From a phage: a DNA stretch of 64,000 bases. The notes beneath the pieces are model-generated. The model was not told the DNA's origin and did no database searches. It saw only the letters and a program-made list of their open reading frames with translations. The stretch is taken from sequence record PV357172.2; one strand, 5' to 3'. This document shows, one piece after another, positions 1-64,000 of this stretch. The translations under genes were made by a program, and so were the position numbers. Position 1 is the first letter of the stretch; each line of letters opens with the position of its first letter.

Positions 1-627
1 TATTTCTAGGAAGTTAGTGAAAGTTGTAGCCACACAATGGTGAACTTCATCAACTATAACAGTACCGAATACTTTAGAAAGATTATTCGCATGTTTATTC
101 ACTGTTTGAATATTACTGACCACAATTGGTGGATCAATATTGTATTTCCCAGAACCTATGATACCCGGTTCAAACCCAAACCATTTACGAACTTCTGCCG
201 CCCACATTTCACGAATAGATGTGTTAGTACAAATTACTAAAGTTTTCTGGCCAAATTTATACGCAAGTGCAAGGGCTAGGATAGTTTTACCAAATCCAGG
301 TTTACCATTAATAATACAGGTATCATCGCATTCTTCGTATATTGGAAGCTGATCTTCTTCACGCAGTTTGAACTTAGGTTTTGGTATATCTACCGGAGCT
401 AGTGTGCGTTTATCAACTAATTCGTATTTTACTCCTTTAGCATCTAGTAAGTCTAGACGTGTAATAGGAATCCACTTAATCTCTTTGGCAACAACACCAC
501 TATTCTTATACATAATAGGGTATTTACTAGTCATTGTCTCAATGTGATAAGTAGTTTGCTTACTACAATAATCCCAAAGTTCATCATCGGGCTTGAAATA
601 GGCTTTATTAGATATAACAACCTTCAT
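1..627 (-). CDS. SF2 DNA helicase, N-terminal part (gene continues beyond window start)
   Basis: Minus-strand ATG at 627, open to position 1; translation has Walker A GKPGFGKT and DEVHH box; ATGA overlap with upstream ORF stop. Confidence 0.6.
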   Translation of the reverse strand, partial: MKVVISNKAYFKPDDELWDYCSKQTTYHIETMTSKYPIMYKNSGVVAKEIKWIPITRLDLLDAKGVKYELVDKRTLAPVDIPKPKFKLREEDQLPIYEECDDTCIINGKPGFGKTILALALAYKFGQKTLVICTNTSIREMWAAEVRKWFGFEPGIIGSGKYNIDPPIVVSNIQTVNKHANNLSKVFGTVIVDEVHHCVATTFTNFLEI

Positions 628-1121
628 AATTTTATTCTAAGTCTAGGAATTTCAGGCTCCTCTTGATGGACTTGATAAATAACAGGGCTATTATTTACCA
701 GAATATAGCTTATATAAGCTGGAACATAGGATAATACAAATGGATAAGGGACTTTAGCCACATAGCATTGGTATTTTCCGTTATAAATTCTAGCTGAATG
801 CAAAACTTTAGAGGTGACAACATCATAGAACGTAGTTTTCTTCCAGTTAATAAGATTTCCATCAGAATCTATAAATTGGCTACGCTTTGACCCAACTAAT
901 TGAGACAACATTGATATTCTGCCCCTAATAGGATAGAGCTTGTAGGGTAATTCCTTCCGTTTCTCAAATAGAATAAGCCTACGTTGAGAAAACGTGCCAG
1001 GCAACTTCCTGTTATCTAGCACATATTTATTATACCTTGTTGTAATTACGGAATAATCACCTTCTTGCTCAATTGATACAAACGCCCGTAAAGCATATAC
1101 GGGCAATTTGAAATCAAGCAC
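624..1121 (-). CDS. hypothetical protein (165 aa)
   Basis: ORF track; 8-nt overlap with polymerase gene end suggests translational coupling. Confidence 0.45.
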   Translation of the reverse strand: MLDFKLPVYALRAFVSIEQEGDYSVITTRYNKYVLDNRKLPGTFSQRRLILFEKRKELPYKLYPIRGRISMLSQLVGSKRSQFIDSDGNLINWKKTTFYDVVTSKVLHSARIYNGKYQCYVAKVPYPFVLSYVPAYISYILVNNSPVIYQVHQEEPEIPRLRIKL

Positions 1122-3681
1122 CGAGAATCCTTCTCACGTTATCCAAATCTTTACATACAGCAATAAACTTATCATCCTTGTATTTGCTATGATCTGGATG
1201 CTCTTTATCCATTGCAGCTAGTTTCTTATACTCGAATTCTGCATCAAGTAATACACCCTTGACATAACGAGTATATTCATCATCATCAATACAAGCGATT
1301 GATGGATGCTGCTTCTTCATCTTACCACAGGAGTAGTCACGAGAACCTCCAGCCTCAGAATCAGAATCAATACCAATCGGACAGCCAGGAATACTGATAC
1401 CACGGTCTTTCTGAATATTACGAATCAGGATTTCATTGTATTGGTCGATCAAATCCTCACGAACAATAGCAACTACGGAGTCATGAACCAGCATAACAAT
1501 CTTCATCTCGTGTTCTAAGCCAAGAGAAATGATCTCATTATCTGCATCTACAGCACCTAAAAGGAGACTATCAGAAGAAGCAGACTGAATGATTGCGTTA
1601 AATCCAGAACGAATTTCTTCACCCTGAACGCCACGGTCTTCGGAGTGGATATTATGCAGACGACGTTTACGACCAAAGTGACTATAGATAAATCCATGAT
1701 TCTTGATCTGATCGTGGCACTTATCAATCCAACGCTTAAGCTGTGGGAATTGACCAAAGTAAGTCTCAATGTACTCTTTAGCATCTGCAACAGTACATTC
1801 AACAAACGGTTCCCCCGTTTTGGCTGCTTGTTCGAGCAATGCTTCGTTAACAGAATGTGCTACTTTAGCCGGGCCAGAACCGTACAAAATACCAAAGGTA
1901 ATTGCCTTAGCTGCCTGACGCAGAGCTGGGAACAGCTTCTTAACATCACGAGGTTCACATTGCAATTTAAATACCATGTGGGCGATGTTAGAGTGGAAGT
2001 CAGGGTATTTATCAGGTTCATTTCTCATGTTGATAAATACTTGTTGCATATTTCTATCACCAGATAGAACAGCAGCATAATAAACTTCCGCAGTTGTTAA
2101 GTCCCATGCGATTACACGGTATCCAGGTGGTGCAACTACACAACCCTTAATGATAGATTCATCACGAGGTAACTGTTGCAGGTTCAGTTTACCAGAAGAA
2201 CTCAGACGACCAGAAGTAGTCATATGCTCATGGAAGCCAGTACGAATGCAACCATCAGCATCAATGCTCAGAAGAATCTTCTCAACGTAAGTAGAGATCA
2301 GCTTAGTCAGCTTACGAATCTCTAGTAGGGTCTTAGCAATTGGATGCTGCGTAGACAATTCGTTCAGAGCTTCTGCATCTGTAGAGTCCGCTCCAGTATC
2401 TGTCAATTTACCTGTTGGAGTTAACCCAACATAATCAAACAGAAGAACACGTAGCTGCTTAACAGAGTTTGGGTTAAACGCTTCGTTCTGGTCTTTCTCT
2501 AGCTGAACGACTTCTGGATAAGTATACAGTTTCTCACGAGCTTTATTCAGATTATGGGTTAACTGGTACTGAGCTTCTTTTAAACGATCAATAGAAATAG
2601 GTACACCACGATCCTCAACACGTTGCAGGAACACGCAACCAGGCATTAGAACATCATAATACAGACTGCAAAGTTTTTCATTCTTCTCAATTTTTGGTAA
2701 GAAGAAGTTGTGCAAACGTATGGTGGCATCGGTATCTTTTGCAGCGTAAGGCCACATAATATCAAACGGAATTAAATCATAGGTGAAATCTTCTTTCTTG
2801 ATTTTATGTGCTTTGCAATAATCCTCCTTGAACTTATCTAGTTCAAAATCATAGTCACCCATATCGGTATACTTCATTGCTAGAGATTTCAAGCCATGAG
2901 TACCACGACGCTCATCTAGAACATAATGCTGCAACATTGTATCATGGAGCCTGCGTTCTTTATGTGCTTTATCAAAAGTAAGTCCCAGATGGTACTTATA
3001 AAAGTGCATATCAAACTTCAGGTTGTGAAAAACAATAGTGTGGTTTTCACTATCCAGAATTTTCTGGAGATAATATACTGCAACCTCTGTGAGACAATCA
3101 GAATCGATATATACACCCTGATATTCTTGGTGAGACATAGAAACACCAAGCAGATAACCATCTCGACAGTATAGTGCTGAGGTTTCGGAGTCAAATGCTA
3201 CAGGTCCGATAACCATATTATACACCATCTTGATATATTCTTCCGCCTCGTCAGGGTCAGTAATAGGACGGTAATCACCAGCTTTTGCAATCTTCTCACG
3301 ACCATTGATAATATCGTGGATATTCTCTACTGTTGCATCGAAAACTGGTTTCATTTCAGGTTTAAAGTGTAACTGGGCTGGGCTGATGCTCGCAATCCAG
3401 TTAGCATATCCATTATGCTCTACACGTTTACCAGTATAGTCACCAATGCCTTTCTTACCAGCAAAGTACAGGAAAGGTTCGGCACCTACCAGTATAACAA
3501 AATCATAATCATTCGGATCAAATGGGTTTTCCGGAGTCCCGATAGTAATATGCTTTTTGAGCAAACGACCGGATAACTTCTCATTACACATATGGAATAC
3601 ATCAACTTCCTCGCCGTATAGCTGGAAATGTTTATCGTAACGAGTGTTATTTAGAGCTTTATCAACTACTGCGATTTTCAA
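1114..3681 (-). CDS. DNA polymerase, family A (PolI-like)
   Basis: 855-aa ORF; motif B-like RQAAKAITFGILYG and motif C-like LVHDS; apparent TTG start 8 nt after GAGGAG. Confidence 0.8.
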   Translation of the reverse strand: MKIAVVDKALNNTRYDKHFQLYGEEVDVFHMCNEKLSGRLLKKHITIGTPENPFDPNDYDFVILVGAEPFLYFAGKKGIGDYTGKRVEHNGYANWIASISPAQLHFKPEMKPVFDATVENIHDIINGREKIAKAGDYRPITDPDEAEEYIKMVYNMVIGPVAFDSETSALYCRDGYLLGVSMSHQEYQGVYIDSDCLTEVAVYYLQKILDSENHTIVFHNLKFDMHFYKYHLGLTFDKAHKERRLHDTMLQHYVLDERRGTHGLKSLAMKYTDMGDYDFELDKFKEDYCKAHKIKKEDFTYDLIPFDIMWPYAAKDTDATIRLHNFFLPKIEKNEKLCSLYYDVLMPGCVFLQRVEDRGVPISIDRLKEAQYQLTHNLNKAREKLYTYPEVVQLEKDQNEAFNPNSVKQLRVLLFDYVGLTPTGKLTDTGADSTDAEALNELSTQHPIAKTLLEIRKLTKLISTYVEKILLSIDADGCIRTGFHEHMTTSGRLSSSGKLNLQQLPRDESIIKGCVVAPPGYRVIAWDLTTAEVYYAAVLSGDRNMQQVFINMRNEPDKYPDFHSNIAHMVFKLQCEPRDVKKLFPALRQAAKAITFGILYGSGPAKVAHSVNEALLEQAAKTGEPFVECTVADAKEYIETYFGQFPQLKRWIDKCHDQIKNHGFIYSHFGRKRRLHNIHSEDRGVQGEEIRSGFNAIIQSASSDSLLLGAVDADNEIISLGLEHEMKIVMLVHDSVVAIVREDLIDQYNEILIRNIQKDRGISIPGCPIGIDSDSEAGGSRDYSCGKMKKQHPSIACIDDDEYTRYVKGVLLDAEFEYKKLAAMDKEHPDHSKYKDDKFIAVCKDLDNVRRILGA

Positions 3682-3743
3682 ATTTAATCTCCTCTTGGTA
3701 AGTAAGTATAACTTCAGTGTTTCTTCTCTAACTTACCAATATA

Positions 3744-4634
3744 TTATACCAAATCTTTAAGCGATTCAGCAACTAAAATTTCAATACGTTTTGCTAACAT
3801 ATCAATTTCATCTTTGTTTAAATCACCCGGATCTTTGCCTTCGGGCAGAAGAAAGTTAGCAACTACAGGTGTTAAACGCGTTTTTGTACGAATTAACTTG
3901 GCCAATGCTTGTGCAGCTTTATTACCAGAAGCATCATTATCTAGTAAGATAACAACAACTTTTACACCGGCAATAATATAAGGACTGAACTTATCTGCAA
4001 TGTTATCCGAAGTAAACTGATGTGTACCAAAGCAGCAAGAAGCATAGTCTATACCATTATCCTCTAGGTTCAGCATATCAAAGATACCTTCAACTAGAAT
4101 AAGAACTGGAGTATTATATCGTACAGGGAAAATCGGTGGTGAAACTTGTTTTGGTTTTACTAAGTATTTAGGAGGGGCAGAACTGTTTATAGAACGACCC
4201 AAAAATAGGATATTGCGTCCAACAGCATCTGTGATTGGGAATACAATTCTGCCTTCCCAGTCTGCTTGATGTTGGAAAGCAAAATATTTCTTCAAGGTCT
4301 TAGAACTTATACCTCGGAAATCACCTTCGAAAAGGCAAGCAGATTCAGGAATTGCAAGATTCGTTGATCCATTCCTAATCTCTGAAATCTTTTTACGTAC
4401 TTGCGATAGTCTTGGGGACTGTCGGTACTGAGTCTCATTAAAATAATGGTAAATGCTCGGTATACCTTTACCGAAGCCACAACTCAAGCAGTGCATAATA
4501 CCTGTTTCAGGATCAATACGCAAACTTGGGTGTTTATCGTCATGATCTGGATTGAGACAACAGATGAGGATGTCCCCACCTGTGTCTTTATATTCAATGC
4601 CTTTCAGATCAAGTAGTTCTGTTATTCTACTCAT
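3744..4634 (-). CDS. DNA primase (zinc-binding domain plus TOPRIM)
   Basis: N-terminal Cys/His cluster (CCLNPDHDDKHPS...HCLSCG); TOPRIM-like LVEGIFDMLNLEDNG. Confidence 0.65.
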   Translation of the reverse strand: MSRITELLDLKGIEYKDTGGDILICCLNPDHDDKHPSLRIDPETGIMHCLSCGFGKGIPSIYHYFNETQYRQSPRLSQVRKKISEIRNGSTNLAIPESACLFEGDFRGISSKTLKKYFAFQHQADWEGRIVFPITDAVGRNILFLGRSINSSAPPKYLVKPKQVSPPIFPVRYNTPVLILVEGIFDMLNLEDNGIDYASCCFGTHQFTSDNIADKFSPYIIAGVKVVVILLDNDASGNKAAQALAKLIRTKTRLTPVVANFLLPEGKDPGDLNKDEIDMLAKRIEILVAESLKDLV

Positions 4635-6103
4635 ATATCGCTGGCCTGTTCACCTGTTGAATTTTCAGCTTTGTCTTTCTTAGCACGTTTAGGTTGAGCC
4701 GGCTTATCCTTCTCAATAGGGATAACGAACTCAGCTTCCATTTGAGATATATCTTCCATTGCTAGGTTGGTAGTGTTATCCATCTGCAGGGTTTCCCAGT
4801 TCATCTTAGGCATAAACTTCACGCTATCAGAAGAACGGGTCTTAACGAAGTCAAACATAATAGCACCTTGACCATTATCAGCTTTTGCAGCATTAAGATT
4901 AGCAGCCATGTCTGCGGAATCAAGAATCCCCTTTGACATACGTGTTCTACCATCTTGATCGATCTGGTAAGGAGCTACTCCAGCCACGTTATGTTTCTGG
5001 CAGATGGATTTGAAAGATGAACTAACAACCATCTGTTCTTTCCAGTCATACATATCAATGGTCTTTGAATCTGGAAGTCTTGTTTGGTTAATATAGTCTA
5101 GAAGAGCTACAGTAACCTTATCACCATATTTAGCAACTAGTTTATTTAATTCTACGTCAACCGTCGTAATAGACAGTTCAGGATCGTAAACGATGATCAT
5201 AGGAGTGTGAAGCTCATAGCCTTCAAGGAGTTTACTTTCCATATCATAGAAGTCACTCATTTTAGCCATAGTGTATTGCTTAACGAAGTTATCGAAAAGC
5301 TCTTCACCACCATTAAACATTCTAGCCCTAGTTCTGGCTAATCTCAACAGAGCAGCACCTTCAAGAGTGTTATTACGCATTGCTAATGCAGATACTCCAG
5401 CTAACATAGCCAGATTACGTCTAAACACTTCGTGCTCTTTCATCTCAATTGAGAAATATGGAGCAATGTCTCCATTCAAATATTGCTGAACCTGTATGTT
5501 TGAACAGATAATGGATTTACCAGTACCACGCCAACCACCAAGCAGTAACGTTTCTGTGCGAGCTAAACCAATTTGAGCGTCGAACTCATTACAAATACCA
5601 AGAGCGATTAAGTTCAGTTTGGTATCTTCTTCTCTCTGGAAAATACGCATTGTGTCTGCGTTGAATACCTTTCCAGTATTCGTTACTTTCTCTTCTAATT
5701 TTAAGTGAAGGGAGGCAACTCGGTTGAGAATTTCTCCCTGATCCAGCATTGTTAAATCTTGAAGCACGTCTGTTTCTAGAAGCTTCAGGAATAAATCCTG
5801 TGTATATTCGGCCTCTAGGACTTCAAGTGCCTGTTCCATGCTAACTTCTGGAATTTGAGTGTTAGCTAAAACGACTAGAGCTTGAGAAAGGCGGGCGTTC
5901 CTATTAGCCTCAAGCATCAGTGCGTCAATGGATGGCATTGTGTTATATTTTTTATAATAATTCTGGACGGCTTGGTAAATTGAGGAGAAAGCGTCATTAA
6001 AATGATCTTTATGCAGTTTTGAGAATGTTTCCAATGCTATTTGCTTCTGTTCGGAAGCTAGAAGCATCTTCAACACTACAGCTTGCACGTTAAACAAGGT
6101 CAT
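4631..6103 (-). CDS. replicative helicase-like P-loop ATPase (DnaB/RecA fold)
   Basis: Walker A GGWRGTGKS; start moved to ATG at 6103 preceded by AAAGGAGA. Confidence 0.55.
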   Translation of the reverse strand: MTLFNVQAVVLKMLLASEQKQIALETFSKLHKDHFNDAFSSIYQAVQNYYKKYNTMPSIDALMLEANRNARLSQALVVLANTQIPEVSMEQALEVLEAEYTQDLFLKLLETDVLQDLTMLDQGEILNRVASLHLKLEEKVTNTGKVFNADTMRIFQREEDTKLNLIALGICNEFDAQIGLARTETLLLGGWRGTGKSIICSNIQVQQYLNGDIAPYFSIEMKEHEVFRRNLAMLAGVSALAMRNNTLEGAALLRLARTRARMFNGGEELFDNFVKQYTMAKMSDFYDMESKLLEGYELHTPMIIVYDPELSITTVDVELNKLVAKYGDKVTVALLDYINQTRLPDSKTIDMYDWKEQMVVSSSFKSICQKHNVAGVAPYQIDQDGRTRMSKGILDSADMAANLNAAKADNGQGAIMFDFVKTRSSDSVKFMPKMNWETLQMDNTTNLAMEDISQMEAEFVIPIEKDKPAQPKRAKKDKAENSTGEQASDI

Positions 6104-6134
6104 TCTCCTTTGCACGCTTTCGTGCCTTCTAAAT

Positions 6135-6168
6135 GCAAAAAGGGGAAGGAGCATAGCCCCCTCCCCTT
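6135..6168 (-). terminator. rho-independent terminator (minus strand)
   Basis: GC-rich hairpin GGGGAGGGGG...CCTTCCCC followed by TTTTTGCATTT on minus strand, just downstream of gene ending at 6186. Confidence 0.55.
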
Positions 6169-6185
6169 AGGTTTAATTTACCAGA

Positions 6186-6953
6186 TTATTCAGCAGCCGC
6201 AGCTTTTGCATCCAGTTTAGCACGCTTAGCGGCACCATCATAGTCCTTAGCAACCAGACCACGACGAGACAGCATAGATTTAACACCGCGCTCAGATTTA
6301 CCAGTTTTCTCAGCGATCTCAGCAACAGTCATGTTAACCAGATCCAGACCTTCTAACAGATCTTCACGAGTTTTAGCACTCGAGGTTTCCTGTACCGGCA
6401 TAGCGGCGATACGACCTTCACGAAGCAGACTCAGAGCTTTACCACGGATCTGCTTGATATTACGACCGAAGTGAGCAGCGATAGCTTCAATAGTAGCACC
6501 AGCAACAACCTGATTAACAAAATCAGTTTCTTCATCCGGAGTGAAGGAACGAACAGCAGCAGCTTTTTCAGTTGGTTTAACAGAAGCGGTCATTTCCAGA
6601 CTCAGGATCTTACCCTGTACCTGCTTAGCACCGAACTGACCACCAGCTACAGCAGCAGCGATTTCAGCATAGGTATACTGACCAGCATGAGCGTTCAGGA
6701 AATCAACCAGTTCAGCTTCCTGCTCAGGAGTCCACGGAGATTTCTGCACTTCGTTAGCTTTCTGTACTTCAAAACCTTCTTTACGCAGTTTAGAGCCAAC
6801 AGAGCGGGCAGTAACATCTTTGCCAGTTTCAGCAGCCAGTTCAGCAGCAATAGCAGCTACTTGTTCTTGAGAGATTACAGCAACACCCAGAGCAGTGGCT
6901 TTTGCTTTCAGAGACTCGGTTACACCTTCTACGTTCCAGTTCAGTTTAGACAT
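6186..6953 (-). CDS. DNA-binding protein with three HTH-like repeats
   Basis: Three internal repeats (TYAEIAAAVAGG, TIEAIAAHFGRN, TVAEIAEKTGKS); GC-rich, strongly E. coli-like codon bias suggesting high expression. Confidence 0.5.
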   Translation of the reverse strand: MSKLNWNVEGVTESLKAKATALGVAVISQEQVAAIAAELAAETGKDVTARSVGSKLRKEGFEVQKANEVQKSPWTPEQEAELVDFLNAHAGQYTYAEIAAAVAGGQFGAKQVQGKILSLEMTASVKPTEKAAAVRSFTPDEETDFVNQVVAGATIEAIAAHFGRNIKQIRGKALSLLREGRIAAMPVQETSSAKTREDLLEGLDLVNMTVAEIAEKTGKSERGVKSMLSRRGLVAKDYDGAAKRAKLDAKAAAAE

Positions 6954-7728
6954 TATTATTTTTCTCCAATAGTTCTTTAATCGACAGGATTTCTATCCCA
7001 TTCGTTTCGGCTTTCTTATAAGATGAGGAAGAACGTTTTGATTCATCCTCACAGATCAGGTATTTGACGTCTTTGGTAACGGATTTCTTAACCGTATATC
7101 CTAGACCTTCTAAATAGTTTGTTGCATCCGTTCTATTTGCAAAATCTTGCAAAGATCCGGTAATACATACCGTTATTCCGTTTGGTTGGGCTACTAGACC
7201 ATCAGTGATGATGACCTCAGCTTTAGCACCTTTAATACCAGTTGTGAATTTCCACGGTAATTCGATAACATCCTTGCCTTGTGGGGAATTTAGCCAGGCT
7301 TTATAATTTTCTCCAGCCTTGCCGTCAGCCTTCACATCATGGAAGCTAGTGCAATTTTGGGATAATTTCTTTGCTGCAACCTCTCCGATTAGAGGGATTC
7401 CTAAAGAACCGAGAACTGAACCAAAGTCAATGTCTCCGCGAACTTTAGTATTTAATTCGCTAATTAACTTAGCGGCAACCTTGCTACCCACGGCTCTAAC
7501 CAAATCTTCTTCGGTTAGGTAAAATAGTTCTGAAATCTTCGTCAGCTCCAGCTTCTCAATAGTTTTTGGACCAAAGCCCTTTAACTTCATTTTTGAACAG
7601 AAGTTCTCAATTAACTTACTTGATTGCGCTGGACAGTTGGACTTATTCCGACAAAATAATTGTCCGTTGACAAGATCTAGCTTAGAACCACAAGAGGGAC
7701 ATTGTGTTGGAATTTCGATTTTCATCAA
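6946..7728 (-). CDS. NAD-dependent DNA ligase, C-terminal subunit (Zn finger, HhH, BRCT)
   Basis: N-terminal CPSCGSKL...CRNKSNC zinc finger, HhH-like GFGPKTIEKL, BRCT-like C-terminus. Confidence 0.75.
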   Translation of the reverse strand: MMKIEIPTQCPSCGSKLDLVNGQLFCRNKSNCPAQSSKLIENFCSKMKLKGFGPKTIEKLELTKISELFYLTEEDLVRAVGSKVAAKLISELNTKVRGDIDFGSVLGSLGIPLIGEVAAKKLSQNCTSFHDVKADGKAGENYKAWLNSPQGKDVIELPWKFTTGIKGAKAEVIITDGLVAQPNGITVCITGSLQDFANRTDATNYLEGLGYTVKKSVTKDVKYLICEDESKRSSSSYKKAETNGIEILSIKELLEKNNNV

Positions 7729-7929
7729 ATTTCTTCCTTATCAATTTATATAAATATTATAGCAAGTATTTAAGCATTTAGCAACTACAATTTTAACTAA
7801 CTTTGCTTACCCTCGCCATAACTTTCTATCCCTCAACTGAATGATAATAGTATATACCTAAGCGGCGAAAATGTCAATAACCACTTTATAATTCCGATAT
7901 GGTAGATGGGTAGCAAAGGGTTACATATA

Positions 7930-8904
7930 TTAATCGTATACTCGCTCTACTATGCACGGGATTACACCACCAGCACGAATCACTCGAATCTGGCAACCGA
8001 TCTCTAGATCAAGAGAGTTAATATAATCAACGTTATTAAGAGTCGCTTTAACAATTGTAGCGTCATCAATAATTACCGGTTCGAAATATCCAACAGGAGT
8101 TACTTTACCAGAAGCCCCTACCTGCCACTCAACTTTGAGAAGAGTTGTAATTTCGCCTTCTTCATCTTGTTTAATTGCATAAGCACCGCGAGGATGTTTA
8201 TTCGTCCAACCTTCACGGAAGAATTTATTGTTGTCATTAATACGAACAACTTTACCATCCGTTGGATACCAGTTGAAGTAGTTTTTAATGTTCATTACAG
8301 TGATGAAATCTTCGTTAGCCAACCAAGACATATCATCTAAATAAGAACCTGTAATACCTACAGAATCTTCTGAACACTGAATACCATAAGCTACAAAGAT
8401 TAATCCACCTTCCGCAATACGTTCGATGAAATCATCTTCTTCTTTTAAGTTAATAGCACCTGAAGCGTAGTTACGTTTGTTTTCTACTTCTTTAGTGATA
8501 AGAACTTCACCCGTGATTTGAGTTGGTACTTTTTGGGAAATCTTTTTCGGGATGTTCAGCAATCTAACGTTGCTTGTGACATCATTCCCTAGAATACCAT
8601 TACCACGAGTTAACGCTTGAACAAACGTTCCGTCGATGTACAACAGAGAAATTGCGCAACCGTCTAGCTTATCAGTTTCTACGTCTTCAAGAGTAGTGAA
8701 GGGGGCTTTATCACCACGATCGAAGTAAACTTTTTGTAAAGAATACATACGATACAGATGTGGGATATCACCTTTCGGGCCGATAGCATCTTCCGCCGTT
8801 GGGAAACGTTTTAACAGACGGTCATATTCTTCATCAGATATTAAAGACATACCCTGATAATATGCTTCTTGACAGCGTTTAATAAAGTCTTTTACATTAG
8901 TCAT
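7930..8904 (-). CDS. NAD-dependent DNA ligase, N-terminal adenylation/OB subunit
   Basis: KxDG adenylation motif TDKLDGCAISLLY; 324-aa ORF directly upstream of the Zn-finger/BRCT subunit. Confidence 0.75.
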   Translation of the reverse strand: MTNVKDFIKRCQEAYYQGMSLISDEEYDRLLKRFPTAEDAIGPKGDIPHLYRMYSLQKVYFDRGDKAPFTTLEDVETDKLDGCAISLLYIDGTFVQALTRGNGILGNDVTSNVRLLNIPKKISQKVPTQITGEVLITKEVENKRNYASGAINLKEEDDFIERIAEGGLIFVAYGIQCSEDSVGITGSYLDDMSWLANEDFITVMNIKNYFNWYPTDGKVVRINDNNKFFREGWTNKHPRGAYAIKQDEEGEITTLLKVEWQVGASGKVTPVGYFEPVIIDDATIVKATLNNVDYINSLDLEIGCQIRVIRAGGVIPCIVERVYD

Positions 8905-9177
8905 TTATTCTGCCTCATAGTACGTGGGCTGTCTAGTGGACCCGTGCCATGTATAATTTTTGCAAAGATGCAAATATGTAGTTTTTACTAGCCTATCTGA
9001 CAACGGAGAGTATATTTCAGCTGTTAATACTTCTTTTTCGTAATGAAGTGAAATCAGCTTATACCCACTTCTAGTTTTAGTATACTTTTCTCCATTAATC
9101 TTCTCCTCCCACATAAGTATAAGAGGCTGTCCGATACATGGGAAAGGTTTAAGTGTACTTATATTTATCTTTTTCAC
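8905..9177 (-). CDS. hypothetical protein (90 aa)
   Basis: ORF track; abuts ligase subunit start; promoter-like module upstream on minus strand. Confidence 0.45.
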   Translation of the reverse strand: MKKINISTLKPFPCIGQPLILMWEEKINGEKYTKTRSGYKLISLHYEKEVLTAEIYSPLSDRLVKTTYLHLCKNYTWHGSTRQPTYYEAE

Positions 9178-9263
9178 TTTGCAACCCTCTCATTAATTTA
9201 TATAAATATTATATAACAAAACTGAGTTGAAAGCAAATACATTTATAAAGAAAAAGCCAAGAA

Positions 9264-9572
9264 CTAGGCATTCTTGGCTTTGAGTTCTTCAGCTCGTTTC
9301 TGTACTTCATGTAAAACCTCAGATTCGCTAAGAATCTGTGTAAACGCATAGAAAAGCTGTGATGTTGTTTCTAGAGTGTAAGGAAAAGAGAAGCCAGATT
9401 TCGTTGGAAACCATTCATCATTAATATCAAGAAGCCAGTAACGAATACCCATGTATAGATTCCCACGAAATTCAGATACTGTTAATCTTACTTGTTCTCC
9501 CTCCTTCTCCCAAAGTATGATGGACTGGTCATCAACGTGTCCTTCATAGTTTTGATTTACCTGTTCGCTCAT
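9264..9572 (-). CDS. hypothetical protein (102 aa)
   Basis: ORF track; compact operon context. Confidence 0.45.
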   Translation of the reverse strand: MSEQVNQNYEGHVDDQSIILWEKEGEQVRLTVSEFRGNLYMGIRYWLLDINDEWFPTKSGFSFPYTLETTSQLFYAFTQILSESEVLHEVQKRAEELKAKNA

Positions 9573-9622
9573 TTACATATCCCAAATACACAAAAAGCCC
9601 CATATAGGGGCTAATTGGTTTC

Positions 9623-9919
9623 TTATCGGCCTACTGGAGAAGCACGATCTAACTCTGATTGGAGGCTAGTCACACGACGGACTTTCTCGACAGGAATAAA
9701 ACGGAAGCTATCATTAGTGCGAGAGAAGACAAGGATTTCATCATCTTTCGCTTTACGAATACGTTCACGTTTAATACGCTCAGCTAGATATTTATCTTGG
9801 GCTGGGTCAAATTCCATCGTACCCTGAAGGTACGTGGTTCCTTTCTGACGAAGTTTCTCGTAATGAAGATAAAACTCACCAAATTTTTCACATTGTGCGA
9901 TAATTTCAGCTTTGGTCAT
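9623..9919 (-). CDS. hypothetical protein (98 aa)
   Basis: ORF track; antisense ORF 9615-9827 judged spurious. Confidence 0.45.
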   Translation of the reverse strand: MTKAEIIAQCEKFGEFYLHYEKLRQKGTTYLQGTMEFDPAQDKYLAERIKRERIRKAKDDEILVFSRTNDSFRFIPVEKVRRVTSLQSELDRASPVGR

Positions 9920-9955
9920 AACTGTGTTCCTTTTGTTGGTGGATTTATCTAAAAA

Positions 9956-10366
9956 TTACTTAGTGATAGCTCGGATTGCTTCTGCCAGATGAGCAGCCGC
10001 TTTACCGGTCAGTTTGTCGATAATTGCATCATCCAGAAAATCTGGTGCTAAGCCAGCGTCAGAGAATGCTGCGCGAAGGTCGGCATGGGCTTGAGCTTTG
10101 GAGGTACGAGAACCACCGGAAGCTTTTTCTCCAGTAGATGCGCTAGATTTAGAAGTAGAACCAGCAGCTTTCTTGATATACAAACCTGCTTTAGTCAGCT
10201 TCATACGAAAACCGTTCGGAGTTACACCATTTTCCTGGGCAATTTCGCTAACAATTTCCATGCTAACACCCGGACGTTCATCCTCTGGGAATTGCTCCAT
10301 ACGAGCAACATATTCGGAAGACATTTTTTCAAACAGTTCATCAGTCCACTGAGTTGGAGTAGTCAT
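9956..10366 (-). CDS. hypothetical protein (136 aa)
   Basis: ORF track; Ser/Ala/Lys-rich low-complexity middle. Confidence 0.45.
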   Translation of the reverse strand: MTTPTQWTDELFEKMSSEYVARMEQFPEDERPGVSMEIVSEIAQENGVTPNGFRMKLTKAGLYIKKAAGSTSKSSASTGEKASGGSRTSKAQAHADLRAAFSDAGLAPDFLDDAIIDKLTGKAAAHLAEAIRAITK

Positions 10367-10472
10367 ATTTTATATTTCCTTAATTAAGAATTAAACAGAA
10401 TAGTTCTTTCAAACTATGAGAATATTATATCAAGAATTATAGGATTAAGCAACTGAAATTTTTCGGTAACTG

Positions 10473-10709
10473 CTACACATCTAGCTCAACAATCTCCCAA
10501 TCATCCGCTAGAGCTTCGTCTAGAGTTAATTCAACCTCTTCATCACTAGGCAGCAGCGTAGTATCTGAAGGCATCCACACATATTGGCGTACAGTATTGC
10601 TGTCTACATCAAATTTCAATAGTACAGTATACTCTTTATTATTTTCCCAGCTATCCCGCTGGAGATACTTTACATCTCCATCTTTAAGCAAGTCTGTTAG
10701 CTTACTCAC
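10473..10709 (-). CDS. small acidic protein
   Basis: Probable GTG start at 10709 after AAGGAAA, overlapping upstream stop; acidic C-terminus DEEVELTLDEALADDWEIVELDV. Confidence 0.4.
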   Translation of the reverse strand: MSKLTDLLKDGDVKYLQRDSWENNKEYTVLLKFDVDSNTVRQYVWMPSDTTLLPSDEEVELTLDEALADDWEIVELDV

Positions 10710-11406
10710 GGCGTTTTCCTTTTTCTTTATCAAGTTTCAGGGCAGCCTTAACAGCTTCGTTAATCAACGAAATTACTTCTTCCCGGGTCCATTTATACCC
10801 TAGAGATTTTACATCAACCCCCAGCTTTTCCAGATGTTTAACAGAGGCCAACTCGTAATTCATATAATGGACGTTCTGTTGTTTGCCTTCTGATAGGAGC
10901 CATACACGGTAACAACCAACAGGATTATCCATTGCTTTTTTGATTTCACCGATACACTGGTATCCAGGAACCCAAACAAGTTCACCAACTGCAAATTCTT
11001 CTGCTACAGCATCATCAGGAATAATTGGAGGATTCAATGGATCTACAATATCGTTCAAACGAAGCAGAGCACCATATCGTTCCAGAACAGATTTAACCAT
11101 TGCTACAGAGCGGTAATTACGATCGGCAATTTCTTCAAAAGAATCACCAGATAAATACTGCTCAATAACGTTAGCTAACTCAATACCTTCAATGAGTGTG
11201 CCACGTTTCTTTTTCTTCATTTCGGCAACTTGAATCTGGCGGTCTTGCCATTCTTCAATCATCCTTTCCATAGTTGGATTGGATGATACGCCGAGCATTT
11301 CACATGCTGCTTTCTTAGTACCACCGTTCTCCAGATGCTCTATAACTTTTTTAAAGACTTCATCCGGGATTTCATGGATATGTTTCTTTCTGCGAGAACC
11401 AGCCAT
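10702..11406 (-). CDS. putative HTH DNA-binding protein (234 aa)
   Basis: N-terminal GGTKKAACEMLGVSSNPTMERMI resembles an HTH. Confidence 0.45.
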   Translation of the reverse strand: MAGSRRKKHIHEIPDEVFKKVIEHLENGGTKKAACEMLGVSSNPTMERMIEEWQDRQIQVAEMKKKKRGTLIEGIELANVIEQYLSGDSFEEIADRNYRSVAMVKSVLERYGALLRLNDIVDPLNPPIIPDDAVAEEFAVGELVWVPGYQCIGEIKKAMDNPVGCYRVWLLSEGKQQNVHYMNYELASVKHLEKLGVDVKSLGYKWTREEVISLINEAVKAALKLDKEKGKRRE

Positions 11407-11474
11407 ATTTAAACTCCTCTCTCAAATTTATGAATCTATTATACAGAAAAATTTTCCTGAAAGCAAATAAATTT

Positions 11475-11933
11475 TTAATTTGGATAGAGTTCGGACTTAA
11501 AATTAGCCCTAACTTTTTTAGCCTCTTCTATAGTATTGCACTGCTGGTACTTACGAATAGATCCTTTCTGCATTAGCACACAATATTTATCGCCCCTCAT
11601 GTAGATATTAGGCTCGCCCAACTTATTGTCTTTACGCACATTAATATTGTGCATTTGCTTAGATCTATTGGAGTCTTCTAAATTCTCTATAAAGTTGCAA
11701 TCTTTAATCCTGTTTTTGTGGTCTATCTCTTCTGGTATGTACCCCTTATGATATAAGAATACCAGCTGATGCTCTCCCCAGTGCCTACGCTTAAACCCTA
11801 TTCTTATATACCCTTTATGTTTACCCCCGGCAAACTTACCTACTAGACTCTTCTGTCTTGTTTTCTTCCATTTAAGATGGCCTGTTTCAGGATCATACTC
11901 AAAAGCCTCTCTAACCTCTTCCTGTGTTATCAT
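11475..11933 (-). CDS. HNH homing endonuclease
   Basis: HNH motif region HKGYIPEEIDHKNRIKDCNFIENL; paralog of five other HNH genes in window. Confidence 0.7.
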   Translation of the reverse strand: MITQEEVREAFEYDPETGHLKWKKTRQKSLVGKFAGGKHKGYIRIGFKRRHWGEHQLVFLYHKGYIPEEIDHKNRIKDCNFIENLEDSNRSKQMHNINVRKDNKLGEPNIYMRGDKYCVLMQKGSIRKYQQCNTIEEAKKVRANFKSELYPN

Positions 11934-12171
11934 TTTCTTTAATCAATTCTCCTAATTCTCTATAGATTTGATCTAACTCAAAAGATATACGTAGTGATAT
12001 GCTTTGCTTTCTCTGCTTTAGCAACCATGCGCCTATGCCATTTATGGATGCTAGTCTAGCAGGAACCACCCTACATAGCTTCTCCGAAGTATCATAAACA
12101 GGAACTTTGCGTTCTTTTACTGGAAACTTCCTTGTTTCCCATTTTTTATTCTTCACTGTCATTTCTAGCAC
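11911..12171 (-). CDS. hypothetical protein (86 aa)
   Basis: ORF track; overlaps neighbours by a few codons. Confidence 0.4.
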   Translation of the reverse strand: MLEMTVKNKKWETRKFPVKERKVPVYDTSEKLCRVVPARLASINGIGAWLLKQRKQSISLRISFELDQIYRELGELIKENDNTGRG

Positions 12172-15013
12172 CTAGCTCTGACATTGCTTCCTCGTGCATC
12201 TGACGTTCTTCCTCTGTCATGAATTTGAAAGGAATTGGCATACACTCGATTTTACAATAGGTTCTGTACCAGTCTACGATATTCTCCGTGTTCATATCTT
12301 TACCAATACCCATCATACCAAGATACATTCTAGCATATTTTGGGTTAGCACTCTGACCTGTTTTAAGGAAGAAATCTTTCTTCTTACCTTTCAGAGCTTC
12401 TATGAAAGGTTTGATAGTGACATTTGAACACTTCTTAATATCTTCCCAGAACATCTCATGCATCTTATGGAAGAATGCAGCTCGATCATTCGGCTTATCT
12501 TTGATATATTGTTCAACATGCTCAACGGTTACATCTTTAATAGACTCCAGATGATAATAGCGAACAAGAAGTAGTTTAGCTTCATACGCATCCGCATGAC
12601 GTGGAGCACAATAATCAGGAGTTGAGTGCAGAATAGCTTTGATTCGCTCTTCTGTATACTCTTTACCAGCACCTTCAATAGTTCCCCAGCTTTCACTGAA
12701 AATATCAATAGTTGCACCCTGATCAAGTAAGTAATAACGTAAAGTACTAGTATAGTTCCTAGATTCCAGCTCCCTGCGACGTGCGTATAATTGCTGTGCT
12801 AACTCCAGCCAACCCTCATCAATATTATATTGTTCAGAACCTGCGGAGAATCCACTAGTGGATTTATCAATAAAATAATAGATATTCTGAGCACCACGGT
12901 CGCGCCTGATTGCTTGGAAACGCATGTTTGGCGCTTGATTACTGGTTCTAGTAATAACAAATACGTTATCAAAATAGTTGAAGTCAACTCCACTCGTTAC
13001 GGATGGACTACATAATAAGCAATCAATTTGTTGATCAATTAGCTCATTAGTTGTATAATCCAGAATACGTCGAATATCCACATCTGAGGTAGAGTTTGAA
13101 TGGATTTCCTTAACTAACGCACCCGTATTACGACGCAGTGCCATACCCTTCTCATTCAGTTCATCCGGTCCACAGTCAGATACTAGGATAGATTTTTCAC
13201 CCATCTCTAGAGATGTCTGAAGTGCAACCCAAATACTGGATTCATCCGGGAACTCATAAGCATGAGCTTTTGATAGCATTTTACGGTGATGATTATAGAA
13301 TGCAACTGGTTTATCGAACTCAATCAAAGAACCATATGCTTCAATTGTTTCAGCACTAATATCACCATCTGATAGTATAATGATTTTTGCAGTTGCAAGA
13401 ATATCACGAAGAACCTGAATACACTCACGACGTTGTTTAACAACCGGGGCGAATAATAGGTCATTCATTACTGCATCACATTCATCGATAAAGATTGCAT
13501 CAATTTGACCAATAAAACTCTTGAACTTATGCAAAGAGTGAATAGTTGTGGACATACGGTCAATAGCACCACGCTTAAAATTAAGCATATCTACAGACTT
13601 ATCATATTGTCCTGCACTAAATTTCTTGGCATTTGAAGACACCAGTGCTCTAGTATTGGTAATTGCTAAGAAATTACCTTTAATAACTCCTGAATCCAGC
13701 CAACGAACAACAGCCGTTGTTTTACCTGTGCCTAGACTTGCTTTTACAAAAGTCATATAGCCTTCTGGTGGTACAGTATTTAATTTCAAGAAGTTGTCGG
13801 TCTCTAGTGAATTAGTTTCTAGCTTTTTAAGTGGAATACCTTTTAAAATATCCGGTATATCACGTTTAGAATTATTAACAAACGCTTTCAGAGCCTGCTT
13901 ACGACCGTTGTTAAAGTAATCTTGAATATTACGACTATTATCTTTAGTTGCAATATATTCTGATAAGGCTGGACGGATTTCTTTTTCTAGCCATGCGAAG
14001 TCAACACCATCCTCTAAAGCTCTGTGATAGAGTTTAGGTATGATACGTAGGTACACTCCATCCTCAGCTTCTTCTAGTTCGCTGATAGTTTCCTCTACTT
14101 TATCAGAGGCAGCTTTTTTACCTTTAATTTGATCGAGTAAAGAGTAAAACTCCTCTTTAAACTCACCTCTAGTTGTTTCATAATCAACTAGATTATTGGG
14201 TAAGTTTACCTTAGAACCCTTAACAAATACCAGACGTGAAGCACCCTCCGCTTTAAACGGATCTACTATACCATCATTAAATAACGGATCTGCAAAATAA
14301 TGGAGCTGTACGGAAGAGTAATAAGCTAAGTCGGCAATATCAAAGCCATACTTTTGTCTACTACTTTCGTTGATAGATGTAAATAAGAATTTGATTTGAC
14401 CCTGAGTCACTTTAATATTAGATTCTAGTATTAAGTGCATTCGGATACCTGGTTTTAGCCCGGCCGAAGACGATGCATGAGCGATAAACCCTGCATCAAG
14501 AGGAAACATATCCTCACTAATACTATTTAACATTCTAATAATATGTCGAGCCATGCCAACAAGATCAAACTTGTTACAACCACCTGTATCTACAATACCA
14601 TCCACGTCCATTGCGATTATATGACTTGGGTTAGATACATTAAAGTTGCCCTTCTTACGTCGCACATTATTTTTAGGTGCAAGACATCGACCTCGTACCG
14701 CAACGATATGAGGGTCAGACGTTAAACGTCTCATAAGAGGAAGCATTTCTACTAGGGTTTGAGGATCAACTTCATCAATTACATCAAACTTGAAGGGCAT
14801 TGAAGCTGGTTTACCTTCAGGATGCTTTGAGGAAAATCTTTTAGCAAAAAGATAATCTTCTGCTTTAACTTCTCGCCAATTACCTGTGGCTAAATCGCGA
14901 TGAAATCCTGCATGACCTTGTAGGATTGAGAACACAACAATACTCCTGTGTTGGAAATGAAATAAGTTTTCTTTAGGACTATTCAGAAAGAATAGAACAA
15001 CTGTTACTGTCAA
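12146..15013 (-). CDS. large helicase-like ATPase, candidate replication initiator (start uncertain)
   Basis: 955-aa ORF (track start is TTG); Walker A SLGTGKTT and Walker B-like FIDECD; adjacent to TCAC-repeat noncoding region. Confidence 0.55.
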   Translation of the reverse strand: MTVTVVLFFLNSPKENLFHFQHRSIVVFSILQGHAGFHRDLATGNWREVKAEDYLFAKRFSSKHPEGKPASMPFKFDVIDEVDPQTLVEMLPLMRRLTSDPHIVAVRGRCLAPKNNVRRKKGNFNVSNPSHIIAMDVDGIVDTGGCNKFDLVGMARHIIRMLNSISEDMFPLDAGFIAHASSSAGLKPGIRMHLILESNIKVTQGQIKFLFTSINESSRQKYGFDIADLAYYSSVQLHYFADPLFNDGIVDPFKAEGASRLVFVKGSKVNLPNNLVDYETTRGEFKEEFYSLLDQIKGKKAASDKVEETISELEEAEDGVYLRIIPKLYHRALEDGVDFAWLEKEIRPALSEYIATKDNSRNIQDYFNNGRKQALKAFVNNSKRDIPDILKGIPLKKLETNSLETDNFLKLNTVPPEGYMTFVKASLGTGKTTAVVRWLDSGVIKGNFLAITNTRALVSSNAKKFSAGQYDKSVDMLNFKRGAIDRMSTTIHSLHKFKSFIGQIDAIFIDECDAVMNDLLFAPVVKQRRECIQVLRDILATAKIIILSDGDISAETIEAYGSLIEFDKPVAFYNHHRKMLSKAHAYEFPDESSIWVALQTSLEMGEKSILVSDCGPDELNEKGMALRRNTGALVKEIHSNSTSDVDIRRILDYTTNELIDQQIDCLLCSPSVTSGVDFNYFDNVFVITRTSNQAPNMRFQAIRRDRGAQNIYYFIDKSTSGFSAGSEQYNIDEGWLELAQQLYARRRELESRNYTSTLRYYLLDQGATIDIFSESWGTIEGAGKEYTEERIKAILHSTPDYCAPRHADAYEAKLLLVRYYHLESIKDVTVEHVEQYIKDKPNDRAAFFHKMHEMFWEDIKKCSNVTIKPFIEALKGKKKDFFLKTGQSANPKYARMYLGMMGIGKDMNTENIVDWYRTYCKIECMPIPFKFMTEEERQMHEEAMSELGARNDSEE

Positions 15014-15029
15014 TTTCTCAACAAATTAA

Positions 15030-15250
15030 TCGCAAATACTGAAGTGGGGTGGCAACTTCCACTTTCACGCTACACTGCCGCTTCACTATACCGCACAAAT
15101 CCTTGAGGATGGCCGCTAAGCCAGATTTGCTCACCTAATGCTTCATGTACTAGCTCATACTAGATGCAGTATACCTTACGTCATCACTTCTCAGAGTTTT
15201 TCACTCTTCCCGTCTCACTTCACAACCACCTCACACTAGGTTGCTTCGAG
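15030..15250. promoter_or_regulatory. candidate replication origin or regulatory region with iteron-like TCAC/TTCAC repeats
   Basis: ORF-free, GC-richer than surroundings; at least 8 copies of TTCAC/TCACTTCAC-like motifs read in sequence. Confidence 0.35.
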
Positions 15251-15470
15251 GCCTTACCAGGGTTCCTACGGGGTGTAGATCGCTAAGTATTCTATTAACT
15301 ATTTGTTTAAAAACTAACACGTAACAGTTAAAACAACCCTTAATGGGGCAGCCTAACTGTTCCGTATCGCGGATTGTAAACAAGAAAAATTAGCAAAATC
15401 AGTTTTTACTAATGTCTCTCAATTATGGGAATATTATACTATAAAATAATACTCCCTTGCAAATGAAATT

Positions 15471-15923
15471 TTACTGGATTGATTCCCTACCGTATAATTG
15501 ACCTCTAAACATCTTGGCCATAGAACATGCAACCTCATAGTTATCATATGTTCCTTTAACTATACGTTTACGGTTAATAGTAAATACTACTTGCCAGTTC
15601 TTACTACCAGAAGGGTAAACATGCATTCCTTTCTTATACTTGATATTTCTTAGATTACCGGATACTGTCTGCTCTCTAAGATTTTCAATACGATCATCAC
15701 CTTTTACAGTATTCACATGATCTACTAAATCAGGTAAGTATCCGTGATGCATTAAGAAGATAGCTCTGTGTCGGAGCATAGTTCTACTCCCTAGAGAAAT
15801 ACGGTAATAACCATTTCCCGTTGAAACACAACATTCCTTGCCTGCATTTCTTCCTGTAGTTCTAAATAATTTTCCATCTTCATATCGGAAATTATCTAAA
15901 AGTTCCTGTTGTGTGAGCGACAT
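15471..15923 (-). CDS. HNH homing endonuclease
   Basis: HNH motif HHGYLPDLVDHVNTVKGDDRIENL; start set at ATG 15923 preceded by GGAGG. Confidence 0.7.
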   Translation of the reverse strand: MSLTQQELLDNFRYEDGKLFRTTGRNAGKECCVSTGNGYYRISLGSRTMLRHRAIFLMHHGYLPDLVDHVNTVKGDDRIENLREQTVSGNLRNIKYKKGMHVYPSGSKNWQVVFTINRKRIVKGTYDNYEVACSMAKMFRGQLYGRESIQ

Positions 15924-16062
15924 CTTTACCTCCAATACATATATTATTACATAATCCACCCAATTTGTCAATGACAATTTATTCATACTGTCAATTAACT
16001 GGAAAGATTATATAATAATCCGAGCCAAAATGACTCGGTAGTCAGAGTTCAGCTAATAAAAA

Positions 16063-16455
16063 TCATTCATCATTCAGACCTGGAACATAGATCCCAACAT
16101 GGTTTAACTGTTCTTTAGCTTCTTTGAGAATATCTGGAGTGTACTCCCAAATATCATCTTCCACCTGTAAAAGATGGGGCGAACAACCATCATCAGGCAT
16201 ACGACATATAGCCAAACCACGTGGATGGAACAAAGAGAAATTTAGGGCAACAATTAAACCCATAGCAGACAACTCATTCCAATCCAATTCCCATTCCCTA
16301 GCGTAGCCTGATAGGAAAACACCAATACAGGGATCGTCTATTTGCTGCTCCGGAAAAGTGAAGGAGGCTTGTCTTACCCCCAACCAACGTTGTAGCAGCT
16401 TCTCCGCACGCTTCACCAAACTAGGATCAATCTGACGCCAATATACTTGTTCCAT
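16063..16455 (-). CDS. hypothetical protein, tandem paralog A (130 aa)
   Basis: Shares PCIG...ELD...MGL..ALN..LF.P motifs with adjacent ORF. Confidence 0.5.
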   Translation of the reverse strand: MEQVYWRQIDPSLVKRAEKLLQRWLGVRQASFTFPEQQIDDPCIGVFLSGYAREWELDWNELSAMGLIVALNFSLFHPRGLAICRMPDDGCSPHLLQVEDDIWEYTPDILKEAKEQLNHVGIYVPGLNDE

Positions 16456-16464
16456 TCTGCCTCC

Positions 16465-16893
16465 TTAAGCAGTTAAATCTGGGATCATATACCCGAAACG
16501 TCGAAGTTTCTGAATCCCCTCATTTACTTCTTCCGGTGAATAAGACCAACCATAACGTTCATTAACCTGAAAACCAGGAGATTCACTAGTTTTATAGTTA
16601 ACAACTAGGCGATGCTTAGCAGGCATAAACAGCTTATAATTTAACGCAAAAACTAAGCCCATTTCATCTAACTCTTTCCAGCCTACAATCTCTTCAAGAC
16701 CCTCCTCTACCTGAACAATTAAACCAATACAGGGGGCCTCATCAATATCATCTTTAAAAGCAAAGGAGATTTCATTATTCTCACACCATATTTTCAAGGA
16801 GTTAATAGCCTCATTATACAGGCTAGCTGGGAGAGTACGCCAAAAGTTAATCAAAATTGGATTAGCTTCTTTAGAGAATACATTATTGAACAT
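16465..16893 (-). CDS. hypothetical protein, tandem paralog B (142 aa)
   Basis: Paralog of 16063-16455. Confidence 0.5.
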   Translation of the reverse strand: MFNNVFSKEANPILINFWRTLPASLYNEAINSLKIWCENNEISFAFKDDIDEAPCIGLIVQVEEGLEEIVGWKELDEMGLVFALNYKLFMPAKHRLVVNYKTSESPGFQVNERYGWSYSPEEVNEGIQKLRRFGYMIPDLTA

Positions 16894-16895
16894 AT

Positions 16896-17402
16896 TTACA
16901 CCTTAAATTGTTGTAAGGATTTACACATTTCAAGATCTGGGCTAAATTCTAGCATATAGCTAACAGCTTTTAAATCTTGAAGATTTATCCCAGTCCTACC
17001 GTTGACTATAACCGTTGGATACTGATACATCATAGCACCCGCATCATCAAGCACACACCAATGTTTGAGCTTATGCTTTTCAACGAAACGAAGAACAGAA
17101 TTACCCCTAGATAATCCACCCCCCGTAAAATCCGTTGTACCAAGAAAACGATCGATAAGACCTAATCCGGTCATAATCTGAACGTTCTCCATCTCATTTC
17201 TAACAGAGAACCAAGATGATACCCCAACAATCATTATCGGAGAAGGACGAATAAAATCCTGAAAAGCCTTGAGAAGCGGTTTGAAAACCCAGTCACTTCC
17301 AAAGAAAATCTTTTCATTATCAGGTGCATGATGGTGGGAGATGCTCGAATTGAGCACCCCATCAATATCTAGAAAAATAATTGGAGTATTACTTATTTCC
17401 AT
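16896..17402 (-). CDS. HAD-superfamily hydrolase-like protein (putative phosphatase/nucleotidase)
   Basis: HAD motif I IIFLDIDGVL near N-terminus. Confidence 0.5.
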   Translation of the reverse strand: MEISNTPIIFLDIDGVLNSSISHHHAPDNEKIFFGSDWVFKPLLKAFQDFIRPSPIMIVGVSSWFSVRNEMENVQIMTGLGLIDRFLGTTDFTGGGLSRGNSVLRFVEKHKLKHWCVLDDAGAMMYQYPTVIVNGRTGINLQDLKAVSYMLEFSPDLEMCKSLQQFKV

Positions 17403-17571
17403 TTTTGTTCCTTTCTAAGAACGTATCATACTCAACCGTATCAACATATATGACGCCATAGTCATCGGATTTATAGTCCATTTCCCATAACTCACATCGA
17501 TAGCACCAACTACCATCTGCCCATACAAATATATCATCGGGATGTGTATATACAGATTTAACTATGGACAT
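17389..17571 (-). CDS. hypothetical protein (60 aa)
   Basis: ORF track; overlaps flanking genes by 14 nt. Confidence 0.35.
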   Translation of the reverse strand: MSIVKSVYTHPDDIFVWADGSWCYRCELWEMDYKSDDYGVIYVDTVEYDTFLERNKNGNK

Positions 17572-18394
17572 ATCTGTTTACCTTGCTTCTCGACACATAA
17601 GGTCTACCCTCTAAATGAGCTTCTACACGAGCAATAAAATCAGGATCACTGAAAGCATCTACCGCACCTTTACTCCAGTAAGGGATACCACGTTCTTCCA
17701 GCTGGTACATCTCACTACGAGTCATACCTTGATAGCCCGGTTCTGCCGCTAGGCCACTATCATAGTAGTTAACAACCATAAGTTTCGCAGCAGTCAAATT
17801 AAGAACAGGAAATAATTCCCAGTAGAAGTTAATTACTTGGTTAGAGCAACCAACCACAATGATCATATCTTGACTGGTAATACCATCAAAAACATTATAC
17901 ATTTCTGCGTATGCAGGAGCATGTTCTCCAAAGAAGATTACATTAGGTTTAACCCATTTATAATCATCTGGATCAATAGAATTATACCCTACATCAATAA
18001 TCCGTTTATTGCTACTATTGTAGCTATCAGCTACAACAACCTCTTTTAAATATCCGTGAATGTGCAGAATGTCACTATGTGGAACACCAGCACGCTCAAT
18101 AAGGTCATCAACGTTGGTAGTCAAGTTTACTACTTGACCTGGGTATTGTTTATACCATTCACCAATACGCAAATGCGCAAGATTGGGTTCAACAGTTTTT
18201 AGCTCTTCACGACGCTTGTTGTAAAACATATGGGTTTTATGATAAAAATTACCACGAAAGGCATGAATATTACATACTTCTTCTAGATCATAATCATCCC
18301 ACAATGCTTTACCACTAGCAGTATCAGTACGGAAGGCTCGTACACCACTTTCAACGCTCAAACCTGCACCGCTAATAATAATTAATCTACGCAC
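17558..18394 (-). CDS. Sir2-family (sirtuin-like) NAD-binding protein
   Basis: Sirtuin motifs ISGAGLSVESGVRAFR, TTNVDDLIERAG, HIHGYL, FFGE, VVGCS; no obvious Cys4 zinc ribbon. Confidence 0.65.
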   Translation of the reverse strand: MRRLIIISGAGLSVESGVRAFRTDTASGKALWDDYDLEEVCNIHAFRGNFYHKTHMFYNKRREELKTVEPNLAHLRIGEWYKQYPGQVVNLTTNVDDLIERAGVPHSDILHIHGYLKEVVVADSYNSSNKRIIDVGYNSIDPDDYKWVKPNVIFFGEHAPAYAEMYNVFDGITSQDMIIVVGCSNQVINFYWELFPVLNLTAAKLMVVNYYDSGLAAEPGYQGMTRSEMYQLEERGIPYWSKGAVDAFSDPDFIARVEAHLEGRPYVSRSKVNRYVHS

Positions 18395-18588
18395 TATACG
18401 ATTCCTCGCTTAAATCCTTCGATAATATTTCGGAGTAAAATTGCTTCCTCCGGGCGTACCTTTTCTTGCTTAATAAGCATATCCAATCCAGCAATACAAC
18501 TAGTTACACCAGCATTATAACCAGAGTTCCATTGCTCAATGAGCATGTTTTCTAGATTACTTTTTAGATTCTGATTCAAGAAGTCCAT
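18394..18588 (-). CDS. hypothetical protein (64 aa)
   Basis: ORF track. Confidence 0.35.
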   Translation of the reverse strand: MDFLNQNLKSNLENMLIEQWNSGYNAGVTSCIAGLDMLIKQEKVRPEEAILLRNIIEGFKRGIV

Positions 18589-18760
18589 AAAGTCTCTCCT
18601 CTAATTCCATAATACGATTTTCATAAGAGGCACGCAACTTTTCAATTGCCAGCGCACGCACTGTAACCTCATTAGAGTTAATAGCTAATTGGGCCAGATC
18701 TTCTGTTTCCATACGTCCGTTGTAAATTAAGCGATATTTAAGATGTTTTACGTTTTTCAT
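18557..18760 (-). CDS. hypothetical protein (67 aa)
   Basis: ORF track. Confidence 0.35.
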   Translation of the reverse strand: MKNVKHLKYRLIYNGRMETEDLAQLAINSNEVTVRALAIEKLRASYENRIMELEERLYGLLESESKK

Positions 18761-18769
18761 TCTTGTTCC

Positions 18770-19051
18770 TTAGTTCTGTACTGTAAATTCATTCTTATCA
18801 CAGTGAGCGTAATAATACCCATACATGCGATAAATTTTCACAGCCTTAGTAGACCCCTTCGATTCTTCATAATCAATCCAGAGCCACTTGTCTTTACCTA
18901 CATAATGTACCCGAAACTTCTTAACTTTCTTATCATTCCATGTTGCAACAACACGACGATAATCAAATCCACCCAACCAATCTAGAGCCTTACGTTCTTC
19001 ACTAGGCCCTCCAAGATGGGAGACATCTACTTTAGGAAGCAACTCGCTCAT
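18770..19051 (-). CDS. hypothetical protein (93 aa)
   Basis: ORF track; promoter-like module upstream at 19052-19150 on minus strand. Confidence 0.45.
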   Translation of the reverse strand: MSELLPKVDVSHLGGPSEERKALDWLGGFDYRRVVATWNDKKVKKFRVHYVGKDKWLWIDYEESKGSTKAVKIYRMYGYYYAHCDKNEFTVQN

Positions 19052-19150
19052 AGCTTTCTCCTCTCAAATTTATAAATCAATTATACATAAATTTTTGGCT
19101 GAAAGCAAATAAAATAAAAGCCAGGTCGACTAGCAACCTGGCTGATTAGC

Positions 19151-20977
19151 TTACTTAAGATTTAAGTGTTTTACTCTACCAAGTACTTCTTTTTGTTTCC
19201 CAGAATTGAAAGGCCTACTGCCCGGGGATCCCAGGTACCCGCAAACCCTACGTGTAACCTCTATTTCTTCAGATCCACAACTCGGACATACAAACCCACG
19301 TTCAGAGGCAACAGATTCACCCATATACCCACAGTTGAAGCACTCATCAATTGGTATATTAACACCAATATAATGACTACATTCTAGTCCCTTATCTACT
19401 ACGTATTCAAGAGCTTTATGGAACTTTTTCATTTGTGGTAGTTCCACAAACGATATATTACCACCATTAGCTATTTTGGTGAAATGAGCTTCATACTCAA
19501 ATTTAGTATCCGGAGCTACCTTCTCCCTTACGTCCAAATGATGACTATTAGTGAGATAGCCTTTATCTGTTAGCCAAGAATACTCAGGGAACCTACGTTC
19601 CAGTAGTTTATTAAAGCGATTACATAGAGACTCACTAGGAGTAGCATACAAGCTAAACCCAAGATTAGTCTCATTAGCTTTAACTTCGCAACGATTTTTT
19701 AGGTGAGTAAGAACTTCCTCTGTAAATTCAATACAGTCCCTATGAGTCTGCGGTAAACTAAACATTATTTGGCACATCTCATAGACCCCAATATACCCAA
19801 GAGATACAGAAGATCTACCCTCAAAAATTGGCCATACATACTCTTCCCTATCTAAACGCACACCAAAACCACCGTGCATATAAAGAATAGGGGCTTGTTT
19901 AGCCTTCACTTTCTTAAGTCTATCCAAGAAAAAATCATGAGCTTCAAAAGCCTCATCCACATATTTGTCCAGAATATCCCAGAAATCTTCAAAAACCCCA
20001 TCTGCCTCAGCAGCAACCATAGGTAGATTAATAGACACTACACCTAAATTATTGCGCCCTGCAATTTCTCCGGAGGGGATAGCAGATAAAAAGCTACGAC
20101 AACCCATAGGGGCTTTAAAATCACCAGTAACAGCTATAACTTTCTCATAGCTTAAATAGTCTGGGTACATACGGGTAGCAGAACACTCAAGTGCTAGCTG
20201 TTTTATATCATAGTTAGGATCGCCTGGATTTTTATTTAACCCTTCTTTAACTGAGAATACTAGTTTAGGGAAGATAGGGGTTGACTCGGCAGCACCTAAA
20301 CCTTTAATACGATTTTGGAGGATGGCTTTCTGAATCATCCTTTCCTCCCACTCCTGACCTAATCCAAAGCCAAGCGTAACAAAAGGGGTCTGCCCGTTAG
20401 AGTTAAATAATGAATTAGTTTCATACTCTAGAGCTTGGAATGCATCATAACACTCTTTTTCAGTAAGCTCAGTAGCATACACAGCAGCTTTTCTTTCATC
20501 CTTGAGCCAACGTAGCCCACGACCCAGATGTTTATTGTAAGACTTTCTGACATACGGGGCTAGAACCTCGTCGATACGATCAATAGAGGTACCACCATAC
20601 TGAGCACCAGATACTTGGGCAATAATCTGAGCAGTGATTGCACATGCAGTAGTTATGGATTTAGGAGTTTCAATATTTGCATTACCGATTTTAGTACCAT
20701 TCTTCAGCATGCCCCCCAGATCTACTAAACAACAGTTGGTGTACCCTTGTGCTCTGTAGTCCATGTCATGAATGTGTATTTTACCTAGATTATGCGCGTC
20801 TAACAGGTGTTTAGGTAATTCTTGCGATACTAAATACTTGTTAATTTCCCCAGCTAATAAGTCCCTTTGAGTATGGAACATCTCACTAGGCTTATTAGCA
20901 TTATTATGTTGTAAGTCTTTATCCGCAGTTAGAGTGAGCAGACCTTTGCAATTTTCAATTAATTCATTCTCTGTCAT
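19151..20977 (-). CDS. nrdD: anaerobic ribonucleoside-triphosphate reductase (class III)
   Basis: 608-aa ORF; C-terminal glycyl radical motif RVCGYLGS; Cys cluster CFNCGY...CPSCG. Confidence 0.85.
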   Translation of the reverse strand: MTENELIENCKGLLTLTADKDLQHNNANKPSEMFHTQRDLLAGEINKYLVSQELPKHLLDAHNLGKIHIHDMDYRAQGYTNCCLVDLGGMLKNGTKIGNANIETPKSITTACAITAQIIAQVSGAQYGGTSIDRIDEVLAPYVRKSYNKHLGRGLRWLKDERKAAVYATELTEKECYDAFQALEYETNSLFNSNGQTPFVTLGFGLGQEWEERMIQKAILQNRIKGLGAAESTPIFPKLVFSVKEGLNKNPGDPNYDIKQLALECSATRMYPDYLSYEKVIAVTGDFKAPMGCRSFLSAIPSGEIAGRNNLGVVSINLPMVAAEADGVFEDFWDILDKYVDEAFEAHDFFLDRLKKVKAKQAPILYMHGGFGVRLDREEYVWPIFEGRSSVSLGYIGVYEMCQIMFSLPQTHRDCIEFTEEVLTHLKNRCEVKANETNLGFSLYATPSESLCNRFNKLLERRFPEYSWLTDKGYLTNSHHLDVREKVAPDTKFEYEAHFTKIANGGNISFVELPQMKKFHKALEYVVDKGLECSHYIGVNIPIDECFNCGYMGESVASERGFVCPSCGSEEIEVTRRVCGYLGSPGSRPFNSGKQKEVLGRVKHLNLK

Positions 20978-21635
20978 TGATTATTTCCTCGATAAACCTT
21001 GCTACTATTTCTGGCTCAATACTAAAAAATTCTGTAGCACCATCAAAATCTTTGTACTGACAATTATATTCCTTAAACTGTAAATGGGCCTCTCTTTCAA
21101 TACGCATAGCTTTTGATCTATCTGAAAAGCTATATTCCTTAAATATTTTTAAATCATGTATGTTAGAAGAAGTTTTAATATCTCTGAGTCTATCTTTAGT
21201 TCTGCTAGACACCCCTATTTTGGTTCCCACACTACTTATTAAAATATATACGTTAGTAGGATAATTATCCTTCTCTAATAAACATATAGGACAACCAGAA
21301 TTATGATTTCTAACACTATCAAGTGTAGACTCCCATCTATGATTATTCTCACAGCTGAACATAATTTTACTCTTAGAATTGATGTATTTACCTTCCATCT
21401 TTATTCCACGAGCAGCTAAGGATTCATTTACCTCTTTAAGATCTAAAGTACGACTAGCACAATAAGGGCAACCTCTCCCACCTTTTACATTATCTACTCT
21501 AGCCTCCCAGATATGTCCATTAGAGCACTTAAATACAGCATTGGATTTAGCTGATATATACGTGCTTAGCATAATTATTCCTCTGGGAGCAAGTGTTAAG
21601 TTCACATCTTCTGTAGTTATTTTCTTTCTTACCAT
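20964..21635 (-). CDS. T5orf172/GIY-YIG-like domain protein with tandem zinc-ribbon repeats
   Basis: Two N-terminal repeats (FKCSNGHIWEARVDNVKGGRGCPYC / FSCENNHRWESTLDSVRNHNSGCPIC); C-terminal VYILISSVGTKIGVS...R...E GIY-YIG-like core. Confidence 0.5.
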   Translation of the reverse strand: MVRKKITTEDVNLTLAPRGIIMLSTYISAKSNAVFKCSNGHIWEARVDNVKGGRGCPYCASRTLDLKEVNESLAARGIKMEGKYINSKSKIMFSCENNHRWESTLDSVRNHNSGCPICLLEKDNYPTNVYILISSVGTKIGVSSRTKDRLRDIKTSSNIHDLKIFKEYSFSDRSKAMRIEREAHLQFKEYNCQYKDFDGATEFFSIEPEIVARFIEEIINDRE

Positions 21636-21953
21636 TAAATTCTCCTTAATTCACATATTATACACAATTCCACCCCATAAGTCAACTACATTTTTCTAAT
21701 ACTATTTGACTTTTGATTTTTATCAATTTTTATTGATGCTATACAGCATAATATCTTTACATATAAATAAATGATTATCTAGTATCATATTTTTACCTTT
21801 ATAAGCAAGTAAATTTTTTACTTAAAAGCAATATCATAGGTTTATTTAAAATTATACTTGCTTTTTGCTGTAAACCTTGTTATAATATATTTGTAAGTTG
21901 ATAAACAAGATCTCTTTGTTGATCCTCTGTTAGAAGCGAAGTACACTATAGGA
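21636..21953. promoter_or_regulatory. divergent promoter region between leftward and rightward gene blocks
   Basis: AT-rich 318 bp; plus-strand TTGCTT...TGTTATAAT upstream of 21963 and reverse-complement TTGCT/TATAAT elements for the minus strand. Confidence 0.55.
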
Positions 21954-21962
21954 GTGTTATTT

Positions 21963-22715
21963 ATGGGAAAAGCACGTCAAAAAAGAGAGAACCGCAATGG
22001 TTCAAGAAAGCGTGGCAACAAATATGAGAATAACGTAATTCAGGCTGATTTTTCTAATGATTACGCTAACCCAGTTGCTAAATCCCTAGTAGGTAAAAAC
22101 CGCGAGCAAAAATCATATATCAATATGATCAAGAACAACACAGTGACTGTGGGTATCGGTGAGCCAGGTACTGGTAAAACCTTTATTCCGTCCGTTCTTG
22201 CAGCTCAGGAACTCGTAGACATTCACTCAGATATTGAGCAAGTGATTCTCGTACGTCCTAATGAACCTCTAGGTAAGTCTCTTGGTATGCTTCCTGGTGA
22301 TCTGGCGGAAAAGCTAGAGCCTTGGTTAGAGCCAATAGCTGATGGTATGAAATGGGCCATCGGCGATCATGCCTATAAGGGATATGTCGAACGTCAGAAA
22401 ATTAAATTTTTGGCTGTCGAACATGCTCGTGGCAGAACTTTCAACAACTCCTATGTAATTGTCGATGAAGCTCAGAATATTTCCGTTGAGGCAATGATTT
22501 GTCTCCTAACTCGTGTAGGGCAAGACTGCCGTTTAATTATCTGCGGAGATATAGCTCAGAAAGACATTAAAGGTGACTCAGGTCTAGCACTCCTTATGGA
22601 AGTCTATGAGAAATATGAAAATGCCCCATTCTCAATGATCGAATTGATTGATAACGTTCGTTCTGTTGAGTCTAAAGCATTCTATGATATTTTTAAAGAT
22701 ATGGGAAAGGTGTAA
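21963..22715 (+). CDS. phoH: PhoH-like ATPase
   Basis: Walker A GEPGTGKTF; ATG at 21963 after GGAGTG. Confidence 0.7.
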   Translation: MGKARQKRENRNGSRKRGNKYENNVIQADFSNDYANPVAKSLVGKNREQKSYINMIKNNTVTVGIGEPGTGKTFIPSVLAAQELVDIHSDIEQVILVRPNEPLGKSLGMLPGDLAEKLEPWLEPIADGMKWAIGDHAYKGYVERQKIKFLAVEHARGRTFNNSYVIVDEAQNISVEAMICLLTRVGQDCRLIICGDIAQKDIKGDSGLALLMEVYEKYENAPFSMIELIDNVRSVESKAFYDIFKDMGKV

Positions 22716-22716
22716 T

Positions 22717-22959
22717 ATGGGAAACGTCGTTCATCTGAGCCGTAAAACTAAAATACATCGTACTTCACTGAGTGCTGCTAATATGATTACACGTAAGGAA
22801 GGGGAAGAAAGTCCTAAGACAGCCCTAGCGTGGAAAATTGTAACCTCAAATCCAAATAAACCATTCAATTATAACGAGCTGAGCACCTCTATAGATATTC
22901 TATTAAAAGAAGTAGCTAGAGCTAAAGTAATTGAACAAGCTAAAAAGCTAGACTGGTAA
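22717..22959 (+). CDS. hypothetical protein (about 81 aa)
   Basis: ATG at 22717 after GGGAAAGGTG; track ORF begins at upstream TTG. Confidence 0.45.
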   Translation: MGNVVHLSRKTKIHRTSLSAANMITRKEGEESPKTALAWKIVTSNPNKPFNYNELSTSIDILLKEVARAKVIEQAKKLDW

Positions 22960-23080
22960 TATACAGGGCCTGGGTATGAAAATACTCGGGCCTTTTCTAT
23001 CAGAAAATTTTATTTGCCTAATGACAGATAATAAAGTAGAATATTCCTTAAATCCTGATAACTATAAAAAGGAAAGCCAA

Positions 23081-25411
23081 ATGAGCCATCGCATTGAAAA
23101 AGTAATTAAACGTGACGGTACTGTAGAAGACTTTGCTCCTGAAAAACTCAATGGTTGGGCAGAGTATGGTTGCAAAACAGTTGATGTAAGTTGGTCAGCC
23201 ATTACTATGGCTGCTCAAAAAACTCTGCCTAAGGGGGTTGTAGATTCCGACACTCTGATGGACGCATTAATTAAAGCTGCTGAAAGTCTTATCAAAGATA
23301 ACCCAGCATACGATGTGCCAGCAAAGGAATTACGTCTTGCGCAAATGCGTAAACGCCTTTACGACTCTTTCGAACCACCTTCTCTACGCTTCTTCCATGA
23401 CCATATGGTTAGCGTAGGTGCATGGGAAGACATGAGTGCATGGATTACCGATGAGCAGTTCGAAGCTCTGAATCAGGTTATCGACCATGATCGTGACCGT
23501 CTTTTTACTAGTGGTGGACTGAAACAGTTCTTTGATAAGTATTCCCGTCGTAACATAGCCACTGGTGAAATTTATGAAACTCCGCAGTTTGCCTACATGG
23601 GTATGGCAATGGCGATGTTATCTCAACCTAACTGGACAATTCTAGATGCAATCGACCTCTACAACGCAATGTCACTCCACAAAATCAACGTTCCTACGCC
23701 GCCACTGGTTGGTCTGCGCTCTAGTGACCGTGGATTTGCTAGTTGCTGCCTCGTGGATTCCACTGACACGTTGGATTCAATCGACACCGCCGAGCACATC
23801 GTCTTCAAAATGGTCGCAGCCAGAGCGGGAATCGGGTATCATCTTGAAAGCCGATCAATTGCTGATCCGGTGCGAAATGGGGCATTCCCGCATTCCGGAA
23901 AACTGCCATATTATCGACACATTGACCGCTCAGTAAAGGCCAATACTCAGCAAACTCGTGGTGGTTCTGCCACAGTGTCTTATCCGTACTTCGACCCTGA
24001 AATCATTCAATTGATGCAGGTTAAGCAACAACGTGCTACAGATGAGAATAAAATCGATAAGATGGATTATTCTCTGAGCTTCAACAATCTTTTGTTAAAA
24101 CGTTATCTGAAAAATGAAGATATTACGCTAATGTCATACTTCTATGCTCCAGAAGTTCATGAAGCGTTTTATAGTGATGACGAGGCTAAATTTGAAGAAA
24201 TCTATGTGGCAGCGGAGAAACGTGTGGCATCTCTTACAAAGATCGACCATGAAGGAAAAACAGTTCCAGCAGCTCCTAAAGTCTCTGCAAAAGAAATCCT
24301 AGATACTTGGCTACGTATCCGAATGGAAACAGGACGTATGTATGCCCACCACATCGGGGAATCTAATCGTCACGGTAACTTCCTTGATCCGATCCGTATG
24401 ACAAACCTTTGTGTTGAAATTACTCAGCCTACGCGCCCGTTCCACCACATTACAGAGTTGTATAAGACAAAAGAACAACTTGATCAAATGAAGCCGGAGG
24501 ATATTGGTGAAGTATCTCTGTGTAACTTAGGTGGTGTTGTACTTGGACGCATGGAATCTCTGGCTGAGTGGGAAAAAACTTGCTACATCCTCCTGAAATT
24601 CGTTGATACAATTATTGAAATTCAGGATTACCCATTCCCAACTATGGAATATACGGCTAAGAAACGTCGTAATGTTGGTATTGGTCTGATGAACGCAGCA
24701 GGTGCAATGGCAGCAGAAGGTCTGGCTTACGAAGGTATTGAAGCACGTAACTGGATTCATCGTGAAGCTGAAAAATTGTCCTACTTCCTGCATAAAGCCT
24801 CTGTACGTCTAGCCAAAGAGCAAGGTGCATGTGAGTGGTTTGATCGTACTAAACCATCTAAAGGAATTCTGGTAATCGACACGTACAAGAAAACTGTTGA
24901 TGAACTGGTATCCGTAGGTCTAGAAATGGATTGGGAGTCTCTGCGTGCAGATATTCTGAAATACGGTATGCGTAACTCTGTTCTGACTGCGCAGATGCCG
25001 GGAGAAAGTTCTTCCGTTCTATTAGGGGTTACTAACTCTATTGAACCACCTCGTAAGATTGTATCTATCAAGGGTAGTGCAGTGAATAAAGTAATTGCAA
25101 TTGCTCCAGGTGCAACCGACTGGGAAACGTTAATGAGCTATAAACTGGCTTATGATATTGATCGCACTGAGTGGATCAAGTGGAATGCCGTTTACCAAAA
25201 ATTCTTGAGTCAGTCATCAAGTTTCCAGATGTATTATGATTACTCTAAATTCGAGAATGAAATCATCCCTGGCCCAGTAGTAATTCGTGATTTTATGACT
25301 GCGGTTAAGTATGGCATAAAAACCTGGTATTATGCTAACTTTAACACTGCGAATGGTGGAGGAGCTGGTGAGGAAGCAGCGGGTTGTGCTTCTGGTGGTT
25401 GCCAGTTATAA
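23081..25411 (+). CDS. nrdA: ribonucleotide reductase class Ia large subunit
   Basis: ATP-cone-like N-terminus; catalytic region NLCVEIT; ATG at 23081 after AAAAGGAAAG. Confidence 0.85.
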   Translation: MSHRIEKVIKRDGTVEDFAPEKLNGWAEYGCKTVDVSWSAITMAAQKTLPKGVVDSDTLMDALIKAAESLIKDNPAYDVPAKELRLAQMRKRLYDSFEPPSLRFFHDHMVSVGAWEDMSAWITDEQFEALNQVIDHDRDRLFTSGGLKQFFDKYSRRNIATGEIYETPQFAYMGMAMAMLSQPNWTILDAIDLYNAMSLHKINVPTPPLVGLRSSDRGFASCCLVDSTDTLDSIDTAEHIVFKMVAARAGIGYHLESRSIADPVRNGAFPHSGKLPYYRHIDRSVKANTQQTRGGSATVSYPYFDPEIIQLMQVKQQRATDENKIDKMDYSLSFNNLLLKRYLKNEDITLMSYFYAPEVHEAFYSDDEAKFEEIYVAAEKRVASLTKIDHEGKTVPAAPKVSAKEILDTWLRIRMETGRMYAHHIGESNRHGNFLDPIRMTNLCVEITQPTRPFHHITELYKTKEQLDQMKPEDIGEVSLCNLGGVVLGRMESLAEWEKTCYILLKFVDTIIEIQDYPFPTMEYTAKKRRNVGIGLMNAAGAMAAEGLAYEGIEARNWIHREAEKLSYFLHKASVRLAKEQGACEWFDRTKPSKGILVIDTYKKTVDELVSVGLEMDWESLRADILKYGMRNSVLTAQMPGESSSVLLGVTNSIEPPRKIVSIKGSAVNKVIAIAPGATDWETLMSYKLAYDIDRTEWIKWNAVYQKFLSQSSSFQMYYDYSKFENEIIPGPVVIRDFMTAVKYGIKTWYYANFNTANGGGAGEEAAGCASGGCQL

Positions 25412-25492
25412 TAAAAACAAGGAGATCTTCGGGTCTCCTTTTTCTTTGAAATTTTACTTGCTAATCGCTACCTGATTTGCTATAATATCTAT

Positions 25493-25990
25493 ATGAAATT
25501 AACACAGAGTAGATTAAAAGAGCTAATCTCCTATGACCCTGAAACTGGCGAATTTACCTGGCTCCCAAGAAAAACTTTAGCAAAGCATTTATGGAATGCT
25601 AAAGCAGGAACCTACGATAAATTAGGGTATCTTCGTATAAAAGTTGAAGGAGTTCAATATTTAGCTCATCGCCTAGCCTTCTTGTATATGACTGGAGAAA
25701 TACCGGAAGGAAAAATCGACCATAAAGATACTAATCCGTCTAATTGTGCCTGGGATAATCTCCGTGAAGCCACGAGTTCTCAAAATTCTATGAACTCGTG
25801 TGCAAGATCGGATAACCAGCTTGGAATGAAAAATATTCGTGTAAAAGGCACTTCATTTCAGGTTAGGATAGGCAAAGACGGCAAATCTTATACAAAAACT
25901 TTTAAAACCCTAGAAGAAGCTATAGAATGGAGAGACACCAAACTACTAGAACTTCATGGGGACTTTGCAAACAACGGAGAAGCTAAATGA
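25493..25990 (+). CDS. HNH homing endonuclease (between nrdA and nrdB)
   Basis: HNH motif GEIPEGKIDHKDTNPSNCAWDNL; own promoter-like element upstream. Confidence 0.7.
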   Translation: MKLTQSRLKELISYDPETGEFTWLPRKTLAKHLWNAKAGTYDKLGYLRIKVEGVQYLAHRLAFLYMTGEIPEGKIDHKDTNPSNCAWDNLREATSSQNSMNSCARSDNQLGMKNIRVKGTSFQVRIGKDGKSYTKTFKTLEEAIEWRDTKLLELHGDFANNGEAK

Positions 25991-27132
25991 CTACTTTACT
26001 TAACTTAGAATGGGATCATACTAACGCTGACCTTTTCCTGGGAGATTCTCTTGGTATCGCAGACTATGTTCGTGTTGCTCATCCCGAGCTAGAACGACTC
26101 GCCCTACTGCAGAGGAGCCAGTTTTGGACTGAGACAGAAATCAGTTTAGAAGCTGATAAAAAGCAGTGGGGTAATCTCCCGCGTGAAATTCAGGAAATTA
26201 CACTCCTGAACTTAGCATGGCAAACTCAAACTGATTCCTTTATCAGTCGTGCTCCTGAAGCAGCTATTATGCCACTTGTAAGTCGCCCAGAATTGGAAGG
26301 TATGCTCAAGCAGTGGAGCTACTTCGAAGATCTGCATAGCCGTGCATATAGTAATATTATTCGTAATGTGCTGACTGATCCAGCAGAATTTATTGATTCT
26401 GTAACCAAAAACCAGGAAGCATTCGCACGCATCGCTGATTCTGTTGAGCTATTTGATGAGCTATATCAGTTAGGTCAGTATTTCCTAGCAGTACGTGATC
26501 ATCGTGGCGATAATACTTACCCAGAAACCGAGTTTCCTGAAGTTAAACGTGAAACTCAGGCTAAGCTATTAGACGCTTACTTTGCAATCTACGGTCTGGA
26601 AGCAATGCAGTTTTACGCATCCTTTGCATGTACCTTTGCATTAGCGGAGAACGATATTCTGCAAGGTATTGCTAAAAACCTGCAATTAATCGCTAAAGAT
26701 GAAGCTCTGCACACTCAGATGTCCAAAGCAATCATCCAGATTATGTTTCAGCAATTTGACAAAGATCTGGTAGATGAAGCAGTGGCTAAAGCACCAGCAC
26801 AGCTCCTGAAAACTCTGAAAACTGAAATTGAATGGGGTCATTTCATTTTCAAAGGTCGTAGTCTGATTGGTTTAAATGCAGAACTTCTAGAAGAATATCT
26901 GTATTTTGTGGGACGTAATGCATTTATGCACATCGGTGTAGAATGGCCTAGTCATTTACCAGTAATCACCAAAAACCCTATTCCGTGGATCATGAACTGG
27001 TTGGATACCACTTCTTTACAGCCTGCTCCACAAGAAATCCAGATTGGTGCAGCATATCGTGTAGGTCAAGTCACCGAAACCTCTACTGATACTCTGAAAG
27101 ATCTGGGTAATGAATTTGGAGATTTCTTATGA
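25987..27132 (+). CDS. nrdB: ribonucleotide reductase class Ia small subunit
   Basis: 381-aa ORF following nrdA; helical ferritin-like sequence with conserved E/H positions. Confidence 0.75.
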   Translation: MTTLLNLEWDHTNADLFLGDSLGIADYVRVAHPELERLALLQRSQFWTETEISLEADKKQWGNLPREIQEITLLNLAWQTQTDSFISRAPEAAIMPLVSRPELEGMLKQWSYFEDLHSRAYSNIIRNVLTDPAEFIDSVTKNQEAFARIADSVELFDELYQLGQYFLAVRDHRGDNTYPETEFPEVKRETQAKLLDAYFAIYGLEAMQFYASFACTFALAENDILQGIAKNLQLIAKDEALHTQMSKAIIQIMFQQFDKDLVDEAVAKAPAQLLKTLKTEIEWGHFIFKGRSLIGLNAELLEEYLYFVGRNAFMHIGVEWPSHLPVITKNPIPWIMNWLDTTSLQPAPQEIQIGAAYRVGQVTETSTDTLKDLGNEFGDFL

Positions 27133-27662
27133 TTACAGCAATGTATGCAGTTGGGCCGAATGGGGAGTTCGGCCTCCGCGGTAAACTTCCATGGGGTTCC
27201 TTCAAAGAAGAACTAGATGCTTTCTATTCTCAACTGGACGTGTTGAATCCAGATAACATCATCATTGGTGCGGGTACTTATTTAGCACTTCCAGAAGTTG
27301 TTCGGCAACGTATGATTGGAGAATCAGACCTCTTTATTCGTGCGGATCGTCCTCTGCCTGATGATATTAAACAGGGTATCTATACCCCAATTTCAAAGAT
27401 TGGGGATACATTACCTACATTCTTAAAAGATCAGCAAACAGTAGTTCTAGGCGGTGCAACATTACTGTACGAAATGTATATTCATGGGCATATTGAAAGC
27501 GCTTTTGTATCCACAATCTTTAGTAATCAAAAACTAGAGGCAGATGTACATCTGGATAATACGATTCTAGATTACAACTATGAATCTACTCGTTTAGTTT
27601 ACGCAACTGGCGCAAACAGTGATAACAGCCTGCGATTTGTACAGGAATTGGTTACTTATTAA
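27129..27662 (+). CDS. frd: dihydrofolate reductase
   Basis: N-terminal [22 protein letters not shown] motif. Confidence 0.75.
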
Positions 27663-28516
27663 TGGATCAGTATATCGAAGTTGGAAAACGTATTCTATCA
27701 GAGGGTCAGTGGGTAACGAATCCCAGAACAGGGGTTCGTTGCCTCACCATTATTAACGCAGATTTTACTTTTAATGTAGGTGCAGGTGAATTTCCACTTA
27801 TTACTACCCGTAAGGCGTTTGCAAAACAAGCAATAATGGAAATGATTGGGTATCTACGTGGGTATGATTCAGCAGCACAATTCCGCGCTATTGGTGTTAA
27901 CACATGGAATGCTAATGCAAATGAAAACTTAGCTTGGCTAGACAATCCATACCGTAAAGGTGAGGATGATATGGGACGAGTCTATGGTGTTCAAGGACGT
28001 CAGTGGACTAATTCCGATGGTCTTATGTTTGACCAACTAGCCAAGATTTATCATAACCTGAAGAAGGGCATTGATGATCGTGGGGAAATTCTAACGTTCT
28101 GGAATCCTGGAGAGTTCTCGAAAGGTTGCTTACGTCCATGTATGCACACTCATCAGTTCTCTATTTTGGGGGATACATTATACCTGAACTCTTTCCAGAG
28201 ATCTAATGACTTCCTGTTAGGCCAAGTATTTAACATGGTTCAGTGCTACACGCTTCTAGCATTAATGGCACAGATTACAGGCCTTAAACCAGGGATTGCA
28301 CGCCAGAAGATTATCAATCTTCATATCTATGAGGATCAGTATAATGTTTTGATGGAGCATAAGCAATTCGATCGTGAACCTTTTGCACCTCCTACTCTAG
28401 AAATCAACCCAAATATCCGAACTCTAGAGGATGTATTGACCTGGGTAAGCAAGGATGACTTTACTGTTCGTGGTTACGAGCACCACCCTGCTATTGCATA
28501 TCCATTCACTGTGTAA
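27662..28516 (+). CDS. thyA: thymidylate synthase
   Basis: Catalytic region [10 protein letters not shown] and QRSNDF motifs. Confidence 0.85.
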
Positions 28517-28595
28517 TTCAAATAAAATATTACTTGCTTGATGTCTAAATTTATAATATAATATTTCCTATATGTATATTATAGGGGATTTACTT

Positions 28596-29150
28596 ATGAT
28601 TATAAAAGAAGGATGGACAAAAGAGTCCGCACGAGCTAGATTTATATACAACCCTGATACAGGGGAGATTTTTAACAGAGTAAATAGCGGACGTGCTAGA
28701 AAAGGAGAATTAGCCGGGTATATTGATAAATCTACGGGGTATGTTAGACTAGTATTATCTGGTAAAAGGATTAAAGGACATCAGCTAGCCTTCTTATATA
28801 TGGAAGGCTATATACCTGATACCATAGACCATATTAATAGAATAAAATCAGATAATAAATGGACTAATCTAAGGGAATCATCGGCTCAAGAAAATGCTAG
28901 AAATATTAGGGCAAGAAGTAAATCGGGCTATTTAGGTGTTGGTTGGTATAAGCCAACCCAAAACTGGTGTGTTTATACTAAGGATAAAGATGGAGTCCAA
29001 GTTAACGGAGGCTACTTTGCATACAAAGAACTAGAGTTAGCAGTTCAAAAGGCTAATGAACTTCGCTTACAGTTACATGGAGAAAACGCTGTTATAGAAG
29101 CTTTTGATTCCACAAAACCACTTCCCACATTAGAGGATCTTAATAAATGA
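28596..29150 (+). CDS. HNH homing endonuclease (between thyA and RNase H)
   Basis: HNH motif EGYIPDTIDHINRIKSDNKWTNL; start at ATG 28596 after AGGGGA. Confidence 0.7.
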   Translation: MIIKEGWTKESARARFIYNPDTGEIFNRVNSGRARKGELAGYIDKSTGYVRLVLSGKRIKGHQLAFLYMEGYIPDTIDHINRIKSDNKWTNLRESSAQENARNIRARSKSGYLGVGWYKPTQNWCVYTKDKDGVQVNGGYFAYKELELAVQKANELRLQLHGENAVIEAFDSTKPLPTLEDLNK

Positions 29151-29626
29151 GTACATTCCACGTTTACACAGATGGTGCTTGTAAGTCTAATCCGGGTTTA
29201 GGTGCTTGGGGATTTATTGTCTATGATGATAATGATGATCGTTTAGGTTCTAAATCTGGCTATAACCCTAAAACCACAAATAACGAGATGGAACTCACGG
29301 CTATTGTAGAGGCTCTTCGCTGGTCTGTTAAAAAAGATAATAGACCAATTGCTATCTATACTGATTCTGCTTATTGCAAAAATGGTATGGAAAGTTGGAT
29401 GTTTTCTTGGCAAAGGAAAGGCTGGAAGAAAGCAGATGGTGAAGTTCCTCTTAATCTAGAACTTTGGCAGGAAGCATTTAAATTAACACAGCAGTATATC
29501 AACTTTCATAATACTAATCCTACCTTTATTAAGGTTAAAGGACATTCTGGTATTAGTGGTAATGAAGCTGTAGACGCCTTATGTAATACAGTTATTACTG
29601 AAGCTGAAATGGCTGAGATGTTATAA
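29147..29626 (+). CDS. rnh: ribonuclease H
   Basis: RNase HI signature VYTDGACKSNPGLGAWGF...ELTAIVEAL...IYTDSAYC. Confidence 0.8.
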   Translation: MSTFHVYTDGACKSNPGLGAWGFIVYDDNDDRLGSKSGYNPKTTNNEMELTAIVEALRWSVKKDNRPIAIYTDSAYCKNGMESWMFSWQRKGWKKADGEVPLNLELWQEAFKLTQQYINFHNTNPTFIKVKGHSGISGNEAVDALCNTVITEAEMAEML

Positions 29627-29699
29627 ATAAATTAAAAATTTTCTTGCTTAAAGCCCTCTAATTTAGTATAATATTCGTATTGAAAGTGAGGAGGGCTTT

Positions 29700-29978
29700 A
29701 TGCGAATTTATAACTCAAATTCATTAGGATTTAAACCATTGAGAAAACGTGCACAATCACCTCGTCAAATAAGAAAGGCTAATATTGGTGAGCCAGAGAC
29801 ACGCCTTCCACCTCCTCCAGAACAACGTTTAGTTTATCTGGACGAAGAATTAGCTGAACGCGAAAGAAAAGCTCAAGAAGAGATTGAGCGTAAGAAAATG
29901 TGTACTGCTCCAGCGTATAATAAAGGGGCGTATCAATACGTCTCAGATGCCGAACAAGCTAAGATGGTTGGTAGATAA
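29700..29978 (+). CDS. hypothetical protein (92 aa)
   Basis: ORF track; GAGGAGGG RBS; promoter module upstream. Confidence 0.5.
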   Translation: MRIYNSNSLGFKPLRKRAQSPRQIRKANIGEPETRLPPPPEQRLVYLDEELAERERKAQEEIERKKMCTAPAYNKGAYQYVSDAEQAKMVGR

Positions 29979-29984
29979 TTTTTA

Positions 29985-30030
29985 AAAAATTCATTTGCTA
30001 AACGCTTCAAATTCTTGTATAATATACTTC
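29985..30030 (+). promoter_or_regulatory. sigma70-like strong early promoter
   Basis: TTGCTA at 29995-30000, 17-nt spacer, TGTATAAT at 30016-30023, A/T-rich upstream. Confidence 0.6.
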
Positions 30031-30061
30031 ATAAATTGATAAACAAAAAGGAAAACAAATA

Positions 30062-30577
30062 ATGGCTAAGCAGAAAAACGCAAAAACTCAAGCAGCTCCG
30101 GCAGTTAAAACTTTCCCGAAGACTGAGGCTAATCGCAAAGCTCGGCTGGAACGTCACCTGCGTAAGCATCCTACCGATGCTCAGGCTGCGCAAGCACTGA
30201 ATAATCCGGCTCCGATTCGTAAGAAGCCTAAAGCTAAAAATGCCACCCGTAAATCCTACAAAATGGTTATGTATGTAGAAAATTACGGCCACAAATCTGT
30301 CCCAGTTTCCCTGAGCTTCAACGCTGGAGCTGAATTGTTCTCTCGTAATGGTATGTCTATGAAAGACTATGAGAAGGCAGTTAACCAGAAGCGTAAACCA
30401 ACAGCAGATGTATTGCGTGATACTCGTGGACAGTTTGGTTCTGTTAAGCCAAATATCTTTGGCGTAGAGTATAGTAAAGATAATGTTCGTGCTCTGTGTT
30501 ACGGTGTAGGCATTAAGTTCACGGGTGATTCTGCTCGTAAATCTGCTAAACCAGCTCGTAAACGTAAAGCGAAGTAA
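30062..30577 (+). CDS. basic Lys/Arg/Ala-rich protein, possibly nucleic-acid binding
   Basis: 171-aa ORF; strong codon bias; basic termini. Confidence 0.5.
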   Translation: MAKQKNAKTQAAPAVKTFPKTEANRKARLERHLRKHPTDAQAAQALNNPAPIRKKPKAKNATRKSYKMVMYVENYGHKSVPVSLSFNAGAELFSRNGMSMKDYEKAVNQKRKPTADVLRDTRGQFGSVKPNIFGVEYSKDNVRALCYGVGIKFTGDSARKSAKPARKRKAK

Positions 30578-30641
30578 TAGATAAATAGGGGCAGAAGCCC
30601 CTACAATCTACTAATTCTCTAACTAATCAAGGATATTTTTT

Positions 30642-30857
30642 ATGTTCTCTAAGAAACCACGTTCCGTTACTGAAATCGTTGCTTCCTTTACCACTATCAC
30701 TGATGAGCTTCAAGCTCGTATTGAGGCTGATCAAAAAATTGCGGCGGATATTCAGAAACAGCAGGAAGAACTCGCTTTAAAGTTGGCTGAAACCAACAAG
30801 AGTGAAAAATCTGCCCAAACTATTATGGAAAATATTCTTAAACTGCTGGGCGAGTAA
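30642..30857 (+). CDS. hypothetical protein (71 aa)
   Basis: ORF track; flanked by GC hairpins. Confidence 0.45.
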   Translation: MFSKKPRSVTEIVASFTTITDELQARIEADQKIAADIQKQQEELALKLAETNKSEKSAQTIMENILKLLGE

Positions 30858-30899
30858 TTTAAGTTAGGGGGCGAAAGCCCCTCTTAGTTTGGAGAAACT

Positions 30900-31136
30900 A
30901 TGCGTAATTTTGTAGCAAAGAATGATTTTAACCGTGCTAGCACTCATAAGTCCGCTAGAGATTATACACGACTTTCTAGTCACGAGGTAATGGATACCTG
31001 TTATGAAGAGCTGGAAGGTAGCTGGGATGAATGGCCCGACTTCTCTATGGAAGAGAACTGGGATGTCAGTGAGGATATGCTTCCTGGTTTTAAAGACCCC
31101 AAGAAGTGGGAGTCTATTAAAGAGACAGCTCTTTAA
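30900..31136 (+). CDS. hypothetical protein (78 aa)
   Basis: ORF track; GGAGAAACT RBS. Confidence 0.45.
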   Translation: MRNFVAKNDFNRASTHKSARDYTRLSSHEVMDTCYEELEGSWDEWPDFSMEENWDVSEDMLPGFKDPKKWESIKETAL

Positions 31137-31164
31137 TAGTTTTCTACACAGTAAAGGATAAGTT

Positions 31165-31866
31165 ATGAAAGTAAAACCATTTGGTATGCTAGATATTGAA
31201 TCTCTAGGAACTCCAGGAGATTGTGGTACTACTCATATCGTAATGCCTTCTTTCGCTTTTGTGGCTATGCATGGGGTTGATAAAGACCCTGATCTAGTAT
31301 TTGTTACTTTGGATGTGCAGGATCAGCTTAATTCTGGTGCCAAAGTTACAGCATCTACTCTAGCATTCTGGATGGATCAAGCTAAAAATAGCCCGTCTGC
31401 TATCCACATTATGGAAGCTATGAAGGAACGTAATCCAAAACTGATTGCCTTCCAAAATGGTAAACATCATTGCACTAATAAATTAGGCTCAAACTATGCT
31501 GCCTTCTCTATGGCTCAAAATATTATGGAGTTGGCTCTAGGCGAAAATGCTTTGTATTATGGCAATGGCCCAGAGTTTGATATGACTATCTACTCTGCAA
31601 ATACGTTCCATGCTGGAACCAATGAAGAGGTAGTTCCGTGGAAATTCTGGAATTTGGGCAATGTTCGATCTCTTCGTAATCTCTGGATGCAAGCTGGATA
31701 CAGTTATAAGGCTCTAGAGACCGAAGGTATTAGCTGGGCAATAGCTAAAATGGAGAAGATGGACACTATTCGTTATGGGATATATCCGGTTAAGCACGAC
31801 CCAGCATTCGATGCCTTAGTTGAGAGCTATTGTGTTGCGGCTATGATCGAAAAAATGAAAATTTGA
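31165..31866 (+). CDS. putative DEDDh-family 3'-5' exonuclease
   Basis: Exo I-like MLDIESLG and Exo III-like HDPAFDALVESY motifs. Confidence 0.5.
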   Translation: MKVKPFGMLDIESLGTPGDCGTTHIVMPSFAFVAMHGVDKDPDLVFVTLDVQDQLNSGAKVTASTLAFWMDQAKNSPSAIHIMEAMKERNPKLIAFQNGKHHCTNKLGSNYAAFSMAQNIMELALGENALYYGNGPEFDMTIYSANTFHAGTNEEVVPWKFWNLGNVRSLRNLWMQAGYSYKALETEGISWAIAKMEKMDTIRYGIYPVKHDPAFDALVESYCVAAMIEKMKI

Positions 31867-31936
31867 TTTGCTTCCGGCTCCAAAATTCTGTATAATATAT
31901 TCATAAATTTGAGAAAACAATAAAAGGAAAACAAAT

Positions 31937-32119
31937 ATGCCAGTATCTAAAAATGTTCGTAAAAATGGTAAGAAAGCTACTCGTAATCTGGGTATCCGTC
32001 GTATGGCTGAACGTCAATCAGGTATCCAGAAAATCTTTGATCTGTTAAATCGTGCTAATCCTAAAATTGATAACAGTAAAGATACTGTTCTGCGTACCTT
32101 ACTGGCAATGGGTCTGTAA
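31937..32119 (+). CDS. small basic protein (60 aa)
   Basis: ORF track; promoter module and AAAAGGAAAACAAAT leader upstream. Confidence 0.45.
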   Translation: MPVSKNVRKNGKKATRNLGIRRMAERQSGIQKIFDLLNRANPKIDNSKDTVLRTLLAMGL

Positions 32120-32171
32120 TAGACCAACTTTAAACAAATTCAAATCTTAAACTTCATATAAGGAAGAAACA

Positions 32172-32810
32172 ATGACTACTCGTATTTCTAAAACTCGCGA
32201 TCTGGCAACTATCAAATCTCTGGAAGCTAAAATCCGTAAAGCTACTGAACAACAGCTTCTGATCGCTGTTGGTGAAGGTAAGGATAAAAATAAGGTTGTA
32301 GTTGGCGCTGCAATCGAAGTAGACGATCTGTCTGCTCGTATTAAGGCAGATTTCCAATCTCTCCTAGATATGATGTCCCAGCGTGATCGTATCAAAGCTG
32401 CTCTGATTAAGAGCAATGCGGAAACAGTAGTTGAGATTGGTTCTCGTAAAATGACTGTTGCAGAAGCAATTGAAGCTAAGCGTTCTATGGAGCTTAAAGC
32501 TCAGTTGCTGGCTAATATGCGTAAGCAGTTCCATGCCGCTACGGTTAAGTTTAATACGCAGAAAGCACAGTTTGATGCTAAATATGAGCGTTTGCAGGAT
32601 AGCATGGCTACCCGCGATAAGAAAACTTCCGAAGATGAAGTTAAAATGCAGCTCAACCTGCTGGAACTCAAGAATACTCCATTCTTGATTGATCCGCTGG
32701 AGCTGGAGAAGCTGATCAAGCAGCACGACGAAGAATATCAGGACTTTGCAACTAATGTTGACTTTGTTCTGTCTGAGTCTAATGCCTCTACTTTCATTGA
32801 AGTAGAGTAA
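32172..32810 (+). CDS. coiled-coil protein of unknown function (212 aa)
   Basis: ORF track; strong codon bias; heptad-like sequence. Confidence 0.5.
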   Translation: MTTRISKTRDLATIKSLEAKIRKATEQQLLIAVGEGKDKNKVVVGAAIEVDDLSARIKADFQSLLDMMSQRDRIKAALIKSNAETVVEIGSRKMTVAEAIEAKRSMELKAQLLANMRKQFHAATVKFNTQKAQFDAKYERLQDSMATRDKKTSEDEVKMQLNLLELKNTPFLIDPLELEKLIKQHDEEYQDFATNVDFVLSESNASTFIEVE

Positions 32811-33252
32811 TAATTTAAAAGCTAGTAAATCGGTAGACGAAAGCCCAAGCATCTTACCTCGCAGCAGCGGTTGAAATACGAGGTTAAATAAGACCGCTGA
32901 CCATACTATAAAGTATAATCTATTGGAGATTATGTTTATTACATCAGACATTTAATCTGACACGTAAAAACAAAGAGTCGTTGATATTACCGACACAACT
33001 TCAAAGATCAACATTTAAGTATGAAAGCTGAAAAGTTTAAAGAACTCAAACTTCTAAACTTCTAAAGCTAAAAGATGCAAAGTATTCGTTGATGATTCAA
33101 ACCCTAGATCAAAGGTACATGGCTCATAAGATATGGCCTGTGGCGCCTCTAGGCTGTTTATCGGTTTACTAGTTTCACAATTTAAAAATGTATTTGCTAA
33201 TCTACTAAATTATATGTATAATATATTTTTAAATTGATGAAACGAGGCTATT

Positions 33253-34074
33253 ATGGGTAAATTACAAAAACAAATACTACCACATATAGATTATATTCGA
33301 GAAATTATAGAGTATAATCCTTATACTGGTAAATTATTTTATAAGCCTAATAAATACAAGAATAAAACTTGGCACACCCTATATGCTGGGAGAGAAATAT
33401 GTAGTAAGAACTCTGATGGGTATATCAGAGTTAGTTTGCTCTTAGATAATAAACCCACAATTATTTATGGACACCGAATAGCGTGGTTGCTCCATTATGG
33501 TGAAGAGCCTCCTTATATGATCGACCATATAAATACCATACCGTGGGATAACAGAATTGTTAATCTAAGAGAGACAAATTTTAAGTTAAATAGGATTAAT
33601 ACTAATAAAACCGTAGGTGTAGAACTCCTCCCCGAGGGTTTTGTGTATAGCATTACATTAGGTGGAAAGTTTTTCGTATCTCCTGGCTTCACCACTTTCG
33701 AACAAGCTAAAGGGGAAAGAGAAAAACTAGTAAATGGTTTATGTAATGCAGAAATTGGGAAGCAGACCAATATTCTAATAGACGATGTTAGAGATCTACC
33801 TGAAATGTCCATTATTTGTCGTACAGTTATAGGTGCGCTGGAACTATCAGATATGTTTAGTTTTACTGGTTCCTACCTATTTATGGACTCAGATCTAGGA
33901 GACCCAGAAGTACAAGGAAAAGACTTATTAGATTATATACTCTTTTTAGGTCAAAGACCTTTGAAAGTAGTTCTAGTAACATCCAACCCTGTTGACGCAG
34001 AGTACATGAGAGGTACTCTTACGTCTTATGGTTATCGAGAAAATCCCAATAGGTTAGAATATGACCTATTTTAA
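33253..34074 (+). CDS. HNH endonuclease with C-terminal extension
   Basis: HNH motif YGHRIAWLLHYGEEPPYMIDHINTIPWDNRIVNL in N-terminal half. Confidence 0.65.
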   Translation: MGKLQKQILPHIDYIREIIEYNPYTGKLFYKPNKYKNKTWHTLYAGREICSKNSDGYIRVSLLLDNKPTIIYGHRIAWLLHYGEEPPYMIDHINTIPWDNRIVNLRETNFKLNRINTNKTVGVELLPEGFVYSITLGGKFFVSPGFTTFEQAKGEREKLVNGLCNAEIGKQTNILIDDVRDLPEMSIICRTVIGALELSDMFSFTGSYLFMDSDLGDPEVQGKDLLDYILFLGQRPLKVVLVTSNPVDAEYMRGTLTSYGYRENPNRLEYDLF

Positions 34075-34086
34075 GGAGTAAAAAGA

Positions 34087-34536
34087 ATGAAGGCAGCTTT
34101 GCTTTTAGTAGCTGCCCTTACCTTCAGCTTTAGTAGTCAGGCATCGCACGATGCAAAAGAAATAGATTGCATTGCTAAAAATATCTATTTTGAAAGTCGT
34201 GGTGAGGGCATAAATGGAATGATGGCGATTGCACATGTTACTAAAAACCGTGTAAACTCCGGTAAATTCCCAGATTCCTACTGTAAAGTAGTATATCAGT
34301 CTACCCAGTTCTCTTGGGTATCTAAGAGACCAAAAGTTGATAAAACGGATGAGGCTTGGCAAACCGCTAAGAATTTAGCTAGAGTGATATACTACGTTGA
34401 TTTACCACAAGATCCAACACATGGAGCACTATACTTCCATAGTGGTAAAGATAAACCTTACTGGACAAAGAAGTTTAAGAAAACAACGAAGATTCAAGGC
34501 CATACGTTCTACAAGCCTGCGGTCACTAAAACTTAA
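34087..34536 (+). CDS. secreted SleB-like cell wall hydrolase
   Basis: Signal peptide MKAALLLVAALTFSFSSQA; motif NIYFESRGEG...AIAHVTKNR typical of the SleB/Hydrolase_2 family. Confidence 0.55.
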   Translation: MKAALLLVAALTFSFSSQASHDAKEIDCIAKNIYFESRGEGINGMMAIAHVTKNRVNSGKFPDSYCKVVYQSTQFSWVSKRPKVDKTDEAWQTAKNLARVIYYVDLPQDPTHGALYFHSGKDKPYWTKKFKKTTKIQGHTFYKPAVTKT

Positions 34537-34605
34537 AAATTTATTTGCTTAAATACTTAAACTTCTGTATAATACTTTCATAAATTAATGAGAGGAAGCG
34601 AAATA

Positions 34606-34776
34606 TGAAGAACTTGATCGTCATTGGTGTTAACACTCGCGGTATTCGTACTACGAAAACTATTAAAACTTCTAACGTTGCTGAAATCACTACGAACCCT
34701 AAAAAGTTTGATTTCGCCAAAGTCTCAGCAGTTATGACGGAGCAATCTTTTAACCAAGCGTTAGGACTGAAATAAT
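34606..34776 (+). CDS. small protein (about 56 aa)
   Basis: Below track threshold; ATG at 34606 directly after promoter module and GAGAGGAAG RBS. Confidence 0.4.
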
Positions 34777-35218
34777 GGAAGAGAATATTTTAGATGTTTT
34801 GCGTAGAGCTTTGCAGGATTCTAAGTTTAATGGTTCTGATAAAGAAGTCGCTAAAAGCTATCAGACCATAATCGGGGATCTTCAGCGTATTGATAAAGAT
34901 TTCATCACTTCTGAACAATTTGTGTCTTATCTCAAAGCTCAACTAAAAAGCATTAACCAGATGAAAGCTAAACTTCATGGTCAAGATCTTGATAGTTATA
35001 GCTTGCAGTCCGCTCAGTATGAATACATTCTAAATAAGTGGTTGCAGGAGTATCTGCCTCCTCAGTTATCTGATACTGAGATTCGTAAATACTTTGCAGA
35101 ATTAGTTAAGCTAAACCCTGGAATTACAAAAGGTATGCTGATGAAAGCGATTAAGGAAGAATTTCCTGGGCGTTATGATGGTGGTACTGCTGCTCAGATT
35201 GCTGGCGAATTTAATTAA
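34775..35218 (+). CDS. hypothetical protein (147 aa)
   Basis: ORF track; ATGA start-stop overlap with preceding small ORF. Confidence 0.5.
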   Translation: MEENILDVLRRALQDSKFNGSDKEVAKSYQTIIGDLQRIDKDFITSEQFVSYLKAQLKSINQMKAKLHGQDLDSYSLQSAQYEYILNKWLQEYLPPQLSDTEIRKYFAELVKLNPGITKGMLMKAIKEEFPGRYDGGTAAQIAGEFN

Positions 35219-35478
35219 AAATTTACTTGCTAAATGCTTATAAATTCTGTATAATATATTCATAAATTAGGGAACAGCGAGCCGATTACGCTGAGTGCAG
35301 AATCCCAACCGGAGCGCATTGAATAGAGTCGGTGGGTTAGTTGTAAAACTAGTACACAGGGGGCGGCAATCCCGGTTAGTGGCTAGAACGTGTAAAATGA
35401 GGCGTCTGAAACCTCTCCCCTAAACTCTTCTCTAATTTATAAATAGTGGGGTGTGGAAATCACTTATGTAGTAACACT

Positions 35479-35550
35479 GCCGTCCTAGTATAATTGGTAT
35501 TATCAAGCCGTAACTGGTGGAAGATGTAGGTTCGAATCCTACGGTCGGTA
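35479..35550 (+). tRNA. tRNA-like element (possibly degenerate; anticodon not resolved)
   Basis: T-arm GTAGG-TTCGAAT-CCTAC and a 7-bp acceptor with one mismatch; anticodon stem does not fold cleanly. Confidence 0.3.
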
Positions 35551-36052
35551 AGAACTGGATAACTGATGCTTTTAACGTAAAAGCTTCCGAGGTTAGTTGC
35601 GCACTGCCTAAACCACGCGGTAGTTGGTTCCAGACTAACCAACCAGTCTGCTGAATAGTTTTATTACGATTTAACTATGCCCAGGCTAAAGAAGAACTTT
35701 AGAAGGTATTCTAGGATAGTGAAGTTCTTTCTCCATATCGGAGTAGTTTTTCAAGCTATCCACAAAGTGGGAAATGCTGACATGAGAGATGTCACTAATG
35801 GTGCACAATAGCACAGGTAATTCGCGATAACCCCTGTTGAGTAGCAGCAAAAGGCGGGAAGTCATGACCCCAAGCCTAACCGAGTCCTCAATATACCGCA
35901 GGACATAACCACTAAGTCCCCCTGACTTAAACTGGAAAATAATAGACGTTACTGTATTTTGTCTTGAAATACTTAATGAGTGAGACTTATGACTCTCCCG
36001 GTATCGTCTGTATTTTTAAGAGTTTTTACGAGAGTTCTTAAAAATACTTAAA

Positions 36053-36127
36053 CGGGGTGTAGTCTAAGGGAGAGGCAGGAGTCTTCTAAATTCCTTTATG
36101 CAGGTTCGAATCCTGTCACCTCGGCCA
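36053..36127 (+). tRNA. tRNA-Arg (anticodon TCT)
   Basis: Hand-folded cloverleaf: acceptor CGGGGTG/CACCTCG, anticodon loop CTTCTAA, T-arm GCAGG-TTCGAAT-CCTGT, encoded CCA. Confidence 0.65.
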
Positions 36128-36161
36128 ATTTTATTAACTGTAGCTAAAACAAAGGAAATAT

Positions 36162-37109
36162 ATGTTTAATACTAAAAATATGAAAGAACTGACTTCTGAG
36201 CAGAAAGTAATTCGTACTATTAAACGTTGGGGTATTGGTGCTGTAGTTGGTTTAGCAGGTTTAATCCTAGCTTTTAATTCATATACTGTTGTTCAAGACG
36301 GTACTGTTAAAACCCAGACTTTCCTGGGTAAAGTTGACCCTAGCCCAGTATTACCCGGCTTTCATATTGTAAATCCTTTTGCTTCTTTCGATACTTTTAG
36401 TACTAAAGATATTGCCCTAAAATTAGATAAACTTCAGGTTCCTAGCCAGGATAAGTTTAAATCCACTGTTGACCTGACTGTTATGTTGCAGTTTGATGGT
36501 TCTAAGGCACCAATTAACCGTATTAACGCAGGTACTCAGGATCAGGCGTTAGACAAGTATGTAACTGAAAAATTACTGTCTACTATTCGTGAGTTTGGTA
36601 AGTCTGTACCTAAAGCACAAGATTTGTTTGATGCTAAAATTCAGGCTCAATTGCAAACTGCAATTCAACAGGAAGTTGAAGAGTATGCACGCCCATATGG
36701 TTACACAGTTAAGCAGGTATTCCTTCAGGATATTACTTTGCCACCGGTAATCATGGAACAGGTACAGAATACCAAAGTTCGTGAAGAGCAAGTTAATGCT
36801 GCGAAAGCTGAACTGGCCCGCGTTGAACAAGAAGCGCAGCAAAAGGTTAAACAAGCAGAAGCAGACCGTGAAGCTCGCAACAACCAAGCTATTGCTAATG
36901 AACGTGACGCAGATGCTAAACTGTACGCAGCTAAGAAAGAAGCTGAAGCTAACGCCGCATTGCAACGTACCATTACTCCTGAGATGATTCGCTGGAAGCA
37001 ACTGGAAGTTGAAATGCTTCGTGCTGAAAAATACCAAGGTGGTGTACCGCAAACAGTAGTGGGAACTGGTTACGATGGCCAGATGATCATGGATATGCGT
37101 AATAAGTAA
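36162..37109 (+). CDS. SPFH/band-7 (prohibitin/HflK-like) membrane protein
   Basis: N-terminal TM segment, SPFH-like core, Ala/Glu/Gln-rich coiled-coil tail. Confidence 0.55.
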   Translation: MFNTKNMKELTSEQKVIRTIKRWGIGAVVGLAGLILAFNSYTVVQDGTVKTQTFLGKVDPSPVLPGFHIVNPFASFDTFSTKDIALKLDKLQVPSQDKFKSTVDLTVMLQFDGSKAPINRINAGTQDQALDKYVTEKLLSTIREFGKSVPKAQDLFDAKIQAQLQTAIQQEVEEYARPYGYTVKQVFLQDITLPPVIMEQVQNTKVREEQVNAAKAELARVEQEAQQKVKQAEADREARNNQAIANERDADAKLYAAKKEAEANAALQRTITPEMIRWKQLEVEMLRAEKYQGGVPQTVVGTGYDGQMIMDMRNK

Positions 37110-37145
37110 TATCCGCATGTAATCTCTGAAGTAAGCCCTGTGTTC

Positions 37146-37175
37146 CCTGGAGAGCGCAGGGCTTTTCTGTATTTA
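37146..37175 (+). terminator. rho-independent terminator
   Basis: Hairpin CCCTG-GAGAGCG-CAGGG followed by CTTTTCTGTATTT. Confidence 0.55.
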
Positions 37176-37299
37176 AGGCAAAAGAAAAAGCCCATAAGTT
37201 ATTCAACTAAGGTCTTTAGTATTTAATTCTTTAGAATCATATAATATTATTGCAGCAACAACGTGCTAACCTTAAGTGCCCTGCAATTTTCCTCTAAAA

Positions 37300-37350
37300 A
37301 GTTAAAAAATTCGATTGCTTGAATGCTAAATTCTCTGTATAATATATTTA
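37300..37350 (+). promoter_or_regulatory. sigma70-like strong early promoter
   Basis: TTGCTT at 37315-37320, 17-nt spacer, TGTATAAT ending at 37343. Confidence 0.6.
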
Positions 37351-37373
37351 TAAATTTGAGAGAGGAATCAAAT

Positions 37374-38429
37374 ATGATTAAGACTGGTCTAGTAATTGGT
37401 AAGTTCGCACCATTAACGCGTGGTCATATTAACCTAATAAACACAGCAGCAACTATGTGTGAACGAGTTATTGTTGTAGTTAGTCATGATAATCGTTGGC
37501 TGGATAAGCAGAACACACGTGATCAGGAAGTATTACAGTTAAAGAATCGACTTCGTTGGTTAGAACAAACTTACGCGGATATTGAGCACATTTCGGTAGA
37601 GTACATTATTGAAGATGATATTCCTGAATATCCGAATGGTTGGCCGGAATATGCTAGAATCCTTAATGAAAATTACGGACATTTGCCTGAGATCACCGTT
37701 TTCTCTAGCGAACTAGACTATGATGCAGAATATAAGAAATATCTGCCGAAGTTTGGTCATTATATTGTAGATTCTGATCGGACTCGTGTTCCAATCTCAG
37801 CTACAATGATTCGTAATGATCTTATGAAGTATTGGGAGTTTCTTCCTAGCTTAGTTCGTAAAGATTACGTGCGTAAGGTTGTAATCATTGGGACTGAAAG
37901 CTCGGGAAAGACTACTTTAACAAAATACCTTGCGAAGCTATACAACACTTCGTGGGTAGAAGAATATGGCCGAACGTATTGTGAAGTTGATCTAGTTGGT
38001 AACGAAAATCTACTTACCAGTGAAGATTACAGTAAAATTGCGTTCAGACACAAAGAGCTAGAGTTTGAAGCAGAACGTACTGCAAATAAGATCATGTTTG
38101 TGGATACAAATGCTTTTATTACTGAGTTCTACCACAGACTTTATGAACATAGTAAGAACCCTGTGGTTACAGCAATTGCAAAAGTAGAACATTACGATTT
38201 AGTAATTGTTCTAGCGCCTACTGTCAAGTGGGTAGATGATGATTTACGTATTAACTCCGATCGTTCAATTACTTCTGAACTGTTCGAGCAGATGAAGAAA
38301 GAATTTCCAAATCAGTTCCCTGAAGGGCGTACTGTTTACATCGACTCTCCGGACTACAAAGTTCGTATGGACGAAGCAGTAAACGCAGTAGACTGGCTGA
38401 TTCATCACTTTAACGTTGGAGAGTTTTAA
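37374..38429 (+). CDS. NadR-like bifunctional NMN adenylyltransferase / ribosylnicotinamide kinase
   Basis: N-terminal nucleotidyltransferase motif GKFAPLTRGHINLI; C-terminal P-loop IIGTESSGKTTL. Confidence 0.65.
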   Translation: MIKTGLVIGKFAPLTRGHINLINTAATMCERVIVVVSHDNRWLDKQNTRDQEVLQLKNRLRWLEQTYADIEHISVEYIIEDDIPEYPNGWPEYARILNENYGHLPEITVFSSELDYDAEYKKYLPKFGHYIVDSDRTRVPISATMIRNDLMKYWEFLPSLVRKDYVRKVVIIGTESSGKTTLTKYLAKLYNTSWVEEYGRTYCEVDLVGNENLLTSEDYSKIAFRHKELEFEAERTANKIMFVDTNAFITEFYHRLYEHSKNPVVTAIAKVEHYDLVIVLAPTVKWVDDDLRINSDRSITSELFEQMKKEFPNQFPEGRTVYIDSPDYKVRMDEAVNAVDWLIHHFNVGEF

Positions 38430-38430
38430 T

Positions 38431-39108
38431 ATGACTAACTATCTCGTAAATGACTTTAAAAACTGGAAACCTCTGGAATATCTGTGGCTGCTCATAGCGG
38501 TTGTCTTCATTAGTTTAGCAAACTATAATGGTACAGCTCTAGATTGGGCTACTGCAATAACCAATGTGGTTTGTGTTATTCTGGTTGCAAAAGGACGTGT
38601 TTCCAACTATATTTGGGGCTTAGTGGGTGTTCTTACATATGGTATTACAGCTTTAAACGCAGATCTTTATGGTAACGCTGCACTAAACCTGCTATACTAC
38701 GTTCCTATGCAGTTTTATGGAATGTACTTATGGCATAAAAATAAACCAAGTAATCTGCCAGACGTTCCAACTAAGGTTCTGACTAAAGCTCAGGCTTTAT
38801 TAACTCTTGGGATTCTAGCAGTAGCTACTCTAGGCTATGGCAGCTTCCTCGCTACCACAGCAGATCCGTTCCCAATGCTCGATGCATTTACTGCGGTTGG
38901 TAGTGTAATTGCTATGTGGCTTATGGTCAAGCAGTATGCTGAACAATGGCTAATCTGGATTGCCATTAATATTGGTACTGTATACATTTGGTTTGTAACT
39001 GCTCAGTCTACAGGTGCTTCTTATGCAATCCTAGCAATGTGGCTGGTATTCTTTGGTAACTCTGTACTTGGAGCCTATAAAGGGTACTTTGTACGCGTTA
39101 ACAAATAA
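38431..39108 (+). CDS. PnuC-like nicotinamide riboside transporter
   Basis: Multi-TM protein immediately downstream of NadR-like gene; ATG at 38431 after GGAGAG. Confidence 0.55.
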   Translation: MTNYLVNDFKNWKPLEYLWLLIAVVFISLANYNGTALDWATAITNVVCVILVAKGRVSNYIWGLVGVLTYGITALNADLYGNAALNLLYYVPMQFYGMYLWHKNKPSNLPDVPTKVLTKAQALLTLGILAVATLGYGSFLATTADPFPMLDAFTAVGSVIAMWLMVKQYAEQWLIWIAINIGTVYIWFVTAQSTGASYAILAMWLVFFGNSVLGAYKGYFVRVNK

Positions 39109-39116
39109 AATAGTTA

Positions 39117-39150
39117 TAGCCCTCAAAGCGAGGGCTATTATCCAGAAAAT
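39117..39150 (+). terminator. rho-independent terminator (weak U-tract)
   Basis: Hairpin AGCCCTC-AAAGC-GAGGGCT followed by ATTATCC. Confidence 0.4.
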
Positions 39151-39151
39151 T

Positions 39152-39192
39152 TCACTTGCTAAATGCCGAGATTTTCTGTATAATATATTTAT
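39152..39192 (+). promoter_or_regulatory. sigma70-like promoter driving tRNA transcription
   Basis: TTGCTA at 39156-39161, 17-nt spacer, TGTATAAT ending at 39184; tRNA-Ser begins about 15 nt downstream. Confidence 0.6.
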
Positions 39193-39198
39193 AAATTC

Positions 39199-39290
39199 GG
39201 AAGATTAACCCTAATTGGTAAGGGAGCATCTTGCTAAGTTGCCAGTAGCTGTGGAAACACGGTGTATCGGTTCAAGTCCGATATCTTCCT
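39199..39290 (+). tRNA. tRNA-Ser (anticodon GCT), long variable arm
   Basis: Perfect acceptor GGAAGAT/ATCTTCC, anticodon loop TTGCTAA, variable-arm hairpin, T-arm ATCGG-TTCAAGT-CCGAT, encoded CCA. Confidence 0.7.
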
Positions 39291-39298
39291 CCAAATTT

Positions 39299-39373
39299 GG
39301 TTCTCAAGCTCATTTGGTATGAGCCGTCGCCTCATAAGCGAAAGGTAGGTAGGTTCGAATCCTCCGGGAGCCA
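39299..39373 (+). tRNA. tRNA with CAT anticodon (Met or Ile2)
   Basis: Acceptor GGTTCTC/GGGAGCC with G-U pairs, D-stem GCTC/GAGC, anticodon loop CTCATAA, T-loop TTCGAAT, encoded CCA. Confidence 0.65.
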
Positions 39374-39393
39374 CCAGATAACTAGGAGACTTT

Positions 39394-39582
39394 ATGTCAC
39401 GCTTTCACGAAATTAAGCAAGAACTGGAAGAACTCGCCTGTCCTGAATGCTTTGGGACAGGTGAATGGAATGATGCTGAACCCGGGGATACGCGGTTTAA
39501 CACTTACGTTTGCACTCACTGTGAAGGTACTGGTGTAAACCCTCTTTACACTATTTCTCTTTTTGTAGGGGTTGCTAAATAA
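39394..39582 (+). CDS. small zinc-ribbon protein (62 aa)
   Basis: CPECFGTGEW...CTHCEGTG DnaJ-like Cys motifs. Confidence 0.45.
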   Translation: MSRFHEIKQELEELACPECFGTGEWNDAEPGDTRFNTYVCTHCEGTGVNPLYTISLFVGVAK

Positions 39583-39588
39583 TGCACT

Positions 39589-39936
39589 TTGAAGATGATG
39601 AAAAAAGAAGCGTTCTACACTGTCCCAGCAATTAATCTGCTCGGTACTGTACTATTTCAGATTAAGTTCTACCTGCGAGACGACTACACTGAAGTGGTAA
39701 ACGCTATTGTACCTGAGTTCTTCGTAAATAATTTCCAAAAGGACTTTAAGTTCTTTATTGATGATGTTTACGATGGTGTGGTTGATCCGGCAGTAGCTCC
39801 AGCTATATACAATGTATTTAATTCTCTGCCAGATCTAGATTTTGATCTAGGACTTATTGAGTCTGGTGAGATTATCTGGGCACTTAATGTTCCAGTGACT
39901 GGATTCCCTGGTTGGCTGCAAGGTTACGAACTCTAA
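39589..39936 (+). CDS. hypothetical protein (115 aa)
   Basis: ORF track. Confidence 0.45.
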   Translation: MKMMKKEAFYTVPAINLLGTVLFQIKFYLRDDYTEVVNAIVPEFFVNNFQKDFKFFIDDVYDGVVDPAVAPAIYNVFNSLPDLDFDLGLIESGEIIWALNVPVTGFPGWLQGYEL

Positions 39937-39944
39937 CAAAATTT

Positions 39945-40027
39945 GGATCTGTGGTGGAATTGGCAATACACACCATGCTTAAAACGTGGCGCTTAAATGA
40001 TTGAGGGTTCGAGCCCCTCCAGATCCA
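39945..40027 (+). tRNA. tRNA-Leu (anticodon TAA), long variable arm
   Basis: Perfect acceptor GGATCTG/CAGATCC, anticodon arm CCATG-CTTAAAA-CGTGG, T-arm GAGGG-TTCGAGC-CCCTC, encoded CCA. Confidence 0.7.
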
Positions 40028-40182
40028 CCAAATTAAGGAAGTAAAAATGAAATCTATTAAGAAAGCACTGCGTAAATTTATGTATTGTCGTTTTCATAGC
40101 ATCAAGGCTTCAACTAATGGTACTACTTACGATCGCTATGATCCTAAGTTTGGCTTACATTCTAAATAACTGGAGAAAACAA

Positions 40183-40389
40183 ATGGCTAATCCTGAAATT
40201 ACGGCACAACGCTTTATGCTGAAAGGAATTATTGCTGAAGCAGGCATGACAGAAGAAGTTGCAGATTTTCAAAAGCAATTCCTCAATATTCTCACTCAAG
40301 CCAAAGAGCTAGGAGAGAAAGAACATGGCGCGGCTATTATGGCAATCACATTGGTTGGGCTTGATCTGGCTGAAGAATCAGGAGTTTAA
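40183..40389 (+). CDS. hypothetical protein (about 68 aa)
   Basis: ATG at 40183 after GGAGAAAACAA; track ORF starts upstream. Confidence 0.45.
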   Translation: MANPEITAQRFMLKGIIAEAGMTEEVADFQKQFLNILTQAKELGEKEHGAAIMAITLVGLDLAEESGV

Positions 40390-40478
40390 CTCCTCCAAGC
40401 AGAAATTTTAAAAATGTACTTGCTTTTTACTTAAGATTTCTGCTATAATAGTTATATAAGTTGATGAGAGGAATCAGA

Positions 40479-40754
40479 ATGTTAAAACGTTTTGCAGCAA
40501 CTGGTATTGAAAGCTCAGTATGTAAATCCTGGGGTGGTTGGGAAGGTGAGATCGAGTGGCTTTATTTCTACAATGTAGAACTTCTTCCAGAGATCAAAGC
40601 TCAATGTATTGAGGCTGGTATGGCTCCTGATGCTACGGCTGATGTTGAAATCAGCATGAATAAGCTAGAGGGTCGAGTAGTCACTGTTACTGATGAAGGT
40701 GAAGAGGTATTCGAACTTCCATTCACTTTGAAAGTCACTCCTTCATTTGATTAA
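40479..40754 (+). CDS. hypothetical protein (about 91 aa)
   Basis: ATG at 40479 after promoter module and GAGAGG. Confidence 0.5.
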   Translation: MLKRFAATGIESSVCKSWGGWEGEIEWLYFYNVELLPEIKAQCIEAGMAPDATADVEISMNKLEGRVVTVTDEGEEVFELPFTLKVTPSFD

Positions 40755-40882
40755 CTGATACAGCACTGAGCAAGTTCTTTAAAATTTGACTTGCTCAGTA
40801 CCTTAAAACTTGGTATAATAGTTATCTAATTTGGAAACATATTTAAAAGTATTCAAATACTAGTTTAAACACTTTTAAATGT

Positions 40883-40966
40883 ACATCGTTGGCAGAATGG
40901 CTATTGTAGCGGTCTGTAAATCCGTGCCCTTCGGGATTGGTGGTTCGAATCTTACACGGCCCGCCA
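40883..40966 (+). tRNA. tRNA-Tyr-like element (GTA anticodon loop), possibly degenerate
   Basis: D-arm and anticodon arm (loop CTGTAAA) fold, variable-arm hairpin GCCC-TTC-GGG, TTCGAAT T-loop, CCA present; T-stem and acceptor pair poorly in my reading. Confidence 0.3.
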
Positions 40967-41068
40967 AATTCTGTGTAGAGTTAAGTAAACCGGTAGCCAA
41001 CCAGCTATCATTGCTGACATCGAATTCAGCCACAGATACCATTTTCATTAATAACTGAGGAAATAGAT

Positions 41069-41254
41069 ATGACAACTCGTGCAATTGCTCGACTAGAAGC
41101 TGATCGTGATAATCTGATTAATAATATTAAGGTTCGTGGTAATATTATTAAGGCTCTGAAAGCTGAACTTCTTGAAGAACTTCAAGGTCAAGTAGAGCGT
41201 CGTGAAGCTCTAAAAGAGGTTGAGGAAGCTATCGAAAAACTCAAAGCTGAGTAA
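41069..41254 (+). CDS. small coiled-coil protein (61 aa)
   Basis: ORF track; GAGGAAATAGAT RBS. Confidence 0.45.
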   Translation: MTTRAIARLEADRDNLINNIKVRGNIIKALKAELLEELQGQVERREALKEVEEAIEKLKAE

Positions 41255-41257
41255 ATT

Positions 41258-41839
41258 ATGCACGGAATATCCTTACCAATTCCAGGGTTTGAGGAGTACT
41301 TAGTAAGTTTGGATGGGTTAGTATTTAGTATCAAATCAAACAAAATACTAACCCCAATAACCAGTAATTACGGATACTTATCTATACGTCTCCATAAAAA
41401 TGGTCAACAGAGAAATACCGGTGTACATAGGATTTTAGCATGTGCATTTAAGAAATTACCAAGTCTAGACTCTGAACTAGAAGTTGACCATATTAACACA
41501 GACATTACTTATTGGGGTCTTAATAACTTACAAGTGCTCACAAAAGAGCAGCATCTAGAAAAGACTTTAAAAGATAAAGGATTTAGTAAACTAAACCATG
41601 ATAATTGTTGTAAGGATTGTGGTAAAGCTATTTCTTTAAAAGCTGAAAAATGTCAGGAGTGCTCTTCACATAAACCAAAAGATATCTCTATAACTAAAGA
41701 AATAATCGAGGTTACAGTAAGAGAGCTAGGCTGGTCAGGTGCAGGGAGAAAGTTAAGTTATTCAGATAATGGGTTGCGTAAAAGATACACTTCTTTAGGA
41801 GGCAATCCTAAAGAACTTAAAAAGTTAAAGGTACTATAG
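41258..41839 (+). CDS. HNH endonuclease with zinc finger and C-terminal HTH
   Basis: HNH region ELEVDHINTDITYWGLNNLQVLTKEQH; CKDCG...CQEC zinc finger; paralog of 43929-44513. Confidence 0.65.
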   Translation: MHGISLPIPGFEEYLVSLDGLVFSIKSNKILTPITSNYGYLSIRLHKNGQQRNTGVHRILACAFKKLPSLDSELEVDHINTDITYWGLNNLQVLTKEQHLEKTLKDKGFSKLNHDNCCKDCGKAISLKAEKCQECSSHKPKDISITKEIIEVTVRELGWSGAGRKLSYSDNGLRKRYTSLGGNPKELKKLKVL

Positions 41840-41901
41840 TCTAACGGTTAGGATACTCCCCTGTCACGGGAGAGGTAGGGTTTCGATTACCCTTAGTACC
41901 G
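41830..41901 (+). tRNA. tRNA-Asp (anticodon GTC)
   Basis: Perfect acceptor GGTACTA/TAGTACC, anticodon arm CTCCC-CTGTCAC-GGGAG, T-arm AGGGT-TTCGATT-ACCCT, CCA; 5' end overlaps HNH stop codon. Confidence 0.7.
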
Positions 41902-41910
41902 CCAAATTAT

Positions 41911-41984
41911 ACATCCATAGCTCAATTGGTTAGAGCTACCGCCTCTTAAGCGGTAGGTTCTAGGTTCAAGTCCTAGTGGGTGTA
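41911..41984 (+). tRNA. tRNA-Lys (anticodon CTT)
   Basis: Acceptor ACATCCA/TGGGTGT, D-stem GCTC/GAGC, anticodon arm ACCGC-CTCTTAA-GCGGT, T-arm CTAGG-TTCAAGT-CCTAG, CCA. Confidence 0.7.
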
Positions 41985-41987
41985 CCA

Positions 41988-42200
41988 AACATCAGAGCAG
42001 CGTGATGTACTGCAAAGACCCAAAGTCCGGGGTGGACTTCTTGATTCAAAGGAGCAGGCACTAATTATCATTCTAGCGTGGTGGAGAGGGGACACCAGCT
42101 TGCCGAGGGTAGAAGCTCGTTCGATTCGAGTGAAAGAATGGTTCTCGTAAATCCGCACAAGTGATAGCAGGTTCAAGTCCTGCCTAGATTGACTTATTAT
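41988..42200 (+). ncRNA. structured noncoding segment with two orphan T-arm-like hairpins (pseudo-tRNAs or small RNA)
   Basis: GCTCG-TTCGATT-CGAGT and GCAGG-TTCAAGT-CCTGC T-arm-like elements with no pairing acceptor stems found; no credible ORF. Confidence 0.3.
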
Positions 42201-42271
42201 GCGTTCGTAGTTAAAAGGTATAATTTTTGGTTGCCAACCAGAAGTTGAGGGTTCGATTCCCTCCGACCGCA
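42201..42271 (+). tRNA. tRNA-Gly (anticodon GCC)
   Basis: Acceptor GCGTTCG/CGACCGC (one mismatch), anticodon arm TTTGG-TTGCCAA-CCAGA, T-arm GAGGG-TTCGATT-CCCTC, CCA. Confidence 0.65.
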
Positions 42272-42587
42272 CCAAATTTAGGTTTCTGCTTCCTAGAGAA
42301 CGGACTCCTAGATAAACAAGGCGATGAGTTTCCGGCCGGTTCTAGTCGCTGAAAATCCTCCCGACCAGGTAGGTGTAAGTAAATGAAAGTTTACTTATTG
42401 AGTAGGTTCCGATAGACCGGCGGGTCTATTCTGGCATTTAAGAGAGGTCTCGCAAACTTCTTTGTCAGCCGTGGGGTTGGTAGCCTCCAGGTGGCCTACA
42501 CAATAAGTAAATTTATTAAAAATTCATTTGCTATTCTGCTTAATTCTCTGTATAATATATTTTATAAAGTGAGTTAACAAAAATTAA

Positions 42588-42660
42588 CAGTGCGTAGCGC
42601 AGTTGGTAGCGTGGGAGCCTTGGGTGCTTCGGGTCGCAGGTTCGAGTCCTGCCGCACTGA
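42588..42660 (+). tRNA. tRNA-Pro (anticodon TGG)
   Basis: Perfect acceptor CAGTGCG/CGCACTG, anticodon arm GGAGC-CTTGGGT-GCTTC, T-arm GCAGG-TTCGAGT-CCTGC, CCA; directly after promoter module. Confidence 0.7.
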
Positions 42661-42669
42661 CCAAACAAT

Positions 42670-42744
42670 TGCGGGTTAGATCTCTGGTAGAGATCGCTAG
42701 TCTCATAAGCTAGAAAGAGGTAGGTTCGATTCCTGCACCCGCTT
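42670..42744 (+). tRNA. tRNA with CAT anticodon (Met/fMet or Ile2)
   Basis: Anticodon loop CTCATAA, T-arm GTAGG-TTCGATT-CCTGC, CCA; position 1-72 appears unpaired (U-U) in my fold. Confidence 0.6.
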
Positions 42745-42767
42745 CCATTTTAATAGAGGATTTCGAA

Positions 42768-42931
42768 ATGAAAGTATTTCGATTAGTAGTAAGTGACAAA
42801 CGGTTAGGTAAGAATACATCAAAATCCTTACTTGCTCATTATGGTAAAAATTGGGATGAAGTAATGGCAGAGTTTAATACTAATCACCCTTACTTGAAAG
42901 TTCACTCTATTAAGGAAGTTTATGCTTATTA
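42768..42931 (+). CDS. small protein (about 54 aa)
   Basis: Below track threshold; ATG at 42768 after AGAGGA; overlaps start of next gene. Confidence 0.35.
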
Positions 42932-43395
42932 ACAGGGTGCTTCAAGCTCTAGATCTTCCAGAGCTCTTTACTATTACCGACCCCTTAATACATCGGTATA
43001 TGGAAAAGTATAATGAAATCTCTGGTAAAAAAGGGAAACTAAAATCCTCAGAATTTAAGTTCTGTTATAGAATGGCAGCATTAAACCTCTTAAAGTACAA
43101 GAGGGAGCATAAAATCCCTATAACAGAAGGATTTGTCTATGTAATAGGTAGTCCAGCATGGCCTGGACTATATAAGATAGGTATGACAGTAGATGTGAAT
43201 GAAAGACTGTCTAGTTATCAAACATATTCGCCTTATCGTGATTACAAGTTATACCATTTCAGATTCTCCTCGGACAAGAGAAGAACTGAAAAAGCATTAC
43301 ATAACCTTCTGAAGGACTACAAAGTATCAGGAGAATGGTTTGAAGTACCTCTGTTAGACGCCTTCAAACTATTAGTAGAAAATTTGGATTGCTAA
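42922..43395 (+). CDS. T5orf172/GIY-YIG-like domain protein
   Basis: Motif GFVYVIGSPAWPGLYKIGMT...R...E; AAGGAAG RBS. Confidence 0.5.
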   Translation: MLINRVLQALDLPELFTITDPLIHRYMEKYNEISGKKGKLKSSEFKFCYRMAALNLLKYKREHKIPITEGFVYVIGSPAWPGLYKIGMTVDVNERLSSYQTYSPYRDYKLYHFRFSSDKRRTEKALHNLLKDYKVSGEWFEVPLLDAFKLLVENLDC

Positions 43396-43460
43396 CTCAA
43401 CTGGATAAGAGTACCGGACCTTTAATCCGTCAGTTCTGGGTTCGAATCCCAGGCAATCCA
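43386..43460 (+). tRNA. tRNA-Lys (anticodon TTT)
   Basis: Perfect acceptor GGATTGC/GCAATCC, anticodon loop CCTTTAA, T-arm CTGGG-TTCGAAT-CCCAG, CCA; 5' end overlaps last codons of upstream CDS. Confidence 0.65.
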
Positions 43461-43748
43461 CCAATTTCAAGAAAAACTCAGTTGCTTGATGCTTAATTTC
43501 TTGTTATAATATTTATATAAATTGATGAGGAGAAATCCTCATCATAGTTCACTAAGGTATTAGCTCGACCTAGGACTGGCTGCCAAAAAGCACGATCCCT
43601 ACGATTTGGGAGAAGTTCTAGATTAGTCCACTAGATTCAGCGGCAACTGAATAGTGTATCGGTTTTGCGAGATGACGCGGTTCCTTCCGCTCGAAGCGAA
43701 GGTGCTGTAGTTACGCCGAGCTAATAGCCTTAGTAAACTAAGGAATTT

Positions 43749-43819
43749 GGGGATATAGTTTAATGGTAGAACATCTGCTTTGCACGCAGAAGACGAGGGT
43801 TCAACTCCCTCTTTCTCCA
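43749..43819 (+). tRNA. tRNA-Ala (anticodon TGC)
   Basis: Acceptor GGGGATA/TTTCTCC (one mismatch), anticodon arm TCTGC-TTTGCAC-GCAGA, T-arm GAGGG-TTCAACT-CCCTC, CCA. Confidence 0.65.
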
Positions 43820-43827
43820 CCAAATTT

Positions 43828-43909
43828 GGGGCTATGCTGGAACTGGTAGACAATACGGCCTTAGATTCCGTAGCTTAAATGCGTGGGAGTTCGAGTCTCC
43901 CTAGCCCCA
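43828..43909 (+). tRNA. tRNA-Leu (anticodon TAG), long variable arm
   Basis: Perfect acceptor GGGGCTA/TAGCCCC, anticodon loop CTTAGAT, T-arm GGGAG-TTCGAGT-CTCCC, CCA. Confidence 0.65.
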
Positions 43910-43928
43910 CCAACTTATAGGGTAATGT

Positions 43929-44513
43929 ATGCAGTTTGTACCAATAAAAGATGCACCAGGGTATTTAGTAAATGAAACAGGGGATGTGTTATCTACATTT
44001 ACTAATAAAATCTTATCAAGATATATAGTTGATGGGTACCCTGCTGTAAAATTACAGATAAATGGTAAGCAAACTTCGGTACTTATACACCGAATTATTT
44101 CTCATGTATTTGGGGACTTATATAATCTATTTGACCCTGAATTAGAAGTAGATCACAAGGATAGAGATAGGCTGAATCTATCTAAAGATAATCTTCAAGT
44201 TTTATCAAAAATAGAACATCAGAAGAAAACTAATAAAGATAATGGATGGTCTGATAGTAGAGTACCTTGCCCCTTATGTGGAAATCTAATGCTTCAGAGA
44301 TCAGTAACATGTACAAATTGTAAGCCAAAACCTACAGGAAAGTTAATAAAACCAGAATTGTCCTTAGAAGACATAACTGAAAAGGTTTTATTAATGGGGT
44401 GGGTTAAGGCAGCTAAAGATCTAGAAGTATCAGAGTCCACTTTACGTAGACGATATACTAAACTAACCGGATTAAGCCCGAAAGTATTAACAGAACAACG
44501 GAAAAGCAAATAG
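43929..44513 (+). CDS. HNH endonuclease with zinc finger and C-terminal HTH
   Basis: HNH region ELEVDHKDRDRLNLSKDNLQVL; CPLCG...CTNC zinc finger; paralog of 41258-41839. Confidence 0.65.
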   Translation: MQFVPIKDAPGYLVNETGDVLSTFTNKILSRYIVDGYPAVKLQINGKQTSVLIHRIISHVFGDLYNLFDPELEVDHKDRDRLNLSKDNLQVLSKIEHQKKTNKDNGWSDSRVPCPLCGNLMLQRSVTCTNCKPKPTGKLIKPELSLEDITEKVLLMGWVKAAKDLEVSESTLRRRYTKLTGLSPKVLTEQRKSK

Positions 44514-44590
44514 ACTGGTGACTAAACCCGATTGGAAATCGGTTGAGTGGTAGCAATACCGCCTTATGGGTTCAACTCCCATCTTTTCCG
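44500..44590 (+). tRNA. tRNA-Ser (anticodon GGA), long variable arm
   Basis: Perfect acceptor GGAAAAG/CTTTTCC, anticodon loop TTGGAAA, T-arm ATGGG-TTCAACT-CCCAT, CCA; 5' end lies inside last codons of HNH gene. Confidence 0.6.
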
Positions 44591-44605
44591 CCAAACAATT
44601 TATAT

Positions 44606-44697
44606 GGTAGGTCAATCCAATGGCTGGCGCTGGACTCCGACTTGAAATCGGTTGATCGTAGTGATACGGTGTAAGGGTTCGATCCCCTTACCTACCT
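44606..44697 (+). tRNA. tRNA-Ser (anticodon TGA), long variable arm
   Basis: Perfect acceptor GGTAGGT/ACCTACC, anticodon loop CTTGAAA, T-arm AAGGG-TTCGATC-CCCTT, CCA. Confidence 0.65.
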
Positions 44698-44955
44698 CCA
44701 AATCTTGAAGTATGCCGGAATCGGTAGACGGGGCTGCCTAAAAGGTTTATAGGGAACATCCACTCCCTGCAACATACCTCATAAAGCGGCTGAGATAAAT
44801 GGTCTATCTCGTGAAGGTTCAAGTCCTTCTGCTTCTTGATACATCTATGGCTCAAAGTGTAACGGTGCTATTTGATGCTCTTGGTAAGACTTCCCCGACA
44901 TGCGTTCGGGAGTAAGCTGCTAAGACTAGAGTAGAAGAGTTTCTGAGAGCCGCCA

Positions 44956-45070
44956 CAATTGAAAATTCGTACTCGTCTTGAGCTGCGTGCAATAGGAGAT
45001 AACTTGATTAGTATTCTAGAACATGCTAATTGAGGATGGTTTCGCTAACCCTGCGAGTTTTCAATTGTGG
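44956..45070. repeat. 14-bp perfect inverted repeat GCCACAATTGAAAA / TTTTCAATTGTGGC separated by about 88 nt
   Basis: Read directly; distal arm overlaps the 5' acceptor of tRNA-His. Confidence 0.5.
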
Positions 45071-45140
45071 CTATATCATAATTGGTTAATGATCCTGATT
45101 GTGAATCAGGCCTATGTGGATTCGAATTCCACTAGCCACC
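45067..45140 (+). tRNA. tRNA-His (anticodon GTG)
   Basis: Perfect acceptor GTGGCTA/TAGCCAC, anticodon arm CCTGA-TTGTGAA-TCAGG, T-arm GTGGA-TTCGAAT-TCCAC, C discriminator, CCA. Confidence 0.65.
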
Positions 45141-45168
45141 CCAAATTAACTTAAATAGGAAATAAAAT

Positions 45169-45369
45169 ATGGCTGATTTCTGCAAGCAATGCTCCCTTGA
45201 TATGTGGGGCAGAGATACTGGTGACTTATCTGGTCTGATTACAGAAGCCGAAGTCAAAGAAGGTTATAGTGCAGTTGTGATTTGTGAAGGCTGCGGTGTT
45301 ATCCGTGTAGACCACACCGGTAAGCGTTTGGAAGAACCAGTTCCAATTGCGCAAGTTCCTGTAGAATAA
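45169..45369 (+). CDS. hypothetical protein (66 aa)
   Basis: ORF track; Cys pairs CKQC...CEGC suggest a zinc ribbon. Confidence 0.45.
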   Translation: MADFCKQCSLDMWGRDTGDLSGLITEAEVKEGYSAVVICEGCGVIRVDHTGKRLEEPVPIAQVPVE

Positions 45370-45377
45370 AAAATTAT

Positions 45378-45450
45378 TGGAGTGTAGCTCAACTGGCAGA
45401 GCGACGGTTTCTGACACCGTAGGTTTCTAGTTCGATCCTAGACATTCCAG
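45378..45450 (+). tRNA. tRNA-Gln (anticodon CTG)
   Basis: Acceptor TGGAGTG/CATTCCA, D-stem GCTC/GAGC, anticodon arm ACGGT-TTCTGAC-ACCGT, T-arm TCTAG-TTCGATC-CTAGA, CCA. Confidence 0.65.
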
Positions 45451-45459
45451 CCAAACAAT

Positions 45460-45534
45460 TGGGGATTAGCTTAGCTTGGCCTAAAGCTTCGGCCTTTGAA
45501 GTCGAGATCATTGGTTCAAATCCAATATCCCCTG
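45460..45534 (+). tRNA. tRNA-Gln (anticodon TTG)
   Basis: Anticodon arm TCGGC-CTTTGAA-GTCGA, T-arm ATTGG-TTCAAAT-CCAAT, CCA; first acceptor pair mismatched in my fold. Confidence 0.6.
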
Positions 45535-45545
45535 CCAAACAATAA

Positions 45546-45618
45546 GCGATTAAGCACACGGGTTGTGCCGCAGGCCTTCCAAGCCCCGCTGAGTAGGGTT
45601 CGATTCCCTCTAGCCGCT
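45546..45618 (+). tRNA. tRNA, anticodon uncertain (possibly TCC, Gly)
   Basis: T-arm with TTCGATT loop, acceptor with one mismatch, CCA; anticodon stem weak in my fold. Confidence 0.4.
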
Positions 45619-45638
45619 CCAACTTTAAGGAAACATTT

Positions 45639-45860
45639 ATGCACGTTTTTGAGTTTCGTGATAAAAGTAACAATAAACGAGTTATTGTTATTGGAGAAAC
45701 ATACCTAGCATACGAACAAACTGATGGCTCTGTTATCTTGAATGATGAGAAAGCAAATTTTAGCTTTTATCCAGAAGAACCTTATGAAGAGTTTCGTACT
45801 AAGTTTCTTTTACCAGACTGGCTAGCAGTAGCCGAGCAACGAGAATCCGAAGATGGCTGA
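45639..45860 (+). CDS. hypothetical protein (73 aa)
   Basis: ORF track; AAGGAAACATTT RBS. Confidence 0.45.
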   Translation: MHVFEFRDKSNNKRVIVIGETYLAYEQTDGSVILNDEKANFSFYPEEPYEEFRTKFLLPDWLAVAEQRESEDG

Positions 45861-46014
45861 TAACCTAAAATTAAGGGTTGACAAACAAAAGAAATACGTT
45901 GAGGTTGAATTAGGCGAAGAACGCTTAAAGCTAACTTTCGAGTTTCTTCAGCAGTTGGCTATGACAGTCATGACTGATAAGTCTCCTGTTATTGAAAAAG
46001 AAATCCCGTTGAAA
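45853..46014 (+). CDS. small protein (about 53 aa)
   Basis: Below track threshold; ATG overlaps upstream stop (ATGGCTGA). Confidence 0.35.
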
Positions 46015-46025
46015 TAGGAAGCAAC

Positions 46026-46418
46026 ATGGAGTTTACTTGTTTAAATTGCGGAATCACAAAACCTAAAAGTAGGGGTTCCGCAGGTAAGTATTGTGGTGCT
46101 GCTTGTCAGCAGGAGTACCAGACAAAGCAAAAAGTATTAAAGTGGCTGGCAGGTGAAGAACCTGGTTATACTGGTAAAGCTGCACAATTAAAACCTTTTG
46201 TTAGGAAGTGGCTGTGGGATACTCGTGGTACTGCTTGTGAAGTATGTGGTTGGGATGGGAAACATCCAATTGACGGAGCAGTTTTAACTGAGGTAGATCA
46301 TATAGATGGAGATGCAACTAACTGTTCTCCAGAAAATCTAAAGATTCTCTGCCCTAACTGTCACTCTATGACACCTACGCATAGGGCCAGAAATAGAGTT
46401 TCAACAAGACAACGATAG
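46026..46418 (+). CDS. small HNH endonuclease (130 aa)
   Basis: HNH/zinc motifs TEVDHIDGDATNCSPENLKILCPNCH. Confidence 0.6.
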   Translation: MEFTCLNCGITKPKSRGSAGKYCGAACQQEYQTKQKVLKWLAGEEPGYTGKAAQLKPFVRKWLWDTRGTACEVCGWDGKHPIDGAVLTEVDHIDGDATNCSPENLKILCPNCHSMTPTHRARNRVSTRQR

Positions 46419-46489
46419 CTCTTAAAGCATTGCTGGCGATGCAACGGTCTTGTAAACCGTGGAACCGGGTTCGATTCCTGGTGGGAGCA
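46418..46489 (+). tRNA. tRNA-Thr (anticodon TGT)
   Basis: Acceptor GCTCTTA/TGGGAGC, D-stem GCAT/ATGC, anticodon arm ACGGT-CTTGTAA-ACCGT, T-arm CCGGG-TTCGATT-CCTGG, CCA; first base is last base of HNH stop codon. Confidence 0.7.
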
Positions 46490-46567
46490 CCAAAATTAAA
46501 AAATTCATTTGCCTTCTCTCTTATTTCTTGTTATAATATTTATATAAATTAATGAGAGGGAAACCAA

Positions 46568-46861
46568 ATGAAACGTTATCTTTCTGTCGTGTTCCAAACT
46601 GGTGGTCAACGCTACACTTATGAATTTCCTGAGTCCTGGAAAATTAAAGAAGGTGATCAAGTTGTTGTATTAACACCTCGTGAAGGCTTCAAAGTAGTAA
46701 CGGTTAAACAAGTATTTCCAAAAGATCACGAACCATCTAAGGCTATTCAGTACAAGATGATTCATGGTCTGGTACGAAAAGTACCTAGAACAGAAGTCGA
46801 AGTAGATAAAACTGGGGAAGCTAAATACCAGTATACCTCTTACTTAGATGAAATGATGTAA
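46568..46861 (+). CDS. hypothetical protein (97 aa)
   Basis: ORF track; promoter module and GAGAGGGAAACC RBS upstream. Confidence 0.5.
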   Translation: MKRYLSVVFQTGGQRYTYEFPESWKIKEGDQVVVLTPREGFKVVTVKQVFPKDHEPSKAIQYKMIHGLVRKVPRTEVEVDKTGEAKYQYTSYLDEMM

Positions 46862-46862
46862 T

Positions 46863-46935
46863 GCTCTGATAGTTCAACAGGTTAGAACAGACGACCGATA
46901 ATCGTCAAATCTTGGTTCGATCCCAAGTCGGAGTA
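46863..46935 (+). tRNA. tRNA-Ile (anticodon GAT)
   Basis: Acceptor GCTCTGA/TCGGAGT, D-stem GTTC/GAAC, anticodon arm GACGA-CCGATAA-TCGTC, T-arm CTTGG-TTCGATC-CCAAG, CCA. Confidence 0.7.
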
Positions 46936-46944
46936 CCAAATTAT

Positions 46945-47017
46945 AGTTAGTTGGCAGAGTGGTTATGCACCTCCTTCATACGGAGCGACTACAGTGGTTC
47001 AAATCCACTACTAACTA
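46945..47017 (+). tRNA. tRNA with CAT anticodon (Met or Ile2)
   Basis: Perfect acceptor AGTTAGT/ACTAACT, anticodon loop TTCATAC, T-arm AGTGG-TTCAAAT-CCACT, CCA. Confidence 0.6.
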
Positions 47018-47023
47018 CCAAAC

Positions 47024-47062
47024 AGAGGATCTGGTCATTGTACCAGATCTCTGTGTTTATTA
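47024..47062 (+). terminator. rho-independent terminator closing the tRNA cluster
   Basis: Hairpin GATCTGGT-CATTGT-ACCAGATC followed by TCTGTGTTTATT. Confidence 0.55.
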
Positions 47063-47203
47063 AACTGAATGGGACTATCAATCCACAAGCCGGACTACGA
47101 GCGATTATCGGGTATTCACTTAATAAACAGCCTGCCCCCCAGTTTTTATCTTGCTTCTGGGTTAACAAAAAGCTGAGCCAAATTCTAATATCAGGGAGAT
47201 CTA

Positions 47204-47572
47204 ATGAAAGCATATCAAAATCTTAAATCCGGCGTAATTAACCTTGTTCATGAAAATCAGATCATTCAGCTATACTCTAAAGACGGTGAACTTAAACAGA
47301 AAGTTCTAGTTGAAGATCTAGAAGGTATCACACCTCACTTTGACCCTGAAGCCTTTCGCATTGTAGATGTGGAAGTGGTTCCCCAAGTCGAGGGTGGTCA
47401 GCACCTAAATGTCAATGTGTTAAGCCGTGATCAGCTTTTAGATGCACAGAAACATCCTGAAAAATATCCTCAGTTGACCATCCGTGTCTCTGGCTATGCT
47501 GTTCGATTTAACGCATTGACGCGTGAACAACAGAACGACGTTATTAGTCGTACATTTACTCAGGCGATATAA
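47204..47572 (+). CDS. autonomous glycyl radical cofactor (GrcA/YfiD-like)
   Basis: C-terminal glycyl radical signature [29 protein letters not shown]; size 122 aa. Confidence 0.65.
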
Positions 47573-47653
47573 TGGGGTTTGGATACGATTTCTCCCAGCT
47601 ACGCAAGGTAGTCGAGCAAACTCCGTTTATCTCCCAAGTTTTAGGAGAAATGT

Positions 47654-47968
47654 GTGGATCGAGCATTAAGACGCCATCACCGGCAACGTGTGAAGAACAA
47701 CCGCAAGAAGTATTGGACAGTCTTTCCACATGAAGAAAGCCCTAAGCGATTAGGTATTATCACTACTACTCCTTGCATCTGTTCTTGCTGGATGTGTGGG
47801 AACCCTCGCAAATATTATAAGAATAGTAAAGCAGGTATGAAAACCTCGGAGATCAGGAAAATGGGAGCAATGATTATGGGCATCTCAAATGATGAATTTG
47901 ATGGCTTTGTAGGATTCGGAGAAGGAACTAGCTCAGGCTGTTTCGAATATGAACTCCCCGATCTGTGA
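47654..47968 (+). CDS. Cys-rich hypothetical protein (104 aa)
   Basis: ORF track (GTG start); my reading differs from the track by 2 nt here, so boundaries follow the track. Confidence 0.4.
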   Translation: MDRALRRHHRQRVKNNRKKYWTVFPHEESPKRLGIITTTPCICSCWMCGNPRKYYKNSKAGMKTSEIRKMGAMIMGISNDEFDGFVGFGEGTSSGCFEYELPDL

Positions 47969-48089
47969 TTAACAACAAACCCCAGCTATGGAATAAGTAG
48001 TCTGGGGTTTTTCTATATACAGGTAAATAATTTATGTATAATAAAATTCACCCACATTAGGTTAATTCAAAAGACTTAATGGAGGTAAT

Positions 48090-48437
48090 ATGAGCCGTAC
48101 TTATCGTAGACAAACTGGTGATCAGTGGTGGAAGTCTAAAGCTAATTACACCCAGGGGTATACTTTCCTCAAAGCAAGTGGCTACTGGATTCGTGTTATT
48201 TATGCTAAATCCTGGGATGATGTAGAACAGGAAATGAAGGAAGCAACTGTTCGTAATGAGAAAAAGGATGGTTATAACTGGAATTCTATTAGTAAGAATG
48301 TTAAGTGGCATTCTAATAAAATGGTTCGTCAAGGGAATCGTCAAGAACTCCACCGCGTGATGAAAGATCCAGAAAATTATGATTATAATCGCGATCATGA
48401 CATGCGTAAGCGTGGATTATGGTGGTGCTATGACTAA
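48090..48437 (+). CDS. hypothetical protein (115 aa)
   Basis: ATG at 48090 after GGAGGTAAT. Confidence 0.5.
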   Translation: MSRTYRRQTGDQWWKSKANYTQGYTFLKASGYWIRVIYAKSWDDVEQEMKEATVRNEKKDGYNWNSISKNVKWHSNKMVRQGNRQELHRVMKDPENYDYNRDHDMRKRGLWWCYD

Positions 48438-48513
48438 ATTCTGAAATAATTCATTTGCTAAACCTCTCTTTTCTTGCTATAATATATTTATAAATTGATG
48501 AGAGAGGTTTGAA

Positions 48514-48795
48514 ATGAAAACTCGTCTAGACTGTGCTGTTCATGTTCTTGAACATGATGTTGTGGGAACCTGTATGTCTTACCACGAAGCAGGTCGTTTA
48601 ATTAAAGAACGTGTGGCAGATGTGTGCGGATTGAAGATTACTGCTGAGGAAGCTGATGATCTTTTAGGTCAAGCACTAGAGAAAACCGAAATGTTTCTCT
48701 GCGATTCTTGTTCTTGGTGGTGTGAAGCTCACGAACGTTCTTTCAACGATTATGATGTATGTCGTGATTGTAGTGGGGAGGATGAAGATGAATAA
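48514..48795 (+). CDS. Cys-rich small protein with acidic tail (93 aa)
   Basis: Promoter module upstream; CDSCSWWC...CRDC motifs; tail GEDEDE. Confidence 0.5.
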   Translation: MKTRLDCAVHVLEHDVVGTCMSYHEAGRLIKERVADVCGLKITAEEADDLLGQALEKTEMFLCDSCSWWCEAHERSFNDYDVCRDCSGEDEDE

Positions 48796-49087
48796 GTTTA
48801 TTATTGCACTGATGATCTCCGCAGTTAGTTTCGGTTCTCTGGCATCTACCAAAGTTTCTATGAAAAATGGTAATGTTAAAGTCCAACAGAACGGCATTAT
48901 TACTGAGTATGGTAAAGTTCGTGATGTTAAGGAACGTAACGGCAGAGTAGAAATATATACTAATAAAAACTTCTCTACTCCGGCTGTTACTGTTAGCAAA
49001 CGTGGTGAGATAACTACTCAACGTACTAATAGCTCTAGTTCTTTTACTTGTCGTTATGATTGCGACTTTGAAGGTGAAGATGAATAA
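48782..49087 (+). CDS. secreted small protein (about 101 aa)
   Basis: ATG after GGGGAGG; signal-peptide-like MKMNKFIIALMISAVSFGSLAS; tail FEGEDE. Confidence 0.45.
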   Translation: MKMNKFIIALMISAVSFGSLASTKVSMKNGNVKVQQNGIITEYGKVRDVKERNGRVEIYTNKNFSTPAVTVSKRGEITTQRTNSSSSFTCRYDCDFEGEDE

Positions 49088-49475
49088 TTTAGATCCTAGA
49101 ATTAAATTTGCAATTACAGAAATCCAAGATCAAATTGATGAGGATTTCACTGTTTGGTCAAGGTCTGGTAATGGAGAATATTGCCAGCTTTATAGCATGA
49201 AAATGGGTATCTCAATTGAGCTTAATATCAACTCTGAAGGTAGAGTAGAAGCCCAACCCATGTTCAGTGTTCCAGGCTTCTCTGGGTTTGTTGCGGGTAT
49301 GAAATTATGCCTACCAAATAACCATCTTCATCGAGTTATTTGTCAGCTAGAGACTATTAAGCATTTCTTGCCAGAAGATAATATTAATGACTACTATCAT
49401 GAAGTTGTAGCAGCTCATATGATGAAAGAATGCAAACGTCGGAGAGAAGAGCGTGAAAAAGCTAAACATCAATAG
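49080..49475 (+). CDS. hypothetical protein (about 131 aa)
   Basis: ATG at 49080 after GAAGGTGAAG; overlaps upstream stop. Confidence 0.45.
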   Translation: MNNLDPRIKFAITEIQDQIDEDFTVWSRSGNGEYCQLYSMKMGISIELNINSEGRVEAQPMFSVPGFSGFVAGMKLCLPNNHLHRVICQLETIKHFLPEDNINDYYHEVVAAHMMKECKRRREEREKAKHQ

Positions 49476-49749
49476 CACAGTGCAGATTCCAGCAACTAAG
49501 GACATCTTAACATTCCTGCGTAGTGAGAATGCACAATTTTGGCATGATCATGTTACAAAGAATGGTAGCACTCCAGATGTAGTTGCCTTTGCTAAAAAAC
49601 GTATCGAGGAGTATAAAGATCCAGAGATTAAAGATGGCATGATTACTATGCAGTTGTGGGTAGCTATGCAAACTTTTGGCCCCACCATGTGTTTAGGAAA
49701 TACTCCATTATTTACAAATATTTTAATTAATGAAAAGGATCTGAAATGA
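49453..49749 (+). CDS. hypothetical protein (98 aa)
   Basis: GTG start after GGAGAGAAGAGC. Confidence 0.4.
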   Translation: MKKLNINSTVQIPATKDILTFLRSENAQFWHDHVTKNGSTPDVVAFAKKRIEEYKDPEIKDGMITMQLWVAMQTFGPTMCLGNTPLFTNILINEKDLK

Positions 49750-50030
49750 TTGTTTCTCCATTTGCTCTTTGGTTCGTCATTGGATCTGTGGTTGCTATTT
49801 ACAGTCTAATAGATGATTTATTCATCTCCAAGAATAAAGATGTAATATTATACGTTATACATAAAACTCGACCGTTAGATCTGCCACCTCTTGATGACAA
49901 AACATTACTCAGATGTGCTAGATCTGTGATATTTATTGTGGATATTCTTCTAGGCCCAACATCTGTGTTTTTCTTTTATAGAAAAACTCGTAATATGAAA
50001 AAATTTAAAGCTGAAATGCAGAATACTTAA
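49746..50030 (+). CDS. small membrane protein (94 aa)
   Basis: Hydrophobic N-terminus; ATGA overlap with upstream gene. Confidence 0.45.
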   Translation: MIVSPFALWFVIGSVVAIYSLIDDLFISKNKDVILYVIHKTRPLDLPPLDDKTLLRCARSVIFIVDILLGPTSVFFFYRKTRNMKKFKAEMQNT

Positions 50031-50140
50031 AGAACTCGCGTAGGACCGAGTTGCGTCACCTGCAACTGTTACGGATAAGGGAGTCGTGCCCCTTAGTGCG
50101 GTAAGTGGTGAGGTGGCTGCTAGCCCTAACTGGAGATAAT

Positions 50141-50485
50141 ATGACTATATTACTAATTCTTGTTACAACTTGGTTTTTAATCGGTGCTGGATATGCAATA
50201 GCTATTATTAGACATTTGGATGAACATTCTGCTGAATGGTTTGTTAAATATCTACGCATTGATGATCAAGAACAGAAGTTTAAAGATGAAAAGCAGAAAA
50301 AAGCAGTAAATAATATGACAGCCAAAGAATGCTTGTTCTACATGCGTATTGTAGGGTTCTTTGGACTATTAGTTGCTGGCCCAATTGGTTCTACCATTGC
50401 TCCATATAAAGAAACAGTTGCTGACATCAAGTTGTGGAGAAATGCAGGGGTACTACGCAAAGCTAGAGAAACTAATATTACATAA
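50141..50485 (+). CDS. small membrane protein (about 114 aa)
   Basis: ATG at 50141 after CTGGAGATAAT; predicted TM helices. Confidence 0.45.
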   Translation: MTILLILVTTWFLIGAGYAIAIIRHLDEHSAEWFVKYLRIDDQEQKFKDEKQKKAVNNMTAKECLFYMRIVGFFGLLVAGPIGSTIAPYKETVADIKLWRNAGVLRKARETNIT

Positions 50486-50527
50486 GATTGACACTAAGTC
50501 AGCTTACTAGCAAAAGCAAATAATGAC

Positions 50528-50570
50528 AAAGCCCAGCCTGCACTTTTGCGACTGGGCTATTTTTATAATA
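50528..50570 (+). terminator. rho-independent terminator
   Basis: Hairpin GCCCAGCC...GACTGGGC followed by TATTTTTA. Confidence 0.45.
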
Positions 50571-50639
50571 AAATTTTAGTTGCTTAGATGCCCAAACTTT
50601 TGTATAATATGTTTATAGATTGAGGCAAGAGGATTAAAT

Positions 50640-51338
50640 ATGAGGATTATTTCTAAGTTCGCCGATGTGTATGATTTGCAGAACAGTTTGTTCGACCCAG
50701 ATCGTGTGTGGGAACGTAAAACTGAGGAGTTGCTGGTTAAAGTAACCGATGATGCAGAAAAGAATATTGTGCATACTCGCCAGGTATTTCGTGATGGTTC
50801 GCTATCTTTCCGTGGTGATTTCGAATACTTCGTAAACCCCCTATTTGTTGCAGGTGAAGTTTACTGGTTACATGAGCTGTACTGCTGGCATCCAGCATTT
50901 AGCTTCAAAACGTTCGACCTCGACACTATGTTCGATAAAATGGAAGAGATGGGATTGCATGCTCGCTCTTACTTAATGGATAAGAGTCGTGGAGATGTTC
51001 GTGAAACAATGCGTGATCTGCTCGCTGAAGCAAAACCTAAAGCAGAACGTATCTTATCCGAACTGCGTGTACCGATTGCATATGTGAAAGGTATTAAAAA
51101 GAACGATAACGATGATGTTCGTAACTTCGTAATTCAGACTAACATTCGTTTCCATCAGTCCGGTATTCCGTGGCAGGAAATTGAAAGTAACTTATACCGT
51201 TTACACCAAGTTCTCGAACAGTATATCTTCGGTGTACTAGGAACTGGTGAGCCTGATATGATTAAAGTATCAGATAAAGACAGGTTAGCAGCGCATGGAT
51301 TTGATACAAAAACTTCTTTCAGGAATATGGCACGGTAA
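50640..51338 (+). CDS. hypothetical protein (232 aa)
   Basis: Promoter module and GAGGATTAAAT leader upstream. Confidence 0.5.
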   Translation: MRIISKFADVYDLQNSLFDPDRVWERKTEELLVKVTDDAEKNIVHTRQVFRDGSLSFRGDFEYFVNPLFVAGEVYWLHELYCWHPAFSFKTFDLDTMFDKMEEMGLHARSYLMDKSRGDVRETMRDLLAEAKPKAERILSELRVPIAYVKGIKKNDNDDVRNFVIQTNIRFHQSGIPWQEIESNLYRLHQVLEQYIFGVLGTGEPDMIKVSDKDRLAAHGFDTKTSFRNMAR

Positions 51339-51744
51339 GTGGTATATCCTGGGAGCAGGTCTAGCGATAGGCATCGGGTTCGGTGCTTATCACTTAGTAG
51401 ATAAAGTGGAGACTTTAGCAGGAGATCTTGCGGTAGCTACTAAAAAGATTTCTTCTCTAGAGACTTCCCTCAATAAGGTGAAAGCTGAAAGCGAACTTCG
51501 TGAGACTAGAATGAATCAGTATTTCACAATGAATAATATTTTGCAAGCAGATCTAGACAAAAAGATTAAGCAGTTAGACAAAGCTCTTAGTCGCCAAGAT
51601 ATTATAGCTGCAAAGCCTGGATTGGTAACATTAATTGCTAAAAAGCAGAGTAAAGAGTTCGAGGAAAGATTAGCGTGTTTAACTGGAAACTTGGAATACT
51701 GCTCGCAGCCGCAATCACAATCACAGGCTGTGCAGAAGAAATAA
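51295..51744 (+). CDS. putative i-spanin (inner-membrane spanin component)
   Basis: N-terminal TM WYILGAGLAIGIGFGAYHLV followed by coiled coil; overlaps downstream lipoprotein gene; start uncertain. Confidence 0.45.
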   Translation: MDLIQKLLSGIWHGKWYILGAGLAIGIGFGAYHLVDKVETLAGDLAVATKKISSLETSLNKVKAESELRETRMNQYFTMNNILQADLDKKIKQLDKALSRQDIIAAKPGLVTLIAKKQSKEFEERLACLTGNLEYCSQPQSQSQAVQKK

Positions 51745-52028
51745 AACCAGAGCCATCTCATGAGTTAAAGCAAGCTCATGTAGACTGGCCTAAAGGACTT
51801 CAGCCTTGTAGCTTTGATTTCAAATTCGAAAAGAAATTAGCTACAAATGGCGAAGATGGCGTAGTAGTTGTTGTACCATATAAAGATTGGAATGCAAAAG
51901 CAAAATGTGAGGAAGCAGTTTACTCTTACATTTCACGACTGACTGGTATGGTCTGCTTCTATCGTCAAGATTTACAAGAAAAACGTTGCTTAGTTTACTA
52001 TCCACCCATTACAAATAGGAAAGATTAA
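51675..52028 (+). CDS. putative o-spanin (outer-membrane lipoprotein)
   Basis: Signal peptide with lipobox ITGC (LLAAAITITGCAEE); overlaps 3' end of preceding gene in another frame. Confidence 0.5.
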   Translation: MFNWKLGILLAAAITITGCAEEIKPEPSHELKQAHVDWPKGLQPCSFDFKFEKKLATNGEDGVVVVVPYKDWNAKAKCEEAVYSYISRLTGMVCFYRQDLQEKRCLVYYPPITNRKD

Positions 52029-52699
52029 TGTCAGTATTAGTCGGTTTACATGGTGAAGCTGGTTCGGGAAAAGATACCGTTGCAAAATTAATTATCGATT
52101 GGTGTAATGACACGTATCCAACGTGTTTACCCCGTCGTTACAGTTTTGCTAAGCCCGTTTATGAACTTGCATCCGTAATCCTCGGTGTAACTCCAGAGTT
52201 TCTAGGAGAGCGCAGGGGAAAAGAGATTGATCAATGGTTTACGGTCACACAATCTCAATTGGAGCGAGCCAGAGATGTGTGGTTTAAGTACGGTATCGAT
52301 AAGTTTGAAGACTTCTCGTACGTTTGGCCTATTTTTGAGGAAAAATATCTTAATCCCCAACAACTTATCTCAGAGAGTAAAGAAGACGGACTTTATAGTT
52401 TATTTATTTCTCCGAGAAAAATGTTACAGCTCGTAGGAACAGAGCTAGGAAGGCAGCTGGTGCATGAACGCATTTGGCTCATAATTCTGGAGCAATCCAT
52501 CGCTAAAGACGACCCAGACGTCGCCGTAATAACAGATGTTAGATTCCCCAATGAAGGAAAGCTACTCAGAGAAACAAACCATTTAGATATGGATTCTTTG
52601 ATAGTAAATGTAGTACCGCTGAGCAGAAGTTTACTATTAAATCAGATCATCCATCTGAAAGTGGTATTCCTGCAAATATATTACTCACGAATTAGTTAA
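52028..52699 (+). CDS. deoxynucleoside monophosphate kinase-like P-loop kinase
   Basis: N-terminal P-loop GLHGEAGSGKDTVAKL. Confidence 0.55.
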   Translation: MSVLVGLHGEAGSGKDTVAKLIIDWCNDTYPTCLPRRYSFAKPVYELASVILGVTPEFLGERRGKEIDQWFTVTQSQLERARDVWFKYGIDKFEDFSYVWPIFEEKYLNPQQLISESKEDGLYSLFISPRKMLQLVGTELGRQLVHERIWLIILEQSIAKDDPDVAVITDVRFPNEGKLLRETNHLDMDSLIVNVVPLSRSLLLNQIIHLKVVFLQIYYSRIS

Positions 52700-52790
52700 T
52701 AAATTCGATGGTATCAATAACCTTAAACTAGAAGTTTATAACTTCTGTGACTTAGAGCTAGAACCACTAGTTGGATAATCAAGGATCGCT

Positions 52791-53390
52791 ATGACTAATA
52801 AAAAAGAAGAAAAGACTAACCTGTTTCACTCCATTCGCCAATCTAACGAGTATACCTTTTTCTTTGATGAAGAGTTAGGCCCGCCGGATGAATACCGTGA
52901 TTTATCAATGGTACTTATGCAGGCACATGAGGACGACGAAATTAATCTGATGATTAATGGCCCGGGTGGTTATGTTGATACTGCTGCACAGTTATCTAAC
53001 TTAATTGCTAATTGCCGTGGAACAGTTATAGGACACCTGATTGGTCCTAGTGCTTCTGCTTACTGCACAATTTTCCTATCCTGTCATGGATGGGTAGTAC
53101 ATCCACATGCTACGCTAATGGGACACACGTTCTCTGGCGGATTCTGTGAGAAGGGTCAAGAAATCAAGAAAGCCTATGAATCTTACAACAAGTTCGTAGA
53201 AGATATGATGCTAGATGTCTACTATCCGTTCTTCTCAATAGACGAAATCGACGAGATGGTAAAAGACAACAAAAATATCTATCTAGATAGCAAAGAAATC
53301 CATAAGCGTATTGAAATCTTGGCAAAATATCGATCTGAGCAATATAATAAAGCCCAGTTACCTCAATCAGAGGAGCATAACGAAGAGTAA
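52791..53390 (+). CDS. ClpP-like (S14 family) serine peptidase
   Basis: ClpP-like core INGPGGYVDTA...IGPSASAYCTIF...HPHATLMGH. Confidence 0.45.
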   Translation: MTNKKEEKTNLFHSIRQSNEYTFFFDEELGPPDEYRDLSMVLMQAHEDDEINLMINGPGGYVDTAAQLSNLIANCRGTVIGHLIGPSASAYCTIFLSCHGWVVHPHATLMGHTFSGGFCEKGQEIKKAYESYNKFVEDMMLDVYYPFFSIDEIDEMVKDNKNIYLDSKEIHKRIEILAKYRSEQYNKAQLPQSEEHNEE

Positions 53391-53401
53391 GTAATTTTAA
53401 G

Positions 53402-53436
53402 CCAGGGTTTAACGACCCTGGCTTTTCTTTTATCTA
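53402..53436 (+). terminator. rho-independent terminator
   Basis: Hairpin GCCAGGGTT-TAACGA-CCCTGGC followed by TTTTCTTTT. Confidence 0.6.
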
Positions 53437-53546
53437 AAATTCTTCTTGACAACGACAAAATTTTATGCTCCAGAAGTGATCTTTAAAAACACATTGTAAT
53501 TTTCCTCCAAAATTAGTATAATGGTACTGGTTAGAGGAGGTTACAA

Positions 53547-54203
53547 TTGGAAAAGTTCTTACAATTATTAACGGTACTGCTCCAAGAAGCGAAAGATCCA
53601 GCATCGCTTCTTAAACGTCTGCTAACTATCTTAGTTGCTGTCATTATTTTCTTATTTGTTAGTAATACTAGCGAGGTGATGTCATTCTTAAAGACTTTCT
53701 CCACGTCTGCGGTTCTACAGGATGTTCAAACTCAAAGGATAGATAACTTTCCTAATGTAGCTAGAGAAAAGAGCATGGTACTTTTTTCTCAAACGGGTGC
53801 GGATGCTGTTTTTGTCGTCAAGTATAAACCAGATGCTATTAATGATTATTCTAACATTATTGCATGGGAAAGCAATGCGCAATTAGATAGGGCTGACTTG
53901 GCCGATAAAGCGGTAAATAAAACGTCTGAGCTATATAGACGTCACTTGGAGGGCTTTAACTACGCATCGGATTTAAGTGTAAAAGTAAATAAATACATGG
54001 GGTTAAATATACCTGCGTTTAAGAACGTTACTTTTAATTACATATACACTTGTCCGTATTTCAATCTAAACAATATCTATGCTGGATATATTGGTATTGC
54101 TTGGAAAGATAACCCTGTAGATGCAGCCGATTCTGAGAAATTTAAGGAATATTTAACAAAGCTCTGTTCACCACAACAGAGATCTTTAGGTAGATCAATA
54201 TGA
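53547..54203 (+). CDS. putative T-type holin (single N-terminal TM, large periplasmic domain)
   Basis: 218 aa, one TM (LLTILVAVIIFLFV); TTG start after GAGGAGGT; immediately precedes endolysin with ATGA overlap. Confidence 0.5.
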   Translation: MEKFLQLLTVLLQEAKDPASLLKRLLTILVAVIIFLFVSNTSEVMSFLKTFSTSAVLQDVQTQRIDNFPNVAREKSMVLFSQTGADAVFVVKYKPDAINDYSNIIAWESNAQLDRADLADKAVNKTSELYRRHLEGFNYASDLSVKVNKYMGLNIPAFKNVTFNYIYTCPYFNLNNIYAGYIGIAWKDNPVDAADSEKFKEYLTKLCSPQQRSLGRSI

Positions 54204-54613
54204 GTTTTAAATTTGGTAAAAATAGCGAAAAACAATTAGCTACCGTTAAGCCAGAGCTACAAAAAGTAGCTCGTAGAGCTTTAGAATTATCTCCATATGA
54301 TTTCACGATCGTACAAGGTATTCGTACAGTAGCACAAAGTGCCCAGAATATTGCTAATGGTACTTCATTTTTAAAAGATCCTAGTAAAAGTAAGCATATT
54401 ACTGGGGATGCCCTTGATTTTGCTCCATACATTAATGGCAAAATTGATTGGAATGACTTAGAAGCATTTTGGGCAGTTAAAAAGGCTTTTGAACAGGCCG
54501 GTAAAGAACTAGGCGTTAAACTTCGTTTTGGTGCTGATTGGAATGCTTCGGGAGATTATCACGATGAAATAAAACGTGGTACCTATGATGGCGGTCATGT
54601 CGAACTAGTTTAA
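54200..54613 (+). CDS. endolysin, zinc L-alanyl-D-glutamate peptidase (M15 family)
   Basis: 137 aa; metal-binding motifs SKHITGDALDF and DGGHVE. Confidence 0.7.
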   Translation: MSFKFGKNSEKQLATVKPELQKVARRALELSPYDFTIVQGIRTVAQSAQNIANGTSFLKDPSKSKHITGDALDFAPYINGKIDWNDLEAFWAVKKAFEQAGKELGVKLRFGADWNASGDYHDEIKRGTYDGGHVELV

Positions 54614-54623
54614 TTAATAACTG

Positions 54624-54648
54624 AGGCGGGAATACTCCCGCCTTTTTA
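54624..54648 (+). terminator. rho-independent terminator
   Basis: Hairpin GGCGGGA-ATAC-TCCCGCC followed by TTTTT. Confidence 0.65.
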
Positions 54649-54690
54649 GGCAAAGGGGGCTTTAATAATTTTTAAAGATAGGAGAAAGCC

Positions 54691-55107
54691 ATGTTTGCAG
54701 AACTATTCACTATGATGCTGCTAGGTATCTGGAAAATAAGTCTAGTAGTATTCGTTTTAATGATAGTCTTTACTATCCTTGCATTAACTACCCGAAATAG
54801 CTTATTAATAAAGGTTATTCACGGACTAGAGTATATAATTATGGGTTCATTCGGCGTTTGTAAATGCAATTGCCATAGAGATACGAAATATTGTTGGTTA
54901 TGGATGGAACTAGAGAATCCTATATCCATAGCTTTGGCTGTTTCATTCGGTATGATTCTTATGGCCCTTACTCTAGCATTAATACCTTTGATGTTAGCTG
55001 GGGGAGTTACAGCGTATTTCACCCTTTTCTCCCCGATACTTATGTACTCAATTTACCCAATAACTATGTATCTAGTTAGGAAAAGATTTATACATGCAGT
55101 AGATTAA
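54691..55107 (+). CDS. multi-pass membrane protein (138 aa)
   Basis: ATG after AGGAGAAAGCC; three to four hydrophobic segments. Confidence 0.45.
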   Translation: MFAELFTMMLLGIWKISLVVFVLMIVFTILALTTRNSLLIKVIHGLEYIIMGSFGVCKCNCHRDTKYCWLWMELENPISIALAVSFGMILMALTLALIPLMLAGGVTAYFTLFSPILMYSIYPITMYLVRKRFIHAVD

Positions 55108-55182
55108 GATAAAAAAGTAGTTGACTTTTAGCCCTAGTTATTATATAATATATACATAAATTAGTTAAGAGAGGTATATATT

Positions 55183-55614
55183 ATGTCTGATCGTTTCTAT
55201 ACTCAAATGGCGGAACATTTTCGTATACCACATTACGAGCTAAACATTGCACTCCGTGATCATGACTCTCCTGAGTACAAAAAGCTCGAAAAGAAAGCGG
55301 AAAAATCTATTGATACAAAGGTAGGTGCATCTATGTCTAAGGGCAAAAAGTTAACTCGTCTTGATCTTAATAAAATTTTAACTGAACTTTTGGGTACTGA
55401 TATTGAAGGTGCTAAATTACCGCTTCTTGTACTAGAGACTATGATTAAAAAGGTCAAAAATAAAGAGTATAAAAAGGTAGAAGTCCCAGAAGGCAGATTG
55501 AAAGCTCCTTATCAGGAGGCATTAACCGAGTGTTTGGGTGTAAATCTTGATCTAAGCACCGCAACCGTAAAAACTATGAGAAACTTCTTAGAGGCCATTA
55601 ATAACTATGAGTAA
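55183..55614 (+). CDS. hypothetical protein (143 aa)
   Basis: TTGACT/TATAAT promoter upstream; GAGAGG RBS. Confidence 0.5.
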   Translation: MSDRFYTQMAEHFRIPHYELNIALRDHDSPEYKKLEKKAEKSIDTKVGASMSKGKKLTRLDLNKILTELLGTDIEGAKLPLLVLETMIKKVKNKEYKKVEVPEGRLKAPYQEALTECLGVNLDLSTATVKTMRNFLEAINNYE

Positions 55615-55897
55615 ATTAGTATATCTATTAAAAGGTTCCACCTGTAACCCGTGTAAACTTTTCGAGCCAGTATTTGATAAAGTAGTCAATGAATATAATT
55701 TGGAAGTCCATAAAGAGACTGATAATACAGAATTAATGCAGAAATTTGGCGTACGCCAAGTTCCTGTAGTAGTTCTGGCGGATCGCTTACCTAATGGTCG
55801 AGTAGAAGCTAATCATATTTTGATTGGACGTCAGCTTCGTAAAGAAACTATGCACGAAGCTATTAAAAATTTCCTGGATGATAATCCAGAGGATTAA
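55607..55897 (+). CDS. thioredoxin/glutaredoxin-like redoxin
   Basis: CxxC active-site-like CNPC near N-terminus; 96 aa. Confidence 0.5.
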   Translation: MSKLVYLLKGSTCNPCKLFEPVFDKVVNEYNLEVHKETDNTELMQKFGVRQVPVVVLADRLPNGRVEANHILIGRQLRKETMHEAIKNFLDDNPED

Positions 55898-55928
55898 TAA
55901 ACCAAGCCTGATCTTAGCGGATCAGGCT
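55894..55928 (+). terminator. rho-independent terminator
   Basis: Hairpin AAGCCTGATC-TTAGCG-GATCAGGCTT followed by TTATTTT. Confidence 0.6.
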
Positions 55929-55994
55929 TTTATTTTACTTGCTTTCAGCTAAAAATTTTGGTATAATACTTATATAAATTGATAGGAGGATTAA

Positions 55995-56240
55995 ATGTTA
56001 GCGGAACAAGCAAAACGTTTAGCTAGGATAAATAGAGCCGCGTCCCTCAAGAGCCGAAAGAAAACGTATAGATGGGTTAAGCGGAGGATAGTATCTTCTG
56101 TCGAGATTGGAGGTTCTTTTGTACAGCTTAATCGTGACGAAATTAGTTATGAAGCTATAAAAGCCCTCAATAAAGAGGGTTATACTCTCAAACTATCAAA
56201 TAATTATGGTACAACTATTTTAAATGTTATTTGGGAATAA
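55995..56240 (+). CDS. hypothetical protein (81 aa)
   Basis: Promoter module upstream; GGAGGATTAA RBS. Confidence 0.45.
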   Translation: MLAEQAKRLARINRAASLKSRKKTYRWVKRRIVSSVEIGGSFVQLNRDEISYEAIKALNKEGYTLKLSNNYGTTILNVIWE

Positions 56241-56242
56241 TT

Positions 56243-57106
56243 ATGAAAAAAGAATTTAATGTGCATAAAACACTAGTAGTACCTGATGATGTTAACTTAT
56301 TCTTTGTTGGTGATATTCATGGATGCAACGATTTACTAGAAGATGCACTACAATTAGCTGGCTATAACGGCAAGAAAGATTGCGTTGTATGCGTGGGAGA
56401 TTTAATTGATCGAGGCACGCAGAACCTACAAGTTTTAGCCAAATTCCTGTATAATCCACGCTTTATCAGTGTACGTGGTAATCATGACCAATTTATGATT
56501 GTGGGAGATTGGGCTAACTGGATGTATAACGGTGGTATGTGGGCCATGAATGAACTAGATGCAGATACCATTAAAAATATTGCTGAAGACATGGCTGAAA
56601 AAATGCCAGTATTTCTGACTGTATTGCATCGTGGTAAAAAGTATGGTGTTGTTCATGGTGGTGTACCTTTTACGTACAAAGAATGCGGTAACGAAGTAGA
56701 AACCCCAGTATGGGATAGCCTTATTGCACAAGTAGAAGCAGCTAAGGAAGACCCACATGACCATCCTGGATACCATGTTGAGCCATACTTATGGGATCGA
56801 GATGTAATCCAAGAAATAGGTTTTCACTTAGCTAAAAATGGTGAAGAACACTCACATTTCCAGCGTTATGCAGGGTTTAAAGAGAAATACATGGTAGAAG
56901 TACCTCCGGTTAATGGAGTAGACTTTGTATTTCATGGGCATACCGGAGTACCTTACCCGATTTTATACCAGAACCGTGTTTACCTAGATACTGGCGGTGT
57001 TTTCAACGGGCAGTTGACGGTTGCGCAGGTTAACGATGAAACTGGCAAAATCACCACATTTACCACAGACAAAAATGATAGCTGCGGTGTACAGAGGATC
57101 CTTTAA
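56243..57106 (+). CDS. Ser/Thr protein phosphatase (calcineurin-like metallophosphoesterase)
   Basis: Motifs GDIHG, GDLIDRG, GNHD; ATG at 56243. Confidence 0.7.
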   Translation: MKKEFNVHKTLVVPDDVNLFFVGDIHGCNDLLEDALQLAGYNGKKDCVVCVGDLIDRGTQNLQVLAKFLYNPRFISVRGNHDQFMIVGDWANWMYNGGMWAMNELDADTIKNIAEDMAEKMPVFLTVLHRGKKYGVVHGGVPFTYKECGNEVETPVWDSLIAQVEAAKEDPHDHPGYHVEPYLWDRDVIQEIGFHLAKNGEEHSHFQRYAGFKEKYMVEVPPVNGVDFVFHGHTGVPYPILYQNRVYLDTGGVFNGQLTVAQVNDETGKITTFTTDKNDSCGVQRIL

Positions 57107-57393
57107 TGAATGATAGAATGAAAGAAGTACAAGAAGAATTACGAGCAATGCGTATTGATGCCCTTCGTTGGAGGGCATTAGTTAATGCTTTCGTCAAAGG
57201 AGATACCGGAGTAATATATTCTGGAATAGCAGTCAATTTTTGTTTTAATTCTCCTGCTGAAATAGAGATAGAAACAAGGCTTACTACCTACCTTAATGAG
57301 GTAGACCTTAAGGAAGGAGAGACTCCCGAGGAGTTTAAAACTAGAGTATTAACTACCTGGGTTGATAATTTAATACAAAAAAGGAGTAAGTGA
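57106..57393 (+). CDS. hypothetical protein (95 aa)
   Basis: ORF track; start and stop overlaps with neighbours. Confidence 0.4.
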   Translation: MNDRMKEVQEELRAMRIDALRWRALVNAFVKGDTGVIYSGIAVNFCFNSPAEIEIETRLTTYLNEVDLKEGETPEEFKTRVLTTWVDNLIQKRSK

Positions 57394-57983
57394 TGAAGGT
57401 TAAATTCTGGTCAGACTTGCACTTAGACCACCCTGGAGCACTACGTTTCCGTCCGTGGTTTAAGAACATGAAAGAGCACGATGAGTATATTCTAGATACT
57501 TTGTCCAAGCATATTGGTAAACGAACAAAACTTATTTTGCTAGGAGATATTGCAGTAGGTCGTGAAGGTCTGGCCAAATTAAAGTCGGTTATCCACAATG
57601 TCCCTAATCAACTCATTATGGGTAATCATGATGCGGAGCGTCAAGGACTGAGTATTAGGGACTTAGCGGAAGTTTATGATGATATTCAGGCTCTAGGTAA
57701 ACAGACTGGAGGTGGCAAAAAGTTTTGGCTATCTCACTGCCCTTTGCATCCCAATGAACTTCGTGGCAAACTAAATATTCATGGACACGTACATACTACT
57801 TCTCTACGTGATCCACGTTATATCAATGTTTCATTTGAAATGAGTAAAACTCCAATTCCTCTAGAGGATATTGTGTCTGGTAAGTTTACTAGCTATGATA
57901 AAGTAGTTAATTGTACTACCGGCGAGGTATTACAAATAGGGGAAGACGTAGCTGCTGTATTACGTGGGGATATAAATGTCTGA
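57393..57983 (+). CDS. calcineurin-like metallophosphoesterase (second copy)
   Basis: Motifs DLHLDHP, GDIAVG, GNHD, GHVH; ATG at 57393 after AAGGAG. Confidence 0.6.
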   Translation: MKVKFWSDLHLDHPGALRFRPWFKNMKEHDEYILDTLSKHIGKRTKLILLGDIAVGREGLAKLKSVIHNVPNQLIMGNHDAERQGLSIRDLAEVYDDIQALGKQTGGGKKFWLSHCPLHPNELRGKLNIHGHVHTTSLRDPRYINVSFEMSKTPIPLEDIVSGKFTSYDKVVNCTTGEVLQIGEDVAAVLRGDINV

Positions 57984-58150
57984 GTATATAGCTGAGGCTA
58001 TTATTAAACGAATCATACAAGCGATAGCAATACTTATAATCATTTGTATTGCTATTGGTACAGGATTAGGCATTTTAATTAAAAGTTTTATTTGCTAAAA
58101 TGCTTAAGTTTCTGTATAATTACTTTATAAATTGATGAGAAGGAATCAAA

Positions 58151-58582
58151 ATGAACAAAGTTGATAAAGCTCTAGTTTTCGCAGCAGCAGATAAGTTTGA
58201 ACAAGTTAAGGCAACTTTCCGAACCTTGTTCCAGTCTTACGTTCAGGATAAGTCTAATCCTATCTCTGAACGTTTGATGGTCTGGGAATGTCATGCTTGC
58301 AATGCCCTATTAATTGCGGATTATCGTAGCGATATAGATAAAGATCTGTGCGAAATTCTTATCGCTGAGGAGGCAGAACGTTATCAGTTAATCTCTTTCC
58401 AAGATTTGGCGGAGCATATCATTCCTGATGATCTTTGGGATAAATACTACGGTGATCCTGAGGACGAAGGATTGACTCCAGAAGCCTGTATTGAGCTAAT
58501 CTGCAAAGATCATCCTGAAATTGCAGAGAAATTTGAAAAAGTTTTTGCTTCTGAGTTCTCCGGCGTTGTTAACGATTGGTAA
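58151..58582 (+). CDS. hypothetical acidic protein (143 aa)
   Basis: Promoter module and GAGAAGGAATC leader upstream. Confidence 0.5.
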   Translation: MNKVDKALVFAAADKFEQVKATFRTLFQSYVQDKSNPISERLMVWECHACNALLIADYRSDIDKDLCEILIAEEAERYQLISFQDLAEHIIPDDLWDKYYGDPEDEGLTPEACIELICKDHPEIAEKFEKVFASEFSGVVNDW

Positions 58583-58660
58583 GTAATTAAAAAATTCAGT
58601 TGCTTTAAGCCTTAAAATTCTGTATAATAAGTTCATAAATTAATGAGAGAGGAAATTCTA

Positions 58661-58939
58661 ATGGAAAACATGACTAAAGACTTCGACGCCTCTAACCTTA
58701 CCAAGACTGAAATGGCCAATGTATTAGCAATTCTCCTCGACATGCAAGGATTTGAGGGGCAACTGATGAAAATGTCTATTCCGGCGATGAAGAAGATGTA
58801 TGATTCTCTTAACAAGAACGCTATGGCCTTTAACTTAGCAAAACAAGAGGCACGCTTTGCTAAGGAGCATCAAGCAGTGGCAGAACGCCGAGCAGCTAGC
58901 TTTGAGCGTGAAGTCAAGCAATTAAAGAAAAAATGCTAA
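58661..58939 (+). CDS. hypothetical protein (about 92 aa)
   Basis: ATG at 58661 after GAGAGAGGAAATTCT. Confidence 0.45.
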   Translation: MENMTKDFDASNLTKTEMANVLAILLDMQGFEGQLMKMSIPAMKKMYDSLNKNAMAFNLAKQEARFAKEHQAVAERRAASFEREVKQLKKKC

Positions 58940-59466
58940 CACAAGAAAGATTAAAAGAGTTATTTGAATACCGCCCGGAAACGGGCGAGTTTATAAGGAA
59001 AGTCAGTAGAGGACGAGGTAAAGCAGGTAGTATTGCTGGTAGTCCTGATAGGGATGGTTATATATTTATTGGGATAAATAGAAAAAGATATGCAGCCCAT
59101 AGGTTAGCCTTTTTGTACATGGAGGGGTATATTCCAAATCTAGTACACCACTTAAATAATATAAGAAAAGATAATAGATGGTGTAATTTAAAAGATTGTA
59201 CGTCCCAAGAAAATAATCGTAGCAAAATCGCTCAATCTAATTCGGGGTACTTAGGAGTTACCTGGAAAAAGATCGACAACAATGGAGAGTCCAGGCCAGA
59301 AGCGCCGAAAGCATTACAGTACACGGAGGCTATTTTAGGTATCTAGATTTAGAGTTGGCAGTTCAAAGAGCTAATGAACTACGTTTAGAACTACATGGGC
59401 CTAATGCTGTTATAGAAACTTTTGATCATACAAAACCCTTACCTACTTTAGAGGACTTAAATAAAT
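58933..59466 (+). pseudogene. HNH homing endonuclease, frameshifted
   Basis: Residues 1-113 match the HNH paralogs in one frame; the conserved C-terminus GGYF..LELAVQ.ANELRL.LHG.NAVIE.F..TKPLPTLEDLNK continues in a different frame from about 59290 to 59463. Confidence 0.55.
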
Positions 59467-59746
59467 GATTACAGAAATTCTCATTGGATTGCTAGTTCTT
59501 ACTACACTAGTAGCGATTGGCGGAGTTATTGGGATTGTGAATGCACGAAAAAGCATGGAAAATATGCTTATTACTAATGATGGACTACACCACCGTTTGC
59601 TAGAGCAAGAGCAGGATATTGAATTAGCACAAAGACGCTCGGATATTCTTAAGGAAAAATTAAATAATATAGAAGCAATAGTTGGGAATAATAAATTACC
59701 TGCTAAAGTAATGCGTACCCAGATAATCACGGAGATTAAAAAATGA
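59465..59746 (+). CDS. small membrane protein (93 aa)
   Basis: N-terminal TM; coiled-coil C-terminus. Confidence 0.4.
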   Translation: MITEILIGLLVLTTLVAIGGVIGIVNARKSMENMLITNDGLHHRLLEQEQDIELAQRRSDILKEKLNNIEAIVGNNKLPAKVMRTQIITEIKK

Positions 59747-59988
59747 TGATGTTTATTCTAGCACTTTACCTAATCGTGGTGGGAGTTCTAGTTACTAAGT
59801 ATCACACATGGACACCAAAGAATATAGCTAAGGTAGCATTATTTGTTATTCCAGTACCACTTATTATCTTTTCTATGTTACTGGTGATGTTAATTGGTAG
59901 AGTAACAAAGACCGATGTTAAGCGCATTGCTGACGAATTGCAACAGTCCTGTGATATGATTGAGGATATTATTAAAGATGAAACTTAA
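59743..59988 (+). CDS. small membrane protein (81 aa)
   Basis: Two hydrophobic segments; ATGA overlap. Confidence 0.4.
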   Translation: MMMFILALYLIVVGVLVTKYHTWTPKNIAKVALFVIPVPLIIFSMLLVMLIGRVTKTDVKRIADELQQSCDMIEDIIKDET

Positions 59989-60304
59989 TTTCAATGAGTT
60001 AAATACTTTGCATGAGCTGTTACAGTTTGTAAATAATAATATTAGTATTCCAGATGATACACTAGAAGTTCTCATGTTAATCGAGAAAAAGGTAGGGGTT
60101 GAAATTGAGGATTCTTGGAAACCACTTTCTACATTAACACCTCTTAATATGAAAGTGATTGTTAAAAATATTCATACTGGTGAAGAGTATGAAATGACTC
60201 GTAAAGAATTAGCTAACAGCTATTCACCAGAGTCTGTAGTGATGCACCATAGTGATACCCCTACGGTTCTACAGACAGCTAATTACGTATGGCGTCTCCC
60301 ATGA
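59978..60304 (+). CDS. hypothetical protein (about 108 aa)
   Basis: ATG at 59978 overlapping upstream stop. Confidence 0.4.
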   Translation: MKLNFNELNTLHELLQFVNNNISIPDDTLEVLMLIEKKVGVEIEDSWKPLSTLTPLNMKVIVKNIHTGEEYEMTRKELANSYSPESVVMHHSDTPTVLQTANYVWRLP

Positions 60305-60403
60305 TTGATTTAGTACCAATTACTGCGGGGCTAATAGCACTATTAGTGCTCACAGTTTTCATTATTGTGGAGCAGGCCAAAGTAATAAGGAGACTTAAAA
60401 ACA

Positions 60404-60604
60404 ATGATAAAACGTCTTGTTTATCAGGCACCAAAGATTGTAACTGAGTATTTTGTATTACTGCCTCAGATTGTATTTCTAACAGCGTTATTTAACATAC
60501 TTTTTCGACATCTAGGAATAACGGAAAATATATTCTATACTTCTGGGTTACTTCCTTTTATGTATGAAGGCATTATCATGGCAATTAACGGGGTTCGTAA
60601 ATGA
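60404..60604 (+). CDS. small membrane protein (66 aa)
   Basis: ORF track; AAGGAGACTTAAAAACA RBS. Confidence 0.4.
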   Translation: MIKRLVYQAPKIVTEYFVLLPQIVFLTALFNILFRHLGITENIFYTSGLLPFMYEGIIMAINGVRK

Positions 60605-61062
60605 CAGCACTACAACAACTACAGAATTACTGGTTTGATAACCAATTTAACGATCTTTTCATCCAGTTGTTTGTCGAAACGAACGGACGCTTCAACTACC
60701 GATTCTTTAATAAGTTTCATGAAACAAAATTCTCACATACGGAAATTAACGCAGCGATCCAAGACCTAACTGGTTCTAAAGTAGTTCAATATCGCGAAGT
60801 AGACTTTACTCCAGATTGTTTTGGATTTGAATTGTTTAAGAAAGCATATAAATTTGGTAAGTTTGAAGATGCTCGTCAATGGGTTCACGATTTTTGGTAT
60901 AACACCGATATTGTTCCTAGTCGCGTGCTGATTCTTAACTGGATTGCTAAGCAACATCCACCTAAAACGCAATCATCCTTCTTACCGACTGACACAGGAA
61001 ACCTCTACCATGACAGAAAAGAAAAATCCATTATTGGAGCAGATGAAGGAGTGGGAGAGTAA
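60601..61062 (+). CDS. hypothetical protein (153 aa)
   Basis: ATGA overlap with upstream gene. Confidence 0.45.
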   Translation: MTALQQLQNYWFDNQFNDLFIQLFVETNGRFNYRFFNKFHETKFSHTEINAAIQDLTGSKVVQYREVDFTPDCFGFELFKKAYKFGKFEDARQWVHDFWYNTDIVPSRVLILNWIAKQHPPKTQSSFLPTDTGNLYHDRKEKSIIGADEGVGE

Positions 61063-61381
61063 TATTGAAACTGGTCTAATAGACGGTGAAGATATTGTCA
61101 ACTCCATGCTAGAAGTAACAGTAGATAATATTAATCCTATTTTGGCCGGAGAAACCTCAGATCTTATAGGACTCTCTAGCACATTTGATTCTTTGGCTAA
61201 ATTAGCTTTAGACGATGAAGAGATAACCAAAGAAGATCTCGCTACAGCTATGAATATGGCTATTAATGCTTACATCAGTAAACGTACTGATGAACTTGGT
61301 AAACAGATCAATAAGCGTGATGCTACGCTAGGTCTTATGGAAACGGCCACTATGTTAAGAAGTGGTAAACAACTTCATTAA
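61010..61381 (+). CDS. hypothetical protein (about 123 aa)
   Basis: ATG at 61010 after AGGAAACC; overlaps previous gene in another frame. Confidence 0.4.
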   Translation: MTEKKNPLLEQMKEWESNIETGLIDGEDIVNSMLEVTVDNINPILAGETSDLIGLSSTFDSLAKLALDDEEITKEDLATAMNMAINAYISKRTDELGKQINKRDATLGLMETATMLRSGKQLH

Positions 61382-61388
61382 TTTTAGG

Positions 61389-61425
61389 AGGCCAGGACTT
61401 ATTTGTTCTGGCCTTTTATGTTTTC
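61389..61425 (+). terminator. rho-independent terminator
   Basis: Hairpin GGCCAGGAC-TTATTTGTT-CTGGCC followed by TTTTATGTTTT. Confidence 0.55.
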
Positions 61426-61437
61426 AAGGAACTTCAA

Positions 61438-61641
61438 ATGCAAGTATATGTCCTTACCAGAGATATAAATGAGTATAATCAGGATGGTGAGTATTTTGTA
61501 AAAGTATTCGCTGAAAAGCCAAGTAAACAACAGTTATTAGATGCTGGAGTACCGGAAGACCAAGCTAAGTGTTTACTACAAGATAAAGAGTTTACTGGAG
61601 ATGCTTACGAATGCTTCTACCTTAACTGTGAGACTATTTAA
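61438..61641 (+). CDS. hypothetical protein (67 aa)
   Basis: ORF track; AAGGAACTTCAA RBS. Confidence 0.45.
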   Translation: MQVYVLTRDINEYNQDGEYFVKVFAEKPSKQQLLDAGVPEDQAKCLLQDKEFTGDAYECFYLNCETI

Positions 61642-61642
61642 T

Positions 61643-62089
61643 ATGAGAGAGAAAGTAAATGAATTATTAATCGAGGAAGCTAACAACTTTCCAATAAATA
61701 GGTTCATTAAATCGGATGGTTCTATTAATAGAACTAAGATTAAGCAGCTACATCCCGACTTTCAACAAGAAGCGCTAAACCTTATATTTATCAAGAAAGC
61801 TGTTGCAGCTCATGGGGCTTTCTTCGGGTATGAGCGTGTAAATTATAAGACAATGCAACAGCAAGTCGAGATCTATTGTCCAGACCATGATGGCTATTAC
61901 TGGCAAACTGCTAGATCTCATTTAGAAGGGCATGGTTGTCGACTGTGTGCACACAAGGTTGTGCAGCGTGTCACGGATTATGGAACTTATACCGTACCAG
62001 CATGTTACCATAAATTTGTAATTGACGATAATCACATAGTTTGGTATAATAAGTTTTCAAAGCTAAGAATGGAGATAAGTAGTGAGTAG
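61643..62089 (+). CDS. zinc-finger protein (about 148 aa)
   Basis: ATG at 61643; Cys/His cluster CPDHDGYYWQTARSHLEGHGCRLCAHK. Confidence 0.45.
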   Translation: MREKVNELLIEEANNFPINRFIKSDGSINRTKIKQLHPDFQQEALNLIFIKKAVAAHGAFFGYERVNYKTMQQQVEIYCPDHDGYYWQTARSHLEGHGCRLCAHKVVQRVTDYGTYTVPACYHKFVIDDNHIVWYNKFSKLRMEISSE

Positions 62090-62372
62090 CTATATTATAT
62101 GGTCAAATCCATTAGCAGCACTTAGTAACAAACTATTTAAAACAACGTGGGGGTATAATGAAATAGACTTAGGTAGTCGCCCAATACCAAACAAACACCC
62201 CTTAGTTCCAGAGCTGTATAGGGTAGTAATAAATGACACAGAGTATTTGGTTGATAAATTTGACAGAAAACGTTTACTAGAGGGTATCTACGATAATTCT
62301 ATATCGATAAATGAATTAGTAGAACATGCCCAAATATACGATAAGAGCTGGATGTTAATATGGAGATCATAG
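62082..62372 (+). CDS. hypothetical protein (96 aa)
   Basis: ORF track. Confidence 0.4.
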   Translation: MSSYIIWSNPLAALSNKLFKTTWGYNEIDLGSRPIPNKHPLVPELYRVVINDTEYLVDKFDRKRLLEGIYDNSISINELVEHAQIYDKSWMLIWRS

Positions 62373-62593
62373 TAATTATTTTAGCAGTTATGTTATTTAT
62401 TGTAACATTAGTATCGTTTGCTATTATGCGCAGAGCTAAAGAACTAGCGGAAGATCTAACAAAATTACGCGGTGAGTTAGCTGCTCTTAAATTACAGCGT
62501 GAGGCTTTAAAGTTGTTTGTGGTTCAGGGTAGCGTAGAACATACAACGGAAGACTTCATCACGTATCTCAAACGTTACATGGGAATTAAATAA
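62360..62593 (+). CDS. small membrane protein (77 aa)
   Basis: N-terminal TM IVIILAVMLFIVTLVSFAIM. Confidence 0.4.
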   Translation: MEIIVIILAVMLFIVTLVSFAIMRRAKELAEDLTKLRGELAALKLQREALKLFVVQGSVEHTTEDFITYLKRYMGIK

Positions 62594-62778
62594 TGGAAAC
62601 TCTTTTTCTTTTAATGCTAGTAGGTTCCTTGCTAGTTATATTAGCACTTCTACTGATCTGCAATATTCTTAATAATAAGAATCTAGAGCTAAAGTGTGAA
62701 AACCAAATCCTTAATCGTGAACTTAAACAATATAACATAGCAGCGCACAAGCTACTAGACAAATTGGAGAATAAGTAA
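62593..62778 (+). CDS. small membrane protein (61 aa)
   Basis: N-terminal TM LFLLMLVGSLLVILALLLI; ATGA overlap. Confidence 0.4.
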   Translation: METLFLLMLVGSLLVILALLLICNILNNKNLELKCENQILNRELKQYNIAAHKLLDKLENK

Positions 62779-63383
62779 TGACTTTATATGCACAACAACC
62801 TGTTCAAGTAGTACCAGACCATGAATTAAATACATGGGATTATGATTTTAAAGACTTAACTGCCACTGTACAGTTCAAATCTATGAAATTAACCTTTGCG
62901 CACACTGATATTAAAGCCTGTAAAGATCTTGAGCATAAATTAAAAGAAGCTCGTAAGATCTTTGGCAAGGCTCGGATTCCAGCTGATAACCTTATTAACG
63001 CATTAATAGATGCTGGTTATAAACTCGTAAAGACTGAGGTGAACCGCCCTAGTACTCCTGTGACTGTTGGAGGTTCCTGGACCAAAAGTGGTATCGCATT
63101 TAATCCTAAAATAACGTCGGATTTGCACAATGTTCCATGTGGTGGCGTTATAGAAAATAATTCCTCATATCGAGTTGGTGAAGATTACGGCCCTTCTGTA
63201 CAGTTGCAACATACTCAAGAAGCTTTTGAATCTGATATGCGAAGCGTAGCACCTGTGGATACTGAAGGTTTTAGAAGTCCCAGCTATGTTACTCACTTTA
63301 ATAATCTTAGGCCTGGGAGTATAAATGATACTATCCTTGAGGCGTTGGGAGCTGCTCTTAACGAAGATAAGAGAGGTAGTTAA
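62778..63383 (+). CDS. hypothetical protein (201 aa)
   Basis: ORF track; ATGA overlap with previous gene. Confidence 0.45.
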   Translation: MTLYAQQPVQVVPDHELNTWDYDFKDLTATVQFKSMKLTFAHTDIKACKDLEHKLKEARKIFGKARIPADNLINALIDAGYKLVKTEVNRPSTPVTVGGSWTKSGIAFNPKITSDLHNVPCGGVIENNSSYRVGEDYGPSVQLQHTQEAFESDMRSVAPVDTEGFRSPSYVTHFNNLRPGSINDTILEALGAALNEDKRGS

Positions 63384-63460
63384 TCCTCTAATACATGAGC
63401 CTCTACAGAGGCTCTAAAATAAAAAGAAGGTCGTCCAGACCTTAAAAACGGGAGATAATA

Positions 63461-64000
63461 ATGTATAACTTTAAAGATAAACTAAGACAAAATGCTGGTA
63501 AAACAAAACCTAAAGAGAACAATAATGTTCCTAATGCCAAAGTATTACCATTTCCAGAACTATCCCAAGAAGAAAAAGATAAGTTAGCATTTATGTTTGA
63601 TGCACTTATAGGGCTAAATGGACGTTTATATTCCTCTCTCAATATTAATGAGAAACGTTTAGTAGAGATGTTTTGTAAACGTTACCAAGTTACTTCAAAG
63701 GGCAATTCTTATAAAGAAGGTGAGAAAGCATTTACAGTCTTAAAGATTAGCGCATATGCACATCGTTTCTTAGTTTATGGGTTGCAAATGGAATACTTTA
63801 CTATCCCATCATTTAGCTCTTTCCATATCTTTGAAGATGAACGAATGAATATTGATGATCTCTACGGGGATACATACAAATACTCAGGAAGTCCATTCCA
63901 CGATGCATTAAGGAGTTACCCATCTAACTATTTACCCATTAGAGCATCTCAAGGTAAAGCTAGCATCTTTGCTGTATACTCAGGATCTAAAGCATCGGAT
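63461..64000 (+). CDS. hypothetical protein, 5' part (continues beyond window end)
   Basis: ATG at 63461 after GGGAGATAAT; open frame with no stop to position 64000. Confidence 0.45.
   Translation, partial: MYNFKDKLRQNAGKTKPKENNNVPNAKVLPFPELSQEEKDKLAFMFDALIGLNGRLYSSLNINEKRLVEMFCKRYQVTSKGNSYKEGEKAFTVLKISAYAHRFLVYGLQMEYFTIPSFSSFHIFEDERMNIDDLYGDTYKYSGSPFHDALRSYPSNYLPIRASQGKASIFAVYSGSKASD

What the first reader, a model, noticed from the sequence alone, without database searches (positions are those of the whole stretch)
58933..59466. HNH endonuclease paralog disrupted by a frameshift
The N-terminal 113 residues align with the HNH paralogs at 28596 and 25493. The conserved C-terminal tail is present but in a different reading frame from about 59290, consistent with a single-nucleotide indel near AACAATGGAGAG. 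This is a decaying homing endonuclease, a programmed frameshift, or a sequencing error.
Basis: seen in the sequence. Interest (0 to 1): 0.5.

Follow-up and report, generated by a model that had tools for sequence, protein, structure and literature searches.

The report
Frameshifted phage homing endonuclease gene
One of six HNH homing-endonuclease genes in this T5-like phage genome has lost a single A from a run of six, which cuts the nuclease domain off from its DNA-binding domain; this is an ordinary, recurrent kind of damage, or possibly a sequencing miscall, and not a programmed frameshift.

Summary
ORF 58933-59346 (137 aa) carries an HNH_3 domain. The conserved C-terminal 65 residues continue in the -1 frame from 59271 to the stop at 59468.

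The break is not at AACAATGGAGAG (59278-59289). It is one missing A in the run at 59266-59270, which is A5 here. Of 22 orthologues at the same locus in other T5-like phages, 19 are in frame: 16 have A6 and 3 have AAAAAGG. ECOP18 independently has A5 and BB1 has A7.

The intact 178-aa protein is an HNH plus AP2-like free-standing homing endonuclease. It sits between two small early genes, and "empty" sites without it exist in other phages.

A programmed frameshift is not supported. The in-frame form is the norm, lesions of both signs and a nonsense mutation occur, and there is no stimulatory RNA structure.

Real slippage mutation (about 0.5) and homopolymer miscall (about 0.4) cannot be separated without reads. 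The window also has two unique single-base deletions in the conserved dnk gene, which argues for miscalls.

Two minor curiosities remain. All six known lesions in this gene family fall in codons 104-116. The A5 allele also creates G_AAA_AAG, where -1 slippage would regenerate the exact wild-type protein.

The parts
58933..59346 (+). Broken HEG, first reading frame: a 137-aa ORF. It consists of residues 1-113 of the endonuclease, 24 out-of-frame residues and a TAG stop.
   Evidence: Matches PHROG 99 'HNH endonuclease' at 6e-58 when the frame is restored.
59089..59220 (+). HNH_3 catalytic domain (residues 53-96). It includes H73, N85 and N94, which are invariant among the paralogues and homologues.
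   Evidence: Pfam PF13392, 43 bits, E=3.6e-11. Invariant columns.
59266..59270 (+). Poly-A run, A5 here. This is the site of the 1-nt deletion. Intact orthologues have A6 (or AAAAAGG), ECOP18 has A5 and BB1 has A7.
59265..59271 (+). G_AAA_AAG in the zero frame (W111-K112-K113). It is a potential -1 slippery site created by the deletion. A -1 slip here would yield the exact wild-type sequence ...WKKDRQQW...
   Evidence: Sequence. Frames. The shiftiness of A_AAG and C_AAA_AAA in E. coli is taken from PMC5009743 and PMC1851650. Not tested here.
59271..59468 (+). Continuation of the endonuclease in the -1 frame (frame 3): residues 114-178 plus the TGA stop. It has no internal stop and only one synonymous change unique to the window.
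59245..59405 (+). AP2-like DNA-binding domain (residues about 105-158: three beta-strands and a long helix). The frameshift splits it after strand 1.
   Evidence: AF2 model of the 99%-identical P0001 has pLDDT 88.7 with strands 109-112, 117-123, 129-135 and helix 137-158. Foldseek top hits are AP2 domains 7wq5, 1gcc (TM 0.75 normalised to the target) and 7et5. Pfam AP2 is only sub-threshold, E=0.032.
59355..59468 (+). 37-aa TTG ORF, the mechanical remnant of the C-terminal frame. The same ORF is annotated as a second 'homing endonuclease' CDS in ECOP18. It is unlikely to be a gene.
58643..58939 (+). Upstream flanking gene (98 aa, DUF7179-type). Its stop overlaps the HEG start (ATGCTAA).
   Evidence: In empty-site phages it is followed directly by the downstream gene.
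59465..59746 (+). Downstream flanking gene (93 aa, membrane protein). Its ATG overlaps the HEG stop (ATGA).

Best explanation
This is a free-standing homing endonuclease gene with an N-terminal HNH_3 nuclease and a C-terminal AP2-like DNA-binding domain. It belongs to the T5 'P-TflX / F-TflVIII-like' group and sits in the spacer between two small early genes of a T5-like (Tequintavirus) phage.

In this genome, replication slippage has removed one A from the gene's longest homopolymer (A6 to A5 at 59266-59270). Translation therefore leaves the frame after K113, at the end of the first strand of the AP2-like domain, and stops 24 codons later. The main product is a 137-aa protein with an intact nuclease domain but no DNA-binding domain, so site-specific cleavage and homing should be lost or much reduced.

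The event is very recent, because the downstream frame is still intact. It is one of several independent knock-outs of this selfish gene in related phages, which is the normal degeneration phase of a homing endonuclease.

Shown here: the lesion, its position, the domain architecture, the recurrence in other genomes, and the presence/absence polymorphism.

Inferred: that the deletion is in the phage and not only in the assembly; loss of activity; and a possible minor full-length product from -1 slippage on G_AAA_AAG.
For: Lesion mapped to the A-run by alignment with orthologues. Of 22 orthologues, 16 have A6 and 3 have AAAAAGG in frame.

ECOP18 has A5. It differs from the window by 22 substitutions, and its nearest relative carries A6, so the two A5 events are independent. 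BB1 has A7 in a SPAdes contig of 304x coverage. Within 37-40 kb of ECOP18 and BB1, the HEG is the only annotated gene that is broken.

Other lesions at this locus: slur09 has a nonsense codon at position 104; PMBT31 has GGGG to GGGGG; and a sister allele has CCC to CC in three read sets from two accession series (SRR and DRR).

Intact alleles are under purifying selection, with dN/dS 0.05 for residues 1-103 and 0.14 for residues 104-178.

Empty sites with the flanking genes directly adjacent occur in DT571/2, GEC_vB_N5, Es2 and Kenya-K15/16.

Domains: HNH_3, PHROG 99, AP2-like fold.

The literature describes phage HNH+AP2 HEGs as often frameshifted, including an HNH|AP2 split in ICP1 gp115/gp116 (PMC10448857).
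Against: No reads are available, so the deletion may exist only in the assembly.

The window also carries two other single-base homopolymer deletions (CCC to CC at about 52616-52618 and AAAA to AAA at about 52674-52677). They are 59 nt apart in the conserved dNMP kinase gene dnk. Neither deletion is present in any of the 25 listed records, which are the closest of 439 records with a match. This looks like local miscalling, and it lies only 6.6 kb from the HEG.

The window's exact truncated protein is not in a collection of 15 billion proteins. IMG/VR and metagenome scans found only A6.

The downstream frame shows no decay at all, which also fits an artefact.
Confidence: 0.5

Rival explanations
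1. Sequencing or assembly artefact. The phage really has A6 and an intact 178-aa endonuclease, and the assembly under-called one base in the homopolymer.
For: All three frame-breaking differences between the window's coding regions and five relatives are single-base deletions in homopolymers, and all lie within 6.7 kb (52616-59270) of the 64-kb window.

The two in dnk hit a region that is at least 98% conserved, and none of the 25 listed records, the closest of 439 matching records, carries either deletion. Two independent real frameshifts 59 nt apart in a conserved gene are unlikely.

The HEG downstream frame is pristine, with only one synonymous unique change. A6 is the longest run in the gene.
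Against: The same tract is altered in two other independently sequenced genomes, one at 304x coverage, whose neighbouring genes are otherwise clean. About 9% of genomes carrying an HEG at this locus have a genuine-looking lesion in the same 13 codons, including a nonsense mutation and a frameshift seen in three read sets.

The dnk deletions are in short runs (C3, A4), whereas none of the other 36 matches to AAAAAA (runs of six or more A or T) in the window broke a reading frame against the five relatives compared. That is not the usual pattern of length-dependent homopolymer error.
Confidence: 0.38
2. Programmed -1 ribosomal frameshift (or transcriptional slippage). Under this reading, G_AAA_AAG is a recoding signal that makes both an HNH-only protein and a full-length HNH-AP2 protein in a set ratio.
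For: The zero-frame heptamer G_AAA_AAG (59265-59271) ends in A_AAG, the minimal -1 shift site in E. coli, and C_AAA_AAA alone gave 25-60% frameshifting in an E. coli expression vector (PMC5009743 and PMC1851650). A -1 slip would give exactly the wild-type sequence. An SD-like AGGAG lies at 59253-59257, 7 nt upstream.
Against: Recoding sites are conserved, and this one is not. 19 of 22 orthologues are simply in frame, BB1 needs the opposite shift, and sister alleles are broken by other lesions.

There is no downstream stimulatory structure (z 0.28 and 0.16). The AGGAG encodes the conserved GYLGV motif and is present in in-frame alleles too. An A5 run is too short for appreciable RNA-polymerase slippage (general knowledge).
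Confidence: 0.04
3. Selected truncation or down-tuning. Under this reading, phages benefit from losing the DNA-binding domain while keeping the HNH module, or from a leaky hypomorph, so lesions accumulate specifically at the domain junction.
For: All six independent lesions in three allelic lineages fall in codons 104-116 of 178: the window, ECOP18, BB1, slur09, PMBT31 and the Logan allele.

Homopolymer content predicts only about 7-12% of indels there for the two sister alleles, and about 7% for a random nonsense codon. ICP1 gp115/gp116 is split at the same domain boundary (PMC10448857).
Against: Three of the six events are at the single longest homopolymer, which explains them mutationally: it carries 30-77% of the run-weighted indel propensity. 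The sample is small, the codon interval was chosen after the fact, and one lesion was found with an N-terminal protein query, which biases the result.

0 of 80 family members in IMG/VR are split, so there is no general drive towards truncation. No function is known for an HNH-only product.
Confidence: 0.08

Closest known systems
T5-group free-standing HNH endonucleases (annotated P-TflX / F-TflVIII / 'hegJ'; PHROG 99)
   Same: Same architecture and length (176-178 aa) and the same phage group. Orthologues at the identical locus are 95-99% identical in nucleotide sequence and are annotated as homing endonucleases. In ECOP18 the identical A5 split is already deposited as two 'homing endonuclease' CDS.
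   Different: This copy is frame-broken. No biochemical data exist for this particular orthologue, and the 'nicking' label in some records is the annotators' wording, not tested here.
HNH + AP2 homing endonucleases of phages, cyanobacteria and protists ('IPA-HNH' HEGs of ICP1; PMC10448857)
   Same: N-terminal HNH and C-terminal AP2 DNA-binding domain, variable presence between related phages, and frequent frameshifts. ICP1 gp115/gp116 is an HNH ORF followed by an AP2 ORF, which the authors interpret as one frameshifted HEG.
   Different: The ICP1 proteins did not match Pfam HNH_3 directly, whereas this one does. They are from a different phage family, and no sequence comparison with the ICP1 proteins was made here.
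dnaX / IS-element type -1 frameshift sites (A_AAA_AAG) and 'compensatory' frameshifting at indels
   Same: The heptamer ends in A_AAG and consists of Lys codons read by the single E. coli tRNA-Lys. A slip would compensate for the indel (PMC5009743).
   Different: The first base is G, not A. There is no conserved stimulator, the site is not conserved among orthologues, and it arises only as a by-product of the deletion.

Membership tests
HNH (His-Me finger) endonuclease, Pfam HNH_3 | Significant match to the PF13392 profile above the gathering threshold | tested here: met
   43.0 bits against a cut-off of 24.8, E=3.6e-11, residues 53-96 covering profile positions 1-46 of 46
HNH (His-Me finger) endonuclease, Pfam HNH_3 | Conserved catalytic/metal residues of the beta-beta-alpha motif (His general base and two Asn) | tested here: met
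   H73, N85 and N94 are invariant across 4 window paralogues/orthologues and 18 homologues. Their roles are assigned by analogy, not by experiment.
HNH + AP2 homing endonuclease | C-terminal AP2-type DNA-binding domain (three-stranded sheet packed on a helix) | tested here: met
   AF2 model with pLDDT 88.7 shows strands 109-112, 117-123, 129-135 and helix 137-158. Foldseek top hits are AP2 domains 7wq5, 1gcc (probability 1.00, TM 0.75 normalised to the target) and 7et5. The sequence-only Pfam AP2 match is sub-threshold (15 bits against 33.3), so the support is structural and the E-values are modest (0.005-0.03).
HNH + AP2 homing endonuclease | Both domains in one uninterrupted reading frame | tested here: not met
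   In the window the two parts are in different frames. They are in one frame in 19 of 22 orthologues, one of which (slur09) carries a nonsense codon, and in 80 of 80 IMG/VR relatives.
Free-standing homing endonuclease gene (mobile selfish element) | Presence/absence polymorphism at a fixed site between conserved flanking genes | tested here: met
   The concatenated flanks match as one uninterrupted piece of 897-927 nt in DT571/2, GEC_vB_N5, Es2 and Kenya-K15/16. In DT571/2 and GEC_vB_N5 the HEG replaces a spacer of about 22 nt.
Free-standing homing endonuclease gene (mobile selfish element) | Site-specific cleavage or nicking of the HEG-less allele, and gene conversion in co-infection | not testable with these tools
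   Requires purified protein and phage crosses
Programmed -1 ribosomal frameshift site | Slippery heptamer X_XXY_YYZ in the zero frame | tested here: inconclusive
   G_AAA_AAG at 59265-59271. The A-site part A_AAG is canonical for E. coli, but the P-site part would have to re-pair with GAA (sequence; PMC5009743).
Programmed -1 ribosomal frameshift site | Conservation of the out-of-frame arrangement among orthologues | tested here: not met
   Only 2 of 23 sequences (the window and ECOP18) have it. 19 are in frame, BB1 is shifted the other way.
Programmed -1 ribosomal frameshift site | Downstream stimulatory RNA structure | tested here: not met
   MFE -12.3 and -14.5 kcal/mol, z-scores 0.28 and 0.16 against shuffles

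The most novel reading that the evidence does not exclude
The A-run at the HNH/AP2 junction could act as a slippage-prone dosage switch for a selfish nuclease. A6 would give the full enzyme. A5 would give mostly an HNH-only protein plus a small amount of exact wild-type enzyme through -1 ribosomal slippage on the newly created G_AAA_AAG. The clustering of all six known lesions in codons 104-116 would then reflect selection for down-tuned or domain-truncated forms and not random decay.
Probability: 0.08. Interest if true: 0.5.

Novelty: already known. Interest (0 to 1): 0.2.

Why it matters
It matters little beyond annotation. The two ORFs at 58933-59346 and 59355-59468 should be annotated as one disrupted homing-endonuclease gene and not as two genes. 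The window's assembly deserves a check, because dnk is broken as well.

If the lesion is real, it adds one more data point to the known invasion, fixation and decay cycle of phage homing endonucleases. It also identifies a six-base A run as the weak point of this gene.

The only feature with wider interest is that independent lesions cluster at the nuclease/DNA-binding junction, and that the A5 allele could be leaky through -1 slippage. Both are inexpensive to test.

Tried and rejected
- Exact look-up of the window's 137-aa ORF, the restored 178-aa protein and the truncated dnk product found none of them in the collection. This gave no independent confirmation of the lesion.
- Exact-pattern scans allowing A4-A8 found 5 hits in IMG/VR and 2 in metagenome contigs, all A6.
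- A sequence search of the PDB found nothing meaningful.
- Pfam AP2 on the C-terminal part is only sub-threshold. The paralogue gave a weak T4_Y13H hit that I disregard.
- RNA folding downstream of and around the A-run is no better than shuffled sequence. I therefore rejected a stimulatory element.
- A family-wide census of 80 IMG/VR loci, using separate HMMs for the HNH and AP2 parts, found none split and none with a premature stop. Frameshifting is therefore not a family trait.
- I considered the 37-aa TTG ORF (59355-59468) as a separate gene and rejected it. It is just the tail of the broken frame and lacks two of the three AP2 strands.
- I considered the SD-like AGGAG upstream as a frameshift stimulator and rejected it. 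It encodes the conserved GYLGV motif and is present in in-frame alleles.
- I could not identify the source genome. The best relatives are only about 93-96% identical.

Full report
**What is there.** The window is part of a T5-like phage genome (Tequintavirus, Demerecviridae). Its best relatives are about 93-96% identical, and none is the same genome.

At 58933 an ATG that overlaps the stop of the upstream gene opens a 137-aa ORF ending at 59346. It carries a full Pfam HNH_3 domain at residues 53-96 (43 bits, cut-off 24.8). It aligns with the intact paralogues at 28596-29150 (47% over 116 aa, E=1e-37) and at 25493-25990 (41% over 106 aa, E=6e-23).

The third frame is open from the A-run to TGA at 59466-59468. 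It encodes a tail that is 68% identical over 63 aa to the C-terminus of the paralogue at 28596 (E=3e-31).

**Where the frame breaks.** Alignment with orthologues at the same locus shows a single difference responsible for the shift: the run GG-AAAAA-G at 59266-59270 is A5 here and A6 in NR01 and NBEco001, whose gene is an uninterrupted 537 nt / 178 aa.

Joining frame 1 up to K113 (AAG, 59269-59271) with frame 3 from GAT (59271-59273) gives a 178-aa protein that is 99% identical to NR01's. It matches PHROG 99 'HNH endonuclease' over residues 1-168 (6e-58).

**What the gene is.**
- An AlphaFold model of the 99%-identical protein P0001 (pLDDT 88.7) shows an N-terminal domain (residues 1-96), a lower-confidence linker, then three strands (109-112, 117-123, 129-135) packed on a long helix (137-158).
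- The best Foldseek matches in the PDB are plant AP2/ERF DNA-binding domains: 7wq5, 1gcc with TM 0.75 normalised to the target, and 7et5. The Pfam AP2 match by sequence is only sub-threshold.
- HNH plus AP2 is a described class of homing endonucleases in phages (PMC10448857).
- The gene is a free-standing mobile element. In DT571/2, GEC_vB_N5, Es2 and Kenya-K15/16 the two flanking genes are adjacent, separated in DT571/2 and GEC_vB_N5 by a spacer of about 22 nt, exactly where the HEG sits here.
- Intact alleles are under purifying selection in both halves, with dN/dS 0.05 and 0.14.
- The window contains six genes with this HNH module. The other five are intact.
- The frameshift falls at the end of the first AP2 strand, so the 137-aa product keeps the nuclease domain and loses the DNA-binding domain.

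**How common the lesion is.** I examined 22 orthologues that are at least 95% identical in nucleotide sequence.
- 16 have A6. One of these, slur09, carries a TCG to TAG nonsense codon at position 104.
- 3 have the synonymous in-frame AAAAAGG.
- ECOP18 has A5, giving the same split as here, and it is deposited as two CDS.
- BB1 has A7.

ECOP18 differs from the window by 22 substitutions, and the nearest relatives of both carry A6. The two A5 events are therefore independent. BB1 is a SPAdes contig at 304x coverage. Within 37-40 kb of ECOP18 and BB1 the HEG is the only annotated gene that is frame-broken.

Two sister alleles at the same locus are also broken nearby:
- PMBT31 has GGGG to GGGGG at codon 108/109, which is its only difference from bombadil.
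- A GSP044-like allele has CCC to CC at codon 115/116. It is found in three read sets from two accession series (SRR and DRR).

IMG/VR and metagenome scans found only A6. None of 80 broader family members in IMG/VR is split.

**Programmed frameshift.** This is not supported.
- The in-frame arrangement is the rule.
- Lesions of both signs and a nonsense codon occur, so no single recoding mechanism could rescue them.
- RNA downstream of and around the run folds no better than shuffled sequence (z 0.28 and 0.16).

One point is still worth noting. The deletion creates G_AAA_AAG in the zero frame. A_AAG is the minimal -1 shift site in E. coli, and C_AAA_AAA alone gave 25-60% frameshifting in an expression vector (PMC5009743 and PMC1851650). 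A slip here would regenerate the exact wild-type sequence, so the A5 allele may be leaky and not null. That is inference only.

**Real mutation or miscall.** This cannot be settled without reads.

Points in favour of a real mutation:
- A6 is the longest run in the gene and carries 30-77% of its run-weighted indel propensity.
- The tract has changed independently in other genomes.
- About 9% of genomes with an HEG at this locus carry a lesion.

Points in favour of an artefact:
- A frameshift scan of the window against five relatives found only one other broken gene, the conserved dNMP kinase dnk (52028-52775). It carries two single-base deletions 59 nt apart, CCC to CC and AAAA to AAA.
- Neither deletion is present in any of the 25 listed records, which are the closest of 439 records with a match to that segment.
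- Two real frameshifts so close together in a conserved gene are improbable. All three deletions lie within 6.7 kb, which suggests a stretch of poor sequence.
- The HEG's downstream frame shows no decay, with one synonymous unique change. This fits either a very recent event or an artefact.

I put a real mutation at about 0.5, a miscall at about 0.4, and the remainder on recoding or selected truncation.

**An unexplained detail.** All six independent lesions (the window, ECOP18, BB1, slur09, PMBT31 and the Logan allele) lie in codons 104-116 of 178, at the linker and first strand of the AP2-like domain.

The A6 hotspot accounts for three of them. For the other three, the expected chance of falling in that interval is roughly 7-12% each. 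ICP1 gp115/gp116 is split at the same domain boundary.

The sample is small, the interval was chosen after the fact, and one case was found with an N-terminal protein query. I therefore record this as a lead and not as a finding.

**Verdict.** This is an ordinary disrupted homing-endonuclease gene in a T5-like phage. It is correctly spotted, with the indel site corrected to the poly-A run at 59266-59270. The kind of event is already documented, including an identical split deposited for phage ECOP18. Interest is low.

Noticed in passing
window 52028-52775 (deletions at about 52616-52618 and about 52674-52677): The conserved dNMP kinase gene dnk (250 aa in relatives) is broken by two single-base deletions 59 nt apart (CCC to CC and AAAA to AAA). 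Neither is present in any of the 25 listed records, the closest of 439 records matching this segment. This suggests local sequencing error, or a dnk-defective isolate.
   Followed up: partly
codons 104-116 of the HEG (window 59242-59280) and orthologous positions in L002, L003, L007, L033, L035-L037: All six independent inactivating lesions known for the HEG at this locus fall within 13 codons at the HNH/AP2 junction. They comprise three A-run indels, a G-run insertion, a C-run deletion and a nonsense codon. Homopolymer content explains only part of this.
   Followed up: partly
whole window: The pattern AAAAAA (runs of six or more A or T) is strongly depleted: 36 matches observed against 131 expected from dinucleotide-preserving shuffles, and every one of the 100 shuffles had at least 36. 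This is consistent with selection against slippage-prone tracts, and it makes the A6 in the intact HEG one of few such tracts.
   Followed up: no
window 11475-11933 (-), 15471-15986 (-), 25493-25990 (+), 28572-29150 (+), 33253-34074 (+): There are five further intact genes with the same N-terminal HNH module. Two are wedged between nucleotide-metabolism genes (nrdA|nrdB and thy|rnh). The gene at 33253 has a different, longer C-terminal part (273 aa).
   Followed up: partly
L039 (DT571/2) 480-503; L040 (GEC_vB_N5) 507-530; window 58933 and 59468 junctions: HEG-less alleles have a spacer of about 22 nt with its own ribosome-binding site (GGGAG) between the two flanking genes. In HEG-bearing phages the spacer is replaced, and the HEG overlaps both neighbours (ATGCTAA upstream and ATGA downstream).
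   Followed up: partly
window 61387 and 61421: There are two single-base insertions 34 nt apart relative to up to three of the relatives compared, in the stretch upstream of a small ORF. One of them turns TAGAGG into TAGGAGG, a stronger Shine-Dalgarno-like sequence.
   Followed up: no
L002 (ECOP18) 1423-1536: GenBank record MT080103 annotates the 37-aa remnant ORF as a separate 'homing endonuclease' CDS. BB1 and slur09 annotate only the truncated N-terminal ORF. These public annotations should probably be pseudogenes.
   Followed up: yes
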